From Bacteroidia bacterium (GTDB taxonomy: Bacteria > Bacteroidota > Bacteroidia > NS11-12g > UBA9320), in assembly GCA_965216465.1 (NCBI GenBank), contig CBDCFW010000005.1:672001-736000 (forward strand): 64,000 nt of DNA. Direction: 5' to 3'. Under the pieces are notes generated by a model, which did not search any database, was not told the origin of the DNA, and saw only the letters and a program-made list of their open reading frames with translations. The translations under genes were made by a program, and so were the position numbers. Of this stretch, positions 1 to 64,000 are shown piece after piece (position 1 is the first letter of the stretch; every line of letters starts with the position of its first letter).

Positions 1-686
1 CCCTCTTGGCGCTGTGCAGCTAATAAAAGTTTAGCAACCATTTCCCAAGCGTCTTTACGATCACTTAGAATTAATCCTTCAATTAAGTCACTGCAAACCC
101 CGCCAATTTCATCCTCCCCATCGAGAATGTTGCTAATTCGGTCAAACAAAACTTTATCTCCTTTTTTAAGGGCAATACCAATTACGCGAGACAATATTCC
201 AGTGCTGAACTCCTGGTAAACGGAATAACGAATAATTTCATCTAACGGAAGCTTATAGGGGAAAATTTCTCCTCTATTAAAAAGGTCATATAGAAAAGAA
301 AGTTTTTTGGTGGTGTACGTGTCTGAGGGTTTACTTCTAAAAGGTCGTTTGTAATAATCGTTCTGGTAAGGGCCCAGATTCATCTCGTCCCACAAATCAG
401 CAATATGAATTCCGATATTAGGGCCGTAAAGTTTAGCGGCCAATGATTTTCCTTGACTGCTTTTCCATGGGTTAAACTTTGGGTCATTACCAAAATTCAA
501 TTTGTACATCTCCAGGGCATACTCATCATTGTACCCATAATATCCATCATCAGTACGAGTTAAATTGCCCGTTAATATTTTACCTAAAGTAATGTACTTG
601 CTTGATAAGGTCGCAAGACTAGACGTTCGAAATTTAGGAAGTTTACTTTCTGCTATTATTTTTTCTGCTTGTTCTATAGGTATCAT
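1..686 (-). CDS. N-terminal part of a large DUF4132/DUF5724-type protein (truncated by window edge)
   Basis: Not in the ORF track. ATG at 686 overlaps the upstream TGA (ATGA). Reads MIPIEQAEKII...LWDEMNLGPYQNDYYKRPFRS; the PYQ-x-x-Y-x-x-R-x-FR motif and the upstream partner gene fit this family as I recall it. Confidence 0.65.
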   Translation of the reverse strand, partial: MIPIEQAEKIIAESKLPKFRTSSLATLSSKYITLGKILTGNLTRTDDGYYGYNDEYALEMYKLNFGNDPKFNPWKSSQGKSLAAKLYGPNIGIHIADLWDEMNLGPYQNDYYKRPFRSKPSDTYTTKKLSFLYDLFNRGEIFPYKLPLDEIIRYSVYQEFSTGILSRVIGIALKKGDKVLFDRISNILDGEDEIGGVCSDLIEGLILSDRKDAWEMVAKLLLAAQRQE

Positions 687-1108
687 AATCTCCAGCGGGT
701 TCCGGTTAAAAATGTGAGGCGTATAAATGTTATTTCTGACTCGGGTTGCAGTGTAATATTTGAATCCAAAGTAATTTCTTCATCATCTAAAAAAATGGCA
801 AAAAGGCCATCTTTATGGGCTAGTAATGCAGCTTCAAGTGCTGTATCAGCATCAGCTTTTTGATCGTTAAAAATTGCCCCAAATGACACTTTTCCCATTT
901 CGGCTTGATCTTGAATTTCCGATGGAAGTAAAAAACCTGACACAAAAGGCTCATCTCGTTTCTTGTTGAAGCGCACTACTTCGGACCGAATGCAAGCTTC
1001 TACTAAATCAGCACCAGTACGAATTGCAAGGTCTGTTTCTAGCTGCACGGTATAAATCTTTTTCTTACCTAGCCTCTTTAGATGTAAAGTATGTCTAACC
1101 ACAGTCAA
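683..1108 (-). CDS. Small conserved protein usually found upstream of DUF4132 genes
   Basis: GKVSFGAIFN...AHKDGLFAIFLD...TFIRLTFLTG motifs; translationally coupled to the next gene. Confidence 0.65.
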   Translation of the reverse strand: MTVVRHTLHLKRLGKKKIYTVQLETDLAIRTGADLVEACIRSEVVRFNKKRDEPFVSGFLLPSEIQDQAEMGKVSFGAIFNDQKADADTALEAALLAHKDGLFAIFLDDEEITLDSNITLQPESEITFIRLTFLTGTRWRL

Positions 1109-1186
1109 AATGATTGAGTCTGCAATTTAATCATCTCTTGATAGAGATAAAATATGAAGTACAAAAAGTTTAGTTAAGCAAAAATC

Positions 1187-1651
1187 TTACTCCACCGACA
1201 AATTCAGCGGCATGCCATACGTTGATCTTACTGGTCGATCTCGTGCCTTTGCTGGAGTCCACATTCCCGAAGTTGATTGTATTACTCGAATTGCTTCATC
1301 TTCAATTCCATAACCGATTGGCTTTGAAGCGGTTCGTACATTGGAAACAGAACCATCTTTATTTACGGTCCATTCTAATTTTACAACCCCTCCCACGCCT
1401 GCAATAACCGCGGTGTCAGGATACTCAAAATTCTCGGCTATGTACAGCTGCAATCCGGAATGTCCATTTGGATTAAATTTGGCTTTCACCTCAATTTGAA
1501 ACATCTCAAAAACTTCTTCGTCAGCCTCAACTTCGTCTCGATCTATATACTTCAAATCAATCTCTTGCGAGTCATCTGTATCAGCAGAATCGGTTTGTGA
1601 AAAGCTATGAAATGAGAACAGGAGAAGTGAAAGAGTTATAAAATAGTTCAT
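1187..1651 (-). CDS. Energy transducer TonB C-terminal domain protein
   Basis: Signal peptide; YP..A...GV.G.V.L.W.VNKDG.VSN...GYGIEDEAIRVI...WTPA pattern of TonB_C. Confidence 0.85.
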   Translation of the reverse strand: MNYFITLSLLLFSFHSFSQTDSADTDDSQEIDLKYIDRDEVEADEEVFEMFQIEVKAKFNPNGHSGLQLYIAENFEYPDTAVIAGVGGVVKLEWTVNKDGSVSNVRTASKPIGYGIEDEAIRVIQSTSGMWTPAKARDRPVRSTYGMPLNLSVE

Positions 1652-1702
1652 GACTCAAATATAGCGAAGAAGAATCGAAGTCTCTTTTAGAACTCATTTG
1701 CA

Positions 1703-1710
1703 TACATTTG
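1703..1710 (+). promoter_or_regulatory. Bacteroidota -7 promoter element (TACATTTG)
   Basis: Exact TAnnTTTG 11 nt before ATG 1722. Confidence 0.6.
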
Positions 1711-1721
1711 TTTGTATCAAA

Positions 1722-2453
1722 ATGCGAACACTGGTATTACTGCTACTCTTTTCTGTATTTGTTGGATGTACTTCTCACAATCCTAAAAAATTAGATTTTG
1801 TTCAGACGAACACATTAGAACTGCACGATAGTAGTTCAAATCGAGACATTGACGTTGAGACCTACTTTGTTGACACCAGCAGACATGAAGGCCTTGTTAT
1901 TCTTAATGCAGGATATGGATGCAGCAACACTGAGTACAGTTATATTACGAAGCTTTTTGCTCAAGAAGGTTATCTTGTTGCTGCTATTCATCACGAGGCT
2001 GAACATGACCCTCCTCTTCCGATAGGAGATAGCATCTACGACAAAAGATTACCTTTCTGGCAACAAGGCGTATCGACTATTCAATTTGTTAAGTCATATT
2101 TTCAGCTTAAACAACACTCATTCCAGAAAGCAATACTTGTTGGGCACTCGAACGGAGGTGACATTGCTGCCCTCTATGCTACACTGTATTCAAATGAAGT
2201 TCAAGCACTTATCACTCTAGATCACCGTCGTGTTCCTCTCCCGCTCAACAGAGATTTTAAAACGTTATCGTTTCGAGGCTATGATTTTCCTGCGGATGAT
2301 GGTGTGATTCCCAATCCCGACCAATGTGAGGAATACAACATTTCCCTTTATTCTTTAGATAGTGTTGGCCACAACTTTATGCGTGATAATGGAAGTCGTA
2401 AAATGAAGAGAGAGGTTATAGCAGAGATTTCAAAACTTCTTGAATTTCAATAG
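1722..2453 (+). CDS. Alpha/beta hydrolase lipoprotein
   Basis: Lipobox FVGC; GHSNGG nucleophile elbow; start moved to ATG 1722. Confidence 0.8.
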   Translation: MRTLVLLLLFSVFVGCTSHNPKKLDFVQTNTLELHDSSSNRDIDVETYFVDTSRHEGLVILNAGYGCSNTEYSYITKLFAQEGYLVAAIHHEAEHDPPLPIGDSIYDKRLPFWQQGVSTIQFVKSYFQLKQHSFQKAILVGHSNGGDIAALYATLYSNEVQALITLDHRRVPLPLNRDFKTLSFRGYDFPADDGVIPNPDQCEEYNISLYSLDSVGHNFMRDNGSRKMKREVIAEISKLLEFQ

Positions 2454-2462
2454 TCTTCTCTC

Positions 2463-3584
2463 CTACTTCCACCACTCGTTTTGCGTAACCGATATGGTGT
2501 CTAATGCAATCACCTCACCAATAACCGGAGTAATGCAATCAATTGCCAATCTTTCGGCTTCAGCAGTACTTCTTTTTACCGGGTCATTCCAATCGTGCAT
2601 GGCCAAAGTGAAAGCTCCCCAATGGATAGGCATCATTACTTTAGCCTGCACATCCTTGGCTGCTTTGACAGATTCTTCCGGCATCATATGAATTTGATCC
2701 CAATTTTCATTGTATTGACCACACTCCATTAACGTGATATCAAACGGTCCATATTTATTTCCAATTTCCTCAAAATGAGGCCCATAACCACTATCTCCAC
2801 TAAAGAATATTTTGGTATTACTACCTTTTAACACCCACGACCCCCATAAGGTAGTATTGTTGTTGCCAATCTTTCTTCCCGAAAAGTGACGTGCGGGGGT
2901 AAATGCTATATCTATAGTCTCTAGCTTAGCTTCATCCCACCAATTAAACTCTTTTATACGATCTTCAGATACGCCCCATTTTTTTAAATGTGCACCAACT
3001 CCAAGAGGAACATAAAACATTTTCGTTTTAGCATTCAACTGCTTAATTGAACCATAGTCTAGATGATCGTAATGGTCATGCGAAATAATAATTAAATCGA
3101 CTTCTTGAAGTTCCTCGATCTCGACCGGTAATTCTTTTGAATATCTGCTTGCTCCTAAGGCGGGATGCGGTGCAGGTGTATTACCCAACATGGGGTCAAT
3201 CAAAATGGTCTTTTCATTCATTTTCAAGAGAAAAGCAGAATGTCCATACCACATAATTTGATCTGTGTTAGCACTATTCCAAGAAGCAGTATCAAGATCT
3301 TGCGTAGGAAGTTCTGATTGGGGAGACTTGTTAGGATTTCCTTTGATATACAGTTTCATCATCCTAACCATTGAACTCCAACTATAGTCTATAGAAGTCG
3401 GAATTAAGTTCTGAAATGTTCCATCAGCATAGTGGCCTGAATTTTCATATTTTACTACATCTTCTTTACTATGACTTCCACCAAACTGCGGAGCTGTATT
3501 CATATAAACAATGGTGAAAACAACTAAGGTTAGAAGTACAATTCCAAGTGTTATCATGGTTTTTTTAATTATTCTTTTAAACAT
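2463..3584 (-). CDS. MBL-fold metallo-hydrolase (NAPE-PLD/RomA-like)
   Basis: WYGHS, SHDHYDHLD, PARHFSGR, FSGDSGY, PIHWG motifs; N-terminal TM anchor. Confidence 0.9.
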   Translation of the reverse strand: MFKRIIKKTMITLGIVLLTLVVFTIVYMNTAPQFGGSHSKEDVVKYENSGHYADGTFQNLIPTSIDYSWSSMVRMMKLYIKGNPNKSPQSELPTQDLDTASWNSANTDQIMWYGHSAFLLKMNEKTILIDPMLGNTPAPHPALGASRYSKELPVEIEELQEVDLIIISHDHYDHLDYGSIKQLNAKTKMFYVPLGVGAHLKKWGVSEDRIKEFNWWDEAKLETIDIAFTPARHFSGRKIGNNNTTLWGSWVLKGSNTKIFFSGDSGYGPHFEEIGNKYGPFDITLMECGQYNENWDQIHMMPEESVKAAKDVQAKVMMPIHWGAFTLAMHDWNDPVKRSTAEAERLAIDCITPVIGEVIALDTISVTQNEWWK

Positions 3585-3585
3585 C

Positions 3586-4506
3586 TTAATTCAACAAGTT
3601 AGACCTATAATCATTGGGAGTTAATCCGGTTTTTTTCTTGAAAAGTCGACTGAAATAATGCGGGTAATTAAAACCTAGATCATAAGCTATTTCGCTGATG
3701 GTATCTTCACTATTTAACAACGATGTTTTTGCAAGGTTGATCACATGATCGTCGATGTGATCTTTAGTTGTCATCCCGGTCTCTTTGCGCAAAAGGTCGC
3801 TTAGATAATTGGTCGACAAATTCACTTGCTCAGCAAAATACTCTGGAGTTGGTGTTCCAAACTCTAGCTGCTTGTTCGACTTATAATACTCTTTAATCTT
3901 TGCTTCAACTTGACTAATTACATCTGAATGTGCATTAGTGCGGGTAATAAACTGGCGCTCATAAAATCTACGCGAGTAGTTTAAAAACAACTGTAAACTT
4001 GAAACCAAAACTTCTTGACTGTGCTTATCAATGTTTTCATTAAGCTCACCTTGAATTTGTTCGGCAATGCCAATCATTGTACGCTCTTCTTTCTCTGAAA
4101 GGTGTAAGGCTTCGTGCACATCGTAGCTGAAAAATGTATAATCATCAATTCTTCTGCCCAGTTCAAAGTTTCTAATCAAGTCTGGGTGAAACACCATCAT
4201 AAAGCCATAAGTGCTTTTCTGATAGGGGCCAGAAGTTGAAAACACTTGTTTGGGTGCTATGAACTGCAATACTCCTTCTTCAAAATCGAATTTGTTTCGT
4301 CCATATTGCATACCGCAATTCCCATCCTTCATAAAGATGGTATAGAGTTCTGAAACCACTTTAACATCCTCAAAAGCTTCAATATCCAGTTGATCTATTT
4401 GTTGAATATCGATTACGCCAATTAAAGGGTGTTTGGGCTTATCCCAACCAAACATTTTAAACAGTTGTGAGATGGATTCTACGCGAATGATGTTGTTCTC
4501 TTTCAT
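3586..4506 (-). CDS. AraC-family transcriptional regulator
   Basis: C-terminal double HTH (ISEIAYDLGFNYPHYFSRLFKKKTG); ATG 4506 lies downstream of TACCTTTG at 4529-4522. Confidence 0.9.
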   Translation of the reverse strand: MKENNIIRVESISQLFKMFGWDKPKHPLIGVIDIQQIDQLDIEAFEDVKVVSELYTIFMKDGNCGMQYGRNKFDFEEGVLQFIAPKQVFSTSGPYQKSTYGFMMVFHPDLIRNFELGRRIDDYTFFSYDVHEALHLSEKEERTMIGIAEQIQGELNENIDKHSQEVLVSSLQLFLNYSRRFYERQFITRTNAHSDVISQVEAKIKEYYKSNKQLEFGTPTPEYFAEQVNLSTNYLSDLLRKETGMTTKDHIDDHVINLAKTSLLNSEDTISEIAYDLGFNYPHYFSRLFKKKTGLTPNDYRSNLLN

Positions 4507-4521
4507 GCTCCTTTGTTGAGA

Positions 4522-4583
4522 CAAAGGTAGAGTTCCGAATGTTATAGAGATAACACAAATTACAGATGGTTGAACACAATTAC
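4522..4583 (-). promoter_or_regulatory. Promoter with 21-bp-period direct repeat (probable AraC autoregulatory site)
   Basis: AACACAAATTAC (4552) and AACACAATTAC (4573) on + strand; -7 element TACCTTTG on - strand. Confidence 0.6.
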
Positions 4584-4684
4584 CTTGTGAGGCCTATTTA
4601 AGTTCGCTGCGTTAAGGGGTCAAACAACCATGGTAAGAGAGACACAACTGGCACTTAAGTACCTTTTATAACGAAATCATAGCA

Positions 4685-4740
4685 CAAAAAAAATACTCCT
4701 CTCAATGATCAGGGTTAACTGATATTGAGAAGAGTATTTG
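4685..4740 (-). terminator. Long intrinsic terminator hairpin
   Basis: AAATACTCCTCTCAAT-GATCAG...CTGAT-ATTGAGAAGAGTATTT inverted repeat; T-run follows on - strand, downstream of the 832-aa gene. Confidence 0.75.
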
Positions 4741-4793
4741 ACTTTACCCGATTAATCAGGTTTAGTTAATAGCCTATACTATTCTATCAATAG

Positions 4794-7292
4794 TTAGTCT
4801 ACTTGCAATAGCATCGTTTTAGCAGAATACTTGCTGCTTATTCTTAAGGTGTATAAACCAGCTCTAACTTCGTTAGTAGTCGCTTCACATGATCCAACTC
4901 CGTTCCAAGTGCTGATGATAGTTCCTTTCATGTCGATTAACTCAACAGTAATTTCATCGTCACTTTCAGTAGTTTTCACTACGAAGTTTCCTCTTGTTGG
5001 GTTTGGATATACAATTACATCAAGCTCGCTCTCCATCTCAACAGCTACAACGTTTGAGTAAGAGTACTGACCGTCAAAGTCAATTTGCTTAATTCTGTAG
5101 TATACATTTCCGCTTTGAGGTGCATTTGCATCAAGGAATCCGTACTTCAAGATTGATACTGAGTTACCAGCTCCAAGAACTTCACCAATTTTAGTGAATT
5201 CTTCACCGTTAACCATTCTTTCAACTTCGAACAATTCGTTGTTTACCTCAGTAGCTGTACTCCATTCTACAAGTACATTACCGTTATCAAGTCCTTTAGC
5301 TTTTACATTAACAAACTCAACAGGAACCTGACCAATCCACCAGTATCTAAGAGTTGCTGGAGTTTCATCAGTTAAACATGCGTTATCAGTAATAGTATAA
5401 GAAACTTGTACCTCATCGTCTGCATACACTTCGAATGACATTAATGACTGATCGAAGTTGTTAATAGTATAAGGTAACATCGCAGCAGTGATGTGAGTAC
5501 CGTTATAGTACAATTCGTTACTATCGTTAAGTGCAAGACCAGTAATTGTAATGCTGTCTAAAGTTGCATTTTGGTTTCCATCTTCGTTATCAGTTGAAGC
5601 AAAGTCATCTGTAGTTCCAAATCCGTGTCCAAATCCAACAGTTACAGTACCACCGTAAACTGGCTTAGCAATTTGGAAGTCTCCACCTGAAGTTTCAGGA
5701 CGTTTGTTGATTCCAAAGTTTGCGTTAGAAATATCTGTGTTCGTGATTGTAATTGTAAGTGATCCGTTTGGACTTCCGTCGTCACCAGCAGCTGCACCAA
5801 TGTTTTCACCAGTGAACGCCCAGTTAGTTGGTAGTCCAGCACTGTTTCCAGTAGATCCAATTGAAGGAGCTGAAGTCATAACAATTGCAGTATAAGTTCC
5901 TGCTAAGTGACATCCTAGGTCATATGAACCGCTACCATCTACTGAAGTAACAGCAACAACTTCATCGCTTCCGTTAACTAATACAGTATACAATTGGTTT
6001 CCGTCAGCAGATCCAATTCCAGTACCACTAACCAATGTGTTGTGGCAAAGTCCGTCAGCGTCGTTAAAGATATTACCTGTAACAGCGTTACCAATAACTA
6101 CTGTAGCTGTGTCGTATTGCGTACAACCTGTTCTTGGGCTGTAAGTATATTCTACTAAATAAGTACCGTTTGCGTTCGCACCCGCAGATAATTCTCCAGT
6201 TGAAGAGTTAACAGTAACGTGTCCGTTGTTAGGTGAAAGTAGAGTAAAAGTTCCTCCGTCAGTATGAGATGGACCATTGTTAGTTGCACTATAGCTTGCA
6301 CCAGCACATAACAGACTTCCGTAATCGATCATCGCTTGACCAACGTTTAATTCTAGTTGGTAAGGTTGAGTTAAATCTTTAAGCGTTGCAGTAGGTGAAC
6401 TTGAAGCTTTAGTTTTTAAGAACATAGTCTCAAAGAATAAGCTAGTACAAGGATCAGCAACAATAGACCCGTTGATTACTTCAGTTAAGTTAATTGCGAT
6501 TTCCACAAATTGCTTAGTAGTATACGTTGTGTCTCCAAATGCACCATAAGGTACATCTACCGTTCCGTTACTTGAAACACCAAATGCGTTTCCTGAAGGA
6601 ATAGTAAAAGCTTGCCAATCGTAGCCACAAGATGCACCTGCATCAGCTACCCATCGGTAGAAGTAAATGCTGTCAACAACACCACCATTGGTGTACTCAA
6701 CAGTAATTAAAATGTCTCCAACTGTTCTACCACAATCAGTTGCTGCTGTGGTAAATGATCCAGATGAAGATCCAGAAGGTGCTACTGCTTCTAGCTTTTC
6801 TTGTAAAAATTCAAAGTCAAGGTAGCTTGTACCGTTAACCGATGCACGGTCAGCGGCCACAACAGCCCAAAGGTCACCTGTAGTCGCCTCAGCAATGTGA
6901 ATGTTTGTGTTGTTTACATCATTCTTTGCTGGCACACTTCCAGTTCCCCAACTCCAAGTTGTAGGGTCCTCGTTAAATTTTGCACCTCCACTGAAAACAT
7001 CGTCGTTCGATGAATTTCCCCACGCATCTGTAGTGTGGAAGTTTAATTCGTAAGCCTTTGCAACACCGTTATCATAAATTAGATAGCCACTGTCGTTACC
7101 ATTTGTTTGGCTTCCTCTAGACCAGTCACCTGCTGTAGAAGATTGTCTTTCAACGTAGCCATCAATGTTAAATGGCAGACCAATCGAATTTAACGACGGA
7201 GTGGTTGTTGATTGTGCAAAGATTAAATTTGGAAAGATTGTTGACGTTAGGATCATGCCTATACTCGTCAAACCAAGTAATAAGTTCTTCAT
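4794..7292 (-). CDS. Large T9SS type-A cargo protein (unknown N-terminal domain, SdrD_B-like and Ig-like domains, CTD)
   Basis: Signal peptide; VTGNIFNDADG; VPVEFV...WSTATEVNN...YYRIKQIDFDG Ig-like module; VYPNPT CTD. Confidence 0.85.
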   Translation of the reverse strand: MKNLLLGLTSIGMILTSTIFPNLIFAQSTTTPSLNSIGLPFNIDGYVERQSSTAGDWSRGSQTNGNDSGYLIYDNGVAKAYELNFHTTDAWGNSSNDDVFSGGAKFNEDPTTWSWGTGSVPAKNDVNNTNIHIAEATTGDLWAVVAADRASVNGTSYLDFEFLQEKLEAVAPSGSSSGSFTTAATDCGRTVGDILITVEYTNGGVVDSIYFYRWVADAGASCGYDWQAFTIPSGNAFGVSSNGTVDVPYGAFGDTTYTTKQFVEIAINLTEVINGSIVADPCTSLFFETMFLKTKASSSPTATLKDLTQPYQLELNVGQAMIDYGSLLCAGASYSATNNGPSHTDGGTFTLLSPNNGHVTVNSSTGELSAGANANGTYLVEYTYSPRTGCTQYDTATVVIGNAVTGNIFNDADGLCHNTLVSGTGIGSADGNQLYTVLVNGSDEVVAVTSVDGSGSYDLGCHLAGTYTAIVMTSAPSIGSTGNSAGLPTNWAFTGENIGAAAGDDGSPNGSLTITITNTDISNANFGINKRPETSGGDFQIAKPVYGGTVTVGFGHGFGTTDDFASTDNEDGNQNATLDSITITGLALNDSNELYYNGTHITAAMLPYTINNFDQSLMSFEVYADDEVQVSYTITDNACLTDETPATLRYWWIGQVPVEFVNVKAKGLDNGNVLVEWSTATEVNNELFEVERMVNGEEFTKIGEVLGAGNSVSILKYGFLDANAPQSGNVYYRIKQIDFDGQYSYSNVVAVEMESELDVIVYPNPTRGNFVVKTTESDDEITVELIDMKGTIISTWNGVGSCEATTNEVRAGLYTLRISSKYSAKTMLLQVD

Positions 7293-7357
7293 ATAAATAA
7301 ATTAATAGGTTATTAAAAAAGTTAAATACTAATCGGTGGTCCTTCGATCACCGAGTA

Positions 7358-7365
7358 CAAAGGTA
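7358..7365 (-). promoter_or_regulatory. -7 promoter element TACCTTTG, followed by a 5' hairpin (7333-7354)
   Basis: Exact consensus; TCGGTG...CACCGA stem immediately downstream. Confidence 0.6.
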
Positions 7366-7468
7366 GAATAATTGATCGCTCGAATTCAAATAATTCAACA
7401 AGATTTCTGAAATATACCACCAGACATAATTCATAACTATTTAACTTTTAAGTATTTACGATTTTTTC

Positions 7469-7484
7469 TACCCCCACGGGGGTA
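7469..7484. promoter_or_regulatory. Perfect palindrome TACCCCC-AC-GGGGGTA, candidate operator
   Basis: 7-bp GC-rich arms in a very AT-rich intergenic region. Confidence 0.45.
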
Positions 7485-7653
7485 TATGGTGATTTTTACT
7501 TAAAACAAGCGTATTTTGAAACATCTCTAAAATCTCCTGGACTACTTTTTGAGTAGAATTTAGAGCTAAAAACACCTGCTTTGAGCGTTAATTTTAGCCA
7601 TCAAAATTTTAGATGTTACTAAGATATTTGATTAAAATCTGTTTAATAAGTTG

Positions 7654-8373
7654 CTAATCCCATCCTCCTGAGAATCTTCCTAGCTCATCCCATTGTCCAT
7701 TGTAGTACTCAAAACCAGTACTAATAATTAAAGAGCCACCTCTGTTTTTCTTGTCCATTCTGAAGTCTACGTCATAATTTAGGCTGACATATGCTAAGCG
7801 TAAACTATCTCCAGTGTTATTCCACGCTGTTACTGAACTTCCTAGAGGCAATAAGGGACAGTACACCAATTCTCCCTTTTCTTGATTGCTGTATTGAACA
7901 CCTTGTATTGTAAATGATTCGGTAATGCTAATCCCAGTGTCAGAGTGAACCTGAAACTTTTCTTTGTTTTCATGTTTATAGAATTGGAAGGTATCTAACC
8001 CATTGCTCCGTACTAGTGTTAATACAATATCAAGTTCCGAAAAACCAGAATTTAATTCTGACACACCACAGAAGTTTTGCGTTATACGTTCTTCAATTCT
8101 GTTATCTCCTTGTTGCTCTGTAAATATTGAATCTCGGGCTTTCGTCAGATTCTCAACCATAGAACGGGTCCATGATTCTAGTGTTTTTACATCAGCACTG
8201 TCCTCTTCAAGATATTGGAGTTCGGGCAGGGTATAGTCGTGATTCGATCCAAAAAACTCGGAGTCAAATTCTTCTTGAAATGAAGGAGGCTCTGAATCTG
8301 AGCACGAAGACCCTATTATTACTAAAAACAAAACTGCTAGTAACTTAATGTGTATATACTCTCTTATTTTCAT
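7654..8373 (-). CDS. Hypothetical lipoprotein
   Basis: Hydrophobic signal ending GSSC; no recognisable domain. Confidence 0.7.
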   Translation of the reverse strand: MKIREYIHIKLLAVLFLVIIGSSCSDSEPPSFQEEFDSEFFGSNHDYTLPELQYLEEDSADVKTLESWTRSMVENLTKARDSIFTEQQGDNRIEERITQNFCGVSELNSGFSELDIVLTLVRSNGLDTFQFYKHENKEKFQVHSDTGISITESFTIQGVQYSNQEKGELVYCPLLPLGSSVTAWNNTGDSLRLAYVSLNYDVDFRMDKKNRGGSLIISTGFEYYNGQWDELGRFSGGWD

Positions 8374-8432
8374 AATGTTGATTTATAATTTTAGCAAGCG
8401 ACGTTAAATGAGGCTTGCAATTTAACATGGTT

Positions 8433-8498
8433 CAAAGAAAGTACATGGTTCATTTAACGATGCGGAGCATCGTAACAGATGATTGAACTATTGTAACA
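8433..8498 (-). promoter_or_regulatory. Regulated promoter P1 (TGTTACAAT direct-repeat box plus CTTTG)
   Basis: TGTTACAATAGTTCAATCATCTGTTACGAT...CTTTG; 66-nt span identical to P2 and P3. Confidence 0.7.
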
Positions 8499-8576
8499 AC
8501 TACCAAATCTGAAAGTTCCGAAGATCAAAAAGTTTTACTGCACAATACACCGCTAATCAGCCCAATTTAATAGGGT

Positions 8577-8642
8577 TGTTACAATTGTCCAAGTATTTGA
8601 AATGATAGTCCAAAAGCTACTTCTTGTATTGCATGAGCTTTG
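8577..8642 (+). promoter_or_regulatory. Regulated promoter P2
   Basis: TGTTACAATTGTCCAAGTATTTGAAATGAT...CTTTG; 66-nt span. Confidence 0.7.
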
Positions 8643-8650
8643 AAGTAATT

Positions 8651-11600
8651 ATGAAAAAGCAAGCAATTAGCATCATTATTCTATGTACCGTACTATGCAT
8701 ATTTAGTTCATCCAAAGCACAACAAACCGAAAGTCAGTCAAGTTGGGAAAAACAAAACATGAGTGTTCAAGTTGCTCAACTAGAATATCACATTACGTTC
8801 GACCACAAAACTTCAACCTTACAATCGCCAAATAGAGCCCAAGGTTTAAGAAGTCGCTATTTACCAAATCAATGGATCATAGAAAGTCGAAATCCAAATC
8901 AACCCAATCGAATAAAAGCGGATATAAAATTTCTGGGTGTTGAATCGGACTTGGAAATTTTAAGCAGCGAAACGGAACCGAATCTAATAACAGACAAGAA
9001 TGCACTTGTTCAAGACTACGGCTCATATCAGATTGAGTATAACAATTCTCCTGAAGGTATAAAGCAGTCAATTGTTGTGCAACAAGACCCGAGCAGTGAA
9101 GATCAACTGAAATTTCACTTTTCTCTTGAAGGGCTAACTGCGAGGTTTAGTGAAGAAGTTCTGCATTTCTATGATGAGAATGGAAGTTTAAGACTAAGCT
9201 ACGATGAGCTCATTGCTTTTGATGCAGTTGGTAGAACTCTACCCTTAAAGCTGGAGTTGTCTGATAACAATTGGATTATTACGGTTTCAGAACAAGGTTG
9301 CACTTATCCAGTTACTTTAGACCCAACCATAAAAAATGCCGATATCTCATGGAGTGCTCATTCAGTTTCAGATAGTATGAAAACAGGCTTTGGTGCAAGC
9401 CTTAATTCCTATTATGGCTCTTACTGTGGTGCTCCTTTCTTTGACAATGGTCAGTTTAATGAGGGAGTAATTCTTAATGTAGGTGGTACTTCACCATCAA
9501 TTTACCTTCAATCTGACCATTCAGGAGCTTTATTTGGTTCAAGCATGAGCTATGGGTCCGTAAATGGCGATTCTTATGATGACCTTCTGGTAGGCGCACC
9601 TGGATACTCCAACGGCCAAGCCAGCGAGGGAGCAATGTACCTTTACTATGGGCTTGGCTTGGGATATTATTTTTGGGTTCCGTATTATGACAATTCAAAA
9701 CTAGATATTATAGAATCCAATAAAGACAGTGCACAACTTGGCAGTTCTGTTCATGTACTCAAAGATTTTGATGGAGATGGATATGGAGAAATTGTAGGAG
9801 GTGCACCAAAATACACAAATGGTCAGAATGACGAAGGAGCAGTATATTTTATGTATGGTGACAGCTCTGGTGTTGACACTTCAAGAATAAAAATTTTAGA
9901 ATCAAACAAAGCCAAGTCAAACTATGGTTATTCACTCACCTCAGCAGATTTCAACTATGACGGTTTTTCAGAGCTTATTGTGGGTGCTCCAAACTATGAG
10001 AACGGACAACTTGAAGAAGGAGGTGTTTTTGTATACTACGGTTCATCGTCTGGACTTAATGCTACATCGTTTACTTTATTAGAATCAAATAGGCTTCGAT
10101 CAAACTTTGGAAAAAGCATCGCCAACGGCCATGATATAAATGGTGATGGTTATGAAGATCTTCTCATCGGATCTCCGTCCTACTCACACCTAAACAGTGG
10201 CAATTGGATTGAAGGAGGTGGGGTATTTATTTTTTACGGTGGTGTAAATGGATTTAGTGTTTCAAACAGCGACACACTACTTTCTGATGACTACAATTTA
10301 AGATTTGGGGATGTTGTAGAGGGACTTGGAGATAGAAACTATGATGGTTATGCAGAAATTGCAGTTTTACAAAAAGGTAAAAGTTGGCCTTACTATAGTT
10401 TACAACATCTCACCAAGATTTCCATCTACAAGGGCTCGCAAACGGGACCAGACACTTCGAATATCAACGAAATCAATCATCCCTATGCGTTCAATATTGA
10501 ATTTAGCACATGGCAACTTTTAGTAGCATCTCAAAATGATACCAACTCCGCATATAACACTATTTATTTCTACAACTTTAACAATAAAGGTGATGTTAGA
10601 TCCCATTATTCTCAAGTCTTCTGGAACTCCGAGAATCACAACTTTAATTGTAGTGCAATTGGAGATGTAGATGGTGACAATAATCAAGATATAATGGTTT
10701 ATATGTCATACTACGATTTTGATATTTATGGTAAAAATCATATTCACTTGGGGTCAGACAAGGGTTTTCGAGAGTACTCAGATTGGATGCAATACACCTA
10801 CAATGTAGGAAACTACAAGTATGAAAAGGCAGGTGATGTAAATGGAGACTCATTAGATGACATGCTATTTATTGATCCCGGTCTGGTTGGAATTGTAGAT
10901 GATTACAAAAGTCACATGATAAGAGGCGTCGCATACCATACTAGCTTCTTATCTCACACAACTTTGGCATCGAAAGCCGGTGACGTGAATGGAGATGGAT
11001 ACGACGACATAATTATTGCTGGTGACGGATTAAGATTATACACCGGTAGTTCCAACGGCATCGACACCACCTACACGAATTGGATCAAAGACCACAATAA
11101 AGTTTACCAACACCTTGAGTTTATGGGCGACCTCAACCACGATGGGTTTGACGATATCGCTGCGTTGGTTTTAGATACCGCATCAAACGAAAATGAGTTG
11201 TATTTTTATTTGGGTCATGCAGGTGGTATAGATAAAACAAAACGCATTTTGTTCTATAAAGATTCAACCAAACAAATCACAGACATTTCTCTGGTCGGTG
11301 ACCTCAATAATGATAATCTACTTGATTTGGCTATTGGATTTACTGACACATTGAGCAACGAAGAAGTTTGGGTCTGCTATGGCGATTCTGCAGGATATGA
11401 CTCAGCATTCAAAACACTAGTACGTCCCAACATGAGCTCAACCTCCTTTGCTAAAGCAATTTCTCATGTCGATGTTAATGAGGATGGGATCGCTGACCTA
11501 GCCATTGGAGCTCCTGACTATGATGCTCAAGGCGAGGTTTTTGTTTATCTTGGGTCAAACGGCGAACTTGAAGAACATCCAGACTTCAAACTCGTTAAAA

Positions 11601-12922
11601 AAACGGGTATTGCTCCTATGGCTTCAGACTTTAAAAATTATGGAAGTTCACTTGATAATATAGATTCCAGCGGATTAATTATCAATGACGATAGTGCATT
11701 GGTTTACGGCAATTATTTTGCACCAAATCCACGAGGAGTTGCCAACGTTTTGAGATTTCAGAAAGATGACTTATCGTCAATATCCTCGGCTAGTAACACT
11801 ACAATTATTCAAGGCTGTGACAGTATTGTATACCATAATACAACTTATTTCAGAGACACTATATTCTGGTTAACCAAAGACACTTTTTATGATGTGATAG
11901 GCTTAGAAGTTGTAATGCTTAAAATTATTCATTCTAAAATAACGCACATTGACACCTCGGTGTGTGAGCTTTTTGTCACGGAAACTGGAGTAGAGTTCAC
12001 ATCTTCAGGAATTTTTGAGCAGACTTTCCAAACTTCATCTGGCTGCGACAGTATAGTATATATACACATTAACATTCTTCAGTCTGATGACTCACTAATT
12101 TCAGTTGAGGCATGTGAATTATATGTTTCAAATACTGGAAAAATATGGAGAAGTTCAGGAATCTACTCCGACTCCTTTATTAACATACTAGGTTGTGATA
12201 GCATAGTGAATTATAATCTCACCATCAGAAAAAGCACGTTATCCGAACAATCATTAACAGCTTGTGCTGAAGTTAAATTACATAACGGAGCAACGGTAAC
12301 GAATTCAGGAACTTATGCCGATACGCTTTTGAGTAAATGGGGGTGTGATAGCATCATTGTTCAACATGTAACCATCCATAAGCTAGACCGAACCGTACCT
12401 CCCTCATCGCTAACCACGAGACAAGGAAAAAACGCTCATTTTATAGTCAAAACAGATAGCTTAGCTGAGTCTATTCAATGGCAGTCTAACTTAGGATTTG
12501 GATTCGACGACCTATTCGACGCTGGTCAATACGATGGAGTAAACACAGACTCTCTTACGGTAATGAAAACCACTTATGGGAACAATAGGCAAGTGTTTCG
12601 ATGTATCGTTTCGAAACAATCATGCAAAGACACCACTCAGGTTGCAATTCTACACGTGGTTAGTGGTGCGGGAATAGAAAGCCTTCATGATTTCAGCAAG
12701 GTTACGGTATACCCCAACCCTACACAAAACAGGTTTTTCATTATGGGGCTCGATAAAAAAGAAATTGAACGATTGATTTTAATTGACACCTACAGCAAAT
12801 CTTATGAAGTTTCTATTCATGACAATTTAAGCATTGAACTGCCTAACGCTGCGGGGATGTATGTTTTGAGAATTAAACTTCACAGTGGCGAGGAAATGAA
12901 TTTTAGGGTTTTGAAAATTTAG
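8651..12922 (+). CDS. FG-GAP (integrin-alpha-like) repeat T9SS cargo protein
   Basis: Signal MKKQAISII (ATG 8651); many GDxNGDGxDD and VGAP repeats; Cys-pair GCDS repeats; Ig domain; VYPNPT CTD. Confidence 0.9.
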   Translation: MKKQAISIIILCTVLCIFSSSKAQQTESQSSWEKQNMSVQVAQLEYHITFDHKTSTLQSPNRAQGLRSRYLPNQWIIESRNPNQPNRIKADIKFLGVESDLEILSSETEPNLITDKNALVQDYGSYQIEYNNSPEGIKQSIVVQQDPSSEDQLKFHFSLEGLTARFSEEVLHFYDENGSLRLSYDELIAFDAVGRTLPLKLELSDNNWIITVSEQGCTYPVTLDPTIKNADISWSAHSVSDSMKTGFGASLNSYYGSYCGAPFFDNGQFNEGVILNVGGTSPSIYLQSDHSGALFGSSMSYGSVNGDSYDDLLVGAPGYSNGQASEGAMYLYYGLGLGYYFWVPYYDNSKLDIIESNKDSAQLGSSVHVLKDFDGDGYGEIVGGAPKYTNGQNDEGAVYFMYGDSSGVDTSRIKILESNKAKSNYGYSLTSADFNYDGFSELIVGAPNYENGQLEEGGVFVYYGSSSGLNATSFTLLESNRLRSNFGKSIANGHDINGDGYEDLLIGSPSYSHLNSGNWIEGGGVFIFYGGVNGFSVSNSDTLLSDDYNLRFGDVVEGLGDRNYDGYAEIAVLQKGKSWPYYSLQHLTKISIYKGSQTGPDTSNINEINHPYAFNIEFSTWQLLVASQNDTNSAYNTIYFYNFNNKGDVRSHYSQVFWNSENHNFNCSAIGDVDGDNNQDIMVYMSYYDFDIYGKNHIHLGSDKGFREYSDWMQYTYNVGNYKYEKAGDVNGDSLDDMLFIDPGLVGIVDDYKSHMIRGVAYHTSFLSHTTLASKAGDVNGDGYDDIIIAGDGLRLYTGSSNGIDTTYTNWIKDHNKVYQHLEFMGDLNHDGFDDIAALVLDTASNENELYFYLGHAGGIDKTKRILFYKDSTKQITDISLVGDLNNDNLLDLAIGFTDTLSNEEVWVCYGDSAGYDSAFKTLVRPNMSSTSFAKAISHVDVNEDGIADLAIGAPDYDAQGEVFVYLGSNGELEEHPDFKLVKKTGIAPMASDFKNYGSSLDNIDSSGLIINDDSALVYGNYFAPNPRGVANVLRFQKDDLSSISSASNTTIIQGCDSIVYHNTTYFRDTIFWLTKDTFYDVIGLEVVMLKIIHSKITHIDTSVCELFVTETGVEFTSSGIFEQTFQTSSGCDSIVYIHINILQSDDSLISVEACELYVSNTGKIWRSSGIYSDSFINILGCDSIVNYNLTIRKSTLSEQSLTACAEVKLHNGATVTNSGTYADTLLSKWGCDSIIVQHVTIHKLDRTVPPSSLTTRQGKNAHFIVKTDSLAESIQWQSNLGFGFDDLFDAGQYDGVNTDSLTVMKTTYGNNRQVFRCIVSKQSCKDTTQVAILHVVSGAGIESLHDFSKVTVYPNPTQNRFFIMGLDKKEIERLILIDTYSKSYEVSIHDNLSIELPNAAGMYVLRIKLHSGEEMNFRVLKI

Positions 12923-12956
12923 TTTAGGCTAATGATGATAAGCATATGCCTTAAAC

Positions 12957-13685
12957 TTAAGCACCATTCTTAGTAATCTTATAAAATTGATATAAGCCGA
13001 TGGCAGCAAAGAAATGCTTCAAACTGTGTCCGCTCATTACGTTTAACGCATCATGTATTTGCACATCATAGGTTTCTGCCACTTTAGCAAGAACATACCA
13101 AGCCAGCAATACCCAAAAAGGTTTAGGCGAGATTCCCGTTGATTTTTGTGTGAGCAGAATAACGGGGATTGAAACCATTGGAAAAAACTGAACCAACACA
13201 TACGGTCGGAGGTCGCCTAATGCAACCCAGTGTATGATAGAGTATAGTCCTACAACCAAAAGGATAAACAACATCATTTTATCTTGTTTAACTCCTAAGA
13301 AATCTCTTAATAGAACTGAAAATAAGGTCATAAAACAGATGGTCATTGGAAGGCGATCCCAAATGAGCGTTTCATTTGTAGGAGCCCAGTGATAGTAGCC
13401 CGAACCTAACCCAACCAATGCGATACCACTATAGAGGAAAACCACATGCAAGCTACCAACCTTAGACGCCTTGTAGCTCCTAAGCCCTAGAATCCCAATT
13501 AAAATGAAGGGTAAATTACTCATCACATTCCAGAAGTTTGGCATGCCCCAAATACTTCCTTCATCACTAAAATTATGATAAGATTGTTCTTGAGCAATTG
13601 GGCCATGAATAAAAAGACCAATAACAATACTTATGAAAAACACAAGCATTAGAATTTTCCCAACTTGTTGTTTGCGAAGGTTCAT
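12957..13685 (-). CDS. Ceramidase-domain (alkaline phytoceramidase-like, CREST-type) membrane protein
   Basis: NVMSNLPF, GSGYYH, WDRLPM, SGHSLKH motifs; about 7 TM segments. Confidence 0.85.
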   Translation of the reverse strand: MNLRKQQVGKILMLVFFISIVIGLFIHGPIAQEQSYHNFSDEGSIWGMPNFWNVMSNLPFILIGILGLRSYKASKVGSLHVVFLYSGIALVGLGSGYYHWAPTNETLIWDRLPMTICFMTLFSVLLRDFLGVKQDKMMLFILLVVGLYSIIHWVALGDLRPYVLVQFFPMVSIPVILLTQKSTGISPKPFWVLLAWYVLAKVAETYDVQIHDALNVMSGHSLKHFFAAIGLYQFYKITKNGA

Positions 13686-13784
13686 TTGATCAGATGTTAG
13701 TGACCAAATTTAGGGATTTTCTGTGATTAGATGATGTTCCCGAACGTACTAGGCTTCATTTATTCTGTCAATCTGCGTCCCTAA

Positions 13785-14354
13785 CTAATGCAAGATGCTT
13801 GATATTGAAGATTGCAAATTTGGAAGCACTTCAGCTTCAAACCATTCATTTCGTTTAAGCCAAATGTTGTTTCTTGGTGAAGGATGTGGTAATGGAATAA
13901 ATTTAGGAAGATATTCTGTATAGCTTCTCACAGTATCAGTGAGTGTTCTTTTTTTATCGGTCAAATAATAGTTCATGGCATAACTGCCAACAAGAAGTGT
14001 CAATTCAACGTTTGGCATCTTATCCAATAATTTTTGATGCCAAAGTGGGGCACATTCGGGGCGAGGTGCCAGATCACCTGATCTACCTCGACCCGGATAA
14101 CAAAACCCCATAGGTACCAATGCAATTAGTTCTTCATTGTAGAATTCTTGAGAAGAAACCCCCATCCACTCCCTCAACCTTTTTCCGCTGGCATCATCCC
14201 AAGGAATTCCTGATTCATGAACTTTGCTTCCTGGTGCCTGGCCTATAATTACTATCTTACTTTTGGGATGTGCACTTAGCACCGGATTTGTACCGTTGCT
14301 AAGAAATACTTCACACACCTTGCAACTCCTAATTTCAGAAAGCAATTTTTCCAT
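13785..14354 (-). CDS. Uracil-DNA glycosylase family protein
   Basis: IIGQAPG, PWDDASG, FCYPG, LPHPSPRN motifs. Confidence 0.9.
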   Translation of the reverse strand: MEKLLSEIRSCKVCEVFLSNGTNPVLSAHPKSKIVIIGQAPGSKVHESGIPWDDASGKRLREWMGVSSQEFYNEELIALVPMGFCYPGRGRSGDLAPRPECAPLWHQKLLDKMPNVELTLLVGSYAMNYYLTDKKRTLTDTVRSYTEYLPKFIPLPHPSPRNNIWLKRNEWFEAEVLPNLQSSISSILH

Positions 14355-14411
14355 ATTTATAATTACGATTTCAAGTCTAAAACTGACAGGAAACCAGCTC
14401 GAAACTAGCTC

Positions 14412-14843
14412 CTAACCTTGGTTCTTTTGCAATTCTGTATGAATGTACTTAAGTCCTAGTCCCATTGGAACTAAAAAAATTCCCAAAGCAATTAAAGCTG
14501 AAACTAGAGCCGAAGTCTCTCCCACCAAATTAACCAGTAAAGGAATATAATATCCCTTCCAAGCCAATAAGGCAATATCGAAAATCGAGATTAGTAAAAA
14601 CAGGTGATACAGGGTCTTTAGCATGATCAGATCCTTGCTCACTAAAGCTCTAATCAATACAATTCCAAACGCCAAATGACGCACAGCAAAAAACTGTATC
14701 GGGAAATCTGCTTCACCTCCTCCTAGACTTGGCCAAGGAAGATCTGGCCTAAAAATGCTCATCAACCCAAAGAGTACAACATTGCTTAAAATTAGTAAAG
14801 CAGTTAACCCTACAAACCAGGTTGCCAATTTTTGAACTCTCAT
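14412..14843 (-). CDS. Four-TM hypothetical membrane protein
   Basis: Hydrophobic segments; FAVRHLAFG; overlaps the SRPBCC gene by 4 nt. Confidence 0.7.
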   Translation of the reverse strand: MRVQKLATWFVGLTALLILSNVVLFGLMSIFRPDLPWPSLGGGEADFPIQFFAVRHLAFGIVLIRALVSKDLIMLKTLYHLFLLISIFDIALLAWKGYYIPLLVNLVGETSALVSALIALGIFLVPMGLGLKYIHTELQKNQG

Positions 14844-15340
14844 TTTAAACTTCTTTTTAATTTACGTGGATGCACTTCGCCAGTTTCGACATAGTGCTTA
14901 AGTTCTTCTAGCTGTTCTTGAAAGCCCTTATTTAAACCTGCTTTCAACACAGGATACAATAACTTACCGGCAGTTTTAAGATTTAAATCAGAATCCATTA
15001 CCACTTCAGTTGAATTCTCATCAATTGCAGTAAGCGTATAAGTAGCATTGTTCTGTTCAATTGGAATTTTACCGTTTCGAGGAACAACATGAATTCCAAG
15101 CTTCATATTTTCTGGGTCGAAACAAGTAATGGTTTCATCAGCAATCGGCCCATTATCGCTTTCTGTTAGATTACAATAACGTCCGACCATTTCAGCTCCT
15201 TCAATGGTCTCACCATCTTTCTTTTCTGATGACGATACTACCGCTGACATCCACTCTCCTGCTTTGTCAAAATCTTCAGCCAATACAGACCATACTGCTT
15301 TAGCTGGTTTTTCGATTGTAATTTTTCTTTGTACTTTCAT
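14840..15340 (-). CDS. SRPBCC (polyketide cyclase-like) family protein
   Basis: ITIEKPAKAVWSVL...EELKHYVETG; start at ATG 15340. Confidence 0.85.
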   Translation of the reverse strand: MKVQRKITIEKPAKAVWSVLAEDFDKAGEWMSAVVSSSEKKDGETIEGAEMVGRYCNLTESDNGPIADETITCFDPENMKLGIHVVPRNGKIPIEQNNATYTLTAIDENSTEVVMDSDLNLKTAGKLLYPVLKAGLNKGFQEQLEELKHYVETGEVHPRKLKRSLK

Positions 15341-15360
15341 TTTCTTAAGTTTTGTTAGTA

Positions 15361-15425
15361 CAAAGGTCAATACAGCCACTAGCTCCTATTTGGCAGAAAA
15401 GACCAAAAATTTGGAGAATAAGTTC
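15361..15425 (-). promoter_or_regulatory. AraC-activated promoter with 21-bp-period repeat
   Basis: ATTTGGCAGAAAAGACC (15388) and ATTTGGAGAATAAGTTC (15409) on + strand; -7 element GACCTTTG. Confidence 0.6.
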
Positions 15426-15427
15426 AC

Positions 15428-16273
15428 CTAAGCTGAGGATCTATATTCTGAAGGACTTAATCCAACTAGATTATGAAATGTTTTTGAGAAATGGCTTAAA
15501 TCATTAAAGCCGACATCATATGCAATTTCAGATACATTAAATGTAGAAGACTGCAACAGGAATTTGGCCCGCTCTACCCTCCTACCTATGATGTACTGAT
15601 TTGGACTCTGACCAAAAACTTCTTTAAATTTTCGTTTAAAACTCGATAAGCTCAGCCCAGCAAGATGAGCGAGATCTGGCAACTGCAAATCTTCATACAA
15701 ATTTGCTTCAACCACTTCAGTTAAAGCATAATTATTCTTGATAAAGAGAGATCCTAAAATCCTATGGATATTGCCACTATTGTCAAGACTTACCAAGAGT
15801 TGAATGAGTTCTCTTACCTTTAATCGAATCACCTCTTCAGAAACCATTTCTTGATGATCAAAATATTGTCTTAAACTTTGGATATAGAGGTCAATCATTT
15901 CATTTTTCTTGACCACTTCAATGGGATCTGTCTCTTGGAAGTTCGAGGTAAAAACAGCTGGAAGATTTTGCCCGTAGATTTGGGTTAGCACCTCAGGAAT
16001 AATTCTGATAATAATTACTTCAGACTGACTGCCATCGTCATTCTCGTAATGCTGATTGATAAAAGATTCACTTTTCATCAAAAAACTGTCGCCGGTTTTG
16101 ACTATTGCTTGTCCTTTGGGTACGTTGAGCTTTGAATATCCCTTAACCACAAAAACAAAGCGTGCCTCATTAACCATATCTTCGCCTGCTTTAAATGGAG
16201 GACTAAAAACCGCACGACCAATTACCGTCTCTTCACCAAGTTTAAAATCGATCCGTTGAAAAGGTTTTGCCAT
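15428..16273 (-). CDS. AraC-family regulator (ExsA-like)
   Basis: LAHLAGLSLSSFKRKF...VSEIAYDVGFNDLSHFS. Confidence 0.9.
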   Translation of the reverse strand: MAKPFQRIDFKLGEETVIGRAVFSPPFKAGEDMVNEARFVFVVKGYSKLNVPKGQAIVKTGDSFLMKSESFINQHYENDDGSQSEVIIIRIIPEVLTQIYGQNLPAVFTSNFQETDPIEVVKKNEMIDLYIQSLRQYFDHQEMVSEEVIRLKVRELIQLLVSLDNSGNIHRILGSLFIKNNYALTEVVEANLYEDLQLPDLAHLAGLSLSSFKRKFKEVFGQSPNQYIIGRRVERAKFLLQSSTFNVSEIAYDVGFNDLSHFSKTFHNLVGLSPSEYRSSA

Positions 16274-16434
16274 TAAGACAAATATAGAAATCTGCATTAG
16301 AGTGACATTAACAGCTAAGATTCAGAAAGTAGGGTTTAAGTTACTAGAAATGCAGAATCCACTTATTATCAATTCGATGCGTTATCTTAGAGCCGTGAAA
16401 ACAAGATGGGTCCATTATAGAACCTATTCTTAGC

Positions 16435-19400
16435 ATGCGAAAATCAGTCTTATACATACACCTAATATACACCTTTGCATTAAGCATCATCTTTTGCCTT
16501 CAGTCTTATGGGCAGATGAAAGGTTTAAGTGCTGAAAATATCACATTTGATTCTGGGAAAAAGTTAAGCCATACGCAAAACATCGTAGAAGACGAAACTG
16601 GTTTATTGTGGATTGGGCGATGGACCGGTGCCTCTTTTGAACTCGACATCGAGCAAGATGCCATAGTAACATTCGACGGCCACCGTGTTGAATCACCAAG
16701 TGAAGACTTTCTAAGGATGTTGGGAAACAGTCATCATTTATTAGGAAAAACAACCGAAGGGCAGCTGATTTTTGGTGGAGATGACATCAAATTTGTTGAC
16801 CCAATTAAGCGTGTAGTAGAACAAAAGTTTACCTTAAAAGACACCCGCTTGTTGAACCTGTATGGTAGAGGAAAAATCGCGGAGTTGATTCAGTATGAAA
16901 AAGAAATTTGGGCGGTACTAATCTACAAATCTGTTCCAGCAAGTCGAAAAATGATGCTTCTAAAAAGTAACAGCGACAACGAGCTAGAAAAGGTTGCGAT
17001 TCTTGACTCCAATTACCCAATGATCAAGCAACGTACAGGCCAATCTCAAAACTACATTTATTATGTTGATGGCAAAAAAGTCATGATTCTTGACAAGTCT
17101 AATCATGAGCTAGATTCAGTTGCCATTACATTATCAGATAACGAAGAAATTCAAGATTTAGAGTATGACGAATACGACAACATCTTTATAAAAATTGGTA
17201 ATCAAGAGTACGGTCATTATGGGCATATAGACACAAGCTTTAAACTCTTAAAACTGAATCTTAGAACGCATAGTAAAGAGTATTTCCAAATCCCAAGAAT
17301 TGACGGTTTGAGTTCTACTGCAGAGGTGCTACGTGAAAAGAACTATTTATGGATCTATGGCGACGATTTCAGATTGTTCCAATACGACATTGAAAGCAAG
17401 CAAATTGTTTCGCTCAGAGAACCGCTACTTACAAGTTTGCCTGAGCACCAGGAATACACCAACCCTATCTTCCATATTTACAGAGACCGATCAGGTGCTT
17501 ATTGGGCAGGCGGTTTGAACGGACTGATTCGATTTACCCTTCGTCCAGAACACATAAAAACCTTAATGACTGGAAAGAATGCAAATGAAGAATGCTTAGG
17601 AGAATTTTGCTCGTTACGGGGTATGTGCAAAGACAATAAAGGTAACATATACCTCAGTTATGAGAATGGCATTAAAAAACTTGATGCAATCACGTATGAA
17701 TCAACTGAGTTGAACTTAAAGCTATCGGCGAAAGAAAAGCTTGGGGCTTTTGACATTTCTTACTTTGATGGAAAGATTTTTTGGTTGGATAAAATTATCG
17801 ACCCAGTTACCGGTGAAGCTAAAATTCTATTTCCTAATAAGACGTCTCCTCGCTTTGTACATACCCTAGACACGATAAATGAGGTGTTGTGGCTAATGGA
17901 GAACGGCAACTTAAATAGCATTTACAAGTACGATTTAAAAAATCAGATATCGAGCAAAATCGCCTTAAACCTATTTCAGCATTCGGAGGGGTATTATGAA
18001 GTTCACAATCTTCAATATAATCATGAAAAAAACACCATTGTTCTATGCACCAAACCGTTTCTTGGGATTATCGATACTACAGGAAAAGTTTTAGAAGACT
18101 ACACCTTGGTCATTGGTTCAAATCGTTTTGGAGGACCAGCCATGTACATGGAAAACGCTTCAAAACTTTGGAGTATTAGCAATCTTGTTCATGGTCTACG
18201 TGAAATAAATCTATCTACACATGAAGTTAAAACTTACCCATTTCAAGATGTGACGGAAAAGGAGTTGGAAAAAGCTACGGTGTTTTTTATTCAACGGTTT
18301 GGCGAAGACCTCTATTTAGGAACTGCCCAAGGATTGGCCATTTTTGAAGGTCCTTCCGGTCCTCTTCGTTTTTTTGAAGAGGATTGGTTCTCAATTGATT
18401 TCGAATTTAATCGCAGTTCAAATTTTGCTAACAATAAAAACTTAATGGTTGGCACAACGCGTGGTTTGCTCATTTTTAATCCCGAAATCAGCAAAAAGCA
18501 ATTTAATCAAGAACATAATAATCGTGTTAATTTAAGAAGTCTATCCTATCAAGACGAGGCTAAAGGGACCGTCAAGTTTGGACCAGAACAATTGATAGAA
18601 CAGCAAATAACATTGCCCCCAAGTCAACGCATGTTTAGCCTTAATGTTTCCGTTTCTGAGTATCTAAACAGAAGAAACTTAAGATATAGCCATTGGTTAG
18701 AAGGTTTTGAAGAAGATTATTCTTCTCTTAGTTCTGAAGCAAACATCACATACTCCTATCTACCTCCAGGCAGGTATAAACTCCATATCAAAGGTGGAAC
18801 AACTCATTTTTCGAGGGAAAACAGTGAGGTAATTCTTCATATTTATGTGCAAGAGTATTGGTACAAATCGGGATTAGCTTATTTAAGCTACGGGCTAATC
18901 TTAAGTCTGCTAGTTTGGCTTGGCTATCGATTCAATCTGAGAAGACATAAAGAACGAAATGAAGCCGAAAATCTTAGAAAACTTGATGAGTTCAAGAGTG
19001 AATTTTTTACAAATATCACGCATGAGTTTAGAACTCCTCTAACCGTTATATTAGGTGCAGCAGGTGAGTTGAACCAAGGAAGCAATGAACAATCGGTGAT
19101 CCAAAGAAATGGCAAACGTCTTCTAAATTTGATTAATGAGATTCTCAACTTGTCTAAACTTGAATCGGGAAAATTGAAACTATTACTAGTGCAAATTGAC
19201 ATCGTTTCTTACCTCAAGCATCATGTAAACCTGTATCACTCGTTCGCTGCAACAAAGGGGCAAAGTATTGAATTCAAATCGAATTTATCGGAGTTTTATG
19301 TCGACGTAGATCAGTCTAAGTTACAAACAGTATTGGAGAATTTAATATCAAATGCAGTGAAGTTTGGCCCTAGAGATTCAACAATTAGAGTAGAATTGAC

Positions 19401-20484
19401 TTGCAGTTCAGATGAAGTACGCATTGATGTCAGTGATGAAGGTCCAGGAATTGAAGAAAAAGACATTGATCGAATCTTCGACAAATTTTACCAGGCGAAT
19501 ACAGGGCAGATGGACCTTGGCAGTGGAATTGGACTTGCAACCTGTGCTCAGCTTATGAAATTGATGAAAGGAGACATTGCTTATACCGACAAAGACAGAG
19601 GTAGCACTTTCTCAATTTACTTCCCTGCTGTGCACGAAGCAACAATTGCTGACTGGCAAACGACATCCGATTTCAATTTTCTGGGAAGTCATTCTGAGGT
19701 TGAAAGTGAAGAAGAAAACAATACAAGATTTGAGCATACTGTCTTGGTGGTTGAAGATTCTGAAGACATTTTAAACTATGTAGTTCGATGTTTAAAAGGC
19801 TTTTATAATGTGGAGACAGCGGTAAATGGAGAACTGGGTGTCGCCAAGGCCGCTGAAATTGTTCCCGACATAATAATAAGTGATGTAATGATGCCAATAA
19901 AAGACGGATATCAATTATGCGCAGAAGTAAAAGCCAACATTGGCACTTCTCATATCCCAGTGGTTATGTTAACAGCAAAAACTGATTTTGAGTCGAAGAT
20001 GAAGGGTTTACATGAAGGTGCAGATGCCTATTTGAGTAAACCATTCGAAAAAGACGAATTACTGCTCACACTTAAGAACCTAATCGATCACAGAACCAGA
20101 CTACAGCAATTTTATACCAGTAATGTTGAAGTTCAAGCGCCGAAGAAAGAAAAAGAACATCAGTTTATACTTCAAGTAAAGCAGGCTCTTTTCGAGAACC
20201 TGGATAATGAAGACCTTAGCATAAACCAATTGTGCGAAGAGCTTCATGTGAGTCGAATGCAACTGCATCGAAAACTAAAAGCGTTATGTGGTATGTCAAC
20301 AACCGAATTTGTGCAACATTATAAAATTGAAGCCGCGGTCGAGTTGCTTGAGCAAGAAGAACTCAACATTTCCGAGGTATCGTATCGGGTGGGCTATTCA
20401 GACCCATCGTATTTCACTCGTGTTTTTACTAAAATTAAAGGAATATCGCCTACAGAATTCAGGAAATCAGCACAAAAACAATAG
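16435..20484 (+). CDS. Hybrid two-component system (periplasmic propeller/Y_Y_Y sensor, HisKA, HATPase, REC, AraC)
   Basis: YSYLPPGRYKL, TM segment, THEFRTPLT, NLISNAVKF, DVMMP, C-terminal AraC HTH. Confidence 0.95.
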   Translation: MRKSVLYIHLIYTFALSIIFCLQSYGQMKGLSAENITFDSGKKLSHTQNIVEDETGLLWIGRWTGASFELDIEQDAIVTFDGHRVESPSEDFLRMLGNSHHLLGKTTEGQLIFGGDDIKFVDPIKRVVEQKFTLKDTRLLNLYGRGKIAELIQYEKEIWAVLIYKSVPASRKMMLLKSNSDNELEKVAILDSNYPMIKQRTGQSQNYIYYVDGKKVMILDKSNHELDSVAITLSDNEEIQDLEYDEYDNIFIKIGNQEYGHYGHIDTSFKLLKLNLRTHSKEYFQIPRIDGLSSTAEVLREKNYLWIYGDDFRLFQYDIESKQIVSLREPLLTSLPEHQEYTNPIFHIYRDRSGAYWAGGLNGLIRFTLRPEHIKTLMTGKNANEECLGEFCSLRGMCKDNKGNIYLSYENGIKKLDAITYESTELNLKLSAKEKLGAFDISYFDGKIFWLDKIIDPVTGEAKILFPNKTSPRFVHTLDTINEVLWLMENGNLNSIYKYDLKNQISSKIALNLFQHSEGYYEVHNLQYNHEKNTIVLCTKPFLGIIDTTGKVLEDYTLVIGSNRFGGPAMYMENASKLWSISNLVHGLREINLSTHEVKTYPFQDVTEKELEKATVFFIQRFGEDLYLGTAQGLAIFEGPSGPLRFFEEDWFSIDFEFNRSSNFANNKNLMVGTTRGLLIFNPEISKKQFNQEHNNRVNLRSLSYQDEAKGTVKFGPEQLIEQQITLPPSQRMFSLNVSVSEYLNRRNLRYSHWLEGFEEDYSSLSSEANITYSYLPPGRYKLHIKGGTTHFSRENSEVILHIYVQEYWYKSGLAYLSYGLILSLLVWLGYRFNLRRHKERNEAENLRKLDEFKSEFFTNITHEFRTPLTVILGAAGELNQGSNEQSVIQRNGKRLLNLINEILNLSKLESGKLKLLLVQIDIVSYLKHHVNLYHSFAATKGQSIEFKSNLSEFYVDVDQSKLQTVLENLISNAVKFGPRDSTIRVELTCSSDEVRIDVSDEGPGIEEKDIDRIFDKFYQANTGQMDLGSGIGLATCAQLMKLMKGDIAYTDKDRGSTFSIYFPAVHEATIADWQTTSDFNFLGSHSEVESEEENNTRFEHTVLVVEDSEDILNYVVRCLKGFYNVETAVNGELGVAKAAEIVPDIIISDVMMPIKDGYQLCAEVKANIGTSHIPVVMLTAKTDFESKMKGLHEGADAYLSKPFEKDELLLTLKNLIDHRTRLQQFYTSNVEVQAPKKEKEHQFILQVKQALFENLDNEDLSINQLCEELHVSRMQLHRKLKALCGMSTTEFVQHYKIEAAVELLEQEELNISEVSYRVGYSDPSYFTRVFTKIKGISPTEFRKSAQKQ

Positions 20485-20518
20485 TGTAACCTTCTGATTA
20501 TATGGAATTTATTAGGCA

Positions 20519-20584
20519 TGTTACAATAATCCAATCATCAGATACAATGTTAAAAGTATAACATGCTAAGATTAAGGTCCTTTG
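20519..20584 (+). promoter_or_regulatory. Regulated promoter P3
   Basis: TGTTACAATAATCCAATCATCAGATACAAT...CTTTG; 66-nt span; ATG only 4 nt later. Confidence 0.7.
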
Positions 20585-20588
20585 AAGT

Positions 20589-22013
20589 ATGAAAAAATTC
20601 TTATACATCATTGCACTGGTATTATTTACCCTTTCGTACACGTCAAGCACCGCTCAAATTAGCAGCGGTTTAGAATTCAAATTGCAAAAGCTCATGGACG
20701 ACGCTGCTGAAGCCGGGAACGATGGCTTAGGAGCAGCAATTATATTTCCTGACGGCTGTACATGGGAATCGACCAGCGGAAATGCATTCCCTAACCAGGA
20801 AGTTTCTCCTTCTCTCAGATGGGATTTTGCTAGCAACGCTAAGATGATGACAGCGGTTGTGTTGCTTCAAATGCATGAAGAAGGCAAATTGAGCATTTAT
20901 GATTCAATAGGAACTTACATTAATTCGCTTGATTATCAATATTTAGACGGATCTCAAACGTTGCATCAATTTATGACTCACACTACGAATGTAACTAACT
21001 CGTATACCCCAGACCCAAGGTCTGCTCTTTGGGACAGCATCTGGGCAGATCGCTCAAAAATTTGGGACCCCGCTGAATCGATTAAAGCACCTTTCGCTCA
21101 ACCGACAACTCCTAATCCTAATCGAGTGCATCGTTATATTGGACATAATAACTACATTTTTCTTGGCGAAGTAATTAAGGCAGTTAGCAGCAATACACTT
21201 CAGGATGAATTCGACGAACGTCTTTTTACACCATTTGGACTTAGTAGAACGAGCTTGGCAACAAATGGGTTTAGCATGGACTCCCTGAACGGCGTGTACA
21301 ACGACAATAATTCAGTTGGTGGCTGGAATCACAATTCGTATCTTAGCTCAAAAGGGGCTTCCGGTGCTTTAATATCTTCACCAATGGATATTGCTCAATT
21401 CCTATGGGCCTTGCATCATGGTGACATCATTTCAGATTCTAGTCTAGCAATAATGACAACGATTACGCCAGGAGCACCAACCTATGCACCTGGAATGTGC
21501 TTATCATACCTTGCTTCATACTATGGTGCCGGCTCTAATGTTTTGTTTGCCTCTAAACAAAATTCGAATGACACGATAATAGCTTATGGTCATGGCGGGA
21601 TTGGACTTGGCGTAGCTTCATCATTTTACATCAAAAGTCTTGATCTATCTTTTGTATTAATCAATAATGATTTTAAGTCACTAGGCCGAAGTACAAAGTT
21701 GTATACCGATATGATTTGCTTGCTAATGGAAGAGATTGAAAATGACCCATGTGGCTTAGCTAGTATAGAACAAGTTGCTCTAAGCATAGGCATCAGTCCA
21801 AATCCTGGAACAACGCAAATCAGCATCAACTTGCCACAAACAATAAACTCAGGAACGATTGAAGTTTATAATACTACAGGAGTTCAAATTCATTCGGCGA
21901 ATATTTCGCGTAGCCAAGTTGAGTTTGACATGGTTGAGGCAGCAACCGGCACTTATTACATTAGAATTTCATCGCCTAATGAACAAATAATCAAACGCTG
22001 GATTAAACTCTAG
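20589..22013 (+). CDS. Secreted serine hydrolase (beta-lactamase/PBP fold) with T9SS CTD
   Basis: Signal peptide; SxxK (FASNAK); YGHGG; ISPNP CTD. Confidence 0.9.
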   Translation: MKKFLYIIALVLFTLSYTSSTAQISSGLEFKLQKLMDDAAEAGNDGLGAAIIFPDGCTWESTSGNAFPNQEVSPSLRWDFASNAKMMTAVVLLQMHEEGKLSIYDSIGTYINSLDYQYLDGSQTLHQFMTHTTNVTNSYTPDPRSALWDSIWADRSKIWDPAESIKAPFAQPTTPNPNRVHRYIGHNNYIFLGEVIKAVSSNTLQDEFDERLFTPFGLSRTSLATNGFSMDSLNGVYNDNNSVGGWNHNSYLSSKGASGALISSPMDIAQFLWALHHGDIISDSSLAIMTTITPGAPTYAPGMCLSYLASYYGAGSNVLFASKQNSNDTIIAYGHGGIGLGVASSFYIKSLDLSFVLINNDFKSLGRSTKLYTDMICLLMEEIENDPCGLASIEQVALSIGISPNPGTTQISINLPQTINSGTIEVYNTTGVQIHSANISRSQVEFDMVEAATGTYYIRISSPNEQIIKRWIKL

Positions 22014-22023
22014 CATGTAAAGT

Positions 22024-22063
22024 TTAGTTCCTGTTTAGAAAATTTGATCTGAACAGGAACTAA
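22024..22063 (+). terminator. Hairpin terminator
   Basis: TTAGTTCCTGTT...AACAGGAACTAA inverted repeat. Confidence 0.65.
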
Positions 22064-22085
22064 CTTATTTACTATTATTGTGCTG

Positions 22086-22304
22086 ATGAAGCCAGCAGAA
22101 TTACGAAGCAAAATCTGGAAATTAAGATACAATGGACTAAAAGATTATTTGGCCTACTTAAAAGACCAACATAACAATCATACCGAAGGAGATCTCAAAA
22201 AAGATTATAGAGACTATATTGAAATGGAGATAGAGCGAACCGAACGCTTTATGAACAAAGCCGAGTCGAAGATCAAATCATATAATCCGACGACTTTCAA
22301 ATAG
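22086..22304 (+). CDS. Small hypothetical helical protein
   Basis: 72-aa ORF filling the gap, charged helical composition. Confidence 0.55.
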   Translation: MKPAELRSKIWKLRYNGLKDYLAYLKDQHNNHTEGDLKKDYRDYIEMEIERTERFMNKAESKIKSYNPTTFK

Positions 22305-22311
22305 GTAATCT

Positions 22312-23028
22312 TTAAGCTTCCCTATTATATATAACTGGCAATTCTCCTTTCCATTTTTGCCAAGAATCTTCACCCTTCAATAAATCAGCCATAAAATGTG
22401 CTACATTAATGCGGCTAGTTTTTCCCGCATTAAATATTGGATCTCGAGTAGGAGAATAGTGTACATCATAGGCTGACACCTCATTTTTATCAACCAATCC
22501 ATCAGGCCGTACTATCGCCCAATCAATATTAGGATGCTCTGCACCGATCGTATATTGCAAATATTCTGCAGCCTGCTCATTGTCTGTATGAGGTGGGAGT
22601 ATCAACCTCAGTAACCCAACTACCAGTTTATGACCAAAGTTTACCTTCTCATTCCGTTTTTTATTGCGGTTTCCACTTGTATTCATCAAAACAAAACGCG
22701 TAGTTAAATTTTGGTCTGCATTGGTGCAAAGCTTAATTACTGCATCGCGAACCAACTTTCTCGGTTTACCATATACCCCTTTAAAACTCAAATTATGTCC
22801 AAGGCAAACACCTATAGCCTCACAACCGGTCAAGCAATCTTTGAGGTCAGTATCGCTCATTTCAAGCAAGCTGGCTTGAATCGTTTTAAGATTTGTATGT
22901 GCCCGTAAGTCGTCAGGAATTCTATCTTTCGATCGAGCAACAGTTACCACTTGGTGTCCTGAATCAAGCAATTGTCTTAACAAAAGTGAACCGGTTGCAC
23001 CTGTAGAGCCTGCAAGAAATACTTTCAT
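22312..23028 (-). CDS. NAD(P)H-binding oxidoreductase (BVR-B-like atypical SDR)
   Basis: GSTGATG; WAIVRPDGL; SRINVAHFM. Confidence 0.85.
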   Translation of the reverse strand: MKVFLAGSTGATGSLLLRQLLDSGHQVVTVARSKDRIPDDLRAHTNLKTIQASLLEMSDTDLKDCLTGCEAIGVCLGHNLSFKGVYGKPRKLVRDAVIKLCTNADQNLTTRFVLMNTSGNRNKKRNEKVNFGHKLVVGLLRLILPPHTDNEQAAEYLQYTIGAEHPNIDWAIVRPDGLVDKNEVSAYDVHYSPTRDPIFNAGKTSRINVAHFMADLLKGEDSWQKWKGELPVIYNREA

Positions 23029-23113
23029 AGGGGCAAGCTAATGCCAAATAAAAATCTAAAGCTAGAATATCGACGGTACCATCTTATTGATCGTTGGATT
23101 AATTCAGATCGAG

Positions 23114-23121
23114 TATATTTG
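23114..23121 (+). promoter_or_regulatory. -7 promoter element TATATTTG
   Basis: Exact consensus 11 nt before TTG 23133. Confidence 0.6.
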
Positions 23122-23132
23122 GAAGACTAGCC

Positions 23133-24755
23133 TTGAGTCGACCAAATCAAATAAACCTAAAACTATCTCACGACGCACTTCATTGGGGAGTAGATACATT
23201 CCGTAATAAAATGACGGAGCAATATGATAGACTCAAACTCTACTTAGTTAATCAAATTGGAGATCCGTCTTATACAATCCCAGAGTCAACCAGCATCAGC
23301 ATAGTTGACAGGGAAAGCTTTGCTGAGTCTGTGGCAAAAAAACTAAAATCGACTTCGTTTGAGGGAGAAATTTCGACGAACATCTTGGAGCGATTCCTGG
23401 CTAGCAAAGGTCAATCCTACGTTGACCTTATCGAACTTTACCATCCCAATTCAAAAGCTGTACAAATTCCCGATATCGTGGCTACACCAAAGACTGGTCA
23501 AGACCTACAACTGCTCTTAAAATTTTGCCACAAAAACAACATAGTATTGACACCTTTGGGCGGTGCTACCAATGTTGTTAATGCATTCAGTAAAGGAGAT
23601 GAAAACCGAGAATGGTTAGTAGCGAACCTATCTAAGCTCAACAAGTTAATCTCGATTGATCAAGAAAATGGTTTGGTCATCTTACAAGCGGGAATTACAG
23701 GATCAAATATCATCAACTTACTAAATCCATTGGGTTATACAATTGGTCATTACCCCCAGTCGATAATGCATTCAACCCTAGGCGGTTGGCTAAGTACACT
23801 AAGTAGCGGACAGGAGTCAAACTTTTATGGTTCAATTTCAACCATATGCACAGGCTTGAAAGTGCTAACGCCATCAGGTATTCTTCAGTTCAGTCACCGT
23901 GAGACAAGCGCTGAAGGACCCGATTTAAAAACGATGTTTTTAGGTGCTGAAGGAACACTTGGAATAATTGAAGAGGCAACACTTAAGATACACAAAAACA
24001 GAGGTTCAACAAGATGGATTGAAGCCATATTCCCTGATTTCAAATCCGGAATTGAAGCGGTTAAGCTTTTAAAAGAAGAACATCTTACTCCCGACATTTT
24101 CAGGCTACAAGATTTAAATGAAGTAGTCTTGTACAATAGCTTAGAACAAGAGAAACGTTCAGAACATGTAAAAGCTAAGTTATGCTATTTCGGTAAAAGT
24201 GAAATTTTAACTGCAAAACACCAGCTGGTAAGCAAATGTCTGAAAGAATTGGCATCGTCTGTAACCACCGTGGATGTTGAAAGCACTTGGCAACAAAGCC
24301 GATTTGCGTTACCCTATCTTCGTGATTTCCTTTTAGAGGATGGCTATTTCATTGAAACTTTCGAATGCGAAGTTCTTTTTACCAAATGTGCTTATCTGCA
24401 CGAATCCATTCATAATCAATGCCAGGATTATTGGCAAAAACACAATGAAAAAGGAATTGTTCTTTGTCACGTCTCCCACATTCATCACACAACATGTGGA
24501 ATATATTTTACCGTAATTTCATTGCGTAACACAAATTCACCACGGGAACAATGGAAAGCAATTAGCGATATTTTTCTAGCAGCGTTTGACTTTTACGGAA
24601 CATCGATTACACACCATCACTCACTAGGAAACCGGCACAAAGAGATGTACCTTAAGAGAATGGGAACTGTGCAGTATAATTTGTTATATCAGATAAAAGA
24701 GCAACTAGACCCAAACAACATTTTGAACCCTGGGCTTCTAAATAAAGAAGAATGA
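23133..24755 (+). CDS. Alkyl-dihydroxyacetonephosphate synthase-like FAD-linked oxidase
   Basis: PLGGATNV, GHYPQS..HSTLGGW, GAEGTLGII, FRLQD, GIYF, THHHSLG, LDPNNILNPG. Confidence 0.85.
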   Translation: MSRPNQINLKLSHDALHWGVDTFRNKMTEQYDRLKLYLVNQIGDPSYTIPESTSISIVDRESFAESVAKKLKSTSFEGEISTNILERFLASKGQSYVDLIELYHPNSKAVQIPDIVATPKTGQDLQLLLKFCHKNNIVLTPLGGATNVVNAFSKGDENREWLVANLSKLNKLISIDQENGLVILQAGITGSNIINLLNPLGYTIGHYPQSIMHSTLGGWLSTLSSGQESNFYGSISTICTGLKVLTPSGILQFSHRETSAEGPDLKTMFLGAEGTLGIIEEATLKIHKNRGSTRWIEAIFPDFKSGIEAVKLLKEEHLTPDIFRLQDLNEVVLYNSLEQEKRSEHVKAKLCYFGKSEILTAKHQLVSKCLKELASSVTTVDVESTWQQSRFALPYLRDFLLEDGYFIETFECEVLFTKCAYLHESIHNQCQDYWQKHNEKGIVLCHVSHIHHTTCGIYFTVISLRNTNSPREQWKAISDIFLAAFDFYGTSITHHHSLGNRHKEMYLKRMGTVQYNLLYQIKEQLDPNNILNPGLLNKEE

Positions 24756-26248
24756 GCACTTTACGAAAACAAGAATTAATTGATGCTCAAAAAAACACGT
24801 TTGACATACTTATAATTGGTGGAGGAATAACTGGCGCTGGGGTTTTGCTCGAAAGTTGTAGATTGGGGCACTCAAGCTTTCTGGTTGAAATGAGCGATTT
24901 TTCAGCAGGGTCGAGCAGCAGGTCTTCGCGCATGATTCATGGTGGTGTGCGCTATCTTAAGTATGGAAGAATAAGTGCTGTGCTTAAATCACTAAGAGAT
25001 CGATCTGAAGTTAAAGCAACTTTTCCAAACATTGTAAAGTTGCAACCGATTCTAATGTGTGTTTATCACTCGCCAATCAGGCTAACATTGCTTCATTTGT
25101 TCATAAGCATATATACCTGGTTAAGTCCAAAGAAAGACAGGTTCATCGCCAAAAAGTTAGCTACTAATGAAGTTTTAGACCTTCACCCTAATTTGGAGCG
25201 ACAAAATTTGGTCGGAGGTGTTCTATATCGCGATGGTTTAGCCAATGATACAGATTTAGTTATGGCTACATTATTGAAAGCTCAAAACCACGGTGCACAA
25301 TTCTTCAATTATCTAGAAGCACAAGAATTTAGGCATGAGGATCAGCACATATTTGTTAGCTGCCAAGATCATGAAACAGGCAACGTTCTAAATTTTAAAA
25401 CCAAATGCATCATTAACGCTACTGGTGTTTGGACCGACCTTTCATTAAAGAAATTTGGATTGGGTTCTACACCCATATTGCAGCCAAGTAAAGGCACACA
25501 TGTCTTAGTTTCAAAGAACATAATTGACCTTAAATCAAGCTTGATATTTAAAGACAATAAGGCTCAAAGGTATCTTTATGCTTTTAGTTGGAATGAAGAT
25601 TTAAGTGCGATTGGTACGACAGACCAGCTCCATGAAGATGAAAAAAACCGAGTGATAGGAAGCAAAGAAGAGGTAGATTATATTCTTGATAGTTATAATG
25701 CCTTAACTAAAAACAATTTATCCGTCTCTGATATTGTGGCTATTTATGCAGGACTTCGTCCTCTCTTAAATCAAAACAGCAAAAACCCTATTTCTGCATC
25801 CAGAGATTACAAAGTCTGGTCGCCCAAAGAGCGAGTAACCTTTATAGCTGGAGGAAAACTAACCTCTTTCTTAAGAATGGCTAGAACTTGTTTAAGTAAA
25901 GCTAGGTCAAATGGTTGGATATCGCCATCAAATCAGTCGACTCAAAGCGAAAAAATTCAATGGGAAATTGTTCGAGATGAATTGATTCTGTCCAAGTGCT
26001 CGGAAGAAAGTATTAAATCACATTGGCAAGCACTTAAGCTATGCCATCTTGAAGATCTATTTACGCACCGAACTGATATCACTTATCAAATGACAACATA
26101 TGACAGCAAATATGTTGACAGTATAATACAGCTTATTGCAGAAATGAACAACAATAGTGTGGAATGGATTGAAAAAGAAAAGCTTCGCTACAAAAATCAT
26201 TGGCAACAATTTCATCCTTCCTTTTTACACAAAAATTTATCAATATGA
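24752..26248 (+). CDS. glpD: FAD-dependent glycerol-3-phosphate dehydrogenase/oxidase family protein
   Basis: IGGGITGAG, SSRSSRMIHGGVRYL, KGTH, IGTTD, AGLRPL, GGKLT. Confidence 0.85.
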   Translation: MSTLRKQELIDAQKNTFDILIIGGGITGAGVLLESCRLGHSSFLVEMSDFSAGSSSRSSRMIHGGVRYLKYGRISAVLKSLRDRSEVKATFPNIVKLQPILMCVYHSPIRLTLLHLFISIYTWLSPKKDRFIAKKLATNEVLDLHPNLERQNLVGGVLYRDGLANDTDLVMATLLKAQNHGAQFFNYLEAQEFRHEDQHIFVSCQDHETGNVLNFKTKCIINATGVWTDLSLKKFGLGSTPILQPSKGTHVLVSKNIIDLKSSLIFKDNKAQRYLYAFSWNEDLSAIGTTDQLHEDEKNRVIGSKEEVDYILDSYNALTKNNLSVSDIVAIYAGLRPLLNQNSKNPISASRDYKVWSPKERVTFIAGGKLTSFLRMARTCLSKARSNGWISPSNQSTQSEKIQWEIVRDELILSKCSEESIKSHWQALKLCHLEDLFTHRTDITYQMTTYDSKYVDSIIQLIAEMNNNSVEWIEKEKLRYKNHWQQFHPSFLHKNLSI

Positions 26249-27168
26249 AAAAGGTCTCGTTTATAATTCATGGAAATATTAACTCAAAAAGTCGAATAGA
26301 AGCGACTATAAGAGAAAACTGCTCAGGTCACTCGATTAAATATGATATTTACTATACCGAACATGAAAATCATGGCACAACCCTAGCATCTCAAGAATCA
26401 AAAAAGGGGGTTGACGCTATTGTTTCAGTTGGTGGAGATGGTAGTTTAAATGACGTGATGAACGGCATTATGTTGGCACATGAGGAAGTTGGTTTGCTCG
26501 AGCTGCCTATACTTGCCTGTTGGCCAAAAGGATCTGGAAACGACTTTGTTCGTTCGGCAAAAACACCAAACAAATTAACTGAAATCTTAAACTTAATCAA
26601 CCAACATGCAACTCAGAATATTGATGTTAAGCGGCTAAGCTTCACCAATCGTAAAGGGGAAGATGAAAAAAGATGGTCGATGAACATAACTGACATAGGT
26701 ATGGGAGGTAAAGTAGTTGAACGCATGAATAAATATCCTCGATGGTTACCTTCTAAATTAAGGTATCAAATGGCCATATTTACTACGCTACTGACCTATA
26801 AACATCAAAAGGTGACTATTGAATCTGATGTGATTAACGAAGAAGCCGAAATTATGAACATTGCAATCTGCAACGGTCAATACTTCGGAGCAGGTTTGTG
26901 CATAGCCCCAGATGCAAAGCTGAACGATGGGATTCTAAATCTTGTGGTCATTAAGAAAATAGGTGTTTTAGACTACATAAAAGAGCTAGGAAATCTCAAG
27001 AAAAGCATTAAACTAGACCACCCAGAAGTAAGTTTCCACGAGATCAGAAAGCTTACGTTAAATCCCAAATTGCCTTTGCCAATTGATATGGATGGCGAAT
27101 TTATTGGATACACTCCACTTACAGTAGAGGTGGAAGAGCAAAAAATAAAATTTCTTTCGTCAAGGTGA
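26245..27168 (+). CDS. Diacylglycerol/lipid kinase (YegS/Rv2252/BmrU family)
   Basis: GGDGSLNDVMNG, PKGSGNDF, NGQYFGAG, DMDGE; ATG 26245 overlaps the glpD TGA. Confidence 0.9.
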   Translation: MKKVSFIIHGNINSKSRIEATIRENCSGHSIKYDIYYTEHENHGTTLASQESKKGVDAIVSVGGDGSLNDVMNGIMLAHEEVGLLELPILACWPKGSGNDFVRSAKTPNKLTEILNLINQHATQNIDVKRLSFTNRKGEDEKRWSMNITDIGMGGKVVERMNKYPRWLPSKLRYQMAIFTTLLTYKHQKVTIESDVINEEAEIMNIAICNGQYFGAGLCIAPDAKLNDGILNLVVIKKIGVLDYIKELGNLKKSIKLDHPEVSFHEIRKLTLNPKLPLPIDMDGEFIGYTPLTVEVEEQKIKFLSSR

Positions 27169-27203
27169 CCTTTCAAACTTATAATTTCAATGCAATTAGA
27201 ACG

Positions 27204-27581
27204 CTATGCCACAACGTAAAAGAGAGACGTTCCTACCACTCCAAACAAAACCGCAAACAATATCATCCTTCGTGCTTTGGCCATATCTTTTTTGTGCATT
27301 TCATTCAACTCGACAGAAGATGTCGTTCCTACATCTCCAAAATTAAAAATACCCTTCATTCCAAAGTAAACACAAAACTTGTTATACCATTGTTGTATTC
27401 CAATACCAAATGCGGATAATGGAACAACTAATAGCAATCTCCATAATTTATCGGCTCCTGTAACCAACAAAACGGTTGCTAGAATAATTGAAATACTGGC
27501 CATTAAAACAGCGTTGTTTCTCCTAACTTTAATTTCATCTCGTCCAATATTGCAAGTTCCTGGAATGTAGTTCGGTTCCAT
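27204..27581 (-). CDS. Hypothetical membrane protein
   Basis: YIPGTCNIG N-terminal motif, FCVYFG, three hydrophobic segments. Confidence 0.75.
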   Translation of the reverse strand: MEPNYIPGTCNIGRDEIKVRRNNAVLMASISIILATVLLVTGADKLWRLLLVVPLSAFGIGIQQWYNKFCVYFGMKGIFNFGDVGTTSSVELNEMHKKDMAKARRMILFAVLFGVVGTSLFYVVA

Positions 27582-27737
27582 ATGTTTATCTATAACGTTC
27601 GGCTCTTAATTTGGTTCGTAAAGATAGTCAGTCGGAACCAATCAGCAACCCTCAACTTGCACCACTTATAAGCCTTACAATAACAATGATCTCCTTTTTT
27701 TTCGCTATACTTGAGAACACCAACTTAATTATTAATC

Positions 27738-28163
27738 ATGGAAATAACAATCAATTACATGGCAGTGGGGATTGCCGTAATCGCTAATTTTATCCTAGGA
27801 TGGCTATGGTATGGACCTCTTTTTGGAAAGGCTTGGGCCGGAGAAATGGGAATGGACATTAACGAAAAACCAGCTACTGGCGAGATGGCCAAGGGCATGA
27901 TTTTTATGGTTATTGGGAACTTTTTAATGGCCTATGTGCTAGCACATAACATTTTCGTTTGGGGATTGGTAGATGGTATGGAAGAAAATTCAGCTGTTAC
28001 TGTTTCATTAATGACCGCATTTTTTACCTGGCTAGGATTCTACGTGCCAACGCATTTAGGTGCTACCACGTGGGAGAAAAAATCATGGAAATTAACCATC
28101 ATTAATCTAGCTTATCACTTTGCAACACTGTTCGTTGCGGCAATGATCATCACATCGATGTAA
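27738..28163 (+). CDS. DUF1761 family membrane protein
   Basis: INYMAV...LGWLWYGPLFGKAW...INLAYH. Confidence 0.85.
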   Translation: MEITINYMAVGIAVIANFILGWLWYGPLFGKAWAGEMGMDINEKPATGEMAKGMIFMVIGNFLMAYVLAHNIFVWGLVDGMEENSAVTVSLMTAFFTWLGFYVPTHLGATTWEKKSWKLTIINLAYHFATLFVAAMIITSM

Positions 28164-28173
28164 GATCTAAAAG

Positions 28174-28206
28174 AGGAATCTGGTTCAAAATCAGATTCCT
28201 TTTTTT
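28174..28206 (+). terminator. Intrinsic terminator
   Basis: AGGAATCTG...CAGATTCCT followed by T-run. Confidence 0.8.
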
Positions 28207-28528
28207 AATTCGTTCAGTTCTCGGTAAGATTTATACACAAAGCAAGGTTCGAATTCTGCTTTGCCAAGAGCCTAAAGTAGTGGCTAATCGCACGCGTAGG
28301 TTATATAAACATTTTTACTTAGGCCTAGTATACATTTAGGGTATTTTTCGGAAGTATAGTCATTTGTCTAACTTCTGCTTGGATTGTCATCTTCAGCTTC
28401 AATCATGTTCTTCTAAGCCTAAAAAAACAAGGTATTCTAAGATTGAGCCAAATTTCCAAACAAGTGGTCTTTTTTCACAAATTCAAGCTGTATTGTACTT
28501 CTACGTTTGCAGTATAAATTATAACACA

Positions 28529-28870
28529 ATGAGTAAAAAAAATAAACCAGCACAGTTACGCGTAATCTTCATCTTAAACGCATTAATGATGATTCTACCC
28601 TTTGTCTTTTATTCTGTAATCACCTCAAAAGAAATCACACTTGGTGGCTTAGACCCCATGTGGATGATTTACACTGGTATTGCCTACATTGTTAGTTTTG
28701 CCTTGTTAGTCTATTCAATTTTGAATGCAAAACTGATGCTTTTTAGAGCATTATTTGTGGTTAACATACTTATTGCTATCCCGGCCAAAGCTTGGATTGG
28801 AGTGGGTGTTGCGGTTATTTCAATGGCATTGTCATTTCATAATAAAGTAGTAGGTTACTTTAGTAAGTAG
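28529..28870 (+). CDS. Hypothetical membrane protein
   Basis: Start MSKKNKP at 28529, after TACGTTTG at 28502-28509; 3-4 TM segments. Confidence 0.75.
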   Translation: MSKKNKPAQLRVIFILNALMMILPFVFYSVITSKEITLGGLDPMWMIYTGIAYIVSFALLVYSILNAKLMLFRALFVVNILIAIPAKAWIGVGVAVISMALSFHNKVVGYFSK

Positions 28871-28931
28871 TGATGTAAGAGCTTAGTAATTCTTCCTTGC
28901 ATTACTTATCTGTTTTCGCTAACTTGGCAAG

Positions 28932-29336
28932 ATGAAAAATCTAGCATACCTATCTTTTCTGATAATCTTTATTACTGCCTGTGGTGACAAGACTACTACC
29001 ACACCTGAAGCTGAAAAAGAAACTCCTAAAGGCAATCTAATTGAGTTTGTTGTAGACTCTGAAGTGGCGTGCGAAGTCCACATGATTGTAAATAGACCAG
29101 GCGATTCTGAGTTGTATTATGAAACGGCAGATTCTCCAGGAGATTTTAGAGACAGCACCCATATTGAGCTGCAAGACATGGACGAGATCACGTTAATAGC
29201 AGGTCCTTCTAAGGTGGATGGTAATTATCATATGATAAAAAACTTTATTTACATAGATGGATCAAAAGAGAAGGAAGTTTGGTTAAACTGCAATGGCAAC
29301 TTGAAGAACAATATAACCTTTGTCTACCGCGAGTAA
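28932..29336 (+). CDS. Hypothetical lipoprotein
   Basis: Lipobox ITAC. Confidence 0.75.
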   Translation: MKNLAYLSFLIIFITACGDKTTTTPEAEKETPKGNLIEFVVDSEVACEVHMIVNRPGDSELYYETADSPGDFRDSTHIELQDMDEITLIAGPSKVDGNYHMIKNFIYIDGSKEKEVWLNCNGNLKNNITFVYRE

Positions 29337-29358
29337 GCCATCTTGCAAACCCTTCTCA

Positions 29359-29892
29359 ATGCTTTATCTTTTTATAATACTTTCATTTTTAAGTTGTAAT
29401 GAAAAGAAATCCCACAAAAGCAGCGATGACGTCAAGCAAAGTTCAACAATTAAATGCGACGATTTTGGCTGTGAGGGACAATACAAAGGACCTGAATTTA
29501 TAAACGGAGATGATATAGCCCATCAATTCTCGAACAAGATGTCGGCAAAAGTCGGTGACCAACTTAAAAAGTTATACGCTCAAAAGAAATTTGTAAAAGT
29601 AGACTTCAATAAGCTAACCATGTACACCGAGGGCATGGGCACGGGCAATGTTATTTACAGCTTGAATATTCCATTTGAAGAAGTAAACACAGCTTGTGAA
29701 GCTTTCACGTCATTTGATCATGTCGGAGGTTGGAATCACAGTCCTGCGTTAGAGGCACGTAAAAAGCAATTGAGCAAGGCACTTTTAGCTGGCGATAGCT
29801 TAGACATTAGCTCGCTTAAAACTACACCAGAAGGATTGCAGGAATATTGGATCCAATGGAGACATAAGCAGGTTCAAGCATCTTGTAATTAA
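29359..29892 (+). CDS. Hypothetical lipoprotein
   Basis: Lipobox FLSC; conserved-looking TSFDHVGGW and LQEYWIQW motifs; start uncertain. Confidence 0.7.
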   Translation: MLYLFIILSFLSCNEKKSHKSSDDVKQSSTIKCDDFGCEGQYKGPEFINGDDIAHQFSNKMSAKVGDQLKKLYAQKKFVKVDFNKLTMYTEGMGTGNVIYSLNIPFEEVNTACEAFTSFDHVGGWNHSPALEARKKQLSKALLAGDSLDISSLKTTPEGLQEYWIQWRHKQVQASCN

Positions 29893-29914
29893 GCTTTTAA
29901 CTTTGCCTTGATTT

Positions 29915-30487
29915 ATGAATCATCGTCATTTCAAAATTTATAAACCTACAGGCTACCTCTCGCAATTTGTAAATAATCAGAACAGAAGACGAAATAAAAA
30001 ACTGCTTAGCGAACTGGGTGATTTCCCTGAAGGAACAATGTCTGTTGGTAGGCTAGACGAAAAGTCTGAAGGTCTATTGCTTTTAACTACGGATGGTCGT
30101 CTGAGCAACAAAGTACTCTCTAAGAAAGTTGAAAAGGAATATTGGGTACAGGTAGAAGGAATTGTAAGTCCAACATCCATTTCAAAACTTGAAGCTGGTG
30201 TCGAGATTACCATTAATAAAAAGAAGTACACCACTCTTCCAGCCAAAGCCTATAGCATAAATCCAGCACCTGCAGTTTCTCCTCCTCCACGGGGAGAACG
30301 CGATATTCACAAAGAAACAAGTTGGATTTCAATAACTATTTGCGAAGGAAAGTACAGGCAAGTACGTAGAATGACAGCAGCCCTAGGTCATCCTACCCTT
30401 CGCTTAATTCGGGTACGCGTAGGGAACGAGAAAATTGACGATTTAGTTCCAGGAGAGTTTGTGGAAGTGTCAGATTACAAGCTTTAA
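29915..30487 (+). CDS. rluE: 23S rRNA pseudouridine synthase (RluE-like)
   Basis: KPTGYLSQF, GRLDEKSEGLLLLT, EGKYRQVRRMTAA, PTLRLIR; promoter TAACTTTG at 29898. Confidence 0.8.
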   Translation: MNHRHFKIYKPTGYLSQFVNNQNRRRNKKLLSELGDFPEGTMSVGRLDEKSEGLLLLTTDGRLSNKVLSKKVEKEYWVQVEGIVSPTSISKLEAGVEITINKKKYTTLPAKAYSINPAPAVSPPPRGERDIHKETSWISITICEGKYRQVRRMTAALGHPTLRLIRVRVGNEKIDDLVPGEFVEVSDYKL

Positions 30488-30498
30488 TCTAAATGAAA

Positions 30499-30885
30499 TC
30501 AGCGTACTCTTAAATGGATGAGTACAAAATCTTCGGCCCACGCCGTGCCTGTACCCTCCCATCTCATACTATCACCAATCATCTCTACCTTCCAATAACT
30601 ATCATCTTCTTCACCCGCATCGCTATCTAAAAATAGCACATTCTTTTGGTAGGTATAAGCACCTTCATTTGTCCCAAATGGACGTCCAGAAGTTTGAAAC
30701 CTGCCGTTCTCTTTGAACTCAATCATTCGTTCATTATTTGGATTGTGTTCTGCAGATACATCTTGACCGCTTTGAATTACGTTTGCCATTTTCCAAACAC
30801 CGACTAACTCATTCTTCGGTTGATTACAGGAAAGCAACGAAGAAGTCAACAGTAAACCTGTTATAAGAATAATTGATTTATTCAT
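30499..30885 (-). CDS. Lipocalin-like lipoprotein
   Basis: Lipobox LLSC; ELVGVWK motif. Confidence 0.7.
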   Translation of the reverse strand: MNKSIILITGLLLTSSLLSCNQPKNELVGVWKMANVIQSGQDVSAEHNPNNERMIEFKENGRFQTSGRPFGTNEGAYTYQKNVLFLDSDAGEEDDSYWKVEMIGDSMRWEGTGTAWAEDFVLIHLRVR

Positions 30886-30988
30886 GGTGTAAACCTAAGA
30901 CTTTTATAGCAACAACAACAGACCTTCCTAAAACAGAATTAAGCAGTGCTAAATTCAATGGTAACTTTTGTTAGTTTCGCCCGTCTAA

Positions 30989-31783
30989 ATGAACAAGATG
31001 ACCCGATCAATTATACTCTTCACACTCGTACTTATATTTTCTTGCAAGCCAATGATTAGGGTTACTGACTATGTTGAATTCGACATCTACTCGTATAAAA
31101 AAGATGGCAATGAATATGGTGCCGCGATGCCAAAAATTAAGGATAGTACATTACTTCACCCCTACGAGCGACGGTTTGAATATCTGTTGCTAAATACGCC
31201 CAAGATTCATCAACCTGAAAGCTACGACGAGCGCAAAAAACTCTTCGAACTTTACCCAGACACTGCTGCTCTTGCAGAAGAATATGCTCAAATACTGACA
31301 CAAGACAAAGATTTGAATTCCTACTTTTTTCAGGCTATTCGCCCGCTAATTTATGAGGATGTTGAACCCTCCCTTACCTATTCTGAGTCTGAGGTCATGG
31401 AAGTAGCTTCAAAATTCTTTTACTGTGATAAGGTTAATCCAGACACCTCAATACAGTTTCATATTTGCATTGGTCTTAACGGAGTTCAAGAAGCAAACTG
31501 GGATAAGGACTACCGATTGGTTGAAGCATTTTGTTACGAAGCAATATTTACCGATTTTGATAACGACACCTCTCAACTGATATCTAAGTTTGCAGCTGAA
31601 TTAAACCAAGTTAACAAAGCTTTTAAACCGATGATCACCTCTTTTAACCAACATTTAAATGACGTTAAATTGGAGATGTTTTCAAGAATGAAGAACGAAA
31701 TCGCTCTCAAACTGGTTCTTTCCACATACTTTGCTAATAATCAGGAAAATCTAGCATTTATGGTACCAGATTGGACCGACTAA
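30989..31783 (+). CDS. Hypothetical lipoprotein
   Basis: Lipobox IFSC; HICIGLNG and EAFCYEAI motifs. Confidence 0.7.
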   Translation: MNKMTRSIILFTLVLIFSCKPMIRVTDYVEFDIYSYKKDGNEYGAAMPKIKDSTLLHPYERRFEYLLLNTPKIHQPESYDERKKLFELYPDTAALAEEYAQILTQDKDLNSYFFQAIRPLIYEDVEPSLTYSESEVMEVASKFFYCDKVNPDTSIQFHICIGLNGVQEANWDKDYRLVEAFCYEAIFTDFDNDTSQLISKFAAELNQVNKAFKPMITSFNQHLNDVKLEMFSRMKNEIALKLVLSTYFANNQENLAFMVPDWTD

Positions 31784-31834
31784 CACTCCTCACAACCTCA
31801 CTTTCTCTCAATTTTTTGCTATATTGAGCGAATC

Positions 31835-33964
31835 ATGAAAAAAGTGATAGTACTAACCTTAATGCTCACTGCCCCATGGTTGAGCTTTTCTCAAAATGCT
31901 TTGTGCTTTGATGGATCAGACGACGGTGTAAACTGCGGAACTAACTCCTCTCACAATGTAGGGAATACGTCGTTCTCCCTTGAGGCTTGGATTTATCCAA
32001 AATCGTTCGCAAAAGATGTATTCGAAGGCAGCATAATCATTCAAGAAAATAATTCAAATAATGGAGGCTTCATGCTAAGGGCTGGTGCTACAAATCAACT
32101 GAACTTTGCTATTGGTGAAGGCCAAGGTCAAGATTGGGCCGAGTTAACCACTAGTAATATCTTAGCCTTAGATTCTTGGCAACATGTTGCCGCTACATAC
32201 GATGGCTCTAAAATGAGACTTTACCTTGATGGAGTTCTTGTAGATTCATTATCTGAATCATTTAGCGTTGATGGTCACGGAGCCACGCCCCTTACCATAG
32301 GATATCATCCGAACTATAGTACCCGTTTATGGGATGGTGCTATTGATGAGGTTAGGATTTGGGACAAAACCTTAACTCAAGCCGAAATTCAAAGTAATAT
32401 GAATCGTGAATTTTGCGACACATTAATTGATTTAGTCGCCTACTATAAATTTGACCAAGGAACAGCCGGTGGAACCAATACGAGTATCTCGGCGGCAACC
32501 GATTATTCGTACAATCAAATTAATGCTGCTTTGAATAATTTTGGACTGACCAGCACCTGCTCAAATTTTATTAATGGACCATCATTATCACAAGATACAA
32601 CCACAATAAACTTGTCGAATACAGCTTGTAATCTCTATACAGACCCCAACATAAACCAAACTTTTAATGCAGATACCTTGCTTGATTACCACATGCCAAA
32701 TTCAGATGGCTGTGTGAATCGTATTATTCGAAACGTAACCATTAATTACAGTAGCCTTTCGAATATCACTGTAACAGCCTGCGATAGCTTTGTTTCTCCT
32801 TCTGGCGATGTGTACTTTACTTCAGGCACCTATTACGACAACGTCAAAAATCAGCAGAATTGTGATAGCCTTATTACCATATTTTTAACCATTGCAAACA
32901 GCCCAATAACTGAAGTTAGTTATACCAACTGTGACAGCTTTTACATCCAGAGTATGGATCAGTGGGTTTATAACTCGGGCATTTATACTGACACTTTAAC
33001 GAACCAACTTTCATGTGATAGCATAGTCAATTACGACATTCAAATTAACCGTCCATCATATGCTGACACAACGTTGTTTTTCTGCAAGTTTGTTTTCAAC
33101 CCTACAGGAAGCGAAGTATGGCAGGAAGAAGGCATCTATTATGACACCATAGCGAACCATTTAAACTGCGACAGTATTATTACGTACCATGTAATTTCCA
33201 GTAGAACTTACGACACCATAACAATAAGTTCTTGTGGAGAATATATCAGTCCATTTGGCACAAAAACATGGACATCATCTGGTGTTTATAACGACACCTT
33301 ACCCTTTGGCAACCAATTTGTTTGCGACAGCATTATTCAGGTCAACTTAACTGTAAATGAGCCTGTTACTACACAAGAAGATTTGTCTGCTTGCTTCAGT
33401 ACTATACTTCCCTCAGGCAAACGTGTAACTGAGTCTGGTTTGTACCGCGACACGCTTCAAACTATTCATGCATGTGATAGTATTATTGAATATGACGTAA
33501 CCATCAACACCGTGAATGTAGATGTAAAGGTTGAAGACTTTACGCTAACTGCACTCTCTACCGTGGCTAATGAATTGCAATGGCTAGATTGTGAAAGTAG
33601 TTTTTCAGAGATTTCAGGTGCAACAGCTGACACCTTCCAAAGCGATAATCACGGAAGTTTTGCGGTTGAAGTTACCGAAGATGCATGTGTTGACACATCC
33701 GAGTGTTATGAGATTTATGGGTTGAGTATTTATGAAGCCGAAGGCGATATAAAAATCTATCCTAATCCAAGCTCTGGAAGTGTATTCATAACCGGAATTC
33801 ATCAAAAAACCAGCTTCAGAGTATATAACTCATTAGGGAAACTGATTGATAAGGGCATACTTAATTCACGAGTTGATCTGCCTAAACAAAATGGCATTTA
33901 CTTTTTAGAATTAGTGTCGGGATATGACATAATTCTCAAAGAGCGGATTATTGTACATCGCTAG
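31835..33964 (+). CDS. LamG/ConA-like domain T9SS cargo with Cys-pair repeats
   Basis: ALCFDG, SLEAWI, WQHVAATYDG, GAIDEVRIW; about 6 C...SG.Y.DT....CDSI repeats; IYPNPS CTD. Confidence 0.9.
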   Translation: MKKVIVLTLMLTAPWLSFSQNALCFDGSDDGVNCGTNSSHNVGNTSFSLEAWIYPKSFAKDVFEGSIIIQENNSNNGGFMLRAGATNQLNFAIGEGQGQDWAELTTSNILALDSWQHVAATYDGSKMRLYLDGVLVDSLSESFSVDGHGATPLTIGYHPNYSTRLWDGAIDEVRIWDKTLTQAEIQSNMNREFCDTLIDLVAYYKFDQGTAGGTNTSISAATDYSYNQINAALNNFGLTSTCSNFINGPSLSQDTTTINLSNTACNLYTDPNINQTFNADTLLDYHMPNSDGCVNRIIRNVTINYSSLSNITVTACDSFVSPSGDVYFTSGTYYDNVKNQQNCDSLITIFLTIANSPITEVSYTNCDSFYIQSMDQWVYNSGIYTDTLTNQLSCDSIVNYDIQINRPSYADTTLFFCKFVFNPTGSEVWQEEGIYYDTIANHLNCDSIITYHVISSRTYDTITISSCGEYISPFGTKTWTSSGVYNDTLPFGNQFVCDSIIQVNLTVNEPVTTQEDLSACFSTILPSGKRVTESGLYRDTLQTIHACDSIIEYDVTINTVNVDVKVEDFTLTALSTVANELQWLDCESSFSEISGATADTFQSDNHGSFAVEVTEDACVDTSECYEIYGLSIYEAEGDIKIYPNPSSGSVFITGIHQKTSFRVYNSLGKLIDKGILNSRVDLPKQNGIYFLELVSGYDIILKERIIVHR

Positions 33965-34330
33965 TTAAGCTTGGCGGAGAATTTTCTCCATTTTTCGACC
34001 TCTGGCAAGTTCATCAATCAATTTGTCGAGGTAGCGAACTTCTCGTGTGAGTTGCGTTTTGATTTCCTCAACTCGATAACCACAGATCATACCTTTGATG
34101 AGGTGTGCATTAGGATTCAAGTTGGCTTTTTCAAAGAATGTCTTAAACGTGACTTCGCTTTCAATTAGTTCTTTTAAATCCTTCTCATCGAAACCCGTAA
34201 GCCATTCAATCACTTGGTGAAGTTCATCAACCGTTCTTCCCTTCTTCTCAACTTTTGAAACATACATGGGGTAAATCGAAGCAAAGGTGTATTCAGCTAT
34301 GGTTTTATCGTGTTCAGGCGTTGTCGTCAT
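33965..34330 (-). CDS. DUF2200 family protein
   Basis: FASIYPMY..KVEKKGRT...ICGYRVEEI...RYLDKLIDELA. Confidence 0.9.
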   Translation of the reverse strand: MTTTPEHDKTIAEYTFASIYPMYVSKVEKKGRTVDELHQVIEWLTGFDEKDLKELIESEVTFKTFFEKANLNPNAHLIKGMICGYRVEEIKTQLTREVRYLDKLIDELARGRKMEKILRQA

Positions 34331-34367
34331 TGCGAAAAATTAGCTGTAAAGTTAATAAATTCAAATA

Positions 34368-34432
34368 GGAAGTAATGCCAACTCGCCGGGAATTTTAACC
34401 GAGTATTCGCCTTCAAAGTGGGGTCAACTTTG
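34368..34432 (+). promoter_or_regulatory. AraC box promoter A
   Basis: GGAAGTAATGCCAA...CAACTTTG; 65-nt span matching 35919-35983. Confidence 0.65.
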
Positions 34433-34452
34433 CATTATAAATAATTAAAAAA

Positions 34453-34995
34453 ATGCAAACATTAACACAAATTCAAGTTCCAACAGCGGAACAAGTAGAC
34501 GAAAAAAGTCAAGAAATCTTTGGTCAATTAAGAGGTCAATTGGGTATGGTTCCAAACCTTTATGCGACTCTTGGGTATTCTAGTAATGCACTTAAAAACT
34601 TTTTAGCATTATCAGGAGATGCCGGTAAAGGAAGCTTTTCAAACAAAGAAATTGAAGCGATTAAGCTTGCAGTATCGCAAGAGAACAATTGCGTTTACTG
34701 TAAATCAGCACACACTGCAATTGCTAAAATGAACGGTTTCAGTCATGAAGAGACAGAACATTTAAGAGCATGTACGATTGCTGACGACAAGCTAAGATTT
34801 CTTACCACTTTTGCTAAGCAAGTGGCTCGAAATGCAGGCCATGTGGAAGAAGAGCTGAGAGATCAATTTTTTGCTTACGGGTACAAAGAGAGAGATCTAA
34901 TTGAGTTCATCTCTGTAGTGATTGCAGTTACCTTTACAAACTACACGCACGCACTTACCCAAGTAGATGTAGACTTTCCTCTAGTGAATAATTAA
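34453..34995 (+). CDS. Carboxymuconolactone decarboxylase/AhpD-like peroxidase-related protein
   Basis: GMVPNLY; EAIKLAVSQENNCVYCKSAH (CxxC..H). Confidence 0.9.
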   Translation: MQTLTQIQVPTAEQVDEKSQEIFGQLRGQLGMVPNLYATLGYSSNALKNFLALSGDAGKGSFSNKEIEAIKLAVSQENNCVYCKSAHTAIAKMNGFSHEETEHLRACTIADDKLRFLTTFAKQVARNAGHVEEELRDQFFAYGYKERDLIEFISVVIAVTFTNYTHALTQVDVDFPLVNN

Positions 34996-35032
34996 TTGGT
35001 TTGATTCAAACTTCCATTCGGAAGAAATACAA

Positions 35033-35060
35033 AAGAAGGGGTAAGTTTTTACCCCTTCTT
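35033..35060 (+). terminator. Intrinsic terminator
   Basis: AAGAAGGGGTAA/TTACCCCTTCTT inverted repeat. Confidence 0.75.
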
Positions 35061-35081
35061 CGTATAATAACCAAATAGAAT

Positions 35082-35909
35082 ATGAAATATCACAATAATT
35101 TAGGCGAACACATCGAATTTGCGGAAGTAACAGCGGAGAATTGCTCGTTTTATGAGCATACTGACGCCGAAGTTTACCAACTGTTCTGGTTCACATCTGA
35201 CCATAATGTTCTATTTATTGACGGCGAAGAGTTCATTTACAACAAAAACGATATCATTTTCTTAACCTACTTCAACAAAGTAGAGTTTAAGCAAATAAAT
35301 CAGATGAATTTACTTCGTTTTAATCGCTCATTTTATTGCATCAAAGATCACGACAGTGAGGTAGGCTGTAATGGATTGCTTTTTTTTGGTAGTGCTGAAC
35401 CAGCGCACATAATGCCCAACAAAACAGAACTAGAGGTTCTTGCCTTGGCATGGAAAATGGCAGTTTTGGAGTTTGAAATGCGCGACAATTTGCAGCTTGA
35501 AATGCTTCGTATGATGCTGAAGAGAATACTAATTCTTTGTACGAGAATCTTCAAGACACAAAGTAACCATAACAATCTCAGTGTATCTGAGCATGACTTG
35601 GTACGCAAGTTCAATTATTTGGTTGAAACTCATTTTAAGGAAATGCATAAGGTTTCTAAGTACGCAGATATGCTTCATAAGTCGCCCAAGACAATATCAA
35701 ATTTGTTTAAAAAACTTGGTGTGAAATCACCGCTTGAATTCATTCAAGACAGAATAATGTTAGAAGCAAAAAGAAAGCTTTGGCACACACAACGTGACAT
35801 ATCTGAAATCGCGTATGATCTAGGATTTAGCGACATTCAAGCTTTCAGCCGATTTTACAAGAAAAACAAAGGGGTCTCTCCTACCGAGTGTCGTGCTCAA
35901 AATCAATAA
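35082..35909 (+). CDS. AraC-family regulator (Cys-containing, DHDSEVGCNG type)
   Basis: FYCIKDHDSEVGCNGLLFFG; C-terminal HTH. Confidence 0.9.
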   Translation: MKYHNNLGEHIEFAEVTAENCSFYEHTDAEVYQLFWFTSDHNVLFIDGEEFIYNKNDIIFLTYFNKVEFKQINQMNLLRFNRSFYCIKDHDSEVGCNGLLFFGSAEPAHIMPNKTELEVLALAWKMAVLEFEMRDNLQLEMLRMMLKRILILCTRIFKTQSNHNNLSVSEHDLVRKFNYLVETHFKEMHKVSKYADMLHKSPKTISNLFKKLGVKSPLEFIQDRIMLEAKRKLWHTQRDISEIAYDLGFSDIQAFSRFYKKNKGVSPTECRAQNQ

Positions 35910-35918
35910 TACACCAAG

Positions 35919-35983
35919 GGAAAAATTGCCAAATCAACGTGTAATCTAGCCAACAATTTGGCCTCAAGCTATAGTTAGATTTG
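35919..35983 (+). promoter_or_regulatory. AraC box promoter B
   Basis: GGAAAAATTGCCAA...TAGATTTG; 65-nt span. Confidence 0.65.
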
Positions 35984-36002
35984 AAGTATAAAATAATACA
36001 TC

Positions 36003-36341
36003 ATGAAAGAAATAAACGGACTCAGAGAATTAAAGAAATTTGTAAATCAAGAAAAACCAGTTGTGCTTGACTTCTATGCAAAATGGTGTGGCCCTTGTCA
36101 AGCATTAATTCCTACCCTTGAGCGCGTTGAAGAAGACCATAAAGAGGATGTAGCCTTTGGCAAAGTAAATATTGACCTCAACGGCGACTTGGCTACGCTC
36201 TTTAAGGTAAGAAGCATCCCTTCAGTATTTTATATCGATAAAGGACAAATTAGAAAAAATGAACTAGGCAATCAGAGCGAAGAAGCCATAGTTGCCAATA
36301 TTGAAGATTTGCTTAAAAATCGCGAAACTGCCCCGGTATAA
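36003..36341 (+). CDS. Thioredoxin
   Basis: LDFYAKWCGPC; RSIP. Confidence 0.9.
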   Translation: MKEINGLRELKKFVNQEKPVVLDFYAKWCGPCQALIPTLERVEEDHKEDVAFGKVNIDLNGDLATLFKVRSIPSVFYIDKGQIRKNELGNQSEEAIVANIEDLLKNRETAPV

Positions 36342-36392
36342 ATTAAAGGGTAAAGATTTGGTACATAACAAGCGGGGTTAGTTTCATATTGG

Positions 36393-36422
36393 AAGCCCAG
36401 ACAATAACGGTCTGGGCTTTTT
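36393..36422 (+). terminator. Intrinsic terminator
   Basis: AAGCCCAGAC...GTCTGGGCTT followed by T-run. Confidence 0.8.
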
Positions 36423-36508
36423 AATTGACTGAGTGAAACAATAACTTCATATTGCAGCCATACAATCAAATTAAATTTGGCGTTATATTTTGTAACTTTA
36501 TCCCTTTA

Positions 36509-38141
36509 ATGAGACTCTTCACCTTTAAAAATGCCTTAGTACTTTGCTTACTGGCTTTGATTTCGTGGAGCTTTAAAATTTCACAAAACAAGGTTGACCG
36601 CGATGAGATTATTGGTCAGACCGCACCAGCTGACATGCGCTTTGTTAAAGGAAAAGGAAACATCCCCTCTTTCTACATCGGTGTTTCTGAAGAGCCAAAC
36701 ATAAACTACGTCCTCTATCTTGAATGGCTCGAACGTGTATATGTAGACTATCCAGAGGTCTATGAGAAAGCCAAGCCGCATGTAGCCAATCAAAAAATTG
36801 CCTTTAACGACCCATACCTCGAATACCACATGGAGCACCCTGCTTTCGCGTATTACCCCAGTAACAGGGCTTAGTTGGAATCAAGTCAATCGGTATTTGC
36901 AATGGAAGACCGATCGAGTAAACGAAGACATTCTTATTAGACTAAAAGTCTTAGAAGAAGATGGTGGCCAAATGAATGAAGCTGTCTTCAACACTGAAAC
37001 GTACATCTACGGTCAGGATGATGGAATTATCTATCGCAAACACAGACGTAATCAACTTCATTGGTCAGAAGGCGTGCTCTTTCCTTCGTTCAGATTACCC
37101 AGCGAAGCAGAATGGGAAATGCTTACAGAGGATAATAATGTTAATCAATCTCGTAGTTTTTATCCCTATGGGAAAGACTATTTCAGTTTGCGATGGTTAA
37201 CAATATACAAGAAACAAGACGAAGGCCCATCTTACTACAATTACTCAATCCCCAACTATAAATCTTATTGGAGATCGAATAAGCCTCCTGAAAATCAACA
37301 GAACAGAATTCACGGACCTTGGTCTTCAGAACACCCTATCAATTTGTCAGGAAATGTTAAAGAATGGCTAATCGATTTTTATGGTGATGAGAAAATAACC
37401 CAATGGTCGAGTACCAAAGAAATGCTTAATCGCAATGGATTTAATGCTGAAATCAAGGATGATTCAACTGTTTATGACGAATATGGCATCATTAATCTAA
37501 AAGACTATTTAGGCAACTTCCCCTTTAAGATTGGGGCCACTGAAATGGATGGCTCAGCCATGTGGGTAAAGCCTCCTGTTCCGTTTAGCCCTCTGTCTTA
37601 CAGATATGCGGTTGTAGACTATAATTTGGGTCATGACACCCTTGGCATAATTTACACTTTCGATGAATTCTTCAAAACATTCAATACCAAGATCTACGAT
37701 TACTATTTTGAAAAGAAGCTCCACGGGAATGGGCTAAATCCTAATTTTTTAACTTCTAAGTTTAACCACAGCTCTCATTACTACACCTATTCTAAATTAA
37801 ACCAGGATTCTTTGAGGGCAATCGTAAGGCATTTTGCACTAGAGATGTGGAAGTCGATTCACGATGACAAATCCATTGGCGTTGTAGCTCACAATCATCA
37901 AATGCATGCTTGCTATAAGTCTAAACGAGGTTATTTCATCAGGAAAGGAATGACTCAAGCGGCTCCAAGCTTTCTACCATATAATGATTCCCTACGCTTG
38001 GTGCGCGGCGGAGATTGGAAAAACCCGGATTTTAACGCTCGGATGGCCATGCGTCCTGATAGTGCAGCCAACAATGTAGGTTTTAGATGTGTGCTTCCTT
38101 ACACCTCAATGCCCGTTGAAAAACAATATAAAGTCAAATAA
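36509..38141 (+). pseudogene. Frameshifted GldJ/GldK-like FGE-sulfatase (SUMF1) domain protein
   Basis: Removing one C from CCCC at 36856-36859 restores HPAFAYYPVTGLSW; FRLPSEAEWE, NLSGNVKEW, VRGGDW, VGFRC follow. May be a sequencing error. Confidence 0.8.
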
Positions 38142-38171
38142 ACAAAAGAGCCTCATACTTCCGCATGAGGC
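38142..38171 (-). terminator. Terminator between convergent genes
   Basis: GCCTCAT...ATGAGGC stem; T-rich tail on - strand. Confidence 0.6.
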
Positions 38172-38199
38172 CCCTTATGATTAATCTGAGGTTAGTTTT

Positions 38200-39771
38200 T
38201 TATTCGATATACACACGTGCTGAATACAAAGCGTTATCAAGAATAGTTTTTAAGAAATATGTACCGCTTGAAACATCGCTCGGAATTGACAATTTTTGAG
38301 CTGACCCTTCCAAATTCCACTCACATACCTTACGTCCATATACATCCCATAACTCTACCGTACTTGGAATTTGTTCTTCGAAATTGATATTCAACTCGGT
38401 CGTTGCTGGGTTAGGATATACAGTCATTTGGTTAGCTGTCATTTGCTTGAAACCAGCAGTTTCTTCATCTTCCCAATGCATTACTCTAGCCACTGTTACA
38501 TTATACGCATCGTGATTTGGCAAAGCCGTTGTTCCTGCAATTACAAGATTGCCATCAGCTTGCATAGCTGCTGATTTAAAGTGAATGTAAGTTGGTGTAA
38601 GACCTAACTCATAGTTTACATCTCCTTTGGTTCCGAAATCAGGGTGCGCTGTTCCTTTTTCAGTAAGTTTCAACACATAAACATCGTCATAACTCTGACC
38701 AGAAAGACTTCCTGTACAAATTATTTGGTCGTCCTTATCAACAAATAGTGAGTTTAAATACACCCCATTCATCGTTCCAATATCTGATCCCATTACACCA
38801 TCGGTTCCAAACGTTTCATCCGGAACTCCTTGAGCACTGAATCTAAAAATCATTCCATTTCTATCTGGGTTTTGCCCTTCAGAACCAATAGCAACAATTC
38901 TTCCTTGGTTGTCGTACTTAACGTCCATAATTGTATTGAGCCCGCTTCCTTCATTATACACGAAGTATCCAGCACCATCAAAAGTTGATGTTTTCAGCCC
39001 AAATTGATTCAATTTTACAATTGCTCCATATTGAATATTGTTAGCGTAAGAAACTCCGCCAATAATGAAACTTCCATCGTCTCCAACATCTAAACTTGTT
39101 ACTTGATCTGATCCTTTAATATCAATAAGGTTACTGCCACTGCTTGCAAAAGAAGTTACCAATGCACCTGAAGCACTAAACTTGAATAAACCAAAGTTGG
39201 TTCCTTCGTCGTCAGTAGAAACTGAAGCAGCGATATAAAATGAATTTTGGAACAATTCAATATCACGTGGTCTGCACGATTTATCATTTCCAGCATTAAA
39301 AAAGGTATATCCTTTCGAGCCTTCACCAAAGCTTTGATCTAACGATCCATCTTTGTTTAGACGCATAATAAAGCCTTTAGTAACTCCATTTTTTAAAGAA
39401 CTTCCAACTAAAATGAGCTTCTCATCCGATAGTTCGAGCATGGCATGAGCTTGATCAGCAGATCCATCTTGAATATCATAAGTCCAATATCCTCCATCAC
39501 CAAAATTCAGGTCAGTTGAACCGTTTGAATTTAATCGGGCTACCAGAATATCATTTCCTCCCGACTGAATAATCGTTCCGCAAAAAACAATTTTGTTGTT
39601 TTGATCAACGATAACGTCATTTAGGTACTCTGCACTATCATCTTCGAAATTGGTGTAAGCAAAGCCGTCGGAGCCAAAGCTGTTGTCAATATCTCCAAGT
39701 TCTTGAGCAGATAACGAAGCGGCACCGATCATTATCAGAAAGGCAAATGTTAGTTGTAATAATTTGTTCAT
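38200..39771 (-). CDS. Delta-60 repeat (beta-propeller) T9SS cargo protein
   Basis: Repeated RLNxxGSxDxxFG and DGxLVIAG; VYPNPA CTD. Confidence 0.9.
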   Translation of the reverse strand: MNKLLQLTFAFLIMIGAASLSAQELGDIDNSFGSDGFAYTNFEDDSAEYLNDVIVDQNNKIVFCGTIIQSGGNDILVARLNSNGSTDLNFGDGGYWTYDIQDGSADQAHAMLELSDEKLILVGSSLKNGVTKGFIMRLNKDGSLDQSFGEGSKGYTFFNAGNDKSCRPRDIELFQNSFYIAASVSTDDEGTNFGLFKFSASGALVTSFASSGSNLIDIKGSDQVTSLDVGDDGSFIIGGVSYANNIQYGAIVKLNQFGLKTSTFDGAGYFVYNEGSGLNTIMDVKYDNQGRIVAIGSEGQNPDRNGMIFRFSAQGVPDETFGTDGVMGSDIGTMNGVYLNSLFVDKDDQIICTGSLSGQSYDDVYVLKLTEKGTAHPDFGTKGDVNYELGLTPTYIHFKSAAMQADGNLVIAGTTALPNHDAYNVTVARVMHWEDEETAGFKQMTANQMTVYPNPATTELNINFEEQIPSTVELWDVYGRKVCEWNLEGSAQKLSIPSDVSSGTYFLKTILDNALYSARVYIE

Positions 39772-39799
39772 GATGTTTATTTTTAAGTTAATTTCTCCT

Positions 39800-39870
39800 C
39801 AAAAATTGACTTCCCTTTGCGCGTTAACAATCAAAAGTTGGCCAACAGAACCTAGAATCAAGTGAAATGC
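39800..39870 (-). promoter_or_regulatory. LytTR-type regulated promoter A
   Basis: Aligns without gaps to 42631-42701: TTCACTT, TCWGTTGRCCAA, TWGTTA and TTTG at identical offsets. Confidence 0.7.
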
Positions 39871-39955
39871 ATTTTTCTAAGGGTAAAAGGAAGAATTACT
39901 GGGTTAAACTCCTCAAATTTCAAGATTTGAATAAATCGAATGATTAAATTTGTTC

Positions 39956-41890
39956 ATGCCCATTGCTAGGATAGCCACACTATTTCTGTTCATTATCAGC
40001 GGATTACACGCTGTTTTTGCACAAGAAAATCCACAGGAAATAATCAATCGAGGTGTTGAAGACACGCTTACGGTTCAAGCCTATGTACAACTTAGTGTAA
40101 AGTCATTAAGTAAAAGCTACGACTCATCGTTGTTTTATGCTCAAAAAGGAAAAGAAATTGCACAACGCATAGACGACCAAAAAGGATATCGTGCCAGCCT
40201 AATGCGTATGGGAAATGCCTACATGTTTAAAGCGGAATACGACAGTGCTCATAATACCTATATGGAAGTTTTAGCCCTGAACGAATCAATGGGCGATTTT
40301 CTTGAAATGGGTAAGGTATATAATAACCTAGGGTTAATGTATCGCTATAAAGCCGACTATCCTACATCGCTAGAATACTTCATAAAATCACTTGAGTTTA
40401 AACGGAAGTATGGAACAGACATTGACGTTGGAGTTGGCTACCAAAATATTGGAATTGTGTTTGCCATTCAACGTGAATATGAAACGGCTGAAAAATACTT
40501 GCTTGACGGCCTTGAATTGTTTCGAAAAGGTGGAGATTCAACAAAGTACCACTCTGCATTGATAGATGTAAGCTCGATGATGCGTGAACAGGGTAAAATG
40601 GAGGAAGCCATCCAAGCTCTTAAAGAAGCATACGAATACAATCGCCGAAGAGAAAACACTACACAAATGGGCATTTGCATCTATAACATGGCTTTTACCA
40701 GCTACTTAGATGATGACTATACTGCTGCAATCAACTACTACCTTCAAGCAAAAGATATTTTTGTGCAGTTAGGTAATAGAGTTCGAATAACCGGTTGCAA
40801 CATAAGGTTGACGATTTGTTATAAGGAGACCGGACAACTCAAAAAAGCAGAACGAGTAGCACGAGAAGGCCTCGAGATTTTCAGTGAATTAAACTCTCCT
40901 GTTCAGCAATACACATTACAAGAAAGTCTTGCTGATGTACTAGCAGCTCAGGGAAAATATAAAGAAGCTTATTCGTATCGCGTGAAGCACGATCATCTCA
41001 AAGACAGTATTACAAGCGAAGAGCATCAAATTAAAATCGCTGAGATGCAAGCGAAACATGAAAATGAGGTTGACAAAAGAAAAATTGCAGAGTTAACTGC
41101 TGAGAACAAACAGAATCAGCTTCAAGCTCGTAAAAAAGAAGTTCAAACCTATATTCTTTACGGAGCCGTTTTGCTTATATTAATTTTAGCCATAATGTTC
41201 TACTTCTTGGCTGTAAATAAGAAGAAGGCTAATGATGCACTCCGAGAGAAAAACAAGGTAATTGAACATTCGTTAGACGAAAAAGAAGTCTTGCTTCGTG
41301 AGATTTATCATCGTGTGCAAAACAACTTACAGTTCGTTTCTAGCTTGCTGAATCTGCAAAGTAGAAGAGTCGAAGACGAAGGAACCAAAAACGTGCTCAA
41401 AGAGTGTAAACTTCGGGTCCAATCAATGGCTTTAATTCATCAACGTTTGTACAAAGAAGAAAGTTTAAAAGGCATAAGCTTTGAAAACTACATCAAGAAT
41501 TTGGTTCAATCACTTCAAGAGTCCTATCAAATTGAAGAAGGTCGTATAGCCACCGTGTTTGAAATAGACGACATCTTAATGGATATCGACACAGCCATCC
41601 CTATGGGGCTGATACTGAATGAATTGATTACGAATGCCTACAAATATGCCTTCCCCGATTTTTCAAAAGGAGAGCTTCAAATTCGTTTAAAACAAGAAGA
41701 TGGTCTAACTTTGAGTGTAGCTGATAATGGCATTGGCTTGCGAGAAGATTTCGACATCAATAAAAGCAACTCGTTTGGGTTAAAGTTGGTGCGATCACTT
41801 GCCAAAAAGCTAAACGCTGATGTACAATTTTCTAGCGAAGGGGGAACACAAGTTAAACTTATTATTAAAGAAAATAATCTGGCTCAATGA
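39956..41890 (+). CDS. TPR-sensor histidine kinase (HisKA_2 type)
   Basis: TPR repeats, TM segment, EIYHRVQNNLQ, NELITNAYKYAF, DNGIG, SFGLKLV. Confidence 0.9.
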   Translation: MPIARIATLFLFIISGLHAVFAQENPQEIINRGVEDTLTVQAYVQLSVKSLSKSYDSSLFYAQKGKEIAQRIDDQKGYRASLMRMGNAYMFKAEYDSAHNTYMEVLALNESMGDFLEMGKVYNNLGLMYRYKADYPTSLEYFIKSLEFKRKYGTDIDVGVGYQNIGIVFAIQREYETAEKYLLDGLELFRKGGDSTKYHSALIDVSSMMREQGKMEEAIQALKEAYEYNRRRENTTQMGICIYNMAFTSYLDDDYTAAINYYLQAKDIFVQLGNRVRITGCNIRLTICYKETGQLKKAERVAREGLEIFSELNSPVQQYTLQESLADVLAAQGKYKEAYSYRVKHDHLKDSITSEEHQIKIAEMQAKHENEVDKRKIAELTAENKQNQLQARKKEVQTYILYGAVLLILILAIMFYFLAVNKKKANDALREKNKVIEHSLDEKEVLLREIYHRVQNNLQFVSSLLNLQSRRVEDEGTKNVLKECKLRVQSMALIHQRLYKEESLKGISFENYIKNLVQSLQESYQIEEGRIATVFEIDDILMDIDTAIPMGLILNELITNAYKYAFPDFSKGELQIRLKQEDGLTLSVADNGIGLREDFDINKSNSFGLKLVRSLAKKLNADVQFSSEGGTQVKLIIKENNLAQ

Positions 41891-42609
41891 AAAGCGATAT
41901 TAAGATACTAATTGTCGAGGATGATCCAATCATTGCAGAGGATCTGCAAGCATATATGGATGACTTTGGGTACATCGGCTTAGAGCCAGCGAGCAGTGCA
42001 GACGAGGCATTAAAGCGAATCAAGCAAGAACAACCCGACTTGTGTTTGCTCGATGTACATCTAGCGGGCGAAATAAACGGCATTCAACTGGCCAAATTAA
42101 TTCAAGCCGAATGGAATATTCCGTTCATCTTTTTAACGGCATTCAATGATCGATCAACCATAGATCAAATTAAGCAAATTGGACCCGCTGCCTACTTGGT
42201 TAAACCGGTTGAAGAACGCAATCTGCAAACAGCAATTGAGCTTGCTTTGGCCAAAAGAGAAGAGCAAGCTGAAGTAGCGGAAGAACTACATCATGCCCAG
42301 GATGCAATTTTCATTAAAATTAAAGATCAGCTGGTAAAATTTGAATTCTCAGATATCCTTTACTTTGAGGCTTATGACAACTATGCATTTCTTCACACCT
42401 CAAAGAAAAAGCATATTCTCAGCTCGTCATTAAAGCAATTAGAAGACAAACTTCCCAATCGCTTATTCTTACGTTCACACCGCTCATACATCATTAATCT
42501 GAGTAAGGTAACACGCATTTTTACCAACTACCTGACCATAGGCACTGTTGAAATCCCAATAGGCAAAAAGTACAGATCAATCCTATTAGAGCACATCGAT
42601 ACCCTCTAA
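41887..42609 (+). CDS. REC-LytTR response regulator
   Basis: ILIVEDD, LLDV, KP; YFEAYDNY, FLRSHRSYIINL. Confidence 0.95.
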   Translation: MKSDIKILIVEDDPIIAEDLQAYMDDFGYIGLEPASSADEALKRIKQEQPDLCLLDVHLAGEINGIQLAKLIQAEWNIPFIFLTAFNDRSTIDQIKQIGPAAYLVKPVEERNLQTAIELALAKREEQAEVAEELHHAQDAIFIKIKDQLVKFEFSDILYFEAYDNYAFLHTSKKKHILSSSLKQLEDKLPNRLFLRSHRSYIINLSKVTRIFTNYLTIGTVEIPIGKKYRSILLEHIDTL

Positions 42610-42630
42610 ATTGTTCGCACGATTTATTAT

Positions 42631-42701
42631 TTCATTCACTTAGATTTTTAGTCAGTTGACCAAAATTCGCTAGTTACTCTCTTAGTAAGGGCTAAGCTTT
42701 G
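42631..42701 (+). promoter_or_regulatory. LytTR-type regulated promoter B
   Basis: Gap-free match to 39870-39800. Confidence 0.7.
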
Positions 42702-42746
42702 TTGTATAAAACAAAACCTCGAATACAACAATTATCCTAACCATAT

Positions 42747-42804
42747 TAACCCCCTAACCCCCTAACCCCCTAACCTCCACCCACTAACCCCACCATTGAC
42801 CCCC
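42747..42804 (+). repeat. Telomere-like C-rich tandem repeat (TAACCCCC)x3 plus degenerate copies
   Basis: Perfect copies at 42747, 42755, 42763; degenerate TAACCTCC, TAACCCC and TGACCCCC, ending at ATG 42805. Confidence 0.95.
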
Positions 42805-43068
42805 ATGAGAGTAGCATCATTGAGAATAACGCCGAATCCAGCTCCAAAAGGTAGTGAGGTAACTGTAAGCTTATTTAATGAGTTTCAGGAAGAACTCTTA
42901 CTTGAGCTTTGCGATTACAGAGGATCTGTAGTCAATGCCTTGGGTTCGTCAAACGATCGAGTTGTGATCAAACATCTTGAAACCCGAGGTATAAAACCTG
43001 GAACCTATATACTCCGAATTAGCGGAAAGCGAATTCGAATAAATCACAAATTTCAAATCAACTTTTAA
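42805..43068 (+). CDS. Stand-alone T9SS type-A CTD protein (87 aa, no signal peptide)
   Basis: LRITPNPA...VTVSL...LELCDYRGSVV...LETRGIKPGTYILRI...KFQI covers the whole CTD pattern; in-frame TAA at 42763 blocks N-terminal extension. Confidence 0.75.
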   Translation: MRVASLRITPNPAPKGSEVTVSLFNEFQEELLLELCDYRGSVVNALGSSNDRVVIKHLETRGIKPGTYILRISGKRIRINHKFQINF

Positions 43069-43080
43069 ATCTTATAAAAA

Positions 43081-44250
43081 ATGAAACACTTAAAAACATT
43101 AAGTATGGCACTCGCTATTTTTCTACTTGTATTTACGCAGAGTGCGTGTCAGGATGGCCTTTCTGAACTGGGAGTAAATCAAGATCTTCCCACTTTTGAT
43201 ATGGATGCATTCGAGCAAAACATTCAAGACTATGTAAATTTCGGTGGCGACCAACCTGTTGGGTGGGCATATGTAATCAGCAAAGATGGACTCTTATCTC
43301 GATGGGGATCATTTGGTGACGCAAGAACAGCTGCAGATAATCAAGTAGATTTTACTTTAAACAAGGAAATCAATATTGCGAGTATTTCAAAGTTTTATAC
43401 TGCAATTGGTGCACTTCAACTTATTGAAGCTAATGGATTAACGATCAACAGTAAAATTGGACCATGGTTGCCAAACTCGTGGTCTCAAGGGCCAGGAGTG
43501 AGCAATTTAAGTTTTAAGGATTTGCTTAAACACGAATCAGGATTAAATTCAATCAACACCCGTTTTGATTCTACACTTGGATACACCGGGCTTAGATCGT
43601 GTATAGCTGGTGGTGTTGTGAACCCAAAAACACGCACTTATCTCAATGTAAACTTCGCTTTATTTCGAGTATTGATTCCATCGCTGTGGGCAGAAGCTGG
43701 AGGACCAAACACTATCGACATAGAAAATGATCAAAACACACAAATTGCCTATCTGTGGTATATGCAACAGCATGTATTTGGACCCATTGGACTAACTTAT
43801 GTTAATTGTTCTCCTGAAGACCGAAACACTGCGACCTTGTATTACAACGTGAGTGACCCACAGAACAACACAAACGGCACTTTCTACAACCACTGGTCAA
43901 ACAAAAGTGGTGGTGGAGGATATTTTATGACACCATTAGAAATTGCGGCTGTAAATGCTTATTTCAACAATACCAATGTTTTGCTATCAGATGAAATGAC
44001 TGACTTGATGAAAGAGCATCGTATGGGAATGGATGTTGCCTCTGGAATGGAAGAACATGGTGAATACTATGGTAAAGGAGGTTCTATTTCAAACACTCCA
44101 GGACAAGGCATCTTAGGTCAAATTGCGGTCTTTCCAATTAACGGAGTTGAATGCACGGTAATCATGAATACGCAAGGAGTGAATTTGGATGCTCCGAACA
44201 ATTCGCTATCAGCACTCATTTACAAAGCTTATAATAACGCATGGGACTAG
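43081..44250 (+). CDS. Lipoprotein serine hydrolase (beta-lactamase family)
   Basis: Lipobox QSAC; IASISK (SxxK), LLKHESG, YLN (YxN), GKGG. Confidence 0.9.
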   Translation: MKHLKTLSMALAIFLLVFTQSACQDGLSELGVNQDLPTFDMDAFEQNIQDYVNFGGDQPVGWAYVISKDGLLSRWGSFGDARTAADNQVDFTLNKEINIASISKFYTAIGALQLIEANGLTINSKIGPWLPNSWSQGPGVSNLSFKDLLKHESGLNSINTRFDSTLGYTGLRSCIAGGVVNPKTRTYLNVNFALFRVLIPSLWAEAGGPNTIDIENDQNTQIAYLWYMQQHVFGPIGLTYVNCSPEDRNTATLYYNVSDPQNNTNGTFYNHWSNKSGGGGYFMTPLEIAAVNAYFNNTNVLLSDEMTDLMKEHRMGMDVASGMEEHGEYYGKGGSISNTPGQGILGQIAVFPINGVECTVIMNTQGVNLDAPNNSLSALIYKAYNNAWD

Positions 44251-44297
44251 CCACTTCGCAACTAACCTTAATAACCATTACTAGCCCCTAACCCCTC

Positions 44298-44325
44298 AAA
44301 GGCCCGAACTAATCGGGTCTTTTTT
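44298..44325 (+). terminator. Intrinsic terminator
   Basis: GGCCCGA-ACTAA-TCGGGTC followed by T6. Confidence 0.8.
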
Positions 44326-44474
44326 ATTATGGCTTTTTTTAGAATTTGTCAAAAACATTCACCCTCAAAAATTAGCTATTCCCGTAGTTCTGCCTCCCCT
44401 TCGCCATATACTTCTAGTAACTTCTACTAAGGCTCCCAATATTTGTTTCCAACAATAACTTAACCGAATAAGTC

Positions 44475-45929
44475 ATGTCGATCAAGAAAATAACCGCCGT
44501 CTATCTTTTCTGTATGGGAATACTCTTTCCTTTTACGACTACAGCCCAAGATACCATGCAAATTCACCTAAACTCTGGATTTCATGCACATGAAAATGCC
44601 AAGATTGGATTGTTTGGAAGCTTGATCAATGATGACCACTTGACATCTACAAATCAGCAAATTGAAGGACAGCTTTATTTGGTTTCAAACAGTAATCAAC
44701 TATTAGGTGGAGATTCTTCAATTCTCGTTGACACTTTAGTTGTTAAAAATTCGAACGGCGTTGAAGTGCAGCTTGAATTAATGGTGGCTTCAGAAGTTCA
44801 GTTTGAGGCTGGTAATTTGGAAACGAATCGAGTGGATAGCAGCACTGAGTTTGTACATTTCTTAGATAACGCCAGTTATTCAGGTGAATCAGACAACAAA
44901 CATGTGAACGGAACGGTTCGAAAAACGGGTGATGATGCGTTCATATTCCCTATTGGAAATGGAAACTACATTCAACCTATCGCAATATCATCTCCAGCTC
45001 AACAAAACGACCACTTCACCGCATTCTATCGTCAGGAAAATGCAAGCTCGATAGGATATTCAACCAGTTCAATTGACTCCAATTGCGGCGGATCTCCTGT
45101 AGTGGTAGATGTAAGCGAAAATGAGTACTGGAATCTTGAACGTACCGGAGGAAACTCAAATGTTGAAGTAACATTATATTATGACAACCATAGCAGCGTA
45201 AACACACCTTCTGAATTGGTGGTGATGAGTTGGAACGGAAGCGAATGGCAATCTCATGGAAATGGAGGCACAACTGGCACCAATTTAGATGGGACTGTAA
45301 TATCGGGAACAGGATGTGGGACATCAGGTACTGCATCAACGGTCAGCATTTTTGGTCCATTTACTTTAGGTGGAACCTCTGCCACAGCAGTCCCTGTTGA
45401 ACTTATTCTTTTTGAAGTTGCCAAATACAACAATACAAAGTCGCTGCTAACATGGGCCACTGCTTCAGAAATAGAAAACAGCCACTTTGTGATTGAGCAA
45501 AGCCATGATGGAATACAATTTAGTGAACTGGGCATCGTACAAGGTGCCGGTTACTCGAATCAAATCATCAATTACAGTTTCATAGACCATCAGCCTGAAG
45601 AAGGAATTAACTACTATAGACTGAAACAAGTGGACTTCAGTGGTGCGTATGAATACACCGAAATTAGAAGTTTGCTTTTCGAAAACGGAAGCGGTTTGGT
45701 AACAGCTTACCCCAACCCTGCTCGTGAACATGTAACCGTTGATGTTTCTACAATTTCTCAAAGAGGAGAGGCTCTACAGCTTGAGGTGTATAACCAACTG
45801 GGAGCCCTGATTTCATCAACCAATGTTCCAGAGTCTGCGAACAAATTCAACTTGGATTTAACCGGCTGGAATTCTGGCATATATCACATAAGAATTAACA
45901 ACCAAACCATTAAAATTATAAAGAATTAA
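44475..45929 (+). CDS. T9SS type-A cargo protein
   Basis: Signal peptide; HVNGTVRKTGDDAFIFPIG, EYWNLER; VPVEL...WATASE...YYRLKQVDF; AYPNPA CTD. Confidence 0.9.
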   Translation: MSIKKITAVYLFCMGILFPFTTTAQDTMQIHLNSGFHAHENAKIGLFGSLINDDHLTSTNQQIEGQLYLVSNSNQLLGGDSSILVDTLVVKNSNGVEVQLELMVASEVQFEAGNLETNRVDSSTEFVHFLDNASYSGESDNKHVNGTVRKTGDDAFIFPIGNGNYIQPIAISSPAQQNDHFTAFYRQENASSIGYSTSSIDSNCGGSPVVVDVSENEYWNLERTGGNSNVEVTLYYDNHSSVNTPSELVVMSWNGSEWQSHGNGGTTGTNLDGTVISGTGCGTSGTASTVSIFGPFTLGGTSATAVPVELILFEVAKYNNTKSLLTWATASEIENSHFVIEQSHDGIQFSELGIVQGAGYSNQIINYSFIDHQPEEGINYYRLKQVDFSGAYEYTEIRSLLFENGSGLVTAYPNPAREHVTVDVSTISQRGEALQLEVYNQLGALISSTNVPESANKFNLDLTGWNSGIYHIRINNQTIKIIKN

Positions 45930-45957
45930 ATCATACCAAATCAATAAAAACATCATC

Positions 45958-48885
45958 ATGAAAAAGTTAATATTTACAATGATTATTAGTTTCACGCTTG
46001 CATTTGGAAGCACAAACTCAGCATTTGCCCAAGTAAAAATTGGAGCAAATCCCGACACCATTCACAGCAATATAATTCTCGAGTTAGAGAGTACAAGCAA
46101 GGGTGTATTGCTTCCTCGAATGACAAGTTCAGAAGCATTGGCAATCACCAATCCACCTGATGGAATGTTATTGTACAGCACAACTGACAGTGGATTCTAC
46201 TATTACCACAACAACAATTGGTATGGGTTTATTCAAAAATTACGACTCGACTCCGACACCTTATCTATAAGTGACAAAGAAGGATACATCATATTACCTG
46301 ATGCCGATAGCACAAACGAGTTGCAAACATTATCCATTGATAACGACACAATCTTCTTATCTTCAGGAGGTTATGTTGAATTATTAGATAATGATGCGAC
46401 AAATGAAATTCAGACCATCAGTCTGCAAAACGACACGATTTTTCTATCTGATGGAGGAAGAATTGCACTGCTTGACAACGATAGTACTAACGAGATTCAG
46501 ACCATTAGCTTAGTGAATGACAGCATCTTTTTAACCGATGGAGGAGCCATTTCGCTAACTGATTTTGCTAAGGAAATCAATGATCTACTTGATGCTATTT
46601 CAGATAACACGAACATCTTTTTAGGAGATAGTTCTGGGACCAACAATACAGGAAGCCACAATACCGCCACTGGACTTTATGCCCTATATAGTAATACCGG
46701 CGGAAACAGTAACACGGCCGTTGGATATGAAGCTTCACGTGCAAATACGATCGGAATAATGAACACCGTGACTGGATTTCAAGCGATGTACAAAAACTTC
46801 TCTGGGAACAACAATACAGCTACTGGAAGTCAAGCTATGTACGAAAACACTACGGGATCAGAAAACACTTCAGTAGGTTACCAGTCGATGTACAACAACA
46901 CTATCGGAACTCAGAATAGTGCCGTTGGTACCTATGCACTTTACAGCAATACAGATGGTGCAAAAAATACAGCGGTGGGATACTCATCAATGGGATATAA
47001 TACCACTGCCGACAACAATACTGCTCTTGGACATAAATCGTTAGGATCTAATACGATTGGAAGCAACAACAGTGCCGTTGGAACCGATGCCTTGAACAAG
47101 AATACACAAGGGGGAAACAACTCTGCATTTGGTGCAGATGCCATGTTTAGTAATCTTATTGGACTTGATAATGTAGCACTTGGTAATTCTGCCCTGTACA
47201 GCAATGAGTATGGCTCAAATAACGTAGCAGTTGGTAGCGAAGCTATTTACAATGGATCAGCGGCGAGTAGAAATACTGCAGTTGGCCATAACTCGATGCG
47301 AGCAATCACTACGGGAGGTTATAACACAGCTCAAGGATATCGCTCGTTATACTCAAATACTACAGGTCACCGAAATGTGGCAAGTGGCTACGAAAGCGTG
47401 TATAGCAATACAACAGGTCAACATAACACAGGATCAGGCTACAGAGCGCTTTATTCAAACGTTGATGGCGATTCAAATACAGCAGTTGGTACTCGATCTC
47501 TATATACCAACTCGTCAGGTACGGGAAATACCGCTGTTGGTGCCAATGCCTTACAGACGAACAACGAAAGCTACAACTCTGCTTTTGGTTATAACGCGCT
47601 GAAATCTAATACAATTGGTGAAGGAAACACCGCGGTTGGCGCACACACACTTCAAACCATCACTTATGCTGATTATCTAACAGCAGTTGGATATGGAGCA
47701 TTGAAAGAAAACACTACAGGATATCGAAATGTGGCAATAGGTTACGAAGCAATGACTTCTAATACCACTGGAAATTCGAATGCTGTAGTTGGTTTTAAAG
47801 CCTTAACCTCAGCCACAGGATCTGAAGGGAATGCTGTTCTTGGAGGATATGCTATGTATTCAAACGTATCGGGGTCTTACAATACTTCTGTAGGAATGAG
47901 TAGTTTATATACCAATTACAACGGCTGGAATAATACAGCAATTGGATGCCAAGCCATGTATTACAACTTTGGAGGAGACAATAATGTTGCGATGGGATAC
48001 CAAACTCTGATGTCGAACACGGGCGACTACAATACTGCAGTGGGTGTACACGCCCTTAGAAATAGTGGTAACAAAGAATTCAACTCTGCGTTTGGTTATG
48101 ATGCACTTAAAGGAAACGATGGTGATGGTAATACCGCCATGGGATATAAAGCACTTGAAGACAATGAAGGTGATCATAACACCAGTATTGGTATATATTC
48201 GATGCAAGCAAACACCACAGGTAAGTTTACAGTTGCAGTGGGTTATAAAGCTGGCGACGAAAGCACAAACAACCGCTACTCGGCTTATTTAGGAGCTGCT
48301 GCTGATAATTCCACTGCTTCTAGCTACCAGCACGTGGTTGCTGTAGGTTATGGAACAAAAACAACAGCCAGTTATCAGGTTCGTATTGGTAATAGTCAGA
48401 TCACCTCGATTGGTGGACAAGTAGGATGGACAACATTAAGTGATGGTCGATTCAAAGAAGGTATCGAAGAAGATGTTGTTGGAACCGATTTCATCATGAA
48501 GTTAAAGCCGATTACTTATTATGTAAATACCGATAAGGTAGATGAGTATTTGAATACAGAAACTCCAGAAAAAAGATCCTACAAAGTTCGTCAGTCTGGT
48601 TTTATCGCGCAAGACGTTGAAGCTGCGGCAAAAGCCAGCGGATATGACTTCAGCGGTGTTGATACCCCGCAAAATGAAAACGACTATTACGGTTTGAGAT
48701 ACTCAGAATTTGTAGTGCCGTTGGTAAAAACGGTGCAAGAGCAACAAGCTTTAATCGAACAACTTAATTCATCAAAGCAAAATCAAGAACTTGTAATTCA
48801 AGAAATGCAATCTCAACTCGATGGGCTAAAAAAGGCTCAAGAAGAGATGCACGAAGCTATGCTACTCCTAAAAGAGTCGCTTTAA
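45958..48885 (+). CDS. Tail-fibre-like trimeric adhesin with peptidase S74 autochaperone domain
   Basis: Signal peptide; KGVLLPRMT; TNEIQT repeats; many NTAxGxxAL beta-roll repeats; SDGRFK...GFIAQDVE...YGLRYSEFVVPLVK plus coiled coil. Confidence 0.9.
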   Translation: MKKLIFTMIISFTLAFGSTNSAFAQVKIGANPDTIHSNIILELESTSKGVLLPRMTSSEALAITNPPDGMLLYSTTDSGFYYYHNNNWYGFIQKLRLDSDTLSISDKEGYIILPDADSTNELQTLSIDNDTIFLSSGGYVELLDNDATNEIQTISLQNDTIFLSDGGRIALLDNDSTNEIQTISLVNDSIFLTDGGAISLTDFAKEINDLLDAISDNTNIFLGDSSGTNNTGSHNTATGLYALYSNTGGNSNTAVGYEASRANTIGIMNTVTGFQAMYKNFSGNNNTATGSQAMYENTTGSENTSVGYQSMYNNTIGTQNSAVGTYALYSNTDGAKNTAVGYSSMGYNTTADNNTALGHKSLGSNTIGSNNSAVGTDALNKNTQGGNNSAFGADAMFSNLIGLDNVALGNSALYSNEYGSNNVAVGSEAIYNGSAASRNTAVGHNSMRAITTGGYNTAQGYRSLYSNTTGHRNVASGYESVYSNTTGQHNTGSGYRALYSNVDGDSNTAVGTRSLYTNSSGTGNTAVGANALQTNNESYNSAFGYNALKSNTIGEGNTAVGAHTLQTITYADYLTAVGYGALKENTTGYRNVAIGYEAMTSNTTGNSNAVVGFKALTSATGSEGNAVLGGYAMYSNVSGSYNTSVGMSSLYTNYNGWNNTAIGCQAMYYNFGGDNNVAMGYQTLMSNTGDYNTAVGVHALRNSGNKEFNSAFGYDALKGNDGDGNTAMGYKALEDNEGDHNTSIGIYSMQANTTGKFTVAVGYKAGDESTNNRYSAYLGAAADNSTASSYQHVVAVGYGTKTTASYQVRIGNSQITSIGGQVGWTTLSDGRFKEGIEEDVVGTDFIMKLKPITYYVNTDKVDEYLNTETPEKRSYKVRQSGFIAQDVEAAAKASGYDFSGVDTPQNENDYYGLRYSEFVVPLVKTVQEQQALIEQLNSSKQNQELVIQEMQSQLDGLKKAQEEMHEAMLLLKESL

Positions 48886-48901
48886 TAGCAATGGACATAC
48901 A

Positions 48902-48930
48902 AAAATCCCGCTAACTGCGGGATTTTCTTT
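48902..48930 (+). terminator. Intrinsic terminator
   Basis: AAAATCCCGC-TAACT-GCGGGATTTT. Confidence 0.8.
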
Positions 48931-49024
48931 GTTTTATTCTGGTGGAGATTTGTCGCTTATCCCATCCAAAAGCACAACACTTTGACATTTAATTTGTTAA
49001 AAAAATACGCTAAATTGTGACTTG

Positions 49025-49933
49025 ATGGATCGCAAGCGATTTATAAAATCAACCTTAACGTTAGGACTTATGGCTTTTACCAATCCACTTAAAGCACTCT
49101 CAGATAGACTCAATGAGCAAGAAGAAATCATGCCTGCATTTTTTATTGGTCATGGAAGTCCAACTAATGCTCTGGAAGATAATGAGTTTACTCAAAGCTG
49201 GCGATCCTTAGGAAAGCAGCTACCAATCCCTAAAGCGGTATTGTGTATTTCAGCTCATTGGTTAACACGAGGCACACATGTTACGGCCATGGAATCTCCT
49301 AAAACTATCCATGACTTTGGAGGATTTGGACCCGACTTATTTGCCGCCCAATATCCAGCTCCTGGAAGTCCAAAATTCGCAAAAGAGACACAAGAAATAA
49401 TTACTTCAACTGAGATTGGATTAGATCACGACTGGGGACTCGACCATGGAACATGGAGTATCTTAAAGCAGATGTATCCTGAAGCGAACATTCCAGTATA
49501 TCAGCTAAGCATTGATTATCATCAAAGTCCACAATATCACTACAACCTCAGTAAAGAGTTGGTTAAACTTCGTAACAAAGGCGTGCTGATTATAGGAAGT
49601 GGAAACATGGTACACAACCTGAGATTGGTTGATCCATCAAAAGGTTTTGCACCCGACAAAGAAGGTAAAATTCCAGAGTATGGATTTGATTGGGCGGAAG
49701 AGTTCAACACCATCCTCAAAACAAATATTCAAGCTAGAGATTATCAAGCTGCAGTTGACTACAGCAATTTAGGAAGTATTGCGAAGCTTGCACATCCAAC
49801 ACCAGACCACTATTACCCTTTACTTTACTCCCTAGGTGTGGCACTGCCCGATGAACCCATTTCATTTTTTAACGACAAATGCATGGCAGGGTCATTAAGT
49901 ATGACTTCAATTCAATTTGGAGGAAAAGCTTAG
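49025..49933 (+). CDS. ygiD: 4,5-DOPA extradiol dioxygenase family
   Basis: FIGHGSP, ISAHW, HDFGGF, GLDHGTW, GSGNMVHNL, PTPDHYYP. Confidence 0.9.
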   Translation: MDRKRFIKSTLTLGLMAFTNPLKALSDRLNEQEEIMPAFFIGHGSPTNALEDNEFTQSWRSLGKQLPIPKAVLCISAHWLTRGTHVTAMESPKTIHDFGGFGPDLFAAQYPAPGSPKFAKETQEIITSTEIGLDHDWGLDHGTWSILKQMYPEANIPVYQLSIDYHQSPQYHYNLSKELVKLRNKGVLIIGSGNMVHNLRLVDPSKGFAPDKEGKIPEYGFDWAEEFNTILKTNIQARDYQAAVDYSNLGSIAKLAHPTPDHYYPLLYSLGVALPDEPISFFNDKCMAGSLSMTSIQFGGKA

Positions 49934-50619
49934 AATGAAATTTCTCGTTTATCGCGAAAAAAGCGACCGGTTGGGCCATCACTATCCAATGTTGCAGCCC
50001 ATACAATGGTTTCTGCACCTTTTTCTACCGAACGTGTTGCTGCGGACCCTCCCATATCGGTACGTACCCAGCCTGGACAAACTGAATTAACCAAGATGCC
50101 TTTTGACCTCAGTTCGGCTGCAGCTTTAATTGTTAAAACATTCATGGCCGTTTTAGACATGCTATATCCAGGTGTTCCTCCCGACATGCCCTGAATGGCA
50201 CCTGCCCCACTACTCACGTTTACAATTCTTCCATTTCCTGAGAGCTCTAATAGCGAACCAAAGCTTTGAATCATTGCCCACGCTCCAAGCACGTTGGTCT
50301 CAAGAGTTTGTCTGATTTCGTTTAAATCAGAATTTAAAACGGTGTTCCAGGTATCATAATTTATACCAGCATTATTTACAAGTACATTGAGTTGACCAAA
50401 TCTAGCTCTTATGAACTCAGCCAGCTTTTGCACACTAGCTTTGCTTGAAACATCAAGTTCGTGCACAATTACATTATCGGGATTGCCTATATCAGCCTTG
50501 GCCTGCTCTCCATTCAATTGATTCCGGCTTCCAAGAATTACGGTGTAGCCCAGCAAGGCCAGTTGTCTAGTTACTTCTAAACCAATACCCCTGTTGGCCC
50601 CTGTGACAATTGCAATCAT
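49930..50619 (-). CDS. SDR oxidoreductase (carbonyl reductase-like)
   Basis: TGANRGIG, NNAG, YSMSK, CPGWVRTDMGG. Confidence 0.92.
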   Translation of the reverse strand: MIAIVTGANRGIGLEVTRQLALLGYTVILGSRNQLNGEQAKADIGNPDNVIVHELDVSSKASVQKLAEFIRARFGQLNVLVNNAGINYDTWNTVLNSDLNEIRQTLETNVLGAWAMIQSFGSLLELSGNGRIVNVSSGAGAIQGMSGGTPGYSMSKTAMNVLTIKAAAELRSKGILVNSVCPGWVRTDMGGSAATRSVEKGAETIVWAATLDSDGPTGRFFRDKREISF

Positions 50620-50675
50620 AGCTGCAATATACACCTAACCATATGTGAAACTCAGAATGAGGTCTTAAAACGAGG

Positions 50676-51116
50676 TTAAAGTGTAAGCTTACAATTCCAC
50701 TCTTCTCCAGAAATTGAAGCTCCTAAAGATTTATAAAAGCCTTGTGCCTTTACATTCCAATCGGTGACTTGCCATTTTAAAGATTTTGCTTCAATATGCC
50801 TTCCTTGTTCTATTATTCGATTTAGTAAAGCTGTGCCTACTCCTTGAGCTCGACTTGCCTCTTGAACAAATAGATCATCCATATAAATTGAAGTACCACT
50901 CCACGTATGGTAGGTATAGAAATAGGTTGCATAGCCTATCAACTTTCCATCTTGTTTGGCCACGAAGCCCTTAAACATATCCTTCTCCTTTTTCATTAAT
51001 TCAACCGTATTCTTCATGTGGTCAGAAAGATTTAGGTAATCTGCGAATTCTTGAATAAGTGCGTGCAGCTCTTCGAAGTCCTCGACTCCAAGAACATCAA
51101 TGGATACATTAGTCAT
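50676..51116 (-). CDS. GNAT acetyltransferase (SSAT-like)
   Basis: YHTWSG, YMDDLFV, RAQGVG, VTDWN, FYKSLG. Confidence 0.9.
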   Translation of the reverse strand: MTNVSIDVLGVEDFEELHALIQEFADYLNLSDHMKNTVELMKKEKDMFKGFVAKQDGKLIGYATYFYTYHTWSGTSIYMDDLFVQEASRAQGVGTALLNRIIEQGRHIEAKSLKWQVTDWNVKAQGFYKSLGASISGEEWNCKLTL

Positions 51117-51169
51117 TGTGATTTGAAACCACAATGATAGGATTTTCCACTACTAAACCTTAACTAGGC

Positions 51170-52165
51170 CTAGTGCTTTATAATCTTTTTGCTAAAGATA
51201 CTCCCGTTACTTTCAATGCTGACAATATACATGCCTGAAGAAAGCGTTGAAATATCCATTTTGAGTTGTCCACTGGCAGCTTTCGTCTGCAATACTCTCC
51301 CTGAAAAGTCTGAAAGAAAAACTGTTGACTTAAGGTCTAATGGAGTATCTACATAAACTACATCTTGAGCTGGATTCGGATAAACCGAAATGTTTTTCTG
51401 AGTTAATTCATCTATCGACGCAGTTTGACCCGAAGCTTCTTCAGACGATTGCACCTGTTCAATAGATTTAGTTGAACTGTTTTGAACGATGGCTAGTGCG
51501 TACATTCTTTGTGCATCCCAATCCTGATGGTTTACTGTACGAGCGAAGATTACCAGTGAGTCTCCAGGTTGAGGAAGGTTAATTGCTTCATCAATCATTG
51601 TATTTCGGTATACATTATAATGACGATTTTCTCCATTTGGTGCGTTATAAAACACCGTATCTTCAACTGAAAAAATTGTCAAGTTAAGGTCTGATAGACT
51701 GTGAGATTCAGTAGCTTTAATTATAGCACGAACCACGAGCGAATCATTTCCTTTTTTGATAGTATTTAAAGTTATACCTACAGGCGTAGTTTCTCCCTGT
51801 TCTGATGTATACAAACTAGATGATCCAAAATTTACACCCCCTGACTGAACCTTTCCTTGTACAACAACACGAGGAGTAGCTCCATAAATTCCATAATAAT
51901 TGGTTCTATCGTCGTTGCCTGATTTATTGTGTTGATTGAGCAAGCAAGAAGAATATGGGCTGCTTGGATGGTACGAGATATGGTACACTTCAGATGCCGA
52001 TGCTAAGTTTTGATGTAAGCTAGGGTTTTTGCTCCCGCAAATTCCGCATCGCGTATTGGTAAAGTGTTCAACTATAACATTTCTCTCGGTTTGTGAATAA
52101 GCCGCTTCAACAAAAGCTAGCATGGAGAGTGTTAAAATGATCTTGGTGATTTTTTGCATATTCAT
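51170..52165 (-). CDS. Omp28-related thioredoxin-fold T9SS cargo
   Basis: VEHFTNTRCGIC, YYGIYGATP, HYNVYR; VYPNPA CTD. Confidence 0.85.
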   Translation of the reverse strand: MNMQKITKIILTLSMLAFVEAAYSQTERNVIVEHFTNTRCGICGSKNPSLHQNLASASEVYHISYHPSSPYSSCLLNQHNKSGNDDRTNYYGIYGATPRVVVQGKVQSGGVNFGSSSLYTSEQGETTPVGITLNTIKKGNDSLVVRAIIKATESHSLSDLNLTIFSVEDTVFYNAPNGENRHYNVYRNTMIDEAINLPQPGDSLVIFARTVNHQDWDAQRMYALAIVQNSSTKSIEQVQSSEEASGQTASIDELTQKNISVYPNPAQDVVYVDTPLDLKSTVFLSDFSGRVLQTKAASGQLKMDISTLSSGMYIVSIESNGSIFSKKIIKH

Positions 52166-52360
52166 ATAAAGGATTTACTAGTATTTATCGAGTAAGGTTG
52201 CCAATCATTACAGATAGTAGAAGAAGATTTGTTTGTGCAATGTCATTTCCATAGTGATAAACAAACTTCAAGTAGTTTTTGATTTATACACATATTCAAC
52301 ATCGTTAATAACGATATAAATCAATTCACTAATTTCGTAGAACATCATAACCAATTAGCA

Positions 52361-52401
52361 TCTTAAACCCTCATTAACCCTCATTAACCCTCATTAACCC
52401 C
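52361..52401 (+). repeat. Tandem repeat (TCATTAACCC)x3 plus one degenerate copy
   Basis: TCTTAAACCC then three exact copies at 52371-52400, 7 nt before ATG 52408. Confidence 0.95.
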
Positions 52402-52407
52402 TGAAGG

Positions 52408-53148
52408 ATGGCAAAAAACACAGTGGTTGTTATAGAAGACAATCCAGAAATACGAGACACAATCAAAGACCTCTTAGAATCGAGTGATTACAATGTACAT
52501 ACTGCAGCAGACGGTATTGAAGGACTTAATTTGATTCGAAGCGAGAGTCCAGATGTTGTTTTGTGCGACATTATGATGCCAAAAATGAATGGCCACGAAA
52601 TGGTTAAGCAATTGAGAGCGGATGTAAATTTAAGACACACACCGGTAATTTTTGTTACCGCTAAAGTTGCTTTAGATGAAAAGCTTGAAGGATTAGAACT
52701 TGGTGCTAACGACTACATTACAAAACCTTTTGAGTTACAGGAGTTGTTGCTAAAAATTAAGAATACCGTCTCATTGCGAGATGCCACCTTAAATTTTGTT
52801 AGATCGAAACCTCAAGAAGTTGAAGTTCTATCAAAAGATGAGCGTTTAATTATTCAACTTAATTCCATCATCGAAAGTAGAATTAAGGAAACAGGACTGG
52901 GATTGAATGATTTAGCTGCTGACCTTAAAATCAGTACTTCGTCGCTACAGAAAAAATTAAGAAAAATTAGCGACAAGTCTGTGAGTCAGTACTTACGAGA
53001 ATACCGGTTGGATCGAGCCAAAAATCTGCTTGATTCTAATTTTGGCACTTTGAAGGAAATCACTGCTGAGTGCGGTTTTAAGAACGTAAGTTATTTCTCT
53101 CGCAGCTATAAAGCCTATTTCGGTCATTCACCAAAAAGAGGATTATAA
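52408..53148 (+). CDS. REC-AraC response regulator
   Basis: VVVIEDN, CDIMMP, GANDYITKPF; C-terminal AraC HTH. Confidence 0.92.
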   Translation: MAKNTVVVIEDNPEIRDTIKDLLESSDYNVHTAADGIEGLNLIRSESPDVVLCDIMMPKMNGHEMVKQLRADVNLRHTPVIFVTAKVALDEKLEGLELGANDYITKPFELQELLLKIKNTVSLRDATLNFVRSKPQEVEVLSKDERLIIQLNSIIESRIKETGLGLNDLAADLKISTSSLQKKLRKISDKSVSQYLREYRLDRAKNLLDSNFGTLKEITAECGFKNVSYFSRSYKAYFGHSPKRGL

Positions 53149-53167
53149 ATTAAAATTTAGTCTAAAG

Positions 53168-54679
53168 GTGAGTTCAGATAACCAAAAAAGCAAGCTTAAG
53201 TCAGAGTACTTAGAAGTATTTGACACCATCGACCAGGGAATTGTGTATCAAGCATCAGATGGTCAAATTACCAATGCCAATCAAGCGGCACAAGACATTC
53301 TAGGCTTGACTCTTGATCAAATGCAAGGCCGTGATTCGATGCATCCAGAATGGAAATCGATACATGAAGACGGTTCAGACTACCCTGGAAGCTCTCACCC
53401 CGCAATGGTGGCTCTTGAGACCGGCGAGGTGATTAAAAATAAAATTATGGGTGTATATCACCCAGAGAAGGACCAGCATGTTTGGATTAAAGTAAACTCT
53501 TATCCACTGTTTGATGAAGACAAGAAAACAGCTTCGGGAGTATACACTACATTTACGAATATTACAGCTGAGTACAACAGCACAAAAGCGCTTGAAGAAA
53601 GTGAATCTAAATTCAGGGTTCTGTTTGATAATGCCTATCAATTTATTGGGCTAATGGGACCAGATGGTACGATGCTCGATGCCAATAAAACTGGTTTGCA
53701 ATTTTTAGGAGTCGAAAGAGAAGCTGCGATTGGTGCTAAACTTTGGGAAACACCAGAATATGCATTAACTGAAAAAATTCAGAAAAAGATTCAAAATGCA
53801 GTAGCAATGGCCGCTAAAGGTCAATTCATTCGGTTCGATTTCAATTTAAAAGGTATTGACGGAACTAAAATTACTTTGGACTTCTCATTGAGGCCGGTGA
53901 TGGATGAAAACAACAATGTAATACTTTTAATCCCTGAAGGAAGAGATATTACAAAGAGGGTCCGTCTAGAGAAGGCGCTTCAGATGGAGAAAGAACTGAA
54001 CGCCATGCAAGCCCATTTTGCGATGAGTGCTTCTCATCAGTTTCGAACTCCACTTACAATTATTCAATCAAACACTGAATTACTCAGTCTTTTAAAAACC
54101 AATTTAGATCCTGAATTGCAGGAGAAGTTTGAGCTCTACACCGAGCGAATCACGAATCAAGTAAAGCACACGGTGGGGTTAATGGATGACATTCTTTTGC
54201 TGGGTAAAATCACCTCAGGAGCTATTAGTCCGACCTATGAGGTTTTTGATGTTCAGGCCTTCCTCGAAAGCCTCATTACAGATTTAAACAACACCACCGA
54301 AAAAAATCGAATTCGGTTTAAGGCAACTGGAAAAATTGTGTCAATTCCATTGGACCAAAAACTCTTAACAGAAGCACTTAATAACCTGATTTCTAACGCA
54401 TTAAAATATTCTACAGAAGATGTTAATGTTGAGTTAAAATTCGAAGCTACTCATATGACCATCTGCGTACAAGACTTTGGAATTGGAATCGAAAAATCGG
54501 ACAGAGATAAGCTGTTTCAACCCTTTTTCAGATCGCAAGAAGTTCGTGACTTTAGCGGAACCGGACTGGGTCTAGCGATTGCAAAAGAGTACATCGAGGT
54601 TCAAGGAGGAACCATCAATTTTAAAAGCAGTAAAGAAGAAGGCACTGAATTTATTATTCAATTCAAATACCCATCTTAG
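53168..54679 (+). CDS. Cytoplasmic PAS-PAS histidine kinase
   Basis: Two PAS domains; SHQFRTPLT, NLISNALKY, DFGIGI, GTGLGL; no TM segment. Confidence 0.92.
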   Translation: MSSDNQKSKLKSEYLEVFDTIDQGIVYQASDGQITNANQAAQDILGLTLDQMQGRDSMHPEWKSIHEDGSDYPGSSHPAMVALETGEVIKNKIMGVYHPEKDQHVWIKVNSYPLFDEDKKTASGVYTTFTNITAEYNSTKALEESESKFRVLFDNAYQFIGLMGPDGTMLDANKTGLQFLGVEREAAIGAKLWETPEYALTEKIQKKIQNAVAMAAKGQFIRFDFNLKGIDGTKITLDFSLRPVMDENNNVILLIPEGRDITKRVRLEKALQMEKELNAMQAHFAMSASHQFRTPLTIIQSNTELLSLLKTNLDPELQEKFELYTERITNQVKHTVGLMDDILLLGKITSGAISPTYEVFDVQAFLESLITDLNNTTEKNRIRFKATGKIVSIPLDQKLLTEALNNLISNALKYSTEDVNVELKFEATHMTICVQDFGIGIEKSDRDKLFQPFFRSQEVRDFSGTGLGLAIAKEYIEVQGGTINFKSSKEEGTEFIIQFKYPS

Positions 54680-54682
54680 CTA

Positions 54683-55648
54683 TTAGAATAGGATAACCTT
54701 TTCTGTTCCTAAAAGCTCTCTTTTTCTATAGATGACAACCATATACATTCCAGACAATTTTGGATCGAGTATAAGGTTTTGATGACCACACTGGCCACGC
54801 AATACAAGATTGCCAGCAAGGTTGTATAACTCAATTTCTATATCATCCCCATCAACAGAACTAACCTCAATTTGAGCAGGTGTCTGTACAATGGCATAAG
54901 GCAGTGCCCGATCTTTTTCCAGAACTACGACGTCTGAATAGGAGGATTTTCCGTCAAAGTCCACTTGTTTGATCCTCATCAACAGAGTCGATTCGTTTTG
55001 CAATTCAAATGGTAGCTCAATCGATTCCCGGTAATTGAGAATAGAATTGGAAGTGCCACTTTCAGCTTGTGATTTCACTTCTTTAACCGCTACAAACTCC
55101 GAAGTTTGCTTACTGAGTTCAACTACAAAGTGGCTATTGTTTAACTCGGTGGCTGTTGACCAATTCAACGAAATCAAGTGATTATTGACTTCCGCATCAA
55201 CATTTACCCACGATACAGGTAAAAAAGTATGAGGTTGAAAACCAGAAGAAGTGTTTGTAGCAATTTGTGGCCCAGTTACGCTAAAGCTTCCATTGATGCT
55301 TGTTCCATTGTTAAAACGAAAAGAGGAGCCTGAATTTCCACCCGTTATGGCTCCTCCATTGTGAACTAGCACAACGCCATTGTTCGTAAGATCAATCTTT
55401 TTTCCGTTGCCAAATTGCAATGTCCCTTGTACGTGTAAAGTATCAATCAAAGCCGTTCCGCTCACATTACAAGTGATGGTATGACCCGCTTGAATTACAT
55501 AAATAGTTGGAGTTCCGGACCCACTGCTTGTGAAAGAAGTAGACCAATTTCCGTTGCCATTAGATGTGAAAGTAGTTTGAGCTTGAGCATTAAATAACCC
55601 CAAAAAAGCCCATAAAAAAATACAAATAGTAGTAGTAGTTTCTCGCAT
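54683..55648 (-). CDS. Secreted protein with Ig-like module and divergent T9SS CTD
   Basis: Signal peptide; LPVSW...WSTATELNNSHF...RIKQVDFDG; LYNLAG...SGMYMV tail without YPNP. Confidence 0.75.
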   Translation of the reverse strand: MRETTTTICIFLWAFLGLFNAQAQTTFTSNGNGNWSTSFTSSGSGTPTIYVIQAGHTITCNVSGTALIDTLHVQGTLQFGNGKKIDLTNNGVVLVHNGGAITGGNSGSSFRFNNGTSINGSFSVTGPQIATNTSSGFQPHTFLPVSWVNVDAEVNNHLISLNWSTATELNNSHFVVELSKQTSEFVAVKEVKSQAESGTSNSILNYRESIELPFELQNESTLLMRIKQVDFDGKSSYSDVVVLEKDRALPYAIVQTPAQIEVSSVDGDDIEIELYNLAGNLVLRGQCGHQNLILDPKLSGMYMVVIYRKRELLGTEKVILF

Positions 55649-55872
55649 GTTCTAAATAATTAACCCCCAACAGAACACCCCCAGTGTCTTAATAGGATAT
55701 GCAAATATATGTACTTTTTATATCTTTTTACATATTTTCATGCATTAATTACGTATTTGTTCATATTAACTACCTTTATCTTTAATATTTATTTATGTCA
55801 TCTAGGTTGATTTTTAAGGTCTATCTTGAGCTTAGATGAGTGAAATAGATTGATTATCTTCGAAGGCCAAAA

Positions 55873-56565
55873 ATGGCCAACACTAAACAACAACTTCTTC
55901 TCCTTCATGGTGCATTAGGTTCAGAAAAGCAATTTAAAAAACTGACAACGTTACTTGCAGATCAGTTTGAAATAGCGACTTTAAATTTCGAGGGCCATGG
56001 TGGACTTCCAATAGATAGAGATTTTTCAATAAATCACTTTGTTCAAAATCTAATTGACTATTTAGAAGAGATGAATTTTGTTAACGTCTCCATTTTCGGT
56101 TATAGTATGGGAGGATATGTCGCTATAAAAGCTGCACTTCAAACGACTAGGATTAGAAACATTGTGACTTTAGCCACGAAATTTGATAGGAATGCTGAGG
56201 CTACTCAAAAAGAAGTTGCAATGCTAAATCCAGAAAAAATCGAAGAGAAGATACCGCACTATGCCGAATTCCTCAATCAACTACACCAGCCAAACAACTG
56301 GAAAGTGGTGATGCGGCAAACCGCAGGCATGATGACCAAACTAGCCAATGGCGAGAAGTTGGTAGAAGAAGATCTTGAGCAAATCTCCATCCCTATAACA
56401 ATTGGTATTGGAGACCAAGATCGTATGGTTTCAATTGCAGAATCAGAATGGGCCACTGCTTATTTACCTAACTCAACGTTGAAAGTCTTGGAAGGCGTCA
56501 AACATCCACTTGAGCAAGTTGAGCATAAACTACTCAAAGAGCATATTAAAAATGCAATAAAGTAA
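55873..56565 (+). CDS. Alpha/beta hydrolase
   Basis: LLHGALG, GHG, GYSMGG, GDQD, C-terminal His. Confidence 0.9.
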   Translation: MANTKQQLLLLHGALGSEKQFKKLTTLLADQFEIATLNFEGHGGLPIDRDFSINHFVQNLIDYLEEMNFVNVSIFGYSMGGYVAIKAALQTTRIRNIVTLATKFDRNAEATQKEVAMLNPEKIEEKIPHYAEFLNQLHQPNNWKVVMRQTAGMMTKLANGEKLVEEDLEQISIPITIGIGDQDRMVSIAESEWATAYLPNSTLKVLEGVKHPLEQVEHKLLKEHIKNAIK

Positions 56566-56566
56566 A

Positions 56567-56593
56567 AAGGCACCGCTAAAATCACGGTGCCTT
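56567..56593. terminator. Terminator between convergent genes
   Basis: AAGGCACCG...CGGTGCCTT. Confidence 0.7.
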
Positions 56594-56600
56594 ACTAAAG

Positions 56601-57569
56601 CTATATGATGGTTGCAATTATCCAATAATAGAATGGGATTCCTATCATTACATTGACAGGGAATGTTATGCCCAATGCCATGGGTAGATAAAGACTTGGG
56701 TCGGCTTCTGGAATTGCCTCTTTCATAGCTGCTGGTACAGCAATATACGAAGCACCCGCACCTAAAATCGCGAACAAAAGTTGGTTACCTGCAGAATCTG
56801 TAATCTGTGCACTAATTAAAAGTGCGATTAACCCATGCACAAAAGGCATAACCATGGAAAAAACAAAGGGGTACACTCCTTCTTTTATGATTATGGAAAG
56901 CTGTTTTCCACTGGTAATTCCCATGTCAAGTAAAAACACTGCTAAGAATCCCTTAAAAATGTCTGTTGTAAAAGGCTTAATTCCGGCTGCATGTTCAGGT
57001 GTTACTACATACCCAATTAGTAAACTGCCCAATATTAAAATAACACTTCCGTTGGTGACTGAGTGCCATAGCAAGTTTGACATTCCTTTCTTAGATGCGG
57101 CACCAGACCGTTTAAATAAATTTGTTAAAACCACTCCGACCACAATAGCAGGTGCTTCCATTGAAGCCATAACTGCAACCATGTGCCCATTGTATGCCAA
57201 CGATTCTAATTCTAGAAATGAAGTCGCTGTAACAAACGTTACTGCACTAACAGAACCATACGATGCCGCTATTGCACCAGCATTGGCAACGCTCATTTTT
57301 CGTTTTAATAGAAAGAATGATCCTACAGGAATTGCAACAGCTAATAACATCCCAAGTCCAAGACTGAGTGCAATTTCTGAAGTAAATCCAGTATGTGATA
57401 ATTCTTGGCCACCCTTAAAACCAATTGACAGAAGCAGATAAATAGAAATGAACTTTGAGCTATTTTCAGGAATTTTCAGATCACTTTTTATAGAGACCGC
57501 CATTATTCCAAGTAAAAAGAACAACAAAGCCGGATTGGTCAGGCTGGTAACAATGGTCTGTATATCCAT
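56601..57569 (-). CDS. sbtA: Sodium-dependent bicarbonate transporter, SbtA family
   Basis: KSDLKIP, IGFKGG, YGSVSAVTF, MEAPAI, FLLDMG, ASYIAVPAA, LGITFP.N. Confidence 0.92.
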   Translation of the reverse strand: MDIQTIVTSLTNPALLFFLLGIMAVSIKSDLKIPENSSKFISIYLLLSIGFKGGQELSHTGFTSEIALSLGLGMLLAVAIPVGSFFLLKRKMSVANAGAIAASYGSVSAVTFVTATSFLELESLAYNGHMVAVMASMEAPAIVVGVVLTNLFKRSGAASKKGMSNLLWHSVTNGSVILILGSLLIGYVVTPEHAAGIKPFTTDIFKGFLAVFLLDMGITSGKQLSIIIKEGVYPFVFSMVMPFVHGLIALLISAQITDSAGNQLLFAILGAGASYIAVPAAMKEAIPEADPSLYLPMALGITFPVNVMIGIPFYYWIIATII

Positions 57570-57571
57570 TC

Positions 57572-57940
57572 TTACTTAGAGATCTTTACAGAAAGAGTTC
57601 GATTGTAAGTAATATTTTGTCCCAGTTCCTCTGCCTTCAACAAGAAATGGTGAAGTGCTCGCGAAGAAATCATTGAAAGATTAACTTCATTAGCTGATGT
57701 CCACACCATTTTACATTTTTCTTGTTCATTCATCTCCTTTAAGGTATCAAATAGAAGTTGAACTAGATCTTGAGAGTTATCTTCATCTTGAAGTCTTGAC
57801 CCATTTTGAACCGCCGGATGTACTGAATTGGTCTGAATGTTGATTGTTAATTCTCCAGAATCGGCTTGTTCATTTTGATTAGCTGAGACGCCCATCTGGG
57901 TCGAATCGTAAGTAGAAATTTTTTGTGTTGCTAAATTCAT
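57572..57940 (-). CDS. Hypothetical protein, first gene of the sbtA operon
   Basis: 122-aa ORF ending 2 nt before the sbtA ATG; no recognisable motif. Confidence 0.65.
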   Translation of the reverse strand: MNLATQKISTYDSTQMGVSANQNEQADSGELTINIQTNSVHPAVQNGSRLQDEDNSQDLVQLLFDTLKEMNEQEKCKMVWTSANEVNLSMISSRALHHFLLKAEELGQNITYNRTLSVKISK

Positions 57941-58024
57941 ATTGTTGTATTTGAATGCAAAGTTGCTACATTCGTATCATAATATTTTATTTATAGTTTT
58001 TATCTTTATCATTAGTATATATTA

Positions 58025-58942
58025 ATGCATTTTACATTTCACCAACTCAACGTGTTCTTAAAAGTGTCTGAATGTCAAAGCATTACGAAGGCAGCTGAAG
58101 AACTTCACCTTACCCAACCCGCAGTGTCGTTGCAATTAAAAAAACTTCAAGATCAGTTCGATCTACCACTAACTGAAGTTATTGGTCGACAACTATTTAT
58201 TACTGATTTTGGTAAGCAAATTGCATTAAGGTGTGAAAAAATTTTAAACGAAACAGAGGGGATAAAATTTACCGTTGACCAATACAAAGGATTACTTTCA
58301 GGCCATATAAAAATATCGGTCGTTTCAACAGGAAAGTACGTAATACCTTATTTCCTAAAATCGTTTATGGACCAATATCCAGGTGTCGATATTAGCATTG
58401 ATGTTTCAAATAAGGGGCGGGTAATTGAAGGATTAAGCAATAACAAAAGCGATTTCTCCCTTGTTTCTGTGGTTCCTGATAACATTGAAGTTCATAGCTT
58501 AGAACTGATGGAGAATAGACTCTACTTGATTGGAAGCAAGTCTCTTCAACAGCAAATTAAATCTCCGAAAGACCTTGAAAAAGTTACACTTGTTTTTCGT
58601 GAGGAAGGCTCAGCTACAAGAATGGCCATGGAAGAGTATTTAGACAAACACAAAATCAAGCTTAAAAAATCACTCACGTTGGTATCGAATGAAGCTGTTA
58701 AGCAAGCTGTTAATGCCGGATTAGGGTTTTCCATCATGCCTTTAATTGGATTAAAATTATATCTCGACTATGAACAATTGGAAATCTTTCCATTAAGTGA
58801 CCTACCAATTGTAACCCGATGGAATTTGATTTATAATAAGGGAAAGAAATTAACTCCTGCCCAGAAAACATTGCTAGACTTTATTCAACAAAACAAACAA
58901 GTTATAATGAAGGATAATTTTAACTGGGCACTGAGCCACTAG
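58025..58942 (+). CDS. LysR-family regulator (CbbR/CmpR-like)
   Basis: TFHQL..F...SITKAAEELHLTQPAVS, VVSTGKY, REEGSATR, SNEAVKQAV.AGLG. Confidence 0.92.
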   Translation: MHFTFHQLNVFLKVSECQSITKAAEELHLTQPAVSLQLKKLQDQFDLPLTEVIGRQLFITDFGKQIALRCEKILNETEGIKFTVDQYKGLLSGHIKISVVSTGKYVIPYFLKSFMDQYPGVDISIDVSNKGRVIEGLSNNKSDFSLVSVVPDNIEVHSLELMENRLYLIGSKSLQQQIKSPKDLEKVTLVFREEGSATRMAMEEYLDKHKIKLKKSLTLVSNEAVKQAVNAGLGFSIMPLIGLKLYLDYEQLEIFPLSDLPIVTRWNLIYNKGKKLTPAQKTLLDFIQQNKQVIMKDNFNWALSH

Positions 58943-58948
58943 TCTATA

Positions 58949-60331
58949 TTATTGTGTGACTAAGTCTGGCAAAAGAGCAAGCAGATAATAATACTCTAAT
59001 ATATTTATACGGTACTCAACGAGACTCTTGATATACTTCTTTCTCGTTTCTAGCCATCTTAATTCTCGGTTGTTTAATACAAAATTGTTGCTTTCACCTA
59101 ATTGAAATCGCTGTTGCTCAGCACGTAATAGCTCTTCATAATTGATGGCTGCTGATTGCCAAACCTGCTGAGTACTATCCAAAATTTGACGTGCTTGAAT
59201 GTTCGCCTGAATTGCATTGGAAATATCCATTTTGAAATATTCAGACTCTAATCCAACTATCTTCTTTTGAATTTCCCACTGCTTTGACCTCGCTCTTTCA
59301 GAACGAACAAATAATGGATACGAAAACTCAAGTGCCCAATATTGGTTCTGGTCTAAATTGAGTGACCCTAGAATGGGATCGCCAGCATCTTGTTGAATGG
59401 CATACTTAACGTCGAGTTCTGGTTTTAAAAATTCTCTAGCCAACTTTGTTTTAGCTTCATACCCTGATGCACTCAACTCAAAGTAACGAGACATGGGATG
59501 TGTTGCAACAAAGTCTTGCGTAAATGCAGAATCAATTGATGCGAGTGCCTCTAGATTCCCGACCACTGGATCCATTGCCACGTTCGTGTTTAGAGCCATC
59601 GAAGTTCTTAATGAAGCTCGAGCAAATTGTAAGATCTTAGCTTGTTGAAAGTAGAAAGCCTCTCTGTTTTGAAGATTTATAAATGCTTCCAATGTATCAA
59701 TTGCAGCTGCCTCACCAATTAGCTGGTTCGACCTAACAAAATCGAGTCGATCTTCGGTGACCAACCGAGCCTGTAGAGCAAGCTCATTCATCAAAACAGC
59801 TTCGTACCATTTCCAGTATTCTTTTCCTGCTTCAAACAAAAACTTATTCAAATCAAGATACACTTTCAATTCAGTAGCATCGCGTTGAATTCGAGCAAGT
59901 TTTACTTTCGTTCTTTCCTTGTCTGTAATTAATCCTGCTCCTAATGGAACCTCAAACGCAAAAAAACCAAGACCATCTTGAGGTACCGTTTCCGAGGGGT
60001 TGATATAATCTCCAAATGCCTGTCCATATCCTCCACTCACTTTTAGTGCATAGGGGGTTTGCACAGTAACAGAAGATGATGTTCTGCTATAGTATAGTTG
60101 GTCATTAAATCGTTTACTCTCATACAAAGTCTGAAGCTTGGGCTCAAATGCAGCTTTCGTTTCGTTGTACTTCTCTGTTGCAAAGTCACTATTCAACGAA
60201 ATCGATTGAATGTATGGTGAGTTTTGCCATACGGATTTAAAATACGATCGCTCGTCTAGGTGCAATGTATCTTGTGCAAGGCTTGAAACACCCAGACTCA
60301 GCAATAAAATGAGTTTTATAAGTCTATGCAT
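58949..60331 (-). CDS. TolC-family outer membrane protein
   Basis: Signal MHRLIKLILLLS; GEAAAIDTLEA, AEQQRFQLGES; downstream of hlyD. Confidence 0.85.
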   Translation of the reverse strand: MHRLIKLILLLSLGVSSLAQDTLHLDERSYFKSVWQNSPYIQSISLNSDFATEKYNETKAAFEPKLQTLYESKRFNDQLYYSRTSSSVTVQTPYALKVSGGYGQAFGDYINPSETVPQDGLGFFAFEVPLGAGLITDKERTKVKLARIQRDATELKVYLDLNKFLFEAGKEYWKWYEAVLMNELALQARLVTEDRLDFVRSNQLIGEAAAIDTLEAFINLQNREAFYFQQAKILQFARASLRTSMALNTNVAMDPVVGNLEALASIDSAFTQDFVATHPMSRYFELSASGYEAKTKLAREFLKPELDVKYAIQQDAGDPILGSLNLDQNQYWALEFSYPLFVRSERARSKQWEIQKKIVGLESEYFKMDISNAIQANIQARQILDSTQQVWQSAAINYEELLRAEQQRFQLGESNNFVLNNRELRWLETRKKYIKSLVEYRINILEYYYLLALLPDLVTQ

Positions 60332-60332
60332 G

Positions 60333-61651
60333 CTATTTCTTATAATAATCTGGAGGGAAACCATTTAATTGTCTCCACAGTTCATACCAAACGGGAACCT
60401 CATTTAACAACATTATGCCACGAGCACCGGATCCTGCTTTTAGCTGTTCGGGCCAAGGCTCGTCTTTAGGTTCAGCAACCAGAATCCTGTACTTTCCATT
60501 TTCGCTAATGTTATAGTCAATTGCAATTACTTCACCAGGGAATGTTCCATAACTTAAATTAGGCCAGCCAGAAAAAACTACAGATGGCCAACCATCGAAG
60601 AGAAGCATGGCTTCATTTCCTCTACTCACCAAAGGCAAATCAATGGGTTCAACGTACACCTCTACAGCCTTATCCCAATGAACGGGCACTAACGTAACCA
60701 AGGCAGAGTTTTCTTTAATATTTTCACCAATACCGACTTTTAAAGCTTGAGTGATATATCCACGAGCCGGAGAAACCACGAAATACATGTCGTTTCTCAA
60801 CTGGTAGTTGGCCAGTTGATTTTTCATTTTAGCCATATCTGCTAGGCCGTTATACAACTCTGTTCCTGCCGATGAGCGCTTCGAACGTACCTCTGCAATT
60901 TTCTCGGTAAACTCGCTTACAACTTGGTCTTGCCTGATGAGGCTATTGATATAAGCATTTACAGCTTGTCGATACTCGTTTTGGGCTTTTACCACTGCAG
61001 CTTCTGATGCTTGCAGCTTTAATCTACGTGACTCCAAGGCTGTTAACGAAACCAGTCCGTCGGCGTACAACTCCTCTTGACGCTCTAATCGCTGCTGTTG
61101 TGTTTCGTAATCTACCTTCTTAGCCATCCATGCAGCACTATCTGTTGTAACCTTGAGTTTGGCCTGCTTAACATCATTATCAACTGTTTGAATCTTTAAA
61201 ATCTGAAGAGTGTTTAATGAATTAATCTGCTCATCCAGAGCTTTTAACTTGTCTTCGTATGCATTAATGGCCGAAGCCTTTGCATCAACCTGCTCCTTTA
61301 CCCGATCAATCAACAAGGGTCGAAATATTCAGTATTGATTTCAGAAAGAAACAATATGGTATCACCAACCTCAACAATCTCTCCTTCTTGAACATACCAT
61401 TTCTCAATCTTGCCGGCAATTGTATTTTGAATGGTTTGTGGTCGCTGTTCTGGCTTAAGTGCCGTTACCGCTCCTGTAGTTCGAACGAATTGAGTCCAGG
61501 GTGCAAACATGCTGGATACTAACAAAATAAATAGCACCAAAATTATGCGTAGCAATGCTGGTTTTTGAAACGATGATGAGCCAAATTTTAGTGCATTGAA
61601 CTTATTGAGATCGATGCGATCTGTAATTTTATTTTTACTAATATTAAGCAT
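60333..61651 (-). pseudogene. HlyD-family membrane fusion protein split by a 1-nt deletion
   Basis: PWTQ..G.VT.L.PEQRPQ..GKIEKW.V.EG in 61310-61651 continues as LIDRV...FDGWP...YELWRQLNGFPP. Adding one base near GGG 61317-61319 fuses the two ORFs. Confidence 0.8.
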
Positions 61652-63287
61652 GACTTAGTTCTAATGTTTTGTTACACATTTTAGAAATTCTCGATTGGTT
61701 TGATGAAATCACAAGGGTGGTATTCTGACAACATTCTATCAATAACCCAATTAGGTCTTTAGCTATGACCTCATCCAATTCCGCAAACACATCTTCTACA
61801 AAAACTATTCCTGGCTTGCCTACTAGGGCCCTCGCCGTGATTAGTCGTATTCGGTCTGTTTTAGACAACATTCTTTCTGCGTTTGTTATCATTTCATAAT
61901 AACCATTCGGGAATAAGTCTACCACAGGTTTCAATCCAACGCGATCGATAATTTCAATAATTTCTTCGGTAGTCACTTCAGGTTGCTGAAGGCCTATATT
62001 GTCTAATAAGGTGCCGTAAAATATTTCTTGATCGCTAAATATTACCCGGTTAGCTGCACGATACGATTGTACATCAATATTGTTGCTTGGAATACCATTT
62101 ACTTGAATCGAACCCTCATAACTATCAAGCAATGAGCTCAACGTTTTAATGAGGGTACTTTTTCCACTTCCACTCTTTCCTGTTATACATAAATGTTCAC
62201 CTGGCTTAACCTCAAAACTTAAATTTTCAATAATAGGTTTGTCATCAACCACTCCTGAAATTGTAAGATTACTTACTGACAGACTTAGAGGCTCATGATT
62301 TGGAACGGCTACTGCATTTTCATGCTTACTGTCTCGATCGAGCTGCAAGTCGGTTACCTTTCCAATTTTTTCAACTGAAGTCAACAAGTCGTATATCGGT
62401 TCTAAACTCCCAATTAACTTTTCAGAAGAATTTAATACCAAAATAATAACGATTTCAGATGCAACAAATTGACCAATAGTAATGCTGTTGCTGATCAACA
62501 ACAATGCTCCAATAATTAGCAAGCCAGCAGTGACTAACGTTTTTAAGCTAAGAATACTAACCAATTGTGAAACAACAATTCTAAAATGTTTCTTACGATG
62601 CTGAATATACTCAGAAGCAATTTTATCGGTCTGCTTCAAGGCGAGGTCGTTTGACCCTTGCAACTTGAAAGTGGTCATTGAACGAGCAAGTTCCGTTAGC
62701 CAATAAGCCATTTTGTATTTGCTATCGCTCTCTCGAATACTCGTAGCCAATCCCGATTTAAAGGTGAGATAGATGATTAAGACCAGAATGATAATCAGTA
62801 CAAGTCCAAACCCAATAAACACTGGATGATAGAGTGACAATAGCACTAATCCAAACAATATTTGAATAGCGGAGGATGAGAAATCTAAGAGTACCTTATT
62901 TAAATTCTTTTGCAATCCTACTACATCAAAAAAACGATGAACAAACTCAGGAGCATAAGAAGTTCCTAATGCCTTTATCTTGAAGTGTGGTATACGATAA
63001 GCAAACTCAAACGCAGCTCGAACAAATAGCTTTCGTTGCAAAATCTCTACAATGTATATCTGAAACAGTTGAAATAGTCCTGCAACTATAACCCCTATGG
63101 TCACTAACAAGGTCAATATGGTCCATGAGGCAGAAAGCCTTCCAGCTAGAACCAAACTCATGATAGCCTGAATACCAATTGGCAGCGACAGATTAATGAT
63201 TCCTTGCAAAGCACCATAGGTGTACAAATACACCAAGTCCTTCTTGTCTTTGATTAACAGGTTAATAAATCTTCTTACGGTTGTCAT
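61644..63287 (-). CDS. Type I secretion-like ABC transporter (TMD plus NBD)
   Basis: SLPIGIQ, GQFVASEI, Walker A GKSGSGKST; degenerate signature and Walker B (VFVED). Confidence 0.88.
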   Translation of the reverse strand: MTTVRRFINLLIKDKKDLVYLYTYGALQGIINLSLPIGIQAIMSLVLAGRLSASWTILTLLVTIGVIVAGLFQLFQIYIVEILQRKLFVRAAFEFAYRIPHFKIKALGTSYAPEFVHRFFDVVGLQKNLNKVLLDFSSSAIQILFGLVLLSLYHPVFIGFGLVLIIILVLIIYLTFKSGLATSIRESDSKYKMAYWLTELARSMTTFKLQGSNDLALKQTDKIASEYIQHRKKHFRIVVSQLVSILSLKTLVTAGLLIIGALLLISNSITIGQFVASEIVIILVLNSSEKLIGSLEPIYDLLTSVEKIGKVTDLQLDRDSKHENAVAVPNHEPLSLSVSNLTISGVVDDKPIIENLSFEVKPGEHLCITGKSGSGKSTLIKTLSSLLDSYEGSIQVNGIPSNNIDVQSYRAANRVIFSDQEIFYGTLLDNIGLQQPEVTTEEIIEIIDRVGLKPVVDLFPNGYYEMITNAERMLSKTDRIRLITARALVGKPGIVFVEDVFAELDEVIAKDLIGLLIECCQNTTLVISSNQSRISKMCNKTLELSHA

Positions 63288-63949
63288 TTTATTGCCGATC
63301 TTACGGTGTGAATTAGGTAATCATATAATTGTTGCACATCGTTTTCTTCAATGTCAGTTAAGCGAGGTAGGTGCTTGCTAAAAAACAATTGATCGTGAGC
63401 AGATTCAACTATGGTTGATGCTAACGAATGAGCATATTTATACTTCGGATTGATATTTAGAACCAGCTGGGCAAGAGAGTCACATAAGCTTTTGTACTCC
63501 ATAAACACGCCTTCCTTATTATCTTCATCTACCGCTTTCGTTAAATATACTTTGGGACCTTCCGCCGTAATTACTTCAGATAGTTCTTTAAATGGAAATA
63601 CAAAACTCTCATGGTCAGCATAGGGCTCAACAATCATTCGAATGGCCTTCTCTAACCGAGAAGAATGAGAAGCTCTCTCAAAAGAGAGCTGCTTAATTCT
63701 AGAATCTAACCAACGCCAATACAAATTGTGCAGGTAAACCAACAGCATGTGTTTGTTTGTAAAATAGCGGTATACGGAGGCCTCGGTACTTTGAATATTA
63801 TCCGCTAATTTTTTGAATGTAAAAGACTCCAACCCAATTAGGTTGATTAAGCTTATACTCTCAACGATTATCTGTTCCCCTAGCGAACTCGAAAGCGGAT
63901 TTTTGACATATGTAGTTTCCCGTATGGGTAACGATTTAACTAATAGCAT
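63284..63949 (-). CDS. TetR-family regulator
   Basis: GLESFTFKKLA...STEASVYRYF.NKH. Confidence 0.9.
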   Translation of the reverse strand: MLLVKSLPIRETTYVKNPLSSSLGEQIIVESISLINLIGLESFTFKKLADNIQSTEASVYRYFTNKHMLLVYLHNLYWRWLDSRIKQLSFERASHSSRLEKAIRMIVEPYADHESFVFPFKELSEVITAEGPKVYLTKAVDEDNKEGVFMEYKSLCDSLAQLVLNINPKYKYAHSLASTIVESAHDQLFFSKHLPRLTDIEENDVQQLYDYLIHTVRSAIK

Positions 63950-63978
63950 TACTATTGTAACGTAATAGTAATACTATT
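63942..63978. promoter_or_regulatory. Tandem palindromic TetR operators
   Basis: AATAGCATTACTATT (63942-63956, covers the start codon) and perfect AATAGTAATACTATT (63964-63978), 22 bp apart. Confidence 0.75.
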
Positions 63979-64000
63979 GTTTTAATTTTTTTTAATTTTT

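Follow-up and report, generated by a model that had tools for sequence, protein, structure and literature searches.

The locus

The window, by which I mean the whole 64,000-nucleotide stretch of Bacteroidia bacterium DNA that was analysed, contains the genes of a two-component system followed by a very short gene, a lipoprotein hydrolase and a signal-peptide protein, together with several putative control elements.

39950..41890, + strand: sensor histidine kinase with N-terminal leader, TPR repeats, HisKA_2 and HATPase_c (Pfam)
41887..42609, + strand: response regulator, REC plus LytTR DNA-binding domain (Pfam)
42635..42660, + strand: direct repeat TTCAC-N16-TTGAC at 21-nt pitch, putative binding site of the LytTR regulator
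42693..42701, + strand: TAAGCTTTG, candidate Bacteroidota-type -7 promoter box
42738..42804, + strand: G-poor leader (1 G in 67 nt), specific to this genome
42805..43068, + strand: gene for a CTD-only, signal-less protein of 87 aa (ATG 42805, TAA 43068)
43081..44250, + strand: lipoprotein serine hydrolase of the beta-lactamase fold (PF00144, E 5e-14), 389 aa
44253..44297, + strand: second copy of an imperfect ~45-nt direct repeat (first copy 42716-42766)
44298..44322, + strand: terminator-like hairpin and T run, ending the two-gene unit
44475..45929, + strand: 484-aa signal-peptide protein (P484) with its own CTD, a neighbour in 5/5 short-form loci

T9SS CTDs are regarded as pure address labels, which act in cis once Sec has exported the protein and are removed afterwards. 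The 87-aa ORF is a CTD over its whole length: the domain begins 7 residues after the Met, TIGR04183 (Por_Secre_tail) covers residues 8-83 with profile positions 1-69 of 72 at 26.1 bits (cut-off 23), PF18962 scores slightly below its cut-off (25.7 vs 27 bits), the translation contains ITPNP, CDYRGSVV, GTYILRI and HKFQINF, and no passenger domain was seen with Pfam, TIGR04183 or AF2, nor a match to PF24249 (DUF7452) in the Pfam profile search. An N-terminal Sec signal peptide is absent and there is no space for one, because the stop-to-stop frame extends just 13 codons upstream (an in-frame TTG at 42796 is an alternative start that would add 3 residues). The 3.23-Mb genome contains 140 TIGR04183 matches in all; no other lies in an open frame of up to 100 aa, and the frames that come next in length have 131, 148 and 160 aa. 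An assembly slip is excluded for the leader repeat and the ORF start, because an independent contig of run X1 spans 41900-42971 with 0 differences from the window; the contigs of runs X1-X3 show no variants and an unchanged repeat number, those of X2 and X3 being fragmentary copies of identical sequence with a gap at the repeat. A-rich start contexts favour initiation in Bacteroidota; that of the 87-aa ORF is C-rich (gacccccATG) and that of the hydrolase A-rich (ataaaaaATG).

Upstream, the kinase has one membrane helix near residue 400-425, between its TPR repeats and HisKA_2, and orthologues of kinase and regulator occupy the same place in eight related loci (29-65% and 47-73% identity, respectively). 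The spacer from the regulator's stop to the ORF measures 195 nt (42610-42804), with stops in all three frames and neither ATG nor GTG. The pattern TTNAC-N15-17-TT[CG]AC occurs in the post-regulator spacer of 9/9 loci, whereas 2000 shuffles averaged 0.06 loci, the pattern having been derived from the same nine spacers on which it was scored; since TTCAC-N14-17-RTTSACC is not enriched genome-wide (5 matches vs 7 in the reversed control; 2 in the window vs 0.7 expected), it is positional conservation across loci, and that only, which speaks for the repeat pair. A single TTCACC box lies upstream of P484 (44358-44363). The Bacteroidota -7 promoter consensus is TAnnTTTG, and TTTG is found at a position comparable to the candidate box in the spacers of other loci. 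The leader contains three tandem CCCCCTAA units (42750-42773), its RNA (42738..42804) is predicted to be unstructured (-1.6 kcal/mol, z 0.32), the G-poor repeat leader is absent from the eight related loci and the 80-nt leader has no second copy elsewhere in the genome.

Downstream, the hydrolase starts 12 nt past the stop of the 87-aa ORF. Its hydrophobic leader is followed by a Cys at residue 23, with SISK at residue 101 and YLN at residue 187; no CTD match was found in it. The two genes have the features of an operon, namely the same strand, a short gap, no internal terminator and adjacency in a second genome (G075), the only + strand terminator-like hairpin being the one behind the hydrolase. 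The copies of the ~45-nt repeat bracket the pair, and the repeat core CCCCTAACCCC is confined to these two sites of the genome (3 hits, two overlapping). An earlier note, written from the sequence alone, had described an ORF with nothing but a type-A CTD pattern, a leader without upstream ATG and with stops in all three frames, and a CTD-less lipoprotein hydrolase 12 nt downstream, and had proposed the profile search reported above; its description agrees with the profiles, the spacer and the hydrolase sequence alike.

Descent from a long cargo protein

Four related loci (G031, G056, G120 and L095) carry, after the orthologous kinase-regulator pair, a long cargo gene for 380-401 aa with the architecture signal peptide-DUF7452-CTD. 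The G031 cargo (382 aa) combines a signal peptide and the CTD with three matches to DUF7452 (PF24249, E 8e-72), and the 87-aa ORF aligns end to end with its residues 296-382 (39% identity, E 6e-20), Met296 falling in a disordered linker (residues 287-299) that precedes the CTD in the AF2 model. With the G031 protein as query, the match in the window is limited to residues 296-377, the CTD part; PF24249 has no match in the window's genome, a weak result since the control search also matched nowhere, and a structural search with the DUF7452 passenger gave no informative match, the CTD part alone having matched.

The short form defines a clade of five species-level genomes from three genera (the window, G075, G079, G087 and G078). 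Kinase and regulator are followed by the short gene, the hydrolase, P484 and P975 in the window and G075, and by the short gene and P484 in G079 and G087, while in G078 P484 comes first, then kinase, regulator and short gene, and the next gene is convergent. The pair is followed by the long gene in G031 and L095 and by the long gene and the hydrolase in G056 and G120. Thus the hydrolase orthologue stands behind the short ORF in G075 (73% identity, ATGA overlap) and behind long cargo in two loci, and is missing at 3/5 short-form loci. A maximum-likelihood tree of kinase plus regulator splits the five short from the four long loci at 100% support, a topology that the CTD tree repeats. The signal peptide and the DUF7452 passenger (~295 codons) would have been lost once, in the ancestor of the three-genus clade, with the Met in the linker just ahead of the CTD of the long forms becoming the start of the 87-aa ORF.

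The gene lists of the NCBI and JGI pipelines include the short copies of G079, G087 and G078 as well as a further 93-aa relative (P0034, on 8 contigs). The family is rare and patchy: the short form was found in 5/66 genomes of the family and in 0/27 further genomes searched within the genus of the window, and a kinase search in 24 of those 27 gave no close orthologue. The short gene is therefore dispensable for most relatives, and the locus may move horizontally. A metagenome scan with the regulator alignment returned 79 loci, 0 of which had a family-level CTD beside the regulator, with one weak CTD match (L168, E 8e-4); another locus (L151) was rejected as a short form: its 168-aa frame is cut off by the end of the locus, and the regulator, 2.9 kb away, is not orthologous. 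A word-based protein search with the 87-aa ORF gave, at near lengths, no candidate but the ORF itself, and the 89 longer candidates yielded nothing. Separately, the ESM Atlas holds clusters of 84-88-aa Por_Secre_tail proteins with 61-130 members, which may be gene fragments.

Fold and export

The AF2 model of the 87-aa protein (pLDDT 93.4) is a 7-strand beta-sandwich, with VIA Z values of 10.6 to the PorZ CTD (5m11), 10.4 to the mirolase CTD (8qb1), 9.9 to 6za2 and 9.6 to the NucA CTD (8glk_D); generic Ig-like MG domains of complement C3/C5 reach the same VIA Z as solved CTDs. TIGR04183 separates the family without overlap into nine signal-less forms (14.9-33.7 bits) and seven signal-peptide forms (34.0-43.2 bits), sequences which are not phylogenetically independent and which include, among the nine, one (P0004) that lies on 800-nt contigs, groups with a long form at 94% and may be a fragment. 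PNP is missing in G075, P0008 and P0016, the G-K/R motif is missing in 5/5 genome copies, with a one-residue deletion relative to the four long loci, and 4/9 signal-less forms have C-terminal extensions; short and long forms are not told apart by net charge or pI. The lower scores of the signal-less forms could be plain partial relaxation. GxY is invariant across all short forms; I take it to be CTD motif D, and given this invariance the T9SS may recognize the 87-aa protein if it is ever periplasmic.

This leads to the rival explanation that survives best, although I would still call it improbable, in which the protein gets into the periplasm by an unrecognised route, or by lysis or in vesicles, and there meets PorM/PorN, PorV or the translocon, acting in trans as a decoy, competitor or adaptor. 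It draws on the predicted CTD fold with its conserved GxY, on the abundance of T9SS cargo encoded in this genome, and on a miniprotein of the same family (P0006, 139 aa) that consists of signal peptide, linker and CTD. A preprint (10.1101/483123) further reports that motif D is necessary for PorM binding. However, the short forms with readable DNA have no Sec, Tat or lipoprotein signal, nor space for one, since their stop-to-stop frames offer 2-28 extra codons upstream; the exported P0006 scores 43.2 bits, above every signal-less form; and in several short forms there is erosion of PNP, of the G-K/R motif and of the precise C-terminal end.

Selection on the short form

A second and even less likely alternative is that the short ORF is a translated leader, kept open only for ribosome coverage, coupling or protection of the downstream gene, the peptide itself being inactive. 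The 12-nt gap in the window, the overlap in G075 and the lone terminator-like site behind the hydrolase would all suit such a leader, which however needs only an open frame, whereas the short forms have an omega of 0.04 and conserved residues in the sandwich core. Moreover, the next gene is 54 nt away in G079 and 187 nt away in G087, and in G078 the short ORF is not merely a leader because its unit ends with it, with a convergent neighbour and nothing downstream to couple to.

The CTD-only ORF is open at the same spot in 5/5 clade genomes, and shuffled sequences of the same composition stay open in 0.1-1.4% of trials per ORF. Under the codon model, omega came to 0.041 in the short forms, compared with 0.052 in long-form CTDs and 0.02-0.03 in the regulator, values that are rough because all divergences lie beyond synonymous saturation (pS 0.75-0.92 in every pair, for regulator and kinase); omega=1 was rejected for the short forms (2dlnL=96), and pairwise NG86 dN/dS was not computable for them, dS being saturated. 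Constraint acts on the protein and not on the DNA, because pN of the short ORF (0.35 for G079-G087, 0.47 for window-G075) is well below pS. The ratio of CTD to kinase-plus-regulator terminal branch lengths is 1.9-4.6 in short and 0-3.1 in long forms. The short forms show neither of the marks of a pseudogene, a broken frame or an omega near 1, with their synonymous sites saturated.

The least likely alternative by far is an inert, 5'-truncated pseudogene that looks like a gene only because the long forms carry a Met right before the CTD, so that any truncation would leave an ATG-led frame: that Met is present in 4/4 signal-peptide members of the G031 subfamily, the homologues in distant relatives are the C-termini of cargo, the TIGR04183 scores lie below those of exported forms and P0004 may have been truncated independently or be a fragment, but the frame has remained open with the same ends in five lineages despite synonymous saturation (a chance of 0.001-0.014 per lineage), omega is far from 1, and the confident predicted fold is retained. 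The CTD-only ORF is a gene and not debris, because its frame was kept throughout the clade at an omega close to that of the long forms' CTDs. The earlier note had considered a remnant of a deleted cargo gene, and this was right as to origin, in the tail of a DUF7452-CTD cargo, although the ORF is not decaying; of the two observations it had named as speaking jointly against a functional free CTD, homologues in relatives were indeed the C-termini of long proteins, while relaxed selection was not found. Its suggestion of a free CTD with a function of its own is thereby favoured over debris.

A probable cytoplasmic role for the CTD fold

On comparative sequence evidence the 87-aa ORF descends from the long cargo, sits in conserved synteny and is under selection for its protein sequence, and in the predicted structure it has kept the beta-sandwich fold. 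I would therefore lean towards regarding it as a real, selected gene for a domesticated, regulator-controlled and probably cytoplasmic CTD-fold miniprotein. The old cargo promoter, under the adjacent TPR-kinase/LytTR regulator via the 21-nt-pitch direct repeats, would transcribe the ORF, in the window genome presumably together with the hydrolase, and the protein, having no export signal, would remain in the cytoplasm, where it cannot be a secretion tag and so would work as a small Ig-like binding module. On the other side weigh the rarity of the short form, the saturation behind the omega values, the C-rich start context and the invariant GxY. Among the roles that the earlier note had proposed (chaperone, regulator, decoy, adaptor) a cytoplasmic one fits best, because the signal peptide is absent and the match to the T9SS model eroded; the hydrolase in particular is an unlikely partner, since 3/5 short-form loci have none.

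As to what the module binds, the version I prefer, and offer tentatively, is an output or feedback component of the two-component system, its binding partner being either the signalling proteins or a cytoplasmic product of the same regulon. A shade more speculative is its evolutionary formulation, in which the exapted CTD would serve as the cytoplasmic feedback or output module of the very periplasmic-TPR-kinase and LytTR system that formerly controlled the parent cargo. If this formulation is true, expression of T9SS cargo would be tied to a CTD-fold protein inside the cell, the first CTD functioning outside secretion. No cytoplasmic partner is known for any CTD. A complex prediction of the 87-aa protein with kinase residues 430-646 and the regulator gave a score of 0.01 and a mark of 0.32, values that speak neither for nor against binding.

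What makes the gene of wider interest is that a CTD without export signal or cargo is under purifying selection across three genera, so the protein itself must do something, most likely in a compartment out of sight of every T9SS component; because selection kept the CTD-only gene in several genera, the tag fold probably has a new intracellular job. This provides a natural test case for other binding by the CTD fold, and a warning that the annotation 'T9SS type A sorting domain-containing protein' need not mean secreted. Furthermore, the TPR kinase, LytTR regulator, 21-nt-pitch repeats, DUF7452 cargo or CTD relic, hydrolase and P484 make up a compact, so far undescribed predicted regulon; the abstracts returned by a literature search contained nothing on signal-less or cytoplasmic CTDs, DUF7452 or a LytTR-T9SS regulon.

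Comparison with known systems

The direct parent of the 87-aa ORF is the DUF7452-CTD cargo (PF24249 plus PF18962), represented by the G031 protein and by P0019 (MBR9917083.1, itself annotated 'T9SS type A sorting domain-containing protein'), with which it shares the position after the kinase-regulator pair and the promoter-proximal repeats, while cargo residues 1-295, comprising the signal peptide, the all-beta passenger and most of the linker, are lost in the window. Type-A CTDs of known cargo (TIGR04183/PF18962; RgpB, PorZ, mirolase, NucA) belong to the same sequence family and share the predicted 7-strand beta-sandwich, the PNP and the GxY; however, they form the tail of a signal-peptide protein with a passenger, whereas the 87-aa ORF is the entire protein and has neither. 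A further likeness is P0006, also a passenger-free CTD, which unlike the 87-aa ORF has an export signal, can meet the T9SS and has a full CTD score. Small stand-alone beta-sandwiches with a CTD-like fold also occur in Bacteroidota as DUF3244 (PF11589; 3sd2 and 4g5a of Bacteroides thetaiotaomicron; Foldseek TM 0.68), and the G087 short copy matches PF11589 at 25.6 bits (cut-off 25), while the window's ORF has no PF11589 match at E<=1.

For the proposed control circuit, the streptococcal HdrRM and BrsRM, LytTR systems with a modulator gene beside the regulator, offer an analogy in the sense of 'works like' only: there too a small gene comes right after a LytTR regulator and is under its control, but these modulators are membrane proteins paired with LytTR-only regulators, whereas the locus described here has a classical kinase, a REC-LytTR regulator and a small protein predicted to be a soluble beta-sandwich.

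A sorting domain standing alone

The window spans positions 672001-736000 of contig 5 in a genome of 3.23 Mb and 6 contigs. This genome contains 140 matches to TIGR04183, a profile of the T9SS type-A C-terminal sorting domain (CTD), a very large T9SS secretome for a genome of this size, and the only match in a frame of 100 aa or less is the 87-codon ORF considered here. The earlier note had described this ORF as a type-A CTD and nothing else, preceded by a leader with no upstream ATG and stops in all three frames and followed 12 nt later by a lipoprotein hydrolase of the beta-lactamase family, and each point was borne out: TIGR04183 covers the whole length at 26.1 bits (cut-off 23) and PF18962 scores 25.7 bits, below its cut-off of 27; the 195-nt spacer after the regulator lacks ATG and GTG and carries stops in all three frames; and the hydrolase contains SISK (residue 101) and YLN (187) together with a lipoprotein-type Cys23.

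39950-41890, + strand: sensor kinase with TPR repeats, membrane helix, HisKA_2 and HATPase_c (Pfam)
41887-42609, + strand: REC-LytTR response regulator (Pfam), overlapping the kinase by 4 nt
42738-42804, + strand: extra leader part, one G in 67 nt, three tandem CCCCCTAA units, predicted unstructured
42805-43068, + strand: CTD-only ORF, 87 codons (TIGR04183, PF18962)
12 nt 3' of the ORF, + strand: beta-lactamase fold protein, 389 aa (PF00144, E 5e-14)
44298-44322, + strand: terminator-like hairpin 3' of the hydrolase, the sole one on this strand

Three further TIGR04183 matches lie in short frames, at G000:C6:1002139-1002357 (131 aa, 48.1 bits), G000:C2:102549-102749 (148 aa, 41.0 bits) and G000:C1:33372-33587 (160 aa, 32.7 bits), and are possible signal-peptide plus CTD miniproteins. 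Behind Cys23 the hydrolase reads Q-D-G-L-S-E (43081-43160) and its orthologues C-K-E-E-E, C-Q-E-D and C-K-E-K-D, which we take to resemble the acidic signal by which Bacteroidota export lipoproteins to the surface, so that the enzyme, though it has no CTD, may be exposed there. Divergent from the kinase (38200-39771, - strand) lies a 523-aa delta-60-repeat/DUF5122 propeller protein with a CTD, found at the same place in the related genome G075 at 63% identity. A 975-aa protein (45958-48885) has an extended tract of short repeats rich in N, T, S, G and A and ends in a Peptidase_S74 domain ('chaperone of endosialidase'; PF13884, E 1e-7), a tail-fibre-like architecture, and its gene adjoins that of a 484-aa protein in G075 and G087 as well.

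Descent from a longer cargo gene

When 60 relatives were searched with the ORF, G031 alone gave a match better than E 6e-6 (E 7e-16), and the equivalent there is the final 87 residues of a protein of 382 aa. This protein combines a signal peptide and a CTD with three matches to DUF7452 (PF24249), and its gene starts 145 nt past a LytTR regulator 50% identical to that of the window over its full length (45% in a partial alignment), with a TPR kinase (41%) there too. Ortholog searches covering the family and order, a sample drawn from the whole class, and every species-representative genome brought the total to nine loci, and from their gene orders the ancestral unit was kinase, regulator, DUF7452-CTD cargo and hydrolase.

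Gene order at the nine loci (HK, sensor kinase; RR, regulator; P484 and P975, the 484-aa and 975-aa proteins)
Window, G075: HK-RR-short-hydrolase-P484-P975
G079: HK-RR-short-P484
G087: HK-RR-short-P484-P975
G078: P484-HK-RR-short
G031, L095: HK-RR-long cargo
G056, G120: HK-RR-long cargo-hydrolase

By sequence comparison, then, the window ORF is the remainder of the ancestral cargo gene. In the AlphaFold2 model of the G031 protein, a signal helix occupies residues 1-21 and an all-beta passenger residues 26-283, and a disordered linker (287-299) leads to the CTD (300-382); the start Met of the short ORFs corresponds to a Met within that linker, found in 4/4 signal-peptide-bearing members of the G031 subfamily. 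In a maximum-likelihood tree of kinase plus regulator, the split between the five short-form and the four long-form loci has 100% bootstrap support, and a tree of the CTDs agrees with it in topology. The long forms span two families, the short forms three genera within one of these, so that the history is most simply explained by a single loss in the short-clade ancestor.

The short-form family is small and patchy. The G079, G087 and G078 copies are called as genes by the NCBI and JGI pipelines, and more short relatives lie on large contigs, namely P0012 (10.6 kb), P0008 (95 kb), P0016 (19.4 kb) and P0034 (8 contigs, the largest 505 kb), while P0004 may be a fragment, since its contigs are of 800 nt and it clusters with a long form (94% support). 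A metagenomic protein of the same family, P0006 (139 aa), has only a linker of about 30 residues between its signal peptide and its CTD, and on its sequence represents a second, independent route of DUF7452 passenger loss, one in which export was retained and the CTD still scores at full strength (43.2 bits).

Changes in the signal-less forms

The TIGR04183 scores of nine signal-less forms (14.9-33.7 bits) and seven signal-peptide relatives (six long forms and P0006; 34.0-43.2) are disjoint, in rows that are phylogenetically non-independent. PNP is missing from G075, P0008 and P0016; none of the five genome short copies retains the D-x-x-G-K/R-x-V motif, and against the long forms G031, G056, G120 and L095 they lack one residue; and hydrophilic C-terminal extensions occur in 4/9 signal-less and 0/7 exported forms. 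GxY, presumably motif D, and the hydrophobic core are invariant among short forms. Taken together, these losses and constancies fit a fold retained for a new use with its secretion features unpoliced. In a preprint (10.1101/483123), motif D of CTDs is reported to be required for PorM binding. Action of the short protein in trans on the T9SS appears unlikely.

Selection on the short form

Within the short clade the regulators are 55-73% and the kinases 43-65% identical and synonymous differences are saturated in all pairs (pS 0.75-0.92), and yet the frame is open, with identical ends, in each of the five short ORFs, their stop-to-stop frames extending merely 2-28 codons upstream, as against 0.1-1.4% of trials open in shuffled sequences of the same composition. 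Since pN lies well below pS (0.35 vs 0.80 for G079-G087, 0.47 vs 0.78 for window-G075), the constraint is on the protein and not the DNA. The dN/dS analysis proposed in the earlier note gives a codon-model omega of 0.041 in the short clade, against 0.052 in long-form CTDs and 0.02-0.03 in the regulator, and fixing omega at 1 costs 2dlnL = 96 (kappa held at its free estimate), all of these values being rough because synonymous sites are saturated. The ratios of CTD to kinase-regulator terminal branches overlap (1.9-4.6 in short, 0-3.1 in long forms), so a clear acceleration of the short forms is absent. In G078 the gene after the short ORF is convergent and the short gene therefore leads nothing there, which makes a translated leader quite improbable. 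The ORF is not decaying by these measures: the suggestion that it is a remnant of a deleted cargo gene thus stands as to descent, but the relaxed selection that would go with an inert remnant was not seen in the short clade, and inertness is hardly credible.

Regulation and a possible role

LytTR domains in known systems bind direct repeats at a 21-nt pitch. A pair of TTCAC-like boxes at this pitch lies directly past the regulator stop in 9/9 loci (L085-L091, L095; 42635-42660 in the window), whereas shuffled sequences average 0.06 loci, the pattern having been derived from the same sequences; its genome-wide count is not higher than in the control. P484 is preceded by additional pairs in G075 and G087 and by a single box each in the window (44358-44363) and G079, making the boxes a candidate operator of the LytTR regulator that would define a small regulon. 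The box-to-start distance is alike in short and long forms, with spacers of 148 nt (G079) and 149 nt (G087) in short and 145 nt (G031) in long forms, so the deletion would have spared promoter and leader.

The window leader exceeds those of other short-form loci by 46-128 nt. The short ORF and hydrolase are flanked by the two copies of an imperfect, roughly 45-nt direct repeat, the upstream copy (42716-42766) followed by the tandem CCCCCTAA units and the downstream copy (44253-44297), just past the hydrolase, resembling the upstream half of the leader; the core CCCCTAACCCC is confined in the genome to these two copies, and the bracket was not found in G075, where gene order is identical. It could be a duplicated regulatory segment or a recombination scar.

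I would propose, tentatively, that the short protein is a small binding module, an output or feedback element of the kinase/LytTR two-component system, whose regulator would control the ORF, which in the window would be co-transcribed with the hydrolase. The hydrolase is no obligate partner, since 3/5 short-form loci are without it. The short form has no export signal in its sequence, and its product is probably cytoplasmic and so would have a role other than sorting.

Comparison with known sorting domains

The CTD family itself is already known; abstracts in the literature searched contained no description of a signal-less, cargo-less CTD held under selection, and here comparison across loci establishes that the ORF derives from a cargo gene, sits in conserved synteny and is under purifying selection at the protein level. 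The fold is retained in prediction, since AlphaFold2 (17-row family alignment) returns a seven-strand sandwich with pLDDT 93.4. Solved CTDs are among its top structural matches, namely PorZ (5m11, Z 10.6), mirolase (8qb1, Z 10.4), PorU (6za2, Z 9.9) and NucA in a translocon complex (8glk_D, Z 9.6), although generic Ig-like domains give the same Z. Compared with the DUF7452-CTD cargo of G031, which has its signal peptide and passenger, the window ORF keeps the CTD part alone.
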